Origin: Nitrosomonas europaea
Lineage (GTDB): Bacteria; Pseudomonadota; Gammaproteobacteria; Burkholderiales; Nitrosomonadaceae
Assembly: GCF_900167395.1 (NCBI RefSeq)
Contig: NZ_FUWK01000029.1
Coordinates: 1 to 32,000 of the forward strand
Reading direction: 5' to 3'
Length of the DNA: 32,000 nucleotides
Shown: positions 1-32,000 of the stretch, piece by piece
Numbering within the stretch: the first letter of the stretch is position 1
Layout of the letters: each line of letters begins with the position of its first letter
Translations under genes and position numbers: made by a program
Notes under the pieces: model-generated
What the model was told of the DNA's origin: nothing
The model's input: only the letters and a program-made list of their open reading frames with translations
Database searches by the model: none

Positions 1-297
1 ACGGTATTTGCGAACGCTTTCACAAAACCATCTTGCAGGAGTTCTACCAGGTGACATTCCGGCGCAAGATTTACCAGTCCATTGAAGAGTTACAACACGA
101 TCTGGATGATTGGATGGCGTACTACAACAGTGTGCGGACTCACCAGGGAAAAATGTGCTGTGGACGCACCCCGATGCAAACTTTAATTGACGCTAAGGAG
201 ATATGGGACGATAAAATTACCGAATTGAATAACTGAATCTGATCTAACAGGCACTCGTCAAATCGGGTAACTGTCAGATCAGATCTCAACTACTACA
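1..297 (+). mobile_element. Right-hand end of an insertion sequence (transposase 3' end plus terminal repeat region ending ...CTCAACTACTACA)
   Basis: The transposase stops at 236. Similarity to the CsbD-like gene tail starts abruptly at 301, which places the IS terminus at about 297. Read inward, the terminus is TGTAGTAGTTGAG, a TGT-type end common in IS481/IS3-like elements. Confidence 0.6.
3..236 (+). CDS. DDE transposase, C-terminal fragment (rve/integrase-core superfamily, IS481-like); the 5' part lies left of the window
   Basis: The frame is open from base 3. The translation GICERFHKTILQEFYQ...WMAYYNSVRTHQGKMCCGRTPMQT is the typical C-terminal end of an rve-type transposase core. Confidence 0.8.
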   Translation, partial: GICERFHKTILQEFYQVTFRRKIYQSIEELQHDLDDWMAYYNSVRTHQGKMCCGRTPMQTLIDAKEIWDDKITELNN

Positions 298-300
298 TAT

Positions 301-370
301 TAAACTCCGCTTTTTCTCCGATTTTTGCCTTGACCTGACTGCCTCGCCGACGTTTTTCAGGGGTTCCCTA
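301..370 (-). pseudogene. 70 bp relic duplicating the 3' coding tail of the CsbD-like gene (matches 1657-1726)
   Basis: Direct comparison of 301-370 with 1657-1726 shows only about four mismatches by eye. It would encode ...EPLKNVGEAVRSRQKSEKKRSL. Similarity is lost upstream, and there is no CsbD domain or start codon. Confidence 0.7.
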
Positions 371-427
371 ACGATCCAACTCAAAGTCGGACAAGAAATC
401 TGGAAATCTTCAAAATTTGAGAACTGC

Positions 428-470
428 AGGGCCTGGAATAACATAATTTCGTTCTGTCATTCCAGGCCCT
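428..470. terminator. Hairpin with a perfect 12 bp stem, probable terminator downstream of the 480-821 gene (possibly bidirectional)
   Basis: AGGGCCTGGAAT (428-439) and ATTCCAGGCCCT (459-470) are exact reverse complements with a 19 nt loop. The plus-strand side is followed by a T-rich run, and the hairpin sits 10 nt past the minus-strand stop codon at 480. Confidence 0.5.
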
Positions 471-479
471 GATCTGTAT

Positions 480-821
480 TTATTTACGCTCAATTTGATT
501 AAATTTACTCAACGCAACAATAGCTGCTTTTCTGGCTGCGGCAGGTTCGCCAGCCTGAGATTCTTTTATGACGTCATTCAGGTGTTTCAATCCTTCCTGA
601 AGGTGCTCGTTTTCAGGATGTGTTGATTTGACTTCAACGGCATACCTTTCTGCTTCCTGCACCAGTTGTGTCATAGTCTTTACATCTACTGCCAGAACCA
701 CAGCTTCGGTTTGCCTGATTGCTTCTTGCAGATGAACATCCTCTACCTGCGCGTTGACTGAACTGAGCATAAATAGAGACAGAATGAAAGTGCTCGATAA
801 GATTGATAATATTTTTTTCAT
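480..821 (-). CDS. Small secreted alpha-helical protein (possibly SmbP-like small metal-binding protein family)
   Basis: The N-terminus MKKILSILSSTFILSLFMLSSVNA-Q is a clear signal peptide, and an AGAGGA Shine-Dalgarno precedes the ATG. The mature part has repeated H..E/L..H helical motifs (HLQEAI, HLQEGLKHL). The family assignment is from memory only. Confidence 0.7.
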   Translation of the reverse strand: MKKILSILSSTFILSLFMLSSVNAQVEDVHLQEAIRQTEAVVLAVDVKTMTQLVQEAERYAVEVKSTHPENEHLQEGLKHLNDVIKESQAGEPAAARKAAIVALSKFNQIERK

Positions 822-857
822 AACTTTCCTCTTTTGTTGAATAGAATTTTGATTAGA

Positions 858-1172
858 TTAGTTCCTGCCCGGCATAATTTCTGCGGGGGACTGTTCTGAT
901 GGATTGCGAAGATTGTGATCTTGCTGATTAGTTGAATTGCTATCAGTCTCAGGTATCACGGTATCTTCTATACCTCTTCTGCTTTCATCCAAATCATTTC
1001 GCTGATCATATTTTCTGATATCTTCCTTCTTTTCGTATTTCTCACTGTTTGCGCGATTGCTGTCTGAAGAAGAGTCGGCTATTGCCGCAGTACTTCCTGT
1101 CAGGAAGAATCCGGACAACAAGGCGGCTGGAACTAAGATAGAAAGTTTTACTGTTGAGATATGAGCTTTCAT
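858..1172 (-). CDS. Secreted low-complexity hydrophilic protein, function unknown
   Basis: There is a signal-peptide-like N-terminus (VKLSILVPAALLSGFFLTGSTAAIA) and a strong AGGAGGA Shine-Dalgarno 6 nt upstream of the ATG. The rest is rich in D/E/S/N/R. Confidence 0.6.
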   Translation of the reverse strand: MKAHISTVKLSILVPAALLSGFFLTGSTAAIADSSSDSNRANSEKYEKKEDIRKYDQRNDLDESRRGIEDTVIPETDSNSTNQQDHNLRNPSEQSPAEIMPGRN

Positions 1173-1258
1173 TTTGAATATCCTCCTATGTTTATAAGAT
1201 GCTACGATCAGATTGAATTAACGCCTCGGTTGCATCCACTTCACATTCTATTTCTGTA

Positions 1259-1348
1259 CTATTGGAGGTAGAGTTGCAAATTTGCAAAAGCAGTTGTGGT
1301 AATAAAAGAGGCAACAGCGGATGTTGATGAAATATTCAGTTTTTTCAT
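1259..1348 (-). CDS. Candidate 29 aa micro-ORF (MKKLNISSTSAVASFITTTAFANLQLYLQ)
   Basis: It is too short for the ORF track. AGGAG lies 7 nt upstream of the ATG and the sequence resembles a hydrophobic signal peptide. No other support. Confidence 0.25.
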   Translation of the reverse strand: MKKLNISSTSAVASFITTTAFANLQLYLQ

Positions 1349-1647
1349 GATTGACTCCTGTTGATTTGATAAGTTAAAAGAGTTCTGTTTACTGCTTTTG
1401 TAATACAGGTGAGATTCCGGCTCACCTTGCAGCCCCGGTACTTATTGTTGTTTCATAAGTACTGATCTGCTCTTTGAGTCGAATCATCATTTCTGCACGA
1501 TGGTTCGATTATCATTTCCTAAAACAGATTCATCTTTTGGCCGGGTGTTCAAATATCCCTGACGATTGGCTTTTTCCTTACGGAACCTCTGAAAAACTAC
1601 CTGCGTTGCCATTTCTGCGTTAAAAATCGGCTCAAAATGCTCATTTA

Positions 1648-1932
1648 TTATGTGTATAAACTCCGCTTTTTCACCGATTTTTGCCTTGAACTGACTGCCT
1701 CGCCGACGTTTTTCAGAGGTTCCTTAGCGGCATCGCAATCGTGAGCAAAAGCGTTAACCTGTCTTTCAGCCTCTTCCCTTGCAATTTCATATTTGGTTTG
1801 GATTTTCCCCACCAGTTGTTCACGTTTGCCTGCAATGACATCCAGCTCATCATCAGTCATATCGCCCCATGTTTCTTTAAGCTTGCCTTTTAATTCCTTC
1901 CAGTTTCTTTCAACCGTATTCCAGCCCATCAT
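1648..1932 (-). CDS. CsbD-family stress-response protein with an extended basic C-terminal tail
   Basis: MMGWNTVERNWKELKGKLKETWGDMTDDELDVIAGKREQLVGKIQTKY is the canonical CsbD domain, which normally begins at the protein N-terminus. I therefore prefer the internal ATG at 1932 over the ORF-track start at 2043. Confidence 0.8.
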   Translation of the reverse strand: MMGWNTVERNWKELKGKLKETWGDMTDDELDVIAGKREQLVGKIQTKYEIAREEAERQVNAFAHDCDAAKEPLKNVGEAVSSRQKSVKKRSLYT

Positions 1933-2682
1933 TTCTCTTCTTTTATTGAACTTCAAATATCCCAGATCACTGGTTGAGCAGGTATGTTTCATATATTCTC
2001 CATATGCAAAAATAATTTCTCGTCTACTGGGTTCCTGACTCAAAATAATTAAGAATTGAACTTAAAAACCACAGTTGGATGCATCTGAATGTGCATCTGG
2101 CACACGAAAATCAGACTTACGCAGGTCTCAGTTCACTGAAGAAAAAATAAAAACGCGTAAGCTCTTTATTTATCTGACAAAAAACTTATTTAAGAAAATA
2201 GTGAACTGTTTTATTGAAATGCTGGAGCTCGTGTATGCGCATTATTACGAGTGGCCATTCCCGTAAAAGGCAAGTTTTATAGTGAGTAATAGTCATGATC
2301 CATCCTCATAGAAAATGATTATGTTGCGATCGAAAACTATTCTTGTTCTTCTTATAGAGAAGTGTACGAATATCTTTTTTCGTTCAATATTTTTACATGA
2401 TGAATGTTTATTGAAATCATAACCATATGATATTAATAATAAAATAACGATAATTTAGTTCGATGAAAAAATGATGGTGAGCCAAATGGTGGTAGGCTCA
2501 ATTTTGGGGAATAGGCGAATGGAATGAAAAAAGAAGGATGTATTGGGTGCATTGAGATCCAAACGGCTCCCACGTGGCAGAGTAGCTAGAACACAACGGC
2601 AAACCTGTCAGTGATTGCTGCTACATTTCCCTTCTATCGCTGGATAGCCAAAGTGCAGTGTGGGTTGCCCGTTAGCGCTACG

Positions 2683-5286
2683 TCAGGGTGTACCGGGGAG
2701 AGCCATATCGATTTGGGCAGTTGGTTCCGCATAGTCAGCTTCTTCCTCGATGTTCGGCTCACATTGTTTCAGTGCTGACGGATTGAGTGTCAGTTGCTGA
2801 TAATGATTCACCCATGAAGCGTATTTTTCCGGCATTGCCCATACGCAGTAATGCAGGCGCGACATGATGACCGGGTCGCTCAATAGGGTCAGGCGGCAAT
2901 CGCGGTTGAGTTTGTCAGGGGGTTCATTCAGTGCCTGCTCAATATGATGATCGCGGGCAATTTCAAGCACTTTGCTTTTGCGGTGGCGCGCGGTAGCTGT
3001 TGCCGTTGTCAATGCATTGAATGATGGATGAAACACGGCGTGCATGAAGCCATCGTTCAGCGTGCGGTTGCGATTCATCATCAGATAGTTGTCTGTATCC
3101 ACCAATACCTTGGGTGGTGAATATTCTTCCGGGATCAGGAGCAGCTTCCAGCGTTTGGCACGCAGGCCGACAGATGCACGACTGGAAAAGACGGATACGA
3201 ACGGTGACAGAATCAGCGAGAAGACGATAGGCGCTAGCCAGAACAGGAAGCGCAAATCGAGCCACGCCATCCCTGTTGCCCAAACCAGCCCCAGCAGCAG
3301 TTGAGAACCATGGCGCATAAAGGCTTCACGCCACGTGGTGGAGTCATCGTCGCGTTGTGGCGATTTCCATGCCACCTTCCAGCCGAGGAACGCACTGACC
3401 ACGAATACTGTGTGGAACAGCATGCGCACCGGTGCCAGCAATACTGAAAGAATCACTTCCAGCAGCAGGGAGATCGTGACGCGAATGAATCCACCGTATT
3501 CTTTCGTTCCTTTGCACCAGATGAGCAAAATACTCAGCAGCTTGGGTAGAAACAGCAGCACCATGGTCGAGGCCAACAGTGCGATCGCCAGTTCCGGCTG
3601 CCACTGCGGCCACACCGGAAACAGCTGGTGCGGCTGCAGGAAGTAGTGCGGTTCCGTGAATGCATGCACCACCTGCAGCGCAGTGGAAAGTGCAAGGAAC
3701 ATAAACCACAGCGGCGCGGAAAGATACGACATCACGCCGGTCAGGAATACCGCACGATGTACCGGATGCAGGCCTTTTACCAGGAACAGGCGGAAGTTCA
3801 TCAGGTTCCCGTGACACCAGCGGCGGTCGCGCTTAAGCTCATCCAGCAGGTTCGGTGGCAGTTCTTCATAAGAACCCGGCAGGTCGTAAGCAATCCATAC
3901 TCCCCACCCCGCACGGCGCATCAATGCCGCTTCCACGAAATCGTGAGAGAGTATGGAGCCCGCGAAAGTGCCTTCACCCGGCAGCAGCGCCAGCGTACAG
4001 TGTTCAATGAACGGTTGCACACGGATGATGGCGTTGTGGCCCCAGTAGTGTGATTCTCCCAATTGCCAGAAATGCAGGCCGGCAGTAAACAGTGGCCCGT
4101 AAACACGCGTTGCAAACTGCTGGCAGCGTGCGTAGAAGGTATCCATGCCCGAGGCTCTCGGCCACGATTGAATGATGCCGGCATTCGGGTTGGCCTCCAT
4201 CAAGCGCACCAGACTGGTCAGACATTCTCCTGACATTACCGAATCCGCATCGAGCACGACCATGTAGCTGTACTGGCTGCCCCAGCGGCGGCAGAAATCG
4301 TCAATATTGCCGCTCTTGCGTTTTACGCGGCGGCCGCGACGACGATAGAATATCTGGCCTTTATCCTGTACCTCTGCAAGCAGTTCTATCCATGCTTTCT
4401 GTTCTGCGACGCAGATATCAGGGTCGTAGCTGTCGCTCAGAATATAGATATCGAAGTGTTGCTGCTGATTTGTCGCTTTCACTGATTCCCAGGTCGCGCG
4501 CAATCCGGCGAACACGCGATCTACGTCCTCATTGCAGATAGGCATGATCAACGCCGTACGGTGCTCGGGATTGATGGGCACATCTCCTGCCAGAGATGCA
4601 GAAATACTGTACTTGTCTTTACCGATCAGCAGTTGCAGAAAGCCCATCAGTGCCGTCCAGAAACCGGCAGATATCCAGCAGAACAGAATAGCGAAGAGGA
4701 TCAAAATACCGCTTTGCAGTATATAAGGCAGCAGCTGCATGAACGATATCCATATATCCTGGCCAATCATGTCGATCGGATCGATCAGTGCCCAACCCTG
4801 GTAAGGAAGGATGGTTTTCATATACCAGGTTGCAAGCGCAGTCTGCGAAAATGTCAGCAGTAGCAGAATGTAGCGGCGAATGGTACCGACGGTGCACCAT
4901 TTCTGTTCATGAGCCTGCTCTTCCTTTGTCAATCGCGACACGTGGTGCGGTGTGGCATTGTGCCCGCGCAAATGATCCCAGAATCGGCCAATCGGATTGG
5001 TGCGCCACGGATCCGGCGATATTGATGAGCGTGTCGCTTTGGGCATCGTTTCCAGTTGCGTACGTCCTTCGTCGTCTTCAGTCAGTTGCCTGTTGACTAG
5101 AGAATCAGGCCAGCTTTGTTCAAGCCGTGCTTTTACAGATCCCAGTGGCGAATCATCTTCGCGCGCATAGTCATGATGCTCAGGATTCAATGTCTCATGA
5201 AGGGTGCGGATGTCCGTTGCCGGCAGCGTTGCTTTTTCTGCGACAGTCAGCGGCAGCGCATCGATGTATTCAGTAGTCTTATTCAT
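2683..5286 (-). CDS. opgH: Glucans biosynthesis glucosyltransferase H (OpgH/MdoH), GT2 family membrane protein
   Basis: It carries the GT2 signatures VVLDADS and [13 protein letters not shown] plus multiple TM segments. The N-terminus [12 protein letters not shown] matches the remembered E. coli MdoH start. The ATG at 5286 overlaps the opgG stop (ATGAATAA, 8 nt overlap). Confidence 0.93.
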
Positions 5287-6835
5287 CAGCGGGTAACTGA
5301 TAGCTCCAGGTTTCACTCAGTATCTGGTCACCATTGACCAGTGCAGCACGCATCTCAGTGATTTTTTCTACATCTTTCACTTTTACGCGCAGTGTCAGGC
5401 GCCAGCCTTTAATGATCGGGTTGTAACGTACGCTGCTTTCGACGATCGTACCGTTGTCATCGATACTGGCCTGCGCTGCAACAGGCGTATCCTGCGGCAA
5501 TTTCTTCATTTTCCTGCCGGTGAAATCGATGATGAAGGCAATCGTGCCGTCAGGCTGGCGAATCAGATTCGACTGTTTTACATCGCCCGTTGAGCGAAGC
5601 GTCTGCATGACATATGCGTTATCCGGTGCATGCAGTTTGTCTTCATCCTTGCTGAAGGTGAGGGTGTATTTGAAGTTTATTTCTTTACCCGCCTCCGGCA
5701 GTTGATCCGGTGTCCAGAAAGCGACGATGTTGTCGTTGGTTTCGTCATTGGTCGGAATTTCTATCAGCTCGACGCTGCCTTTGCCCCATTTCCCTTTCGG
5801 AGTGATCCATGCGCTCGGCCGCAAATCGTAACGATCATCCAGATCTTCAAAACGTGAAAATTGACGGCCACGCTGCAGCAGACCAAACCCCTGCGGGTTT
5901 TCTGTGGAAAAACTGCTGATGGCCAGACGTCTCGGATTGTTCAGTGGACGCCAGATCCATTCTCCATTACTGGCGTGAATGGAGAGGCCGTTAGAATCAT
6001 GTAACTCAGGACGGAAGTTCACCATCGGAGAAGGGTGGTTAGAGCCAAACAGGAACATACTCGTCAGTGGCGCAATGCCCAGTTTGCCGACCTTGTCGCG
6101 CAGATAGATTTTCGACTGGACGTTAACGGTGATGTCGCGGTTCGGCATGATGACAAAGCGGTAAGCGCCCGTCGCGCGTGGCGAGTCCAGTAGTGCATAA
6201 ATTATCAGGTGCCTGTCAGCGGGTTTAGGCCGTTCGATCCAGAATTCCCGGAACCGGGGAAACTCTTCGCCGGAAGGCAGAGCAGTATCGATAGCCAGGC
6301 CGCGTGCGGAAAGACCGTAAACCTGACCTGCGCCAATCATGCGGAAATAGCTGGCGCCGAGCATACTGAGAATTTCGTCGTTTTTATTTTTGCTATTGAT
6401 TGGATTGAGCACTTTGAAGCCGGCAAAACCAAGATCTTTCACTGTGTCTTTGTCATGCTGGACGTTGCCAAAATTGAAATAATCAGGGGTGTATTTGATT
6501 TGATGTACCGATGTAGCAGTGACTTCATTGATTTTGACAGGTGTATCGAAATACATGCCCTGGTGGTAAAACTCAAGCTTGAATGGGGTCTTCAGATTAT
6601 TCCAGTAAGCTTTATCGTGATTGAATTGAATCTGTTGATAATCCGCATACTTCATATCGCGGAAAATGGAGGGCAAGTTGGTTTCCGGTGTTTCATAACT
6701 TTCGCTGGCTAATAGTTGGGCCTGTTTTGCGACATCGTTGATGCTAAAGGCCCAGGCCGACGAAGCGTATAAGACTAATAACGTTACTGCTACACCCAAC
6801 CAACGCATTTTTATTATTTGTGGCTTATGTCTCAT
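5279..6835 (-). CDS. opgG: Periplasmic glucans biosynthesis protein G (OpgG/MdoG)
   Basis: Long runs are characteristic of MdoG ([48 protein letters not shown]), with signal peptide [20 protein letters not shown]. The start is uncertain: ATG at 6835 or 6808. The ORF-track start at 6952 is unlikely. Confidence 0.92.
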
Positions 6836-7226
6836 CCGTTTGTCTTTTGTGTACTTGATCGATCCAGTCCATTTATTTTGATGATAATCCAGGCAATCTG
6901 AACGGCTGCTGACTGATGCCATCTGCATTCGATTGTTCAGAAACTTTCGCATCGGAACTCATCAAAATATAGACACTGCCTGTGGTTCCGACAGGCCTTG
7001 CCTGAATCAGTTCTAGGAATCTGTTCAAAGCCTCAGGTTTTCCGGATGAAGATTGCTTTACCGCACCGCTGACAAATGAAAACGTCTGATCAGTTCAAGG
7101 CAGTATTTGTGAATCGTTGATGAGAAAGGCATATAACACGCGCCGCTGTCGGACAAATTTCCCCCTGCGCTCCCAATTGGCCGCAGAGCGCGGCATTAGG
7201 CAGCAGCAAAAACATAAGGAGGTGAC

Positions 7227-7901
7227 ATGTCAGAAGTCATTACGGTTGGTGACAAACCAATCCTTCTGAAAGCAATTGAGCTGGTTCTTGCAGAGCCTGC
7301 TGCTATCAGAAAAGAGGCTCTGCAACTCAAGGATAAATATGTAACCCGGTATGGGAGTGATCGTTCGGAAGACGAGATCAACGCTTATGCTGCCGACAAG
7401 ATCATATCGAACTACTCCTACTATACTGCCTTTGTGGGCGGAACGACCGCTCTTACAGGGGTAATCCCCGGGCTGGGCACTGTTCTGGCTGCATTTGGCG
7501 GCGCAACAGCCAATACGGCTCTTTCCATGAAGTATCAAATTGAAATGACAATGGCCATTGCAACGATTTACGGCCGTGACATTACCATCGAAGAGGAAAA
7601 ACGCCTTTGTTTGATGATTGCGGGGCTTGGTGCAATCAGTGAGATGACCAGAGTGGGCGGGAAAGAACCTGGCAAAAAAGCATCAGTAAAAATGATGCAA
7701 CAATATCTCCAGGATGCGTCTCTTCAAACGCTAAGAGAGCTATTCAAAAAAGTTGGAATAACCTTCACAAAAAAAGCTGCAGAAAAAGCTATCCCGTTTG
7801 GCGTTGGTGTAATCATTGGCTTCTCTGCCAACAAAGGGTTGACCTGGTATGTCGGGACAAAGGCAAGGGATTTTTTCTCGGTTACTGACTCGATCGTCTG
7901 A
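7227..7901 (+). CDS. EcsC-family-like protein
   Basis: AAGGAGG lies 5 nt upstream of the ATG. The glycine-rich segment GGTTALTGVIPGLGTVLAAFGGATANTALSMKYQIEMTMAIATIYG resembles the EcsC (PF12787) core. The family call is from memory. Confidence 0.5.
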   Translation: MSEVITVGDKPILLKAIELVLAEPAAIRKEALQLKDKYVTRYGSDRSEDEINAYAADKIISNYSYYTAFVGGTTALTGVIPGLGTVLAAFGGATANTALSMKYQIEMTMAIATIYGRDITIEEEKRLCLMIAGLGAISEMTRVGGKEPGKKASVKMMQQYLQDASLQTLRELFKKVGITFTKKAAEKAIPFGVGVIIGFSANKGLTWYVGTKARDFFSVTDSIV

Positions 7902-7956
7902 CTTCAAGCAACAGGCCGCACGGGTTATTTATTAACTGACATATCCGGAGAATCGA

Positions 7957-8312
7957 ATGTCTGGCTCCGCTCGTACAGGTGTGCTGATTTACGCAAAGCA
8001 GCTGGATAAAGTTTCATCCTTCTACGAGCAAGTGCTGGGGGCGAAAGTGCTGCATGCGGACAGTGAACACAGGGTGCTGCAATCACCCGATGTTCAGCTG
8101 ATCAGATCACTATTGCCGTACCACCCGTGCCGCGCGAGGAACAGGCAATCAAACCGTTCTTCACTGTTGAGAGCTTGGTCACAGCAGAGCGTATTGCCGA
8201 AGAATACGGTGGCAAGGTGTGGGGGCCATTGTGGCCTGGGCCCAGTTTACGGGCGCGCAATATCTGTGATCCGGAAGGTAATATCGTTCATCTGCGTGAG
8301 CGTACGGTATAG
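7957..8312 (+). pseudogene. VOC/glyoxalase-fold protein interrupted by a frameshift near 8098-8106
   Basis: The N-terminal half (GVLIYAKQLDKVSSFYEQVLGAKVLHADSEHRVLQSPDVQLI) is in the frame of 7957. The C-terminal half (ITIAVPPVPREEQAIKPFFTVESLVTAERIAEEYGGKVWGPLW...ICDPEGNIVHL) is in the frame of 8127. Together they make about 118 aa, the normal size for a single-domain VOC protein. Confidence 0.65.
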
Positions 8313-8396
8313 TAGAACAAAGCCTGCCTGTTTTATTTCCTGAATATATTTTTCCTACGTACAAAACCACGAGTAGATTCGTTTTTATCAGCCTGA

Positions 8397-8415
8397 TAAA
8401 ATAATAAGCATTCTC
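8397..8415. promoter_or_regulatory. Candidate Fur box upstream of fecI
   Basis: TAAAATAATAAGCATTCTC matches the 19 bp consensus GATAATGATAATCATTATC at 14 of 19 positions (hand alignment). It lies 17 nt upstream of the fecI ATG, the expected place for iron repression of this kind of module. Confidence 0.45.
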
Positions 8416-8431
8416 ATTCTTGTTGTTTGTC

Positions 8432-8989
8432 ATGTTGGATAACAGCATTCCTACCGATTCATGTCTGGTGTCTGGTGCTACCGTGTCCACGGACATTGAG
8501 ACCCTGTACTGCAATCACCACGACTGGCTGCAGGTTTGGCTGCGCCGCAGACTGAGCAGTGCTGTTGATGCATCCGATCTGGCGCATGACACCTTCGTGC
8601 GCGTTCTGGTTTCGGGCCGCATGCCCAATGCCGAGCAATCGCGCGCTTTCCTTACTCAGATCGCCAAGGGTCTGGCGGTGGATCTGTACCGTCGTCGTGC
8701 CATCGAAGAGGCTTATCTGGCAGCGCTGGCGCAACTGCCGGAAAATCTTGCGCCCTCGGCTGAGGAGCGTGTGCTGGCGCTGCAAGTGCTGTTGTTGCTC
8801 GATACTGCGCTGGGCAGCCTTCCATCTCGGGTGCGTGAAGTGTTCCTGCTGTCGCGGCTCGACGGATTGACCTATTCTGACATTGCGCAGCGCCGGGGTA
8901 TTTCTGTCGCGACAGTGCGCAAGTATATGCTGCGCGCCGCGCAGGCTTGCCATTGTGTCTTGAATTCACCGACTGGCACCGCTCCATGA
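8432..8989 (+). CDS. fecI: ECF sigma factor, FecI-type
   Basis: Region 2 (DLAHDTFVRVL) and region 4 HTH (LDGLTYSDIAQRRGISVATVRKYMLRA) are present, and a FecR-type gene follows directly. The first ATG is at 8432. Confidence 0.9.
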   Translation: MLDNSIPTDSCLVSGATVSTDIETLYCNHHDWLQVWLRRRLSSAVDASDLAHDTFVRVLVSGRMPNAEQSRAFLTQIAKGLAVDLYRRRAIEEAYLAALAQLPENLAPSAEERVLALQVLLLLDTALGSLPSRVREVFLLSRLDGLTYSDIAQRRGISVATVRKYMLRAAQACHCVLNSPTGTAP

Positions 8990-9002
8990 CATTGACACGT
9001 GC

Positions 9003-10019
9003 ATGAGCGACAGCAATACATCTTCGTTACCCCGTGCAGCTCAGCTCGAGCCTGATGCCGCACCTGCAGTTGCTGTCCTGCAGCAGGCACTGCAATGGCA
9101 GGTCATCTTCTGGTCGGGGGAGGCTACCGATAGAGATCGTATGCGCTGGCAGAGCTGGCTGGCGGCTGATCCGGCACATGCCCGCGCCTGGGCGCAGGTG
9201 CAACGTACCGATGAACAACTGCAAACACTGGCTTCGCCCGCCGCTGAAGTGCTGCGCAGTGCTGATGCCAGGCGATGTAAAGCGCGCCGCACAGTGCTCG
9301 GTATGGCAGGTCTGCTGGCAGGCGCCGGTATTATGGGTTGTGGATTGCGGCAAACAGCGCAATGGCAGATGATGATGGCCGATGACCACACCGGCTATGG
9401 CGAGCGACGTAATATCGAACTTGCCGATGGCACGCAGGTGACGCTCGGCAGTGCCACTGCCATTGATGTGTGCTACAGCGCGCAGGCACGCCAATTGCTG
9501 TTGCGCACGGGTGAGATCTTCATCGTTACAGCGCCAGACAGTGCCGACCGCCCGTTTTTGGTGCAAACCACTCGGGGCAGCGTGCAGGCGCTGGGTACAC
9601 GCTTCAATGTGCGTGAATCGGGTGAGCAAATCCAGGTGGCAGTACAGGATGGTGCAGTCGCTATCCGTCCGGCCGGAATGAATCCGGGTGATGTCGTACG
9701 GCTTGATGCTGGTCAGCAGACGTGTTTCGATCACACCAAAGTCGAAGCAGCCGAGGCATTACAGATCAGTGCGACTGCCTGGACACGCGGTCTGCTGGTG
9801 GCTGAACGCATGCGGCTGGAAGATTTCCTGGTCGAGCTGGGCCGATACCGCAGCGGTGTATTGCGTTGTGACCCGGCAGTCAGGGATCTGATCGTCTCCG
9901 GCGTTTATTCACTGGACGATACTGACCAGAGTCTGCGCCTGCTTGCCCAGGCGCTGCCGGTACAGGTGCAGACAGTTACGCGCTGGTGGACTATCGTCGG
10001 ACCTCGCCCCATGAAATAA
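9003..10019 (+). CDS. fecR: FecR-type transmembrane anti-sigma factor / iron signal sensor
   Basis: It has an N-terminal anti-sigma domain (WQVIFWSGEATDRDRMRWQSWLAADPAHARAWAQV), a single TM segment (VLGMAGLLAGAGIMGCGL), a periplasmic FecR domain (LADGTQVTLGSATAI...VQALGTRFNV) and a C-terminal STN-contacting region. Confidence 0.9.
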   Translation: MSDSNTSSLPRAAQLEPDAAPAVAVLQQALQWQVIFWSGEATDRDRMRWQSWLAADPAHARAWAQVQRTDEQLQTLASPAAEVLRSADARRCKARRTVLGMAGLLAGAGIMGCGLRQTAQWQMMMADDHTGYGERRNIELADGTQVTLGSATAIDVCYSAQARQLLLRTGEIFIVTAPDSADRPFLVQTTRGSVQALGTRFNVRESGEQIQVAVQDGAVAIRPAGMNPGDVVRLDAGQQTCFDHTKVEAAEALQISATAWTRGLLVAERMRLEDFLVELGRYRSGVLRCDPAVRDLIVSGVYSLDDTDQSLRLLAQALPVQVQTVTRWWTIVGPRPMK

Positions 10020-10146
10020 AACAGCTATTCCGCTATCCCACCGAAAAAATTTCGCGTCAACCGTAGCACTTTTCTCATCTCGTATCGGGATACAGGTAAG
10101 GCCCTGGCAAACAGCCGGGACCATCTATTACTGAAGGGAAAAATCT

Positions 10147-12618
10147 ATGCCAATGAGAAACACCAATCTTCCTGCCAACCCGTGCGTCACAGGGACTTGT
10201 CGTTCGCAAGCGCTATTGCGCCAAATCATGCTGCTGGCCTGTCTGTCCATGGCAGCAGCGTTTGTACCCGTGCGGGCGCAGAGCACGACAGCGCCTGTTC
10301 AGCCGCAAGCAAGCCTCCGCTACGATATTCCGGCCGGCACGCTGGATCAGGTGCTGAACCATTTTGCGGCAGATGCCGGCATTACACTCTCCATTGACGG
10401 CGCACTGACTGCGGGTAAGCACAGTTCCGGCCTGTCAGGCAGCTATAGCGTGCCGGACGGGTTGAAGGCACTGCTGGCGGGAACCGGACTGGAGGCGGTT
10501 GCCACCCCTGGTAGCGGCTACGTGATACGCAGGGCGACTGCTGCCACGATAACGACAAGCGGGACCGTGCTGCCAACGGTAACGGTGGCGGGCCACCGAG
10601 CCGCTATTGATGAGGCACCCCCGCTTTACAAGGGTGGCCAGGTAGGCAGTGGTGCACGTATGGGTGTGCTTGGTAATACCGCAGTGATGGATACCCCTTT
10701 CAGCGTTACCAGTTACTCGGCGCAAGTGATCGAGAATAACCAGGCACGCTCGGTGGCAGATATTGCGGCGATGGATCCATCGGTGCGTATGAGCAGTGCT
10801 CGCTCCAATATTAACGAAGACCTCACGATGCGCGGTTTTTCGGTCTCCAGCGCAGATTTCGCGCTGAACGGGCTGTTTGGCCTGACACCTTACTGGCGGG
10901 CACCGCTGGAATCGATAGAACGGGTAGAAGTGATCAAAGGCCCGTCTGCCGCATTGTTTGGTATGGCGCCTGGCAGCAGTGTGGGCGGCGTCGTTAATCT
11001 GGTGCCCAAGCGCGCTGGGGATACGCCGCTGATGCGGATCACGACCGGCATAACTTCAAATTCCCTGTTTGGTGGCCATGCCGATATTGGTGGCCGTTTC
11101 GGGCCGGATAATGTATTCGGTGCACGCCTGAATGTCATGCACCGCGGTGGCAATACGACGATCGATGGTCAGTCTACCTATCAGAGCCTGGGGTCGCTGG
11201 GGTTGGATTTTCGTCAGCGTTCACTGCGAGCTTCTCTCGATCTGTTGTGGCAGCAGGAACGCATCAATAACGTGGTACGCCAGTTCCAGCTGAGTCCCGG
11301 TTTGACAGCGGTCCCGCGTGTGCCGGACAACACCACGGCCTATCCTGGTTATGGCTGGACTGATGGTCGCAATATCTCGTGGCTGTTCAAAGCGGAGTAT
11401 GACATCAGCCAGGCTGTTACCGCATACGCGAGCTACGGCATGCGTAAACTTAACTGGGGCGCCATCGCTGCCAATCCGATCCTTCTGAATACGGCGGGTG
11501 ACTATTCCTACGCCGGAGGCTGGCAGCGTATGCCTACTCGTACTCAGTCACTGGAAGCAGGTATGCGCGGCGTATTTGCTACCGGGCCTGTCAGCCATAG
11601 TACTGCACTTGGTTTTACCTGGCTTGACCAGTCGCAAGAGCTGGGCTTTTATACCGGCCTTCCTCCCGGTATTTCCAATTTGTATACCGGCCAATTGTTT
11701 TCGACTCCCTCCATTGAGGGTATCAATAACTTGGCGCGTCCCTACCTCGATACTCAGCTGACCAGTGTGGTACTGGCCGATACGATGTCATTCTGGGATG
11801 ACAGGTTGTTGGCGTCACTTGGCCTACGTTATCAGAAGGTCGAGGGACAAAGCTACAATTTTGCTACGGGTATGGCCAGTGGCCCGCGCTACGATAAGAG
11901 CGCAATAACGCCTGTCGTTGGCATCGTGTTCAAACTGCGCCCGTCATTGTCGCTGTATGCAAGTTATATCGAAGGATTGTCGAAAGGGGATACAGCACCG
12001 ATCAGCGCGGCGATTACTAATCCGGGAGAGATTATGTCTCCGTATAAATCCAAGCAGAAAGAAATCGGTGTCAAGTTCGATCAGGGTAATTTCATGACAA
12101 CACTGAGCCTGTTCGAATTGACCCGGCCCAGTGCGGGTATATCCGGCACGACATTCGGCGTGTTTGGTGAACAGCGTAATCGCGGTGTGGAGGCAACCAT
12201 TGCCGGCGAAGTTGTGCGCGGTGTACGCGTGTTGGGTGGCGCCAGCTATATAGATGCAGTGTTGTCCAAATCGGTGTCAGCAATGCTGAAGGGCAATAAA
12301 GCTATCGGGGTCCCCGAGTGGCAGGCCAATCTGGGAGCAGAGTGGGATGTTGGCTTCCTGCCGGGGCTAACGCTGACAGGCAGAATGGTCTACACCGCCA
12401 AGACTTTCGTCGATGCGACCAACACTCTGAAGATTCCGGATTGGGTGCGCTTCGATGCAGGCGTGCGCTACGCTGCGCGTATCGTCTCCAGGCCGGTTAT
12501 GTTCCGCTTGAATGTCGAAAACCTGTTGGACAAGGATTACTTCGGTGCGGCCACGGCAGGCTATCTCTTCATCGGTACGCCGCGTACCATAAATTTCTCT
12601 GCTTCCATCGATTTGTAA
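10147..12618 (+). CDS. TonB-dependent siderophore receptor/transducer with N-terminal signalling (STN) domain
   Basis: It has a signal peptide, an STN domain (YDIPAGTLDQVLNHFAADAGITLSIDGALT...GLKALLAGTGLEA), a plug (ERVEVIKGPSAALFG) and a long beta-barrel. The gene sits directly after fecIR. Confidence 0.9.
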   Translation: MPMRNTNLPANPCVTGTCRSQALLRQIMLLACLSMAAAFVPVRAQSTTAPVQPQASLRYDIPAGTLDQVLNHFAADAGITLSIDGALTAGKHSSGLSGSYSVPDGLKALLAGTGLEAVATPGSGYVIRRATAATITTSGTVLPTVTVAGHRAAIDEAPPLYKGGQVGSGARMGVLGNTAVMDTPFSVTSYSAQVIENNQARSVADIAAMDPSVRMSSARSNINEDLTMRGFSVSSADFALNGLFGLTPYWRAPLESIERVEVIKGPSAALFGMAPGSSVGGVVNLVPKRAGDTPLMRITTGITSNSLFGGHADIGGRFGPDNVFGARLNVMHRGGNTTIDGQSTYQSLGSLGLDFRQRSLRASLDLLWQQERINNVVRQFQLSPGLTAVPRVPDNTTAYPGYGWTDGRNISWLFKAEYDISQAVTAYASYGMRKLNWGAIAANPILLNTAGDYSYAGGWQRMPTRTQSLEAGMRGVFATGPVSHSTALGFTWLDQSQELGFYTGLPPGISNLYTGQLFSTPSIEGINNLARPYLDTQLTSVVLADTMSFWDDRLLASLGLRYQKVEGQSYNFATGMASGPRYDKSAITPVVGIVFKLRPSLSLYASYIEGLSKGDTAPISAAITNPGEIMSPYKSKQKEIGVKFDQGNFMTTLSLFELTRPSAGISGTTFGVFGEQRNRGVEATIAGEVVRGVRVLGGASYIDAVLSKSVSAMLKGNKAIGVPEWQANLGAEWDVGFLPGLTLTGRMVYTAKTFVDATNTLKIPDWVRFDAGVRYAARIVSRPVMFRLNVENLLDKDYFGAATAGYLFIGTPRTINFSASIDL

Positions 12619-12628
12619 GGAGATACTG

Positions 12629-13819
12629 ATGTCGTTACAGTCCTGGGCCTGGATTCACAAATGGAGCAGTATTGTTTGCACCTTGTTCATGTTGCTGTTG
12701 TGTCTGACGGGTCTGCCGCTGATTTTTCATGAAGAAATCGAGCATCTTAGCGGGGTGGTGGAGGCACCCCCCATGCCCAAAGGCACGCCGGATGCCAGTA
12801 TGGATCGTATCGCACAGGTGGTGCTCGCACGCCGTCCTGGCGAAGTCATCCGCTTCATGTTCTGGGATCAGGAGGAGCATCCGGATCTGACCTATGTATC
12901 GATGGCCAGTCGGGTCGATGCCCCGCCGGAGGAAAGTAATTCAGTGGTGATCGATTCCCGTACTGCCAAAGTGCTGGACGAACCCAAGACCAATGAAGGC
13001 TTCATGTATGTGATGCTCAGGCTGCATGTAGACATGTTTGCCGATCTGCCCGGCACACTGTTTCTGGGTTTCATGGGCTTGCTGATGGTGGTGGCCATCG
13101 TATCGGGCGTCGTGCTGTACTATCCATTCATGCAGCGGCTGAAGTTCGGCGTGCTGCGCATGCAGCGCAGTGCACGAATCAAATGGCTGGATATACATAA
13201 TCTGCTGGGTATCGTGACCGTGGTCTGGCTGACAGTAGTGGGTCTGACCGGCTCCATCAACACGCTGGACCGCATTATCCTGAGCCTGTGGCAAATGGAC
13301 CAGATGGCTGAAATGACCGCACCCTTTAAAGATCTGCCACCCGTCACACAGCCTGCACATCTTGAAGCATCGCTGCGTGCTGCTCGCGCGGCGGCGCCGG
13401 ACATGGAGGTACGACTGGTCGCTTTCCCGGGTACGATGTTTTCCAGCCCGCATCACTATACCTTTTTCCTGAGGGGCAACACGCCGATCACATCGCGGCT
13501 GCTGAAGCCGGCGCTGGTCGATGCCAGCAACGGTGAGCTGACCGATTCACGCGATATGCCCTGGTATGTGAAGACATTGTTTTTGTCACAACCATTGCAC
13601 TTTGGTGACTACGGCGGCCTGCCGCTGAAAATTCTGTGGGCAGTGCTCGACCTCATCGCCATCGTCGTGTTGGCTAGTGGCCTGTATCTCTGGTTGCGTA
13701 AACCCAAGACGACGGCAGCATCGGTTTCCAAAGCGGACGATGCTGTACTGCCTCTCGATGACGACCATACAGCACCGAACAACGCGATGGTCTATATCAA
13801 TGAGAATAAGGATAGATGA
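12629..13819 (+). CDS. PepSY-associated TM-helix protein (PiuB-like, putative periplasmic ferric-siderophore reductase component)
   Basis: AAGGAG Shine-Dalgarno. The N-terminus IHKWSSIVCTLFMLLLCLTGLPLIFHEEI is the typical PepSY_TM start, there are four predicted TM segments, and the position after a TonB receptor is conserved. Confidence 0.8.
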   Translation: MSLQSWAWIHKWSSIVCTLFMLLLCLTGLPLIFHEEIEHLSGVVEAPPMPKGTPDASMDRIAQVVLARRPGEVIRFMFWDQEEHPDLTYVSMASRVDAPPEESNSVVIDSRTAKVLDEPKTNEGFMYVMLRLHVDMFADLPGTLFLGFMGLLMVVAIVSGVVLYYPFMQRLKFGVLRMQRSARIKWLDIHNLLGIVTVVWLTVVGLTGSINTLDRIILSLWQMDQMAEMTAPFKDLPPVTQPAHLEASLRAARAAAPDMEVRLVAFPGTMFSSPHHYTFFLRGNTPITSRLLKPALVDASNGELTDSRDMPWYVKTLFLSQPLHFGDYGGLPLKILWAVLDLIAIVVLASGLYLWLRKPKTTAASVSKADDAVLPLDDDHTAPNNAMVYINENKDR

Positions 13820-13820
13820 C

Positions 13821-14030
13821 ATGACGAATCGGCTGGAATCGCGCACGATGTATACAAAGCACCGACAATCGGTTCGAGAAGTGTTTTTCATACCGACGCT
13901 ATTAAGCGTGGCAGTCCTGATCGGCCTGGTTTCCGCCCTCATCGGTGACGGTATCTGGGACGTAGTATCGTGGCTGACCATTCTGGCACCTGTTGTGGTG
14001 GTGATCCTGGCCTGGTGGCGTCGGGGCTAA
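13821..14030 (+). CDS. Small two-TM membrane protein coupled to the PepSY gene
   Basis: The ATG lies 1 nt after the PepSY stop (TGAcATG). Two hydrophobic helices are present (VFFIPTLLSVAVLIGLVSALIG, VSWLTILAPVVVVILAWW). The same junction and N-terminus are preserved in the relic at 15597-15650. Confidence 0.6.
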   Translation: MTNRLESRTMYTKHRQSVREVFFIPTLLSVAVLIGLVSALIGDGIWDVVSWLTILAPVVVVILAWWRRG

Positions 14031-14245
14031 GGAATCTCTGATCAAATCCCACAGGGCTGCACACTGTGTTTTGCGGATGGAATACAAGGCGAGTGAGGCA
14101 ATGAATGGTTTTGGCCCCTTCACAACGAGCTCAACGCTACAGTCCAGTGCCCCACAAAGGGTTGTGACAAAATCATGTGCTCGCTATGTCGTGCTCCTTG
14201 CGACCATCATGATTTTGCCTGCAATGCGGCTCATGGAGGGTTTTA

Positions 14246-14546
14246 TCAGACGTTCCTTAGCAATTCTTGCAGTACTTCTTCTGTCATACCGGCTTCCTGC
14301 GCCTTGGCGCCGACACGATCGCTGAAGCGCTGAAACTCAGCCACGTTTAGATTGACCAGTCGTTCGTATTCGTCCATCGACATCATCACTGCCACGTCCC
14401 GTTTCTGGCGCTGGATGATGACAGGCTCGCGCCGGGAATTTATCCTGAAAATCGGGGTAATGCGATCGAATCATTTCCAGCAATGACTGGAGAATAATCC
14501 GAGCGATATGGCTCGTACCTCGCCGCATCCTGTCGCGCTTGACCAT
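14246..14546 (-). pseudogene. Phd/YefM-family antitoxin, frameshifted and lacking an intact partner toxin
   Basis: One frame (14246-14470, no start codon) encodes EPVIIQRQKRDVAVMMSMDEYERLVNLN...MTEEVLQELLRNV, the YefM-like core. Another frame, from the ATG at 14546, encodes an N-terminus ...SHIARIILQSLLEMIRS that resembles the antitoxin first helix. The frames must switch between about 14426 and 14470. Confidence 0.5.
14421..14499. repeat. Left copy of a ~78 bp direct repeat (partner at 15279-15355)
   Basis: The shared core is GAAATTTATCCTGAAAATCGGGGTAATG(C)GATCGAATCATTTCC(A/G)GCAATG(A/G)CTGGAGAATAATC, with a few substitutions and one 1 nt indel by eye. Confidence 0.85.
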
Positions 14547-14548
14547 CC

Positions 14549-14591
14549 TTGATCGATAGATGTATCGTAATACTATATTGAGATCGATAGA
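14549..14591 (+). promoter_or_regulatory. Probable vapBC promoter with a 10 bp direct-repeat operator
   Basis: TTGATC (14549-14554), a 16 nt spacer, then TACTAT (14571-14576). GATCGATAGA occurs twice (14551-14560 and 14582-14591), overlapping the -35 and the leader, as expected for antitoxin autoregulation. Confidence 0.45.
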
Positions 14592-14600
14592 GGCTTGGCT

Positions 14601-14807
14601 ATGACAGCGGTTACCGTTTCACCGAAGTACCAGATTGTAATCCCGAAAGAAATTCGCGAATCAATGGGTATTGTGTCGGGGCAGAAAATCCAGGTTATGT
14701 CCTATCAGGGGCGAATTGAATTGATTCCCCTCAAACCCATGAAGGAGATGAGAGGTTTTCTCAAGGGTATTGATACTACCGTTACCAGAGACGAAGATCG
14801 GGTATGA
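14601..14807 (+). CDS. vapB: AbrB/SpoVT-fold type II antitoxin (VapB-like)
   Basis: VTVSPKYQIVIPKEIRESMGIVSGQKIQV is the looped-hinge-helix motif. AGAGG Shine-Dalgarno lies 7 nt before the ATG at 14601. The stop is 3 nt before the PIN toxin gene. Confidence 0.85.
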   Translation: MTAVTVSPKYQIVIPKEIRESMGIVSGQKIQVMSYQGRIELIPLKPMKEMRGFLKGIDTTVTRDEDRV

Positions 14808-14810
14808 GGT

Positions 14811-15191
14811 ATGAATGTAGTTGATTCTTCCGCCTGGTTGTCCTATTTCGCAGGTGACGCAAATGCCCCGGTATTTACAGGGCCTGTTGAGCAAATCTCG
14901 CAGTTGCTGGTGCCAAGCATCACCATAACGGAAGTTTTCAAAAACGTGTTACACCAACGTGGCGAGGAGGCCGCTTTGGTTGTGGTGGCTCATATGGAGC
15001 AAGGGCGAGTGGTGCCGCTGGATTCTGAGCTGGCAATGGACGCTGCAAAATTTGGCGTTCTGTATAAGTTGCCATTAGCGGACAGCATCATATTTGCCAC
15101 TGCGCATAAATACGGTGCCACGCTTTGGACTCAGGATAATGACTTTGAAGGTTTGTTAAACGTCAAGTATGTACCGAAGAGCGGTATATAA
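14811..15191 (+). CDS. vapC: PIN-domain type II toxin (VapC)
   Basis: The acidic PIN residues are in place: MNVVDSSAW (D5), ITITEVF, LADSIIFATAHKYGATLWTQDNDF. Confidence 0.88.
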   Translation: MNVVDSSAWLSYFAGDANAPVFTGPVEQISQLLVPSITITEVFKNVLHQRGEEAALVVVAHMEQGRVVPLDSELAMDAAKFGVLYKLPLADSIIFATAHKYGATLWTQDNDFEGLLNVKYVPKSGI

Positions 15192-15278
15192 CGATTGGGG
15201 CCAGATCAGTAGGATGCGGTGGGGTACGCGCATCGTTCGAGAAATCCGTTGAAGAATGGCCTTTTCCAGTTTTCACGG

Positions 15279-15355
15279 ATAGGTCGCGCAGGAAATTTAT
15301 CCTGAAAATCGGGGTAATGGATCGAATCATTTCCGGCAATGGCTGGAGAATAATC
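15279..15355. repeat. Right copy of the ~78 bp direct repeat (partner at 14421-14499)
   Basis: See the left copy. This copy abuts the PepSY gene relic directly. Confidence 0.85.
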
Positions 15356-15374
15356 ACTGTTTCTAGCGCAATGA

Positions 15375-15663
15375 CTGCATTCTGGCGATTATGGCGGGCT
15401 GCCGCTGAAAATCCTGTGGGCAGTGCTCGACCTCATCGCCATCGTTGTGTTGGTCAGCGGCCTGTATCTCTGGTTGCGCAAACCCAAGACGATAACAGCA
15501 TCGGCTTCCAACGCGGAAGAGGCTGTACTACCTCTCGACGACGACCATACAGCACCGAACAATACGATGGTCTATATCAATGAAAACAAGGATAGATGAC
15601 ATGACAAATCGGCTGGAATCGCGCACGGTACATGCAAAGCACCGGTAATCGGTTCGAGAAGTG
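15375..15663 (+). pseudogene. Relic of a second PepSY-TM gene 3' end plus the first 15 codons of its small-membrane-protein partner (paralogue of 13590-13870)
   Basis: It encodes ...GDYGGLPLKILWAVLDLIAIVVLVSGLYLWLRKPKT...LPLDDDHTAPNNTMVYINENKDR*, then TGAcATG and MTNRLESRTVHAKHR followed by TAA where the intact copy has CAA. Similarity to 13590-13870 starts and stops abruptly. Confidence 0.85.
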
Positions 15664-16064
15664 GACACTATTCCCCGCCCTCGCGAGGAGGCTGCAGGCC
15701 GACGTGGCGATCCAGCAGCACTGAATGTTGTTCTGGATTGCTTCATCCTTGCAGGATTTGCAAAGAGGAGATTTATCTCACTTGTGCCATAATCACCACC
15801 GTTTTCGTGAGGTCGCAAGCCGAAGGCTAAACAAGTAATCCATGAAATACAGGTTCTTTCCGACGCTTAAACAGTAGTACTTGCGCTTTATTCTCTTCTG
15901 TATTTAGTTAAGCAGTTTTTAGGCTGATTGCGCTGTTGTCTTATTTGTCAGCGGAAATTGTTTTGTTGGGTGAAATTTTCATTGAAATACATGATGATAA
16001 TTAACTTATTTCAGAGTTATACGACATTACAAACAGGATTATTGGACAAAATGTCTTATATATT

Positions 16065-16077
16065 GCGTTGGGCATCT
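16065..16077 (+). repeat. GCGTTGGGCATCT: integron-type core (GTTGGGC) marking the proximal boundary of the cassette array; identical 13-mer at 18656-18668
   Basis: The 13 nt match is exact. GTTGGGC fits the GTTRRRY R' consensus. Unlike the distal copy, this one has no recognisable GC-rich attC body upstream. Confidence 0.55.
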
Positions 16078-16108
16078 CGTGGGGTACCGATACTACGGAG
16101 GCTAAGGA

Positions 16109-16516
16109 ATGGATGAGATCATCAAACAAAGTCCTGTTTTGTGGGTTCTAAGCGCCGTAGTTACTGGCTTCATCGCTGGCATCGCTGCGTACATTGGTTT
16201 ACTCAAGATAACGAATCAGGAGACTATTATAAAAGGGACTTATGAGCCAAAGAAGAACCTAGTGGGCCGTGTCTTGAAGAACGAAGTTCTCATCGAATGC
16301 GGAAAGCTCATTGAGCTGGCAGGGCGCATAGATGGAGCGACGATGCCGGATAAAGTGGAGGCGTATATGACACAAACACTGATCTTTCTTGAAGGACTCG
16401 ATCTTCCCAAAGTACAGCAATATCACCAGCTCAAAATGTCTTGGCCTGCTTATACGATCCAGCTATTGCTGGTGAATGACAAGCTGTCTTCGTCGCAGAA
16501 ACTGGGGCGAGCGTAG
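16109..16516 (+). CDS. Cassette ORF 1: N-terminally membrane-anchored protein of unknown function
   Basis: GGAGG/AAGGA Shine-Dalgarno region. One TM helix is present (VLWVLSAVVTGFIAGIAAYIGLL). An attC follows. I recognise no family. Confidence 0.6.
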   Translation: MDEIIKQSPVLWVLSAVVTGFIAGIAAYIGLLKITNQETIIKGTYEPKKNLVGRVLKNEVLIECGKLIELAGRIDGATMPDKVEAYMTQTLIFLEGLDLPKVQQYHQLKMSWPAYTIQLLLVNDKLSSSQKLGRA

Positions 16517-16574
16517 GGTGTCCTCGAGGGGCTGAGATCAAGTTTTTCTGCCTCTGCAGGTGGTTAATGGAAAA

Positions 16575-16646
16575 GCCCAACAGGGCGCTCAAGCGGACCG
16601 CCAATCCACTGCGCGGCTTGTCGGCCCCTTAGCTTGAGCGTTATAC
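16575..16646 (+). other. Integron attC recombination site (attC-1)
   Basis: The sequence is GCCCAACAGGGCGCTCAAGCGGACCGCC...GCGCGGCTTGTCGGCCCCTTAGCTTGAGCGTTATAC. The left arm aligns almost base for base with attC-5 (YCCYAAC-5nt-NNTCAAGCGGA). It is an imperfect palindrome. The crossover triplet is ambiguous: cTTAGCT at 16629 or GTTATAC at 16640. Confidence 0.65.
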
Positions 16647-16662
16647 CTCTACGGATTGAATC

Positions 16663-17034
16663 ATGAACGATAAATCCAAAATGAAGGTTTACTACAATTC
16701 AGCTTGCCCAGTTTGTAAAGCAGGGATAGAAGGGCAAATGGATAAGGATAGCGTCTGTGAGATTCAATGGAATGATGTTCACAAGAATAATAGCTTGGTA
16801 TCAGAGGTAGGTTCTGAGCTTGAATTTGTGCGTGAGCGTCTACATGTTGTCGATGAAAATGGCGATCTTCAAGTTGGATTTAATGCATTTCTGGCAATCT
16901 GGCGCAACTCCCCAAAGGAAACATGGAAATCAAGGCTGTTTGGTATGCCTGTCTTAAAACAAATATGCCAAGTTTTCTACAATATCTTTGCCGCAGCTCT
17001 TAATAAATGGAACAGAACAAAGAAACATTGGTAG
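16663..17034 (+). CDS. Cassette ORF 2: DCC-family thiol-disulfide oxidoreductase (DUF393)
   Basis: VYYNSACPVCKAGIE is the N-terminal CxxC of the DCC/DUF393 family. The size of 123 aa is typical. Confidence 0.7.
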   Translation: MNDKSKMKVYYNSACPVCKAGIEGQMDKDSVCEIQWNDVHKNNSLVSEVGSELEFVRERLHVVDENGDLQVGFNAFLAIWRNSPKETWKSRLFGMPVLKQICQVFYNIFAAALNKWNRTKKHW

Positions 17035-17061
17035 GGCAACGATATAACCCAGGCGTTAGCT
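17034..17061 (+). other. Vestigial or minimal attC-like element (GGGCAAC-14 nt-GTTAGCT)
   Basis: An R''-like AAC core and an R'-like GTTAGCT core lie 14 nt apart, between the ORF 2 stop and the ORF 3 start. At 28 bp it is far shorter than a functional attC. Confidence 0.3.
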
Positions 17062-17067
17062 TTCTTT

Positions 17068-17797
17068 ATGACCTACGCAGACATCACGTTCAAAGACAAA
17101 AACGCTATTAAACGCTGGCTTCAGTCACGTAGGCTTGTCGTTGCATCTCGCATTGCTGATGCGGGGGGGGGATCCCCACTGTATTCTCGATTTTGGTGCT
17201 GGAAATGGCGAGTTATGCAAACTCATTGCATTGCAATTTTGCTACGAACCAACTCCTTCCCTAATGGCCGAGGCAAAGGAAAATTTGGCCGACTTGCCAC
17301 AGATCAGTTTTTGTAGTGATCTAGAAAAAATATCTGATGGTTCAGTAGAGCTTATTTTTTGCCTTGAGGTCTTTGAACATCTTCCAGAAAAAGAAACAAA
17401 AGATGCTTTAGGACAATTCGATAGACTACTGACTGATAACGGCAATGCAGTTATCGGTGTGCCGGTAGAAATTGGGATTCCAGCCTTATACAAGGGCATT
17501 TTTCGCATGTCACGCCGTTTCAATACATTCGATGCTTCAATCAAAAATGTTTTACTCGCTGCGTTGTCTTTTCCACCAAAAGACCGGCCTGTGTCGGAAA
17601 TTACACCTGGTTTCGCCTTCCACCACGAACATATGGGGTTTGACTATCGTAAGTTACAAGCCCTCTTACATGCGCAGTTCGGGTTGCAGCAAGTTACTAC
17701 GAGTCCATTTTCAATTTTCGGGCCATGGCTAAATCCGGAGGTAAATTTCCTCATACAGAAAGCTAACCCGGCGGTCAACGCAGACGCTGCGCGATAA
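17068..17797 (+). pseudogene. Cassette ORF 3: class I SAM-dependent methyltransferase split by a +1/-1 shift at a G9 tract
   Basis: The frame from ATG 17068 (MTYADITFKDKNAIKRWLQSRRLVVASRIADAGGG) runs into G9 at 17163-17171. The next frame continues DPHCILDFGAGNGELCK (SAM motif I) ...FCLEVFEHL to the stop at 17797. With eight Gs the two parts fuse into one ORF. Confidence 0.75.
17163..17171 (+). repeat. Homopolymeric G9 tract at the frame junction of the methyltransferase
   Basis: Read directly from the sequence: GATGCGGGGGGGGGATCC. Confidence 0.95.
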
Positions 17798-17834
17798 AGC
17801 CGCGCAGTGTCGCACAATTCGCGGCCCGTTAGAC
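17761..17834 (+). other. Integron attC recombination site (attC-3)
   Basis: AGCTAACCCGGCGGTCAACGCAGACGCTGCGCG-ATAAAGC-CGCGCAGTGTCGCACAATTCGCGGCCCGTTAGAC is an imperfect palindrome with an AAC...GTT framework. R' GTTAGAC fits GTTRRRY. The methyltransferase stop codon lies inside it, as is common for cassettes. Confidence 0.75.
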
Positions 17835-17842
17835 ACCACAAT

Positions 17843-18271
17843 ATGCGTCTTTGGTCACTTCACCCCAAATATCTCGATCCTCAAGGTCTTGTCGCCTTGT
17901 GGCGTGAATCACTGCTTGCAAAAGCAGTTCTTCGCGGAGAAACCCGTGGCTACACAAATCATCCGCAACTGGAACGATTCAAAGCGCACCCTCAGCCTCA
18001 CTTCGCAATCAATTTCTATCTCGCAGCAATTCATGCAGAAGCCACGGAGCGCGGCTATACTTTTGATTCATCCAAAATCGGGCCAGTTTGTTCAGTGCAA
18101 CTCATATTAGTCAATAGCGGACAACTTTCACATGAATGGAACCACTTGCAGCACAAACTGGCTACTCGCAGCCCAATCGTGCATGCCCGTTGGAGTGATC
18201 TTGCCTCACCGATCTGCCATCCATTGTTCCATCCGCAGCCAGGGCCTGTCGCTTCATGGGAGCGAGTGTAG
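17843..18271 (+). CDS. Cassette ORF 4: pyrimidine-dimer DNA glycosylase / T4 endonuclease V-like family protein
   Basis: MRLWSLHPKYLDPQGLVALWRESLLAKAVL is the characteristic N-terminus of the bacterial Pyr_excise-like family. The ATG at 17843 lies 9 nt after the attC-3 R' core, so I prefer it to the ORF-track start at 17807, which is inside attC-3. Confidence 0.7.
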   Translation: MRLWSLHPKYLDPQGLVALWRESLLAKAVLRGETRGYTNHPQLERFKAHPQPHFAINFYLAAIHAEATERGYTFDSSKIGPVCSVQLILVNSGQLSHEWNHLQHKLATRSPIVHARWSDLASPICHPLFHPQPGPVASWERV

Positions 18272-18277
18272 GGTGGC

Positions 18278-18298
18278 GCCTAACTTTCGGCGTTAGGG
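18278..18298 (+). other. Minimal attC-like palindrome (GCCTAAC-7 nt-GTTAGGG)
   Basis: A perfect R'' consensus (RYYYAAC) and a near-consensus R' are separated by only 7 nt. CCTAAC/GTTAGG is an exact 6 bp inverted repeat. It sits between the ORF 4 stop and the ORF 5 start. Confidence 0.35.
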
Positions 18299-18301
18299 TC
18301 C

Positions 18302-18598
18302 ATGACCAAGCCTCTCGACCGTCTCATTGGCATGACACTCCTGAGCGCAGAGATCGCCTCGGGGTCCGCAGAGCTACGATTCTCTCGCTGCGACTTCTCC
18401 GCATATTCAACCTATAGTTCGTTCCCTGATTTTGGCAGCCTTGTGGGCCAAACCGTACAGTCGATCGTTGGCTCCATGGATAGACTGGTCATTCGCTTTG
18501 CTTTCGGTGAGTTTTTTATTTCGCTGCATCCAGACGACTATCGTGGTCCAGAAGCTTTCTGTGCCAGGTTTGCTGACGGGCCCTGGGTCGTTGAATAG
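18302..18598 (+). CDS. Cassette ORF 5: 98 aa protein of unknown function
   Basis: The ORF is bounded by the mini-attC and attC-5, with its ATG 4 nt after the GTTAGGG core. I recognise no family. Confidence 0.55.
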   Translation: MTKPLDRLIGMTLLSAEIASGSAELRFSRCDFSAYSTYSSFPDFGSLVGQTVQSIVGSMDRLVIRFAFGEFFISLHPDDYRGPEAFCARFADGPWVVE

Positions 18599-18604
18599 CA
18601 TGGG

Positions 18605-18664
18605 TCCTAACAATTCATTCAAGCGGATGGCGCTACGCGCAGCCGTTTAACCCCAGCGTTGGGC
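18605..18664 (+). other. Integron attC recombination site (attC-5), classical 60 bp form
   Basis: TCCTAACAATTCATTCAAGCGGATGGCGCTACGCGCAGCCGTTTAACCCCAGCGTTGGGC closely parallels the textbook aadA-type 59-base element as I remember it (GCCTAACAATTCGTTCAAGCCGA...GGCTTAACTCAAGCGTTAGAT). R' GTTGGGC is the exact complement of a GCCCAAC R''. Confidence 0.85.
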
Positions 18665-18801
18665 ATCTGAACGACCACTTTTGAAGCGACGATCTCTGCT
18701 GTACTTCCGTCAGCCGTATAGTTTGACAAAAAGACAGCGCTCTCAATTTACCCAAGGTAGCAAGGCGGATAGCGCACCTGTATGCCGCTTCTTAAATGCA
18801 A

Positions 18802-21800
18802 TCACAGATCGGGTTGTTGCAGCACCCATTCGTGCAGTGATACGTAGTCGGTTTTTCCGGTAGCGAGCAGCGGTAGCTTGTCGATGTACAGGATGCTCTT
18901 CGGTATTCCCAGTTCTCCCAGGCCATTCTGGTTGAAATAAGCAACGATTTCGCTGCGGTCCGCCGGTTGGCGGGTTGTGATCAGAACGAGCTGTTCGCCT
19001 TTTCTGGCATCGGGAATCTGAATGACAGCATGGCTGTAGTCCGGCCACAGCTGATGGATCGATTCTTCTATGGCCGGCAGTGAAATCATTTCCCCGCCTA
19101 TTTTGGCAAACCGCTTGGCGCGCCCTTTGATGAAAACGTAGCCTTCTTCGTTGATTTCAACGATGTCGCCGGTATCATGCCAGCCCTCGACAGGGGGTAT
19201 GACCATCCCGGGGTTGGCTGCCAGATAGTAGCCCAGCATCACATTCGGGCCGGATACCAGTAGTTTGCCCCCTTGCGTGATTCCCGGAACAGGTTCCAGT
19301 TTGCTGGAAATGCCGGGTAGCAGGCGGCCGACTGATCCGGGATGGTTGTGCATGGGGGTGTTCAAACTGAGGATCGGAGCAGTTTCAGTTGTGCCATAGC
19401 CTTCGAAGATACGCACACCAAAATTCTCCGACCACAGTCTGCGTGTGCTTTCCCGCAATTTTTCGGCGCCGGCAAATGCGTAACGAACGCTGTAAAAATC
19501 GTAGGCGTTGGCATGGCGCGCATAACCGGCGAGGAAAGTATCAGTACCGAACAGCAGGTTGCATTGGTGTCGTAGATCAGCTCGGGAATGACGCGGTAAT
19601 GCAGAGGAGACGGGTACAGAAAGACCCGCATACCGGACAGTACCGGCAGCAGCATGCCGCCTGTCAATCCAAAGGAATGGAAGAGGGGCAGTGCATTGAA
19701 TACCAGGTCAGTCGGGCCGAAATCGATCCGGGCGGATACCTGGAAACGATTGGCCTGCAGGTTGGTATGGCTGAGCACCACGCCTTTGGGTACGTCTTCC
19801 GATCCGGAAGTGAACAGGACGACTGCCGGTGCATCCGGATTACGCCGGGAATGGGTATAGCGATAACTGATTCCCGGCAGCAGGCTTGCTACCAGCCCTG
19901 CCAGTTTGTGCCACCAGTGCACCTGATGTTTCAGATCTTCCAGATAGATCAGTGTGATCTGCTGTGCTTTCAGACTGTCGGCCAGTCCGGTCAGTTTGGC
20001 GGCTTCGATGAATCTGCGTGCAGTGATGATGGTCCGGATCTGTGCTACCTGGCAGGCTGTCATGAGATTTCTGGGGCTGACCGAAAAATTTAGGAGGGCA
20101 GGTACACGTCCGAAAGCCTGCAAGGCAAAAAAACTGATCACGCTGCTCACCATGTTGGGCAGCATGATTCCCACGTTTTCCTGCGTGTGGGTATAGCGGC
20201 GCAGAACAATACCCAGGATGAAGCTGCGTGTGATCAGTTGAGAATAGTTCAATGGGTTGCGTTCGACATCTTCCGCGATGACGTGCTTTCTGCCGTGCGT
20301 GGCCGCAGCATCGAGCAGTGACTGAAACAGAGTTTGCCGCAGGACATTGCTCTGAAAAATCGTTGTGGTCATGATGTCGTACAGTTTCAGGCCGGCAGCG
20401 CGGCGACGGCGTTTGCCACGGATCGAATCCGGCAGATCGAAGCTTTCCGGCGGCATGACGGTTACGGTGATCCGCGGGAACCAGTGTATCCTCACCTTCC
20501 CTTTCAGTCTGGAGAAGAGCGTGTATTGCGGGCCTGAAAGGCTTACCGGCAACAGTTTTGCCCCGGCCTTATCCGCGATCATGGCCGGGCCTTCGTAGAT
20601 TTTCATGAGTGACCCGGTCAATGTCAGCCGGCCTTCAGGGAAAATCACCACCCTGTCACCGTTTCTGACGCGTTCGATCAGCAGACGGGTGGACAAAGGA
20701 TTGGTCGGGTCAAGCGCAATGGTGTCCGCCAGAAACAGGAAGGGCCGTACCCACCATTTGCGGGCAATACTGGTGTTGATGGCGAAGCACAGGCGTTCGG
20801 GAAAGCATACGCTCAGCAGTGTGGCATCCAGGAACGACAGGTGATTGGCGACGATCAGCACTTTTTCTCCTGCCTGCCGATAATGTTCCAGCCCTCTGAT
20901 TTTCAGGCGATAGAACGTATGGAATCCCCACTGCAGAATGGATCTGGCCAGTTCATACGGCAACAGTCCCGCGATATAAACCGCAACCAGGCCATTTAAC
21001 AGAGCGAGGGTGAGAAAGACTTCAGAAACAGTGAAATCCAATGCCAGCATTACGCTGATACCCGCTGCGGAAACCACCATGAACAGGGCATTCATAATGT
21101 TGTTGGCGGCAATGGCGCGCGAACGGTGGGAGGGTTTCGTATAGTTTTGCACGATGGCATAGAGCGGCACGATGTAGAGGCCGCCGCAGATCGAGATGGC
21201 CAGCAGATCCAGCAAAATGCGCCAGTGGGCGAATGATTCCAGGAAATTCAGCACGCCGATGAGTGTTCCATTCGCTGCAGGTGTGAATGATGTACTGGCA
21301 AAATACAGATCGATGGTGAAGATCGTCATGCCCAGTACGCCTAAAGGAACATAAGTTGCGGCCACTTCACCTTTGAGCAGTTTGTCGCACAGCAGCGCAC
21401 CGATACCGATTCCCACCGAAAAGAGTGTCAGGAACAGCGTAACCACCTGTTCATTTCCACCAATGATTTCTTTGGCGAAGGTGGGAAATTGTGACAGAAA
21501 TGTCGCGCCAAACAGCCAGAACCACGAGACTCCGAGAATGGCGTGAAACACCGTGGTGTTCTCACGTGCCTGCCGGATGAGGGTGCGCGTTTCTTCAAGC
21601 ACATGCCAGTTGACGATCGTATCTGCTGCTGCCGGGCGGACCGGGGGAATGAACAGACTGGACAGCCAGCCGGCCAGCGCTATCCCGATCGTTATGCCGG
21701 ATACGATCGCCCCTCCCTGCTCGGCCAGAATGAGCAACCCGCCTATGATCGTCCCCAGCAGAATGGCAATGAATGTTCCGGCACTGACCAGTGCATTGCC

Positions 21801-22235
21801 GCCGATCAGCTCATCTTCACGCAACTGGTCCGGCAGGATGCTGTATTTCAATGGCCCGAAGAAAGCGGACTGGGCGCCCATCAGAAACAGAATCATCATG
21901 AGCAGTATGACGCTATCCAGATAAAACCCCGCCGCCGCGCCTCCCATCAGAATGATTTCGACGAATTTGACGTGGCGGATCAGCCGTGCCTTATCCCATT
22001 TATCCGCCAGCTGGCCGGCAGTAGCGGAAAAGATGAAAAACGGCAGGATGAAAATACCGGCCGCCAGCGTGACCATGATCTGCGGGCTCAGGCCCGCGTT
22101 GTCCATGGTGGTGTAGGTAATCAGAATGACCAGCGCATTCTTGAAAACATTGTCATTGAATGCACCCAGAAACTGGGTAACGAAAAAGGGTAAAAAGCGT
22201 CTGCTCGAAAGCAGCTTCCATTGACTTGGGTGCAT
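18802..22235 (-). pseudogene. aas: Tri-domain fusion: LplT-like MFS lysophospholipid transporter + PlsC-type acyltransferase + Aas acyl-ACP synthetase (AMP-binding), with a 1 nt frameshift near 19556-19560
   Basis: The MFS N-terminus is FLPFFVTQFLGAFNDNVFK. Acyltransferase motifs are NHLSFLD and FPEGR. AMP-binding motifs are LFTSGSEDVPKGVVLSH, then after the shift EGYGTTETAP, WHDTGD and GRAKRFAKIGGEMISL. The frame changes at AAT GCA ACC (C)TG CTG TTC GGT; restoring one C gives LLFGTDTFLAGYARHANAYDFYSVRYAFAGAEKLRESTRR. Confidence 0.85.
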
Positions 22236-22365
22236 AACGAACCTTCCCGGATAGCGATATTCTGATTATAGGGAACTCCTCCCGGAAACCCTAGCATCAT
22301 GACAAAAATCTATCTGCTGTTGACAATAGCATTTCACAACAGGTACCATTGTTTTATCCTGTCAA

Positions 22366-22381
22366 ACACAATATATTGTGT
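22366..22381. promoter_or_regulatory. NrdR box upstream of nrdA
   Basis: ACACAATATATTGTGT is a perfect 16 bp palindrome matching the NrdR consensus acaCwAtATaTwGtgt. It lies 101 nt upstream of the nrdA ATG and downstream of a TTGACA hexamer at 22320-22325. Confidence 0.7.
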
Positions 22382-22481
22382 TCTCAGGTGTCCAGCAGTG
22401 TTCAGCCAATTCCTTCCCAGCTACTTGATTTTCGACCATTTTTCGATCAGCAGTACCATCGTCGTACAGGAGAATTTGACC

Positions 22482-25349
22482 ATGCAGCTTGCCACAGACC
22501 TCCCTTCTTCCTCTCCCGTCCAGCAGAAAAATTTTCTGGAAGAGATGACCGATTTGCCGGCGACCCGGCAGAATTATTCCCAGTATAAGATCATCCGCCG
22601 CAATGGTGCCGTGGTGGCATTTGAGCCGGGCAAGATTTCCATCGCGCTGACCAAGGCGTTCATTGCCGTAAGAGGCGGGCAGAGTGCTGCTTCTTCCAGC
22701 ATGCGTGAGATCGTGGCGCAACTGACCGGAGAAGTCGTGCATGCCCTGACTCGCCGGCGGCCGGAAGGTGGTACGTTTCATATCGAGGATATTCAGGATC
22801 AGGTCGAGCTGGCACTGATGCGCTCGGGTGACCATGATATCGCTCGTGCGTATGTGTTGTACCGTGAGGAGCGGGCGCGTGAACGGGCCAGGCAGCAATC
22901 AGCCCAGCCGGCTTCCGGTCAGGTGGCTGTGTTGCATGTCGTGGAAAACGGGCAAAAGATTCCGCTCGATCCGGCCCAGCTGATGGCCCGTATCGAATCA
23001 GCCTGCCAAAATCTGGGGAATACGGTCGATGCCGCGCTGATCGTCAAATCGATGCTCAAGGATTTGTACGATGGTGTGCCTGCCGAGGAAGTCAGAAAAT
23101 CTGCCATCCTGTCTGCCCGTGCGCTGATCGAGAAAGAGCCTGCCTACAGTTTTGTGACAGCACGGCTTTTGCTGGATAACATCCGTTATGAAGTCCTGGG
23201 TGAAGAAGTTGCCCATGAGGCCATGCAATCGCGCTATGCCGAATATTTCCCGGAGTTTGTCCGGAAAGGGATCGAGGCCGGGCTGCTGGATGAACGTTTG
23301 GGACAGTTTGACCTGGCACGGTTGTCAGAAGCTCTGGCTGCCGATCGTGATCTGCAGTTTGGCTACCTTGGCCTGCAGACCTTGTACGACCGCTATTTTC
23401 TGCATGTTTCCGAACGGCGTATCGAACTGCCGCAAATATTCTTCATGCGTGTTGCCATGGGATTGGCGCTGAACGAAATCGATCGTGAAGCCCGCGCCAT
23501 CGAGTTTTATCACCTGCTGTCCAAGTTCGATTTCATGAGCTCGACACCCACCCTGTTCAATTCGGGTACACGGCGCTCGCAATTGTCCTCATGCTATCTG
23601 AGCACTGTGCCGGACAGTCTCGATGGCATTTATGAAGCCATCAAGGAAAACGCGCTGCTATCGAAGTTTGCGGGCGGACTGGGCAACGACTGGACGCCGG
23701 TCAGGGCAATGGGTGCGCGCATCAAGGGAACCAATGGCAAGTCGCAAGGGGTGGTGCCTTTTCTCAAAGTGGTATCGGATACAGCAGTGGCAGTCAATCA
23801 GGGCGGCAAGCGCAAGGGAGCGGTTTGTGCCTATCTGGAAACCTGGCATCTCGATATCGAGGAATTTCTGGAATTGCGTAAAAACACCGGGGATGACCGG
23901 AGGCGAACGCATGACATGAATACTGCCGTCTGGGTGCCGGATCTGTTCATGAAGCGTATGCAGGAAGATCAGGAATGGACGCTGTTTTCACCTTCCGATA
24001 CGCCGGATCTGCACGACAAATTCGGCAGAGCATTTGAAGAAGCCTATATCGCCTATGAAGAGCAGGCGGCACAAGGCAGGCTGACCCTGTTCAAGCGTAT
24101 CCCGGCCCGGCAATTGTGGCGCAAGATGCTGACCATGCTGTTTGAAACCGGGCATCCGTGGATTACGTTCAAGGATCCCTGCAATATCCGTTCACCGCAG
24201 AATCATGTCGGCGTCGTGCACAGCTCCAATTTGTGTACTGAGATCACGCTGAATACCAGCGAAAAGGAAATTGCCGTATGCAATCTAGGGTCGGTCAACC
24301 TGCTGGCCCATATCGTCGATGGCAAACTGGATCAGGCCAGGCTCAAACAGACGGTTACGACAGCGATGCGTATGCTGGACAATGTGATCGACATCAATTT
24401 CTACGCGGTGGCAAAAGCGCGCAATGCTAATTTCCGGCATCGCCCGGTCGGGCTGGGGATCATGGGTTTCCAGGATTGTCTGCATAAGCTGGGCATTTCC
24501 TATGCTTCCCCGGAAGCAGTCGAATTTGCTGACAGGTCGATGGAAGCAGTTGCATACCATACCTACTGGGCTTCCACTGAACTGGCTGAAGAGCGTGGCA
24601 CCTATGCCACTTACCGGGGTAGTTTGTGGGATCGTGGCATTCTGCCGCAGGATACGCTGGAGTTGTTGCGTGAGGAGCGCGGCGGCCATGTGGAAATCGA
24701 TACCTCATCCACGCAGGACTGGGATGCTCTGCGTGACCGGATCAGACAGTACGGCATGCGTAATTCCAACTGCCTGGCGATTGCACCGACTGCGACGATC
24801 TCCAACATCATTGGAGTCTCCGCCAGTATCGAACCCACTTATCAGAATCTGTATGTCAAATCCAATCTTTCCGGAGAGTTTACGGTCGTCAACCAGTGGC
24901 TGGTAAATGATCTGAAAAAGCAGGACTTGTGGGATGAAGTCATGATCGCCGATCTCAAGCATTACGATGGAGCGGTCAGCAAGATTGACCGGGTGCCGGA
25001 GAATTTGCGCAACCTGTACGCTACGGCGTTCGAAGTTGATCCTCGATGGCTGGTCGAAGCAGCATCCAGAAGGCAGAAATGGATCGACCAGGCGCAATCG
25101 CTCAATCTTTACATGGCAGGTGCTTCCGGCAAAAAAATGGATGAGCTGTACCGGCTTGCCTGGTTGCGCGGACTCAAGACGACCTATTATCTGCGCGCGC
25201 TGGGGGCAACCACTGCCGAAAAATCGACGGTTCATACCGGTACCTTGAATGCAGTTCCCGCGCAGCACGAAGCGCATGCGGGCAATCTGGCTCATTCAGC
25301 CCCGCAGCAATGTGCAATCGACAATCCGGAATGTGAAGCATGCCAGTAA
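22482..25349 (+). CDS. nrdA: Class Ia ribonucleoside-diphosphate reductase alpha subunit (long form with N-terminal ATP-cone region)
   Basis: Motifs are [32 protein letters not shown] and the C-terminal redox tail CEACQ. GGAG Shine-Dalgarno lies 9 nt before the ATG at 22482. The upstream part of the track ORF covers the promoter and NrdR box. Confidence 0.95.
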
Positions 25350-25389
25350 GTATCGAACAATCCACCACCAGAACCCAAGGAGCAACATC

Positions 25390-26538
25390 ATGCTGACTTT
25401 TGAAGATGAAGTATTTCAGCCGGGCAATATCCTGGCAGGCACGAGCGCACAAGCAGGGATGGCCAACAAAATGATTGCTGAGCGGCAGGTGCTGGACGAG
25501 GAAATACCGGCAGAGGATCATCGTCGGGTATCCGTGGAAGACAAGCGCATCATCAACTGCAAGGCGGATGTCAATCAGCTGGTGCCGTTCAAGTACAAAT
25601 GGGCGTGGGAAAAATACTTATCTGCCTGTGCCAATCACTGGATGCCGCAGGAAATCAACATGACGCGGGATATCGCTCTCTGGAAAGATCCCAACGGGTT
25701 GACCGAGGATGAACGCCGTATCGTCAAACGCAACCTCGGCTTTTTCGTCACGGCCGATTCACTGGCAGCCAACAATATCGTGCTGGGGACCTATCGGCAC
25801 ATTACCAACCCTGAATGCCGCCAGTATTTGTTGCGACAGGCGTTCGAGGAAGCCATCCACACGCACGCCTATCAGTACATCGTCGAATCAATCGGCCTGG
25901 ATGAAGGTGAAATTTTTAATGCCTATCATGAAATCGGGTCGATACGTGACAAAGATGAGTTCCTGATTCCTTTTATCGATACACTCACCGATCCTTCATT
26001 CCGGACAGGTACACTGGAAACCGACCAGCAACTGCTGAAAAGCCTGATCGTGTTTGCCTGCATCATGGAAGGGCTGTTTTTCTATGTCGGTTTTGTACAG
26101 ATTCTGGCACTCGGCCGGCAGAACAAGATGACCGGGGCGGCCGAGCAATACCAGTACATCCTGCGTGATGAATCCATGCATTGCAATTTCGGCATCGATG
26201 TCATCAACCAGATAAAACTTGAAAACCCGCATCTGTGGACCCGGGAATTCCGCGAGGAAATCAGCGCCCTGATGCGCAAGGCAGTGGAACTGGAATACCG
26301 TTATGCGGAAGACACCATGCCGCGCGGCGTGCTCGGTTTGAACGCGCCGATGTTCAAGGAATATCTGCGTTTCATTATCAATCGTCGCAGCCATCAGATC
26401 GGCCTCGATCCATTGTTCCCCGAAGCGGGTAACCCTTTCCCATGGATGTCGGAAATGATCGATCTGAAGAAAGAAAAGAATTTCTTTGAAACGCGTGTGA
26501 TCGAGTATCAGACAGGGGGCGTATTAAGTTGGGATTAA
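25390..26538 (+). CDS. nrdB: Class Ia ribonucleotide reductase beta subunit
   Basis: The di-iron/tyrosyl radical ligand contexts are present ([32 protein letters not shown]). AAGGAG Shine-Dalgarno precedes the ATG at 25390. Confidence 0.95.
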
Positions 26539-26593
26539 CGGTGTTAATCAATCGATTGCCGATCGATAAAATCATGTAGAATGACAACGGGCC

Positions 26594-26641
26594 GGCTGGT
26601 TCACTTTAAAATTAAAAAATACAGGTGACCAGCCTTTTTTA
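26594..26641 (+). terminator. Rho-independent terminator after nrdB
   Basis: GGCTGGT(T)CAC ... GTGACCAGCC forms the stem and is followed by TTTTTTATTTT. Confidence 0.7.
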
Positions 26642-26687
26642 TTTTCAGAAAATCAATTATGCGAGCGAACCGTTCATTTTATTCAGG

Positions 26688-28073
26688 ATGAAGACAAAAT
26701 CGAATACCTCACTAGTATTGATTGCCGCAGTAGTATTGGCTTCTCTCTCTGTTACGGTGCAAGCCGGCAGAACTTTAGAAAAAAATATAAGTATCACTGT
26801 ACTGGATACGAGACAGTATCAGGTACCACCACACAAGCAGCAGGATGATCTATGGATGCGCGTACGAGCCGGATTTTCCCTGGCGAACATTCAAAGCCAG
26901 GAAGTACGGCAGCACGAAAGCAATTTCAGTAAAAATCAGCGATTCATAGATCATATTGTTGGACGTAGTCAGCGTTATCTGTTTTACATCATCGAAGAAG
27001 TGGAACGTCGGCGCATGCCGGCTGAGATTGCGCTGCTGCCGATCATCGAGAGCGAGTTTGATCCGGATGCTTACTCTCACAGGCATGCTGCGGGGTTGTG
27101 GCAGTTTGTTCCCTCGACGGCAAAAGCGTTCGGGCTGGAGCAGAACTGGTGGCATGACGAACGGCGCGATATCATCGCGGCTACCCAGGCTGCGCTGGAT
27201 TATCTGCAGATGCTCTACAAAATGTTTGGAAACTGGAAGCTGGCACTGGCTGCTTACAACTGGGGACAGGGATCACTGAAGAAAGTGATCGACGAAGGTC
27301 ATGGAGGTAATAAATCTGTCAACTACCAGGAAATCGGGCTTCCGGCTGAAACCAGAAACTATATTTCCAAGCTGATCGCCATCAGAAATATCATTGCCAA
27401 TCCTCGCCGCTATGGCATCAAGCTGAAGCCCATTTCAAACCGGCCTTATTTCGAACAGATCACGATCACCCAGCAGATCGATGTACAACTGGCCGCTCGG
27501 CTTGCCGGAATTTCAGAAAGCGAATTCAATGCGTTGAATCCGGCCTATCACAGACCCCTCATCAAGGCCGAAGATTCTCCACGGACACTGTTGCTGCCCG
27601 TTACCAAAGTCAAAACTTTCGTGGACAACCTCGAAAATTATGACAAGTCACTGGTGTCGTGGCGAATTTACCAGATTGAGCAAACGGAAACCTTGCGCGA
27701 CTTATCCAGCCGGTATCGTATCCCGGTTGCCCGGCTGGCTGAGATCAATGGCATTTCTGAACGTGCTACTCTGAAAAAAGGCCAGATATTGCTGGTGCCA
27801 CGTGACGGCAGCAGTGCAAGAGAAATGACCTATCTTGCACACTATCAGCTCAAACAACCGGCACGACCGGCTACGAGGCGCTCTCAATCATCGGAAGAAC
27901 GCATCGTTTATACCGTCAAAAAGGGTGATACGCTCCACGCTATCGCCAAACGCTACGGTATCGATATCAAAACGATCCGTTTATGGAACAAGGGAAGTGA
28001 TCAGCTTTCCATCGGGCAAAAGCTTACACTCAAGCTGACATCACCCGCCTTCAGCAGCCCTTATTCTTCCTGA
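26688..28073 (+). CDS. mltD: Membrane-bound lytic murein transglycosylase D-like protein (SLT domain + LysM repeats)
   Basis: Signal/lipoprotein-like N-terminus MKTKSNTSLVLIAAVVLASLSVTVQA. The SLT catalytic block is LLPIIESEFDPDAYSHRHAAGLWQFVPSTA ... AYNWGQG. Two C-terminal LysM motifs are present (YQIEQTETLRDLSSRYRIPVARLAEINGI and YTVKKGDTLHAIAKRYGIDIKTIRLWN). The start at 26688 was chosen because 26625 lies inside the nrdB terminator. Confidence 0.88.
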   Translation: MKTKSNTSLVLIAAVVLASLSVTVQAGRTLEKNISITVLDTRQYQVPPHKQQDDLWMRVRAGFSLANIQSQEVRQHESNFSKNQRFIDHIVGRSQRYLFYIIEEVERRRMPAEIALLPIIESEFDPDAYSHRHAAGLWQFVPSTAKAFGLEQNWWHDERRDIIAATQAALDYLQMLYKMFGNWKLALAAYNWGQGSLKKVIDEGHGGNKSVNYQEIGLPAETRNYISKLIAIRNIIANPRRYGIKLKPISNRPYFEQITITQQIDVQLAARLAGISESEFNALNPAYHRPLIKAEDSPRTLLLPVTKVKTFVDNLENYDKSLVSWRIYQIEQTETLRDLSSRYRIPVARLAEINGISERATLKKGQILLVPRDGSSAREMTYLAHYQLKQPARPATRRSQSSEERIVYTVKKGDTLHAIAKRYGIDIKTIRLWNKGSDQLSIGQKLTLKLTSPAFSSPYSS

Positions 28074-31000
28074 ACGATCAGCAGCATCTGGCCGGAAAAT
28101 ACATAATCACCCTGTCTGCAGCTGATCTGCTTCACGATCCCGCTGACCGGTGCACTCAGGGTGATTTCCATTTTCATGGATTCGATGATGATGACCGGAT
28201 CTCCGGCATTGACCAGTTGTCTGGTTTCGATCAGCAGTTTCCATACAGTACCGGTCACATCTGAACTGATGGCGTATGCTCCGTCGGGTAAATCAGGTGC
28301 ATTTTGCATACCGGGTTTATCAAGCACGCCTTCACCCTCATCGCTGATACTGTTTTCTTCCTGTACGTTCCCGATCTTCCAGCGCTCGCGTTCAGCCTCA
28401 AAAGCCTTTTGCTGACGGGTTTTGAATGCTTGAATACTGTCTGCATGCTGATGCAGGAATGCATGATAGTTGCGCAGACTGAAAACGGTATCTTCGGTAT
28501 GAAGTGTAAAACGCCCGGTGATAAAGTCGTGGCGTAACTCAAGCAGCTCCTGTTCAGAAACAGGGTAAAACCTGATCTGATCAAAAAAGCGCAGCAGCCA
28601 GGGTTTACCGGCGGTAAAGTCCCGAGTCTGACGGTAACGATTCCACATCTGCACTGTTCTTCCGACAAACTGATATCCTCCGGGACCTTCCATACCATAA
28701 ATACAGAGATAGGCTCCTCCTATTCCGACTGCATTTTCGGGTGTCCAGGTGCGTGCCGGGTTGTATTTGGTGGTGACCAGCCGATGGCGCGGATCGATCG
28801 GCGTGGCCACCGGGGCGCCCAGGTAGACATCTCCCAGCCCCATGACCAGATAGCTGGCATCGAAAATGATACGTTTGACCTCATCGATACTGTCCAGTCC
28901 GTTGATACGCCGGATGAATTCGATGTTGCTCGGGCACCAGGGTGCATCCGGCCGGACTGACTGCATATATTTTTCGATGGCAAGTTTTGTGGCAGCGTCA
29001 TCCCAGGAAAGGGGTAAATGCACGATACGCGAAGGCATTTCCATATCGTCGCTTGCCGGTAAATCCTTCTCGGCGGTAATGAGTTTATTCAGGAGATGGT
29101 CACGATCCAGAAGCCGCGAATCGAAATGTATCTGCAAAGAGCGAATGCCCGGTGTCATGTCGAGAATTCCGGGCAGATCGCCTTTTTCAACACAGTGCTG
29201 CAGCCAGGCCATCAGGGCATGTGCGCGAAAATGCAGTGCGATATCGAGTACCGCTTCGCCATACTCGATCAGCAGATATTTATCCCCGGATTGTCGGTAA
29301 ACCACTTGTACCTGCCCGTTATTTGCCGGAATCCGATGCAGTACAGGATCACTCGGCTCAACCAGGGAAGCAGGAATATCGGGTGGTACGCGAGTGAAGG
29401 AATCCAGCTGCTGGATCATCTTGTCCTGTTGCTTTTCCAGCTTCAGCGCCTGTTCCGCTGTGAGCGGGTGAAAACGCACGCTATCACCAGGTTTGAGCTG
29501 ACCGGTTTTCCATAATTCCGCCTGTACGATCACAGCAGGACAGACAAATCCTCCCAGGCTGGGGCCATCCGGGCCAAGGATGATGGGCATATCACCGGTA
29601 AAATCGATCGCACCGACCGCATAGGGATTGTCATGGATGTTGGAGGGGTGCAGGCCGGCTTCACCTCCGTCTTTGCGTGCCCATTGTGGTTTGGGGCCGA
29701 TCAGGCGTATACCGGTACGGCTGGAATTGTGATGCACCTTCCAGTCGGTGGTAAAGAATTCATCGATGTCAGCCCCGGTAAAGAAATCCGGTGCACCATG
29801 CGGACCATACAGGACTCCGATTTCCCACCGGCTGGTGTAGTGGGGAATGTTTTCGGAGGGCAATATGCTTGGCTCAGTATCTTCTGCTGGCAGGATATGC
29901 AGCACATCCCCGGTGCACAGCGCCCGTCCGGCATGCCCGCCGAACTGCCCCAGTGTAAAAGTGGAGCGGCTGCCCAAATAATCCGGTACCTGAATCCCAC
30001 CCTTGATGGCCAGGCAGGATCGGCTGCCAAACTGACGGATTTTACCGAATCGTAACAGCGAACCTGCTTTGATGAAGTGAGATCGCCACTGTTCCAGGGG
30101 GGCACCATCCAGCCAGACATCAATGGGTGCTCCACATACTGCAATCAGACTGTTGCAGTTGAATCTCAACGTTGGCCCGGCCAGCGTGATTTCCAATCCC
30201 GCCGAGTCATCGGGGTTTCCAACCAGATGATTGGCCAGACGAAAAGCCAGACTGTCCATCGGACCGGATGGAGGTACTCCTACGTTCCAATAGCCTGTTC
30301 TGCCCGGGTAATCTTGCACTGTCGTCTGTACACCGGCGTTGAGTACATCCAGGGTATGCGGTTGGTAGTGAAACCCGGAAAGGAATTGGGTGCTGACCTG
30401 CCCGCTGCGGAATACCGTTCCGGATAATACCTGCCTGAGATAATCCAGATTGGTTTCAATGCCGTAGAGCGTGGTTTTGTCTAATGCGGCGATCAAACGG
30501 TCGATGGCCTGATCACGATTGCTGGCGTGAACGATGATCTTAGCGAGCATTGGGTCATAGAAGGCCGATACTTCACAACCCGCGTCCACCCAGGTTTCAA
30601 TCCGTGCAGTTTCCGGAAATTCGACAGCGCTCAGCAAACCACTGGCCGGCTGAAAATTCTTGGCTGGATTTTCCGCATACACACGAGCCTGTATGGAAGC
30701 TCCCTGCAGTTGAATGGTAAATGATTCCAGTGGCGGTAAAGCATCGGCACCCAGCAGCACCATCCATTCGACCAGATCAATGCCGGTCACCATCTCGGTG
30801 ACGCCATGTTCCACCTGCAGGCGGGTATTGACTTCCAGAAAATAAAACCGATCGACCGAGGGGTCGTAGACATATTCCACTGTGCCGGCAGATCGGTATT
30901 GAACTGATTCTCCCAGGCGTATGGCTGTTTCCTGTAACGCGTTACGGGTTGCTGGCGACAGACCCGGTGCTGGTGTTTCCTCGATCACTTTCTGGTTGCG

Positions 31001-31696
31001 CCGCTGCATGGAACAATCACGTTCTTCTAATGCAATCACTTTTCCACGGCCGTCGCCGAAAATCTGTACTTCGATATGGCGAGCCTGGTCGATGTATTTT
31101 TCCAGGAACAAGCCGGCATTACTGAAATTACTTTGTGCCAGGTTTTTGACAGACTCATAGGCATCAATCAGCTCTTGCCGGTTGCGGCACAAGCGCATAC
31201 CGATCCCCCCCCCTCCTGCCGTACTTTTGAGCATGACTGGGTAACCGATCCGGTGTGCTTCCTCGCAGGCGGTTTCGAGGTGTTCCAATAATCCGGTACC
31301 CGGCAGCATCGGCGCGTCGAGTTGCTGTGCGAGCGCACGGGCAGTATGTTTCAGACCGAAAGTGCGTATCTGTTCAGGAGTGGGGCCCAGAAAACAAATC
31401 CCTTCTGCGGCACATTGCTCGGCAAATGAAGCATTTTCACTGAGGAATCCGTACCCCGGGTGGATTGCCTGAGCACCGGTGCGGTGTGCAACTTCCAGTA
31501 TTTTATCGGCACGCAAATAACTTTCGCTGGCAAGTCCATCGCCGATACAAATACTGTCATCAGCATCCAGCACATGCCGTGATAGCGCGTCAGCTTTCGT
31601 AAAAACAGCCACACTCCCGATGCCCATCCGATGCAAAGTACGGATAACACGGCAGGCAATGGCGCCCCGATTGGCGATCAGAACTTTTGTAAACAT
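28061..31696 (-). CDS. Urea carboxylase-family biotin enzyme, probably a guanidine carboxylase given the riboswitch
   Basis: It has an N-terminal biotin carboxylase/ATP-grasp domain (MFTKVLIANRGAIACRVIRT..., GGGGIGMRL), central KipA/KipI-like (allophanate hydrolase subunit 2/1) domains, and a C-terminal biotinyl domain with IIIESMKMEI. The 1211 aa length is typical. Confidence 0.9.
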   Translation of the reverse strand: MFTKVLIANRGAIACRVIRTLHRMGIGSVAVFTKADALSRHVLDADDSICIGDGLASESYLRADKILEVAHRTGAQAIHPGYGFLSENASFAEQCAAEGICFLGPTPEQIRTFGLKHTARALAQQLDAPMLPGTGLLEHLETACEEAHRIGYPVMLKSTAGGGGIGMRLCRNRQELIDAYESVKNLAQSNFSNAGLFLEKYIDQARHIEVQIFGDGRGKVIALEERDCSMQRRNQKVIEETPAPGLSPATRNALQETAIRLGESVQYRSAGTVEYVYDPSVDRFYFLEVNTRLQVEHGVTEMVTGIDLVEWMVLLGADALPPLESFTIQLQGASIQARVYAENPAKNFQPASGLLSAVEFPETARIETWVDAGCEVSAFYDPMLAKIIVHASNRDQAIDRLIAALDKTTLYGIETNLDYLRQVLSGTVFRSGQVSTQFLSGFHYQPHTLDVLNAGVQTTVQDYPGRTGYWNVGVPPSGPMDSLAFRLANHLVGNPDDSAGLEITLAGPTLRFNCNSLIAVCGAPIDVWLDGAPLEQWRSHFIKAGSLLRFGKIRQFGSRSCLAIKGGIQVPDYLGSRSTFTLGQFGGHAGRALCTGDVLHILPAEDTEPSILPSENIPHYTSRWEIGVLYGPHGAPDFFTGADIDEFFTTDWKVHHNSSRTGIRLIGPKPQWARKDGGEAGLHPSNIHDNPYAVGAIDFTGDMPIILGPDGPSLGGFVCPAVIVQAELWKTGQLKPGDSVRFHPLTAEQALKLEKQQDKMIQQLDSFTRVPPDIPASLVEPSDPVLHRIPANNGQVQVVYRQSGDKYLLIEYGEAVLDIALHFRAHALMAWLQHCVEKGDLPGILDMTPGIRSLQIHFDSRLLDRDHLLNKLITAEKDLPASDDMEMPSRIVHLPLSWDDAATKLAIEKYMQSVRPDAPWCPSNIEFIRRINGLDSIDEVKRIIFDASYLVMGLGDVYLGAPVATPIDPRHRLVTTKYNPARTWTPENAVGIGGAYLCIYGMEGPGGYQFVGRTVQMWNRYRQTRDFTAGKPWLLRFFDQIRFYPVSEQELLELRHDFITGRFTLHTEDTVFSLRNYHAFLHQHADSIQAFKTRQQKAFEAERERWKIGNVQEENSISDEGEGVLDKPGMQNAPDLPDGAYAISSDVTGTVWKLLIETRQLVNAGDPVIIIESMKMEITLSAPVSGIVKQISCRQGDYVFSGQMLLIVQEE

Positions 31697-31955
31697 AAAT
31701 TCCCCTTACTGTGCTACCTGATCAAGCAGGCCATATTGTGATACATGCTGACTGTGCCAGCGGAAACGAATACAGATTTTTTAAAGTCGATGGAAAATAC
31801 AGATCTTCGCTTCCCGTAGAGGGTGGGCCGTGGGCGGGGAATACAGGAAACGTGGTGTAAAGCCGGAGATAGAAGCAGGTAAGCAGATAGTACATATAAC
31901 GAATCTCCAGGAGTCAGGAAATGACAGAAATCAATAATGCATTGGCATTATGTAA

Positions 31956-32000
31956 CCTCCCGGGCTTTTATCCCTCCGTGGAGCTTCGTATGACGAAGCC
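31956..32000 (-). promoter_or_regulatory. Guanidine-I (ykkC) riboswitch aptamer, 3' half only (the 5' half lies beyond the window end)
   Basis: The minus-strand RNA reads GGCUUCGUCAUACGAAGCUCCACGGAGGGAUAAAAGCCCGGGAGG. It has a 7 bp hairpin followed by ACGGAGGGAUAAAAGCCCGGGAG, which matches the remembered invariant ykkC segment ACGGCGGGAUAAAAGCCCGGGAGA. It lies upstream of a urea carboxylase-family gene, the classic genomic context. Confidence 0.72.

Follow-up and report, generated by a model that had tools for sequence, protein, structure and literature searches.

The window analysed here, a 32,000-nucleotide stretch of Nitrosomonas europaea DNA, is 100% identical to the chromosome of Nitrosomonas europaea ATCC 19718 (AL954747.1), in which the locus of interest lies at approximately 2,647.8–2,650.4 kb. 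It comprises NE2426–NE2429 together with a DCC gene that lacks annotation, and is flanked on one side by a rearranged region of toxin-antitoxin modules and PepSY fragments and on the other by the aas gene. All five of the co-oriented ORFs described in the earlier note were found (16109–16516, 16663–17034, 17068 or 17159–17797, 17843–18271 and 18302–18598), with gaps of 146, 33, 45 and 30 nt between them, and the vapBC module that it placed just outside lies at 14595–15191.

Each ORF is contained in a cassette on the plus strand that starts with the TT of a GTTRRRY core and ends with the G of the following one. Cassette 1 (16068–16640) carries ORF1 (NE2429), a predicted membrane protein of 135 aa with no Pfam family, preceded by its own SD sequence (GGAGG at 16097–16101); a simple sigma-70 scan upstream of ORF1 gave no promoter match, though such a scan is too simple to show absence. 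Cassette 2 (16641–17055) encodes a DCC1-like thiol-disulfide oxidoreductase of 123 aa (ORF2; PF04134, E 2.4e-20), cassette 4 (17829–18292) a pyrimidine-dimer DNA glycosylase of the T4 endoV type of 142 aa (ORF4, NE2427; Pyr_excise, PF03013, E 2.7e-23) and cassette 5 (18293–18658) a 98-aa protein, again with no Pfam family (ORF5, NE2426). The gene in cassette 3 (17056–17828), a SAM-dependent methyltransferase (Methyltransf_11/12, PF08241/PF08242), is damaged. Its candidate starts are the ATG codons at 17068 and 17159, the frame from the first being broken by a polyG tract at 17163–17171, and the cassette has an 18-nt deletion relative to another locus, L006; in strain CP157069.1 IS elements have inserted in it.

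Three palindromic elements in the array had been put forward as convincing attC sites, of which two hold and one does not. They were assessed with two purpose-built covariance models, R1 and R2, made from attC sites of other genomes and distinct from the model of IntegronFinder; R1 was seeded with 39 sites from loci matching a strict attC pattern that was itself derived from two sites in the window, attC 1 (16573–16648, cores spanning 16575–16646) and attC 5 (18603–18666, cores spanning 18605–18664, approximately 60 nt). Both of these sites are intact and lie on the minus (bottom) strand. AttC 1 scored 48.0 bits with R1 (E 7.5e-11) and 49.4 bits with R2 (E 3.2e-10), and attC 5 50.7 bits (E 1.4e-11) and 44.5 bits (E 5e-9), scores that are not fully independent since both models were seeded via the pattern taken from these two sites. 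They have the same orientation, are about 2 kb apart, and have no comparable match elsewhere in the 32 kb. The third element, 17761–17834, was not reported by either model at E ≤ 10.

On the top strand attC 1 consists of R'' GCCCAAC (16575–16581), L'' GCT[C]AAGCGG[A]CCG and R' GTTATAC (16640–16646), the last showing a single departure from the RRR of GTTRRRY. Standard pairs are formed at 17 of the 20 paired model positions, and the bottom strand carries the T and G bulges at T-N6-G spacing (…GGT CCGCTT G AGC…). In attC 5 the corresponding elements are R'' TCCTAAC (18605–18611), a UCS of AATTC, L'' ATT[C]AAGCGGATGGCGC and R' GTTGGGC (18658–18664), with 16/20 standard pairs and T and G in both bulge columns (…CAT CCGCTT G AAT…). 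On the bottom strand both sites can adopt the canonical attC fold, in which the R box is followed by an unpaired spacer and by an L box bearing extrahelical bases at T-N6-G spacing. Folding of the bottom strands, which had been suggested as a check, gave z = -4.07 for attC 1; the attC 5 region (18600–18669) folded without constraint is no better than shuffled sequence (z +0.29), and the element at 17761–17834 gave a z-score of -1.1.

The strict pattern matches attC 1 and attC 5 and none of 100 shuffles. In other genomes it is found at at least 119 loci, many of them multi-copy, which carry RYYYAAC and GTTRRRY at positions that the pattern leaves unspecified, and R1 identifies 473 sites arranged as arrays in the 586 kb of these loci. 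IntI homologues with 45–56% identity to IntI1 are encoded in 16 of the 119 loci among the matches listed; one IntI N-terminus checked against the PDB had VchIntIA (2A3V) as its sole match. The model structure covaries, with 91% of cells paired and compensatory changes in 10 of the 13 L-box pairs; in the reference set, as expected, about 40% of cells lack pairing between the outer R-box positions and the adjacent core.

The element at 17761–17834, also on the minus strand, looks from its sequence to be a chimeric or degraded attC. It begins with an R''-like end, AGCTAAC (17761–17767), but has no canonical L box, and its fold contains a 5x5 internal loop and has the wrong spacing. The part from 17807 to 17834 is the 3' half (L' GTGTCGCACAAT, R' GTTAGAC at 17828–17834) of an attC of which only other strains have the whole: in L006 and L129 an additional 95 nt restores a full-length site of 14.5 bits, with 12/13 L-box pairs and the T-N6-G bulges. 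A 17-nt inverted repeat pairs 17055–17071 with 17751–17767. The methyltransferase stop codon (17795–17797) does fall within this element, as had been claimed, but the element is not a validated attC.

The covariance models also pick out two short inter-ORF gaps, which from their sequence hold attC relics, on the minus strand, that have lost everything between R'' and R'. The relic of cassette 2 (17040–17063) has R'' ATATAAC (17042–17048) and R' GTTAGCT (17055–17061) separated by CCAGGC, and scores 11.7 bits with R1 and 11.1 bits with R2 (E 0.5–0.8 over 64 kb), 44 internal positions of the model being deleted in the alignment. That of cassette 4 (18276–18300), with R'' GCCTAAC (18278–18284), TTTCGGC and R' GTTAGGG (18292–18298), scores 16.3 and 17.9 bits (E 0.03 and 0.016). 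Taken singly these scores are marginal, and they are the third and fourth best matches in the window and on the correct strand. The relic of cassette 4 is kept in L128, L129 and L217, and a similar deletion product is seen in an unrelated array (L212, 1111–1141, 23 bits). Beyond the two intact sites and these two relics, the models pick out nothing in the 32 kb.

A hallmark of integron cassettes is that R'' is complementary to the beginning of the cassette it belongs to and not to the core after it; this is seen here throughout, the first bases of cassettes 1–5 matching their R'' at 7/7, 6/7, 7/7, 6/7 and 6/7 positions. The start of cassette 1, TTGGGC, is a perfect complement of its R'' GCCCAAC, the R'' of the cassette 2 relic is 6/7 complementary to the cassette start GTTATAC, and in cassette 3 the complementarity extends to 17 nt. 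The left edge of the array is not an attC, having no match to R1 or R2, but a junction of 42 nt (16028–16069, plus strand) that ends in GCG|TT (…TATATATTGCG|TT), with the crossover between G16067 and T16068. To the right, the sequence from the last crossover to the aas stop codon (18659–18801, plus strand) is probably the original right half of the insertion site; nothing equivalent lies downstream of aas in L130–L132, which come from other Nitrosomonas species.

Comparison with N. europaea-like contigs reveals three alleles of the array, which have the left junction and the distal cassettes in common and differ in the proximal cassettes. The 42-nt junction is 100% identical in the window, L128 and L221/L223 despite the different first cassettes, homology stopping at …GCGTT each time. 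In L128 three other ORFs stand in place of the segment 16070–17827, accompanied by two strong attC sites (50 and 42.8 bits), while in L221/L223/L227 the junction is followed by DUF5076, an IS, ORFs of 97 and 128 aa and an Hfx_Cass5 cassette. The breakpoints, at 16069/16070 and 17828, lie exactly at G|TT cores; cassette 4 is common to all three alleles and the right flank is identical in them. Cassette-wise variation among relatives, which had been set as a check, is present, although ATCC-19718-type genomes are invariant, with the array fixed. The other Nitrosomonas species (L130–L132) have no array at aas.

Individual cassettes also occur elsewhere. Homologues of ORF5 with 56–63% identity are found in the cassette arrays L208–L214 with attC matches on their flanks, and the cassette is colinear throughout, from its start (TTAGGnnCC-ATG) to its end (TAG-CATGGGnCCTAAC). 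In Nitrosomonas sp. PY1 the DCC gene is present alone at another locus, with 88% nucleotide identity to 16643–17034 of the window and homology beginning 3 nt past G|TT. The cassettes therefore behave as discrete units that appear in new contexts with breakpoints at G|TT, and these sequence comparisons support their mobility, although homologous recombination in their common flanks, instead of recent integrase action at this site, could have exchanged the alleles between strains.

The earlier note reported no tyrosine recombinase or relic beside the array, and this extends to the whole 32 kb. A tblastn search of the window with IntI1 and ten real IntI sequences gave no match better than E > 0.1, an HMM of IntI sequences against the six-frame translation gave a best E of 3.3, and Pfam scans of the larger ORFs at 1.6–22 kb found no Phage_integrase domain. 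There is thus no adjacent divergent intI, as a complete integron would have, within the window. N. europaea does, according to papers that cite the original study, possess an integrase, NeuIntIA (CAD86100.1; PMC9229058), reported to be active in excising and integrating cassettes (Léon & Roy 2003, cited in PMC3053210, PMC3001079 and PMC9229058). Accession numbering relative to NE2426 (CAD86338.1), rather than sequence, places it near NE2188, some 238 genes or about 0.26 Mb from the array, and it would be the obvious candidate for an integrase acting on the array in trans.

Very probably, then, the N. europaea chromosome carries at 16028–18801 a CALIN, a sedentary integron cassette array of small size that has no intI beside it. 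The reading of the locus as CALIN-like, whether orphaned or serviced in trans, is upheld by the two high-scoring attC sites, the absence of intI from the window and the polymorphism bounded by G|TT, all of which are, like the cassette homologues in other arrays, directly observed; it gains further support from the occurrence of the same attC type in arrays beside IntI genes in other genomes and from the active IntI known elsewhere in the N. europaea genome. The locus falls within the CALIN definition, which asks for two or more attC sites spaced by 4 kb or less in a cluster that lacks an integron integrase. With a constant junction, constant distal cassettes and varying proximal ones, the alleles show the polarity that insertion at an attI-like site would produce. 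The cassettes would have been inserted at an attI-like left junction, and later exchanged, by an integron integrase that cuts between G and TT and that either acted in trans or has since been lost. The array in ATCC 19718 appears to be decaying: two of its cassettes are closed by R-box-only relics, the methyltransferase gene has suffered damage, and deletion of hairpin interiors has left R-box-only scars that would fuse cassettes. At most two mobilisable units would seem to be left, ORF1 alone (left junction × attC 1) and the ORF2–ORF5 block (attC 1 × attC 5).

It is possible, though we would put it forward only tentatively, that the junction 16028–16069 is a functional stand-alone site of attI type, serviced in trans by a sole integrase, NeuIntIA, from about 0.26 Mb away. 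N. europaea would in that case run a 'split integron' with a second platform for cassette acquisition, and the three alleles would record recent captures at the left junction in environmental populations. The junction might instead be the true attI of a second complete integron that grew in cis by means of its own intI and attI, the intI being deleted later to leave an unserviced fossil, an origin that we consider rather unlikely. The joining of one 42-nt junction at a single G|TT to three first cassettes is attI-like behaviour, and such a remnant would fit with the approximately 360 nt of AT-rich non-coding DNA (15709–16069) that accompanies the array in L231 and L128, with the heavily rearranged upstream flank (a duplicated PepSY 3' end, toxin-antitoxin modules, differing flanks in L221/L231) and with the decay of attC sites and genes. 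No IntI-like fragment was detected by the sensitive searches of the 32 kb, although this is uninformative either way since 95% of CALINs have no nearby intI pseudogene (Cury et al., PMC4889954), and a lost second integrase is not needed given the active IntI in the same chromosome.

The crossover G|TT also fits the GWT consensus of attG sites (bioRxiv 10.1101/2022.09.11.507474), and insertion of a cassette at such a secondary genomic site (5'-GWT-3') by the resident integrase in trans, followed by insertions at the hybrid junction, is the route by which Loot et al. (bioRxiv 10.1101/2022.09.11.507474) propose that SALIN and small CALIN elements arise. The lack of an intI relic in the window, the small size of the array, its occurrence in the N. 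europaea lineage alone (L130–L132 lack it) and the constancy of the sequence past the last attC in all alleles, as expected of the original right half of a target, are consistent with this. It is nonetheless doubtful: reuse of one attG by at least three first cassettes, which is not shown in Loot et al., is more like a dedicated attI, and an empty-site allele (…TATATATTGCGTTGGGCATCTGAACG…) was not found. Displacement of a piece of the main N. europaea integron by about 0.26 Mb through chromosomal rearrangement (mechanism iv of Cury et al.) is improbable; the surroundings of the locus are rich in IS elements and rearrangements, and for half of CALINs the replicon encodes an IntI as well (Cury et al., PMC4889954), but a split array should leave attC or random DNA at its left edge, not a non-attC junction with variable first cassettes at G|TT. 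The alternative of a plain operon of small genes, with the palindromes as common intergenic repeats or terminators and no link to integrons, is, despite the poor folding of 18600–18669 and 17761–17834, refuted by the covariance scores, the related attC sequences in arrays beside IntI genes, the allele breakpoints at cores and the cassette-borne ORF5 homologues, the lack of any Rfam family match in the window saying nothing on attC sites.

As a CALIN, the array is a member of a class already described (Cury et al. 2016, PMC4889954; Néron et al. 2022) and no new kind of system. It shares with that class at least two co-oriented attC sites within 4 kb with no nearby intI or recognisable pseudogene, a small size (five cassettes being the reported average; PMC4889954), cargo mostly of unknown function without resistance genes, and a replicon that also encodes IntI. 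It differs in that three of its five attC sites are relics, so that a standard run would probably report two sites only, and in that its left junction, which is not an attC, stays constant across the alleles while the first cassettes vary, a feature on which the CALIN definition is silent; use of an attI-like junction repeatedly without a neighbouring integrase seems mildly new. The attC type, nTTCAAGCGGAC…CCGCTTAAC-TCnnGC-GTTRGGC of 60–77 nt with bottom-strand T-N6-G bulges, and the small co-oriented ORFs near cores are those of the sedentary arrays of Xanthomonadales and other soil and freshwater Proteobacteria (for example L017, L054 and L104). Those arrays, in contrast, are long, packing about 20 cassettes into each 8 kb, and have homogeneous attC sites, most of which score 53–74 bits against 44–51 here, and intI is present in 16 of 119 loci among the matches listed, whereas this array has five cassettes, heterogeneous and decaying attC sites and no intI. 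The NeuIntIA integron is in the same genome, as far as the papers citing it indicate, and NeuIntIA would be the natural trans-acting enzyme for the array, but it occupies a different locus (around NE2188 as opposed to NE2426–NE2429). As in the SALIN and attG insertions of Loot et al., the cassettes lie off a canonical integron platform and join the genome at G|TT, and the lone DCC gene of PY1 resembles a decayed SALIN; here, however, there are several cassettes and one junction is used repeatedly. For annotation of the N. europaea reference genome, the locus draws attention to the DCC gene, which has been left unannotated, and to several pseudogenised features. More broadly, it is a clean case with clear boundaries in which the way integrase-less arrays arise, vary and decay can be followed, and, if NeuIntIA uses the junction in trans, it would give direct support from natural populations for CALINs staying functionally linked to a distant integrase, as proposed by Cury et al. 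2016 (PMC4889954) and Loot et al. (bioRxiv 10.1101/2022.09.11.507474).

The five ORFs that the earlier note had read as a cassette array (16065-18668) all lie on one strand, separated by gaps of 146, 33, 45 and 30 nt. The predicted cargo was also borne out, Pfam assigning a DCC1-like oxidoreductase to ORF2, a class I SAM methyltransferase to cassette 3 and a T4-endoV-type pyrimidine-dimer glycosylase (Pyr_excise) to ORF4, with no Pfam family for ORF1 or ORF5. The window DCC protein is encoded on AL954747.1, the chromosome of Nitrosomonas europaea ATCC 19718, where the corresponding locus (2,639,445-2,659,816, reversed) matches the window at 100% identity throughout the region compared. Genome position is given by 2,666,479 - p for window position p, and the array lies at about 2,647.8-2,650.4 kb. 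By exact look-up ORF5 is NE2426 (CAD86338.1) and ORF1 is CAD86341.1, while vapC and the PepSY protein beside the array are CAD86343.1 and CAD86344.1. The same look-up returned no ATCC 19718 (CAD) accession for the DCC gene (16663-17034), only later WP_ and MAG accessions, and the gene seems to be unannotated in the original record. The flanks have a GC content of about 53%, which drops to 43-46% over 15.5-17.5 kb.

No Rfam family matched the window at gathering thresholds, which says nothing about attC sites; two covariance models, R1 and R2, were therefore built. A strict bottom-strand attC pattern, AACGCNNNNGYTAAN{15,45}TCCGCTTGANNNNNNNGTT, matched only 16575-16646 and 18605-18664 in the window and nothing in 100 shuffles. 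Scanned over one genome per species it found at least 119 loci, mostly in Xanthomonadales, Rhodocyclaceae, Nevskia and Methylococcaceae with some in Planctomycetes or cyanobacteria, several of them with 3-5 copies. Positions at these loci that the pattern left free read (G/C)CCTAAC upstream and GTTAGGC downstream, and 16 of the loci encode IntI homologues (45-56% identity to IntI1), one of whose N-termini, checked against the PDB, matched VchIntIA (2A3V) alone. R1 was made from 39 non-redundant sites with the structure supplied by hand (R box of 7 bp, then a spacer, then an L box made up of 3 bp, G bulge, 6 bp, T bulge and 4 bp) and found 473 sites at E<=0.01 over 586 kb of these loci, in arrays of ~20 per 8 kb. 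R2 was made from 94 more diverse matches of 17-74 bits; its alignment has the structure 91% paired, with compensatory changes in 10 of the 13 L-box pairs.

When the window was scanned on both strands with filters off, R1 and R2 gave four matches, all on the minus strand and in gaps between ORFs, and nothing else above 11 bits in the whole 32 kb. Two are intact sites: attC1 (16573-16648; R1 48.0 and R2 49.4 bits, E about 1e-10) and attC5 (18603-18666; R1 50.7 and R2 44.5 bits, E 1e-11 to 5e-9). By eye, 16575-16646 and 18605-18664 resemble textbook attC sites: RYYYAAC is followed by 5 nt of spacer and nTT[C]AAGCGG[A]…, and a complementary arm on the 3' side by 6 nt of spacer and GTTRRRY. In the model alignments the bulge columns of both sites hold T and G at N6 spacing, the geometry preferred according to Larouche & Roy (PMC3053210). 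Thus two of the three attC sites proposed from the sequence stood, at 44.5-50.7 bits and with the expected bulged bases, and the third, element 2 (17761-17834), was matched by neither model. Unconstrained MFE folding gave the canonical site at 18603-18666 a z of +0.29; the z-score is a poor test of attC sites, since the MFE structure is not the spacer-and-bulge fold of an attC.

The other two matches are weak and consist of the R box only: relic 4 (18276-18300, minus strand; R1 16.3 and R2 17.9 bits, E 0.03 and 0.016) and relic 2 (17040-17063, minus strand; R1 11.7 and R2 11.1 bits, E 0.5-0.8). In both, the alignments place the R box and delete 42-44 internal model positions, and by eye the letters, GATATAAC-CCAGGC-GTTAGCT for relic 2 and GCCTAAC-TTTCGGC-GTTAGGG for relic 4, are cores with the middle gone. 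They are read as probable deletions of the hairpin interior that would have fused adjacent cassettes. A comparable 31-nt scar of 23 bits, GCCCTAAC-AATTC-GTTCA|GGC-GTTAGGT, is seen in an unrelated array (L212, 1111-1141), where the join GTTCA|GGC marks a deletion from the L'' arm to the 3' spacer; this scar suggests that loss of the hairpin interior is a recurrent route to cassette fusion.

By eye, the ends of element 2 resemble cores and its centre holds a stem of 7 bp, but there is no L box. It is longer by 95 nt in three strains (L006, L007 and L129), and R2 traces this long form as a complete attC of 14.5 bits, with R'' GCCTATC, an L'' of ATT[C]GAGCGA[A]CACC pairing 12/13 with GGTGTCGCACAAT, and then R' GTTAGAC. 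The window element is the 3' half of the long form only, joined to AGCTAAC-CCGGC-GGTCAACGCAGAC, which resembles the 5' half of an attC belonging to the methyltransferase cassette itself. Derivation from the L006 form by a simple 95-nt deletion is one candidate, weakened by the short element of another allele (L221), which has its centre in common with the window element, and so several orders of events are possible. Whichever applies, element 2 in the window is not a canonical attC.

In a classical cassette the first bases can pair with the R'' of the element at its 3' end. This complementarity is 7/7, 6/7, 7/7, 6/7 and 6/7 for cassettes 1 to 5, and in cassette 3 it extends to 17 nt (17055-17071 with 17751-17767). 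Beyond the 7-bp core, cassette 5 has 11/15 (18292-18306 with 18597-18611), and its homologue in L212 has 13/13 with the ATG start codon included (1696-1710 with 2009-2023). ORF5 has few homologues; those of 60-63% identity are found within dense arrays of cassettes, directly preceded and followed by an attC, and their cassettes are colinear throughout with the window copy, including the 9-nt leader and the extended stem in which the ATG pairs with bases after the stop codon. A tblastn search with the eight cassette proteins matched nothing in the 119 array loci. In Nitrosomonas sp. PY1 the DCC gene, at 88% nucleotide identity, lies between a TonB receptor gene and comM, with homology beginning 3 nt past the G|TT of attC1 and no detectable attC in its surroundings. 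Some Logan calls in the 90% cluster of this gene are 289-299 aa, from a longer upstream frame at the PY1-type locus. The two array ends (16065-16077 and 18656-18668) carry the same 13-mer, GCGTTGGGCATCT; the right copy is compatible with the original right half of an insertion site, and the GTTGGGC part of the left copy fits cassette 1's own R'', the shared ATCT falling outside that account.

In the comparison of relatives that the note had proposed, the locus varies cassette by cassette. Assemblies of the ATCC 19718 type carry an identical array, and L006 and L007 are 99% identical with the same five cassettes; apparent rearrangements in L005 were discarded, the scaffold being N-gapped. A metagenome scan with the Aas C-terminus, together with exact-protein look-ups, gave two more alleles in N. 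europaea-like contigs with aas 97-98% identical. In allele 2 (L128), window 16070-17827 is swapped for ORFs of 137 aa, 173 aa (DUF2199) and 113 aa, with two attC sites that score strongly, at 50.0 and 42.8 bits. No attC separates the 113-aa ORF (L128 11462-11803, minus strand) from the cassette that follows, and the TAG stop of this ORF lies inside that cassette's GTTAGAC core. Allele 3 (L221, L222, L223 and L227) has the same 42 nt (16028-16069) followed by a DUF5076 cassette (start G|TTATAC; attC of 32.5 bits, R'' GTATAAC), an IS, ORFs of 97 and 128 aa and an Hfx_Cass5 'integron cassette protein'. The left side, …ACAAACAGGATTATTGGACAAAATGTCTTATATATTGCG|TT, is common to the three alleles, and homology breaks exactly after GCGTT. 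Also common to them, on the right, are Pyr_excise, relic 4, attC5 and aas, as well as ORF5, of which alleles 2 and 3 have lost part; here homology resumes at or just before the cassette 4 core, in L128 at the G of GTTAGAC (17828) and in L221 at 17764. Insertion at an attI would give this pattern of variable proximal and conserved distal cassettes. The predicted empty site reads ACAAACAGGATTATTGGACAAAATGTCTTATATATTGCGTTGGGCATCTGAACG. Other Nitrosomonas species (L130-L132; Aas protein 83-93% identical) have no array and no attC match downstream of aas.

The claim that no tyrosine recombinase lies nearby also held. With IntI1 as query (100% identical to the main IntI1 cluster, P0056) tblastn of the window gave a best E of 1.9, with ten real IntI from array loci 0.14, and an HMM of these ten against all six-frame stop-to-stop fragments of the window 3.3; the 120 matches listed in an IntI1 homologue search were all 74-100% identical to IntI1. 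An ORF of 319 aa on the minus strand, upstream of the array in L221, was rejected as an integrase, having no HMM match and being a low-complexity secreted protein. For the rest of the genome, PMC3053210 cites NeuIntIA as an integron integrase that is active; its accession is CAD86100.1 (PMC9229058). Judged from the numbering (CAD86338.1 being NE2426), it would lie at about NE2188, ~238 genes or roughly 0.26 Mb from the array.

The larger ORFs over ~1.6-22 kb are, by Pfam, ordinary chromosomal genes (mdoGH, ECF sigma/FecR/TonB receptor/PepSY, aas), and nrdAB is annotated downstream of aas in other N. europaea assemblies. The vapBC module reported just outside the array was found at 14595-15191. 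Its segment (14188-15252) has no flanking attC and is missing from N. europaea CP157069.1, and the toxin-antitoxin module is therefore variable. A 300-bp direct repeat of 87-89% identity (13575-13874 and 15355-15654), duplicating the PepSY_TM 3' end together with the beginning of the small ORF that follows, and a 75-bp repeat (14427-14499 and 15284-15355), duplicating the 5' end of a phd/yefM-type antitoxin gene, bracket vapBC in the order A1…B1…B2-A2, and so not as a simple tandem duplication. The antitoxin gene (14246-14546, minus strand) appears frameshifted into overlapping ORFs of 49 and 69 aa, is called at 65-71 aa (PF02604) in other assemblies, and has no evident partner toxin. aas (18802-22235, minus strand; MFS, acyltransferase and AMP-binding) is split into ORFs of 957 and 218 aa overlapping near 19362-19458 and is an intact 1144-aa ORF in L006, L128 and L221; in the reference strain, either a frameshift has made aas a pseudogene or the sequence contains an error.

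The methyltransferase is damaged. A polyG tract (17163-17171) of 9 G in the window vs 10 G in L006 breaks the frame, since ATG 17068 and the methyltransferase domain would share a frame only with 8 or 11 G; near 17238 the window lacks 18 nt coding PKAKIV of an FPKAKIV stretch in L006; and the gene carries IS insertions in another strain. With this damage and three of the five attC sites reduced to relics, the array is decaying in the window strain, and the mobilisable units look to be two at most, ORF1 and the ORF2-ORF5 block. As to origin, the fixed junction with its three different first cassettes argues, on comparison of the alleles, for an insertion site that is dedicated or was used repeatedly. 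The array may have been left by a second integrase, now lost, or may come from attG insertion in trans (Loot et al.). It could also be a split of the main integron, but a simple split is opposed by that same junction. The literature searches, which did not extend to the 2003 NeuIntIA paper, gave no description of this array. As the note had proposed, it is a CALIN, an attC cluster without integrase, in the sense of Cury et al. (PMC4889954), and because that class is already known its importance is modest.

Follow-up and report, generated by a model that had tools for sequence, protein, structure and literature searches.

The window analysed here, that is, the whole stretch of 32,000 nt from Nitrosomonas europaea contig NZ_FUWK01000029.1, reads GGCUUCGUCAUACGAAGCUCCACGGAGGGAUAAAAGCCCGGGAGGU on the minus strand at its end, inside a riboswitch aptamer whose leader runs into a carboxylase gene. 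The host is indeed an ammonia oxidiser, the setting in which a first-pass annotation of the sequence had thought guanidine-responsive nitrogen scavenging would be of interest. The features on which our argument draws are as follows:

Equivalent of 32058-32001 (L002 9639-9696), minus strand: the 5' 58 nt of the aptamer, in the flank outside the window
31955..32000, minus strand: 3' part of the Guanidine-I aptamer (RF00442 model positions 59-107)
31982..32000, minus strand: aptamer helix P2, GGCUUCGU-CAU-ACGAAGCU, from the structure line of the model
31989-31980, minus strand: predicted anti-Shine-Dalgarno (anti-SD) strand ACGAAGCUCC, the P2 3' arm plus CC, with predicted pairing to the downstream start region
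31955..31980, minus strand: aptamer P3 (C..G, GGG/CCC) and the conserved tail GAGGU, matching at all consensus positions
31934..31951, minus strand: platform hairpin AUAAUGC-CAAU-GCAUUAU, conserved in position in relatives
31893..31913, minus strand: putatively gated initiation region (CUCC-U-GGAG, AUUCGUUAU, AUG), kept in 10 distinct N. europaea-type leaders
31908-31905, minus strand: leader-ORF SD, within the initiation region
31895-31893, minus strand: leader-ORF AUG, 60 nt after the aptamer
31722..31895, minus strand: leader ORF of 57 codons (MYYLLTCFYLRLY...WPA-stop) with a conserved start
31816..31893, minus strand: pyrimidine-rich, G-poor, rut-like tract of 78 nt (42% C, 13% G)
31697..31749, minus strand: conserved distal block (identity 0.70-0.89; the carboxylase gene has 0.50-0.78 at its 4-fold degenerate sites)
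31730-31717, minus strand: small hairpin CCUG-CUUGAU-CAGG within the distal block, with the leader-ORF stop in its loop
31707-31702, minus strand: carboxylase SD, AAGGGG, within the distal block
28061..31696, minus strand: guanidine carboxylase gene (annotated as urea carboxylase), 1211 aa, TIGR02712 with the Asp signature

Scanned by itself, the whole window gives no match to RF00442 or to any other Rfam family at gathering score (cmscan), because the aptamer is cut by the window end. A permissive cmscan of 31500-32000 returns RF00442 as its sole match, at 31955-32000 on the minus strand, over model positions 59-107 of 107 and cut at the 5' side (37.6 bits, E 2.9e-5); the last 46 nt of the window are the 3' half of a Guanidine-I aptamer. 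The 1211-aa protein encoded at 31696-28061 has an exact match that places the window in N. europaea ATCC 19718 (AL954747.1, locus L002; window position x = L002 41697 - x). When 58 nt of flank are added from there, the match is complete at L002 9639-9742 (window 32058-31955), scoring 97.2 bits (gathering score 63; E value 3e-18) over model positions 1-107. The complete aptamer carries the conserved cores CUAGGGUUCCG, GGUCCGAGAG and ACGGAGGGAUAAAAGCCCGGGAG, as well as all of the helices P1, P1a, P1b, P2 and P3. The first-pass annotation had recognised a ykkC-type aptamer at the window edge from the P2 hairpin at 32000-31982 and from ACGGAGGGAUAAAAGCCCGGGAGG ending at 31956, and had expected CUAGGGUUCCG and GGUCCGAGAG in the flank; both are there in a complete aptamer, and therefore its observation is confirmed, as are the strings and coordinates it quoted, down to the ATG at 31696. 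Comparison of the two N. europaea copies with 13 relatives shows that the sequences of P1, P1b and P2 differ while their pairing is kept. Over the whole 1.2-kb intergenic region, an Rfam search at E <= 1 finds, beyond two guanidine-I aptamers, only a chance-level PYLIS_3 match, with no further RNA family in the leader. Covariance model, cores and gene context together confirm that the window ends in a genuine Guanidine-I (ykkC subtype 1) riboswitch. Selective guanidinium binding and ligand-dependent activation would be predicted for this aptamer, with an ON response expected.

The gene 258 nt downstream, already taken for a carboxylase on first reading, encodes an equivalog-level match to the TIGR02712 urea carboxylase model (2022 bits, cut-off 1304). 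Guanidine-type enzymes of this architecture are recognised by an Asp at the position of Asn 1330 in K. lactis and by a conserved catalytic Asp (PMC11410670). In the N. europaea protein, Asp698 aligns with the K. lactis Asn at chain index 737 of 3va7 (= residue 1330), and the GLGD Asp is kept as D956; by these residues and its architecture it is a guanidine rather than a urea carboxylase. By our own count, the second residue position given in PMC11410670 is off by one. The pairing of riboswitch and guanidine carboxylase in ammonia oxidisers is already published: Palatinszky et al. screened all ammonia-oxidiser genomes with RF00442, and therefore the association was known, and they found the genes of the guanidine carboxylase pathway in 135 of 145 betaproteobacterial AOB genomes (PMC11410670). 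Across 81 loci, our own covariance model added no aptamers to those found by regular expression, and most carboxylase homologues at 53-60% identity had no aptamer within 4 kb.

A second complete aptamer lies on the opposite strand, outside the window and about 220 nt upstream of the first (L002 9421-9319, 95.5 bits). It stands 268 nt upstream of an APC permease gene; two DUF1989 (CgdA/B) genes come next, and then a gene for a 780-aa carboxyltransferase+BCCP protein without a biotin carboxylase domain. All promoter-like sites of the region sit in the 217-nt inter-aptamer spacer, arranged back to back, and our scans detected no promoter-like (sigma-70-like) or terminator-like site inside either leader. 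Elsewhere in Nitrosomonas (L009, L010, L011, L087, L092, L099, L107), riboswitch, permease, cgdA, cgdB and carboxylase form a single unit; the split two-riboswitch layout, with a carboxylase leader of 222-267 nt, is common to the N. europaea lineage, which comprises HPC101, SJ624 and metagenomic contigs with carboxylases 86-99% identical to that of N. europaea. In published work, the proteome under standard growth contained no detectable urea carboxylase orthologues (PMC5960693), and the guanidine-degradation genes were induced 30- to 80-fold upon phage infection of N. europaea (PMC13356812), the carboxylase being co-induced with the operon behind the other riboswitch. These observations fit co-regulation of both units at the mRNA level, and a shared transcription factor acting on the divergent promoters could explain the co-induction of the five genes equally well.

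The unusual length of the carboxylase leader, remarked upon in the first-pass annotation, is borne out by comparison. All but one of 15 aptamers (13 loci) have a start codon preceded by an SD 55-77 nt past the aptamer, the exception being the permease-side copy of N. europaea with such a start at +33; the 258 nt that separate the aptamer end from the carboxylase AUG (31696) are therefore long. Folded as a whole, the leader is no better than its shuffles (z = -0.14) and is therefore not one large structured RNA. Aligned with each other, the two N. europaea leaders are unrelated except for the aptamer and GGGAGGUUA, and tblastn of the permease against the leader uncovers no relic of permease coding sequence. 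At 60 nt past the aptamer, the carboxylase leader carries an SD and AUG of its own, cuGGAGAUUCGUUAUAUG, at window positions 31910-31893. This SD-plus-AUG motif is kept in 10/10 distinct N. europaea-type leaders, and in the form GGAGAyUyGUUAUG, about 60 nt past the aptamer, it is the start of the permease itself in L010 and L011 (GGAGACUUCGUUAUG and GGAGACUUGUUAUG). The sequence CUCCUGG (31913-31907) had been singled out earlier as a possible alternative partner of the aptamer strand CCGGGAG (31963-31957): the element is real, but its predicted pairing with the aptamer is of the CUCC/GGAG kind and does not involve CCGGGAG. It belongs to the start element described here, its GG forming the first half of the SD. 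The SD and AUG at 31908-31893, the 57-codon ORF, the complementarity to the P2 arm, the pyrimidine-rich tract and the divergent riboswitch had no place in that annotation.

The leader ORF opened by this start closes with UGA at 31724-31722, 25 nt before the carboxylase AUG. Among the 10 leaders it spans 22-58 codons (22 in L090), and in eight of them its stop falls 25-34 nt before the carboxylase AUG, the outliers being L102 (84 nt) and L090 (132 nt). The encoded peptide lacks conservation, with L102, L090 and L106 frameshifted. Neither the length of the ORF, which is not significant against dinucleotide shuffles (P = 0.07-0.33), nor the stop counts per frame give any sign of coding selection; stop codons are rare in all three leader frames, so that pyrimidine-rich composition by itself could have produced the ORF. 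No Pfam match was obtained for either the carboxylase-side or the permease-side leader ORF. The kept SD and AUG, together with the use of the same motif as a real gene start in L010 and L011, are indirect pointers that the leader ORF may be translated.

Comparable ORFs recur behind other aptamers of the sample. The permease-side riboswitch of the N. europaea lineage is followed by a leader ORF of 71-85 codons with a conserved (V/M)EKLS start, whose stop overlaps the permease AUG by 10 nt in L002 and L106, and likewise in L104; judged by sequence, the geometry for translational coupling is plainer on this side than on the carboxylase side. A predicted gated SD and AUG opens an ORF of 20-85 codons in both leaders of the N. 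europaea lineage, behind the riboswitches of the Nitrosomonas-type loci L009, L093 and L104, and also in L012 (Burkholderiales), L017 (Moraxellaceae), L028 (Alcanivoracaceae) and L041 (Bradyrhizobiaceae), the ORFs of L012, L017 and L028 being only 20-21 codons long and abutting the next gene. These ORFs share no conserved peptide, and they often end at or within ~35 nt of the next gene start. We raise tentatively, and with rather more doubt than conviction, the generalisation that Guanidine-I riboswitches often act via short relay ORFs and not directly on the first structural gene. If true, relay ORFs would constitute a widespread, undescribed type of Guanidine-I expression platform drawing on translational gating, coupling and Rho.

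A link between aptamer and start is provided by their complementarity. In partition-function folding of aptamer plus platform, the leader-ORF SD pairs with the CUCC 3' of the P2 3' arm at a probability of at least 0.8 in 9/10 leaders; the predicted helix extends through AUUCGU:ACGAAG and in several sequences reaches the AUG. The region from SD to AUG is complementary to the P2 3' arm, and thus the start region mimics the P2 5' arm. This complementarity follows lineage differences, CUGAGAUUCC standing with GGAGUCGCAG in L012 and ACGAGGUUCC with GGAGACUUCGU in L010. For 26 distinct pairs of P2 arm and start region, the mean duplex energy is -13.35 kcal/mol when cognate versus -10.6 kcal/mol when non-cognate, and 0/10,000 permutations were as good as the cognate mean; the gap is small in the Nitrosomonas-only subset (-14.39 versus -13.86 kcal/mol, p = 0.036) and amounts to -10.5 versus -7.2 in the other taxa (p = 0.007). 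From folding and covariation we infer that the helix between P2 arm and start region would sequester both SD and AUG of the leader ORF. For the permease-side leader ORF, the predicted partner of the SD is instead the P3 3' strand, CCCGGGAG. At equilibrium the OFF helix is favoured by about 18.6 kcal/mol; with the whole aptamer enforced, the SD is still covered by a weak local AUUUCC:GGAGAU hairpin, and the SD was not freed in silico when aptamer helices were blocked or enforced to mimic the ligand-bound state. Any switching would therefore need to be kinetic, beyond what secondary-structure thermodynamics can demonstrate.

The leader ORF opens on the 78-nt tract, whose C-over-G excess, (C-G)/78 = 0.295, places it in the top 0.01% of the window's 78-mers on both strands. 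From the AUG onward, all 10 orthologous leaders are 69-81% pyrimidine (background tail <= 0.4%), even where identity to N. europaea is near the level of 4-fold sites. The C-over-G excess is strong in nine of them; that of L106 is weak, at 0.154 (background tail 3.4%), and displaced to leader position 176, and the permease-side leader has no such excess. By its composition, which does not prove Rho loading, the tract resembles a rut site.

We propose, with belief and doubt evenly balanced, that the carboxylase riboswitch is a translational ON switch that gates the leader ORF and relays its state to the carboxylase via a block to Rho or via translational coupling. The direct target of the riboswitch appears to be the short leader ORF rather than the carboxylase start codon. 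Without guanidine, the P2 3' arm and the adjoining CUCC would pair with the leader-ORF region from SD to AUG and hide the start. With guanidine, the aptamer, which is transcribed first, would be locked and P2 would stay closed, leaving the start region with at most a weak local hairpin and the leader ORF open to ribosomes. Ribosomes on the ORF would then cover the C-rich, G-poor tract and prevent Rho loading and termination; halting 25 nt before the carboxylase AUG, they may also aid initiation there. Given both the block to Rho and the help at the carboxylase AUG, guanidine would therefore raise the carboxylase mRNA level as well as its translation. The ON direction, the translation of the leader ORF and the relay by Rho or coupling are parts of this scheme that we infer from the anatomy of the leader and from the parallels discussed below. 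The suggestion in the first-pass annotation that more than one layer of control operates here is probably right.

The particular layers it envisaged are not supported. Pairing of AUUCCCC (31842-31836) with GGGGAAU (31705-31699), thought to mask the carboxylase SD, is no better than chance and appears in the N. europaea prediction only, the predicted partner of this SD shifting among orthologues (leader positions 116-119, 71-75, 68-73 and 54-71). Indeed, in 7/8 leaders tested the carboxylase SD is more accessible than with shuffled upstream sequence (0.31-0.46 versus 0.15-0.28), and in L090 it is about equal (0.17 versus 0.19). Terminator-based transcriptional control, the other layer, finds no terminator-like site in the leader to act through.

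The conservation profile of the leader bears on a further reading, which we consider unlikely: that a permease-type operon was the source of a copied riboswitch and ~60-nt platform, which came to be placed before the carboxylase, with the ORF and the additional 200 nt as evolutionary debris. On such an account, regulation would come about through degradation of the untranslated leader (RNase E) or another transcript fate, with no specific role for Rho or coupling. The homology of the gated start to permease starts agrees with such an origin, as do the unconserved peptide, the non-significant ORF length and a mid-leader that is approximately neutral when the most distantly related sequences are compared (0.58-0.62, against 0.50-0.57 at 4-fold sites). 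Against it, the SD and AUG are kept in 10/10 lineages; both the platform (leader positions 1-59) and the distal block (206-258) are clearly better conserved than the 4-fold degenerate sites of the carboxylase; the pyrimidine-rich composition outlasts the sequence; and leader ORFs are found also at the permease-side riboswitch and in L009, L093 and L104.

The platform hairpin, in turn, is the foothold for an ordinary transcriptional ON switch, in which GGAGGUUA:UGAUUUCU would lengthen the AU hairpin and, with the U-rich stretch after it, make it a weak intrinsic terminator competing with the aptamer tail, the rest of the leader being a spacer. Transcriptional ON control with a terminator is the usual mode of Guanidine-I according to a recent review (PMC12186494). 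In relatives the platform hairpin is the top of a long anti-aptamer hairpin, CCGGGAG...CUCUCGG, which is followed by a U-run in several of them (L011, L012, L019, L027, L091), and the minimum-free-energy structure of the N. europaea leader includes the extended hairpin. The hairpin noted at 31951-31934 in the first-pass annotation is thus conserved in position, with other sequences elsewhere (GUAAUGUA/UACAUUAU in L009, GCGA/UCGC in L012) and an A-U to G.U change in SJ624, but no terminator was detected. In N. europaea its base has decayed: the GC-rich pairing CCGGGAG:CUCUCGG is lost, the stem that remains is weak and wobble-rich, with four wobble pairs at its base, and no U-run directly follows. 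The strand is also degenerate in HPC101, SJ624, L090 and L106. An intrinsic-terminator platform of the usual type is not borne out for the N. europaea lineage, with its degenerate stem base and an N. europaea leader negative in the terminator scan, and we regard a purely transcriptional switch as improbable here.

A functional small hydrophobic protein, co-regulated with the carboxylase, is highly improbable as the product of the leader ORF: the start of the ORF is conserved, its first ~20 residues (MYYLL.CFYFRLYT.FPVF) are alike in six close relatives and the indels among N. europaea, HPC101 and SJ624 preserve the frame (18 nt, 27 nt, 1+5 nt), but L102 is frameshifted despite 94% carboxylase identity, the ORF has 22 codons in L090 and an unrelated sequence in L106, Pfam offers no match, and stops are not depleted relative to the other two frames. 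Equally hard to credit is a carboxylase promoter inside the leader that would leave the aptamer in control of the short ORF only, or of nothing, since, for all the long distance and a distal block that could harbour promoter elements, no sigma-70-like site occurs from aptamer to ATG and the carboxylase, undetectable in the standard-growth proteome, is co-induced with the operon of the other riboswitch. The long leader is real and conserved within the lineage, and the comparative and predictive evidence is best explained by a riboswitch-gated relay ORF.

Leaders in which a riboswitch, a short ORF and Rho act together have precedents in bacteria. The Salmonella mgtA leader combines a Mg2+ riboswitch with the mgtL ORF and Rho, and in the E. 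coli ribB and thiM riboswitches translational control is tied to Rho termination. As in these systems, the C-rich leader of N. europaea, if left untranslated, would face Rho whenever the riboswitch bars ribosomes; in ribB and thiM, however, the blocked start belongs to the structural gene, whereas in N. europaea the candidate Rho-loading tract would be shielded by translation of a leader ORF distinct from that gene. Other parallels come from M. tuberculosis, where the uORF upstream of ppe2 is under a B12 riboswitch (PMC11260477) and the uORF rv1805A under the pe20 Mbox, which works through a translational platform and Rho-dependent termination (PMC12810186). The translational platform and the upstream ORF as direct target are shared with these switches (in N. 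europaea, as predictions), as is the control of downstream genes through uORF translation by Rho and/or coupling, which we propose for N. europaea too. They differ from the N. europaea riboswitch in aptamer class, ligand and phylum; they are OFF switches, whereas that of N. europaea is expected to be ON; and the Mbox uORF peptide is highly conserved, unlike that of the N. europaea leader ORF.

Within the Guanidine-I class, the natural comparison is with aptamers standing before guanidine carboxylase pathway genes, such as those of the Nitrosospira multiformis and Pseudomonas syringae operons (PMC11410670) and of L009-L011. Like known Guanidine-I loci, that of N. europaea has all conserved positions, occurs together with genes for an APC permease, CgdAB and guanidine carboxylase, and is expected to give an ON response. 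Ordinarily a terminator, or the start of the first gene, lies within about 55-77 nt of the aptamer; in N. europaea, in contrast, the putatively gated start opens a 57-codon non-conserved ORF, the enzyme gene follows 258 nt after the aptamer, and the operon is split into two divergent units with an aptamer each. In the literature searched, which is incomplete, we found no report of a riboswitch-uORF-Rho design for guanidine-I or for Nitrosomonas, and this anatomy of the leader appears to be new.

The mechanism could matter, as Guanidine-I is usually termination-based and the comparative data here point to a translational platform on a leader ORF, a riboswitch-leader-ORF build that both halves of the split guanidine-degradation locus share. 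If confirmed, it would extend the riboswitch-uORF-Rho logic, so far mycobacterial, to another riboswitch class and another phylum. The tight co-regulation of guanidine degradation in N. europaea, from undetectable in standard culture to strongly induced in phage infection, would then also be easier to explain, and the riboswitch offers a concrete handle on when a model nitrifier sees guanidine.

Divergent from the guanidine-I aptamer of the carboxylase gene lies a second one, which is located on the reference contig AL954747.1 (L002, the same locus with its flanks) about 220 nt past the end of the window:

L002 9319-9421, minus strand: second Guanidine-I aptamer (95.5 bits).

The operon downstream of it, APC permease-cgdA-cgdB, begins after 268 nt, and this leader holds an 81-codon ORF that starts 33 nt after the aptamer with a GUG codon preceded by the Shine-Dalgarno sequence GGGAG, and whose 3' end, with the stop, runs 10 nt into the permease gene from its AUG. 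The N-terminal residues (V/M)EKLS are also kept in the related loci L090 and L106.

The 42-nt P1a/P1b core (CUAGGGUUCCGGCUUUCCCAGGGAAAGUGACUGGUCCGAGAG; L002 9650-9691 versus 9410-9369, outside the window) is identical in the two N. europaea aptamers, while their P1 and P2 helices show paired changes between the copies. Both copies in L090 carry that contig's own P1b variant, unlike those of L106, which have no common variant. The pattern suggests that the inverted copies have undergone gene conversion with each other or repeated duplication.

All Nitrosomonas-type leaders have an AUG (GUG in SJ624, a relative from the N. europaea lineage) separated from the aptamer tail GGGAGGU by a spacer of 7 nt. 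The ORF opened there varies from 3 to 67 codons in length, and in N. europaea it lies inside the AU-rich hairpin just after the tail:

Window 31949-31932, minus strand: 5-codon mini-ORF, MPMHY*.

This AUG has the look of a start site, yet it is probably only the hairpin arm.

Short ORFs follow guanidine-I aptamers at other loci as well:

L012 (Burkholderiales), 742-807: short ORF.
L017 (Moraxellaceae), 800-862: short ORF.
L028 (Alcanivoracaceae), 872-937: short ORF.
L041 (Bradyrhizobiaceae), 2311-2430: short ORF.
L104 (Nitrosomonas-type), +55 to +210 after the aptamer, minus strand: short ORF.

Across these five loci, the first four from unrelated groups, a Shine-Dalgarno sequence and AUG 55-77 nt past the aptamer start an ORF of 20-51 codons that ends at or near the start of the next gene, with an ATGA overlap in L017 and L028; the ORFs encode no conserved peptide.

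Beyond the leaders, three genes deserve mention:

L002 3677-6019, minus strand: 780-aa carboxylase paralogue, 62% identical to carboxylase residues 448-1209.
Window 26625-28073, plus strand: SLT/LysM lytic transglycosylase ORF, convergent with the carboxylase gene (minus strand).
Window 18802-22235, minus strand: split MFS/acyltransferase/AMP-binding (Aas-like) gene, with ORFs of 957 and 218 aa.

The paralogue retains the CT_A_B, CT_C_D and biotinyl domains, lacks the biotin carboxylase domain, and sits directly 3' of cgdB, where other Nitrosomonas have the full-length carboxylase; L090, L100, L106 and L108 share this layout. The carboxylase and transglycosylase genes overlap by 13 nt at their 3' ends (window 28061-28073), with no space for a terminator between them. 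The two Aas-like ORFs overlap by about 100 nt. At 9801-13235 of L006, a Logan assembly, the gene is unsplit and codes for one product of 1144 aa, and two NCBI assemblies, L001 and L002, the reference included, have no gene call at this position; in this strain the gene is likely frameshifted or a pseudogene.

Exactly the five genes that lie behind the two riboswitches are induced 30- to 80-fold when phage Nir1 infects N. europaea (PMC13356812). The authors of that study judged pyrimidine salvage likelier and named guanidine only as an alternative. The riboswitches suggest that guanidine or a mimic of it builds up in infected cells.
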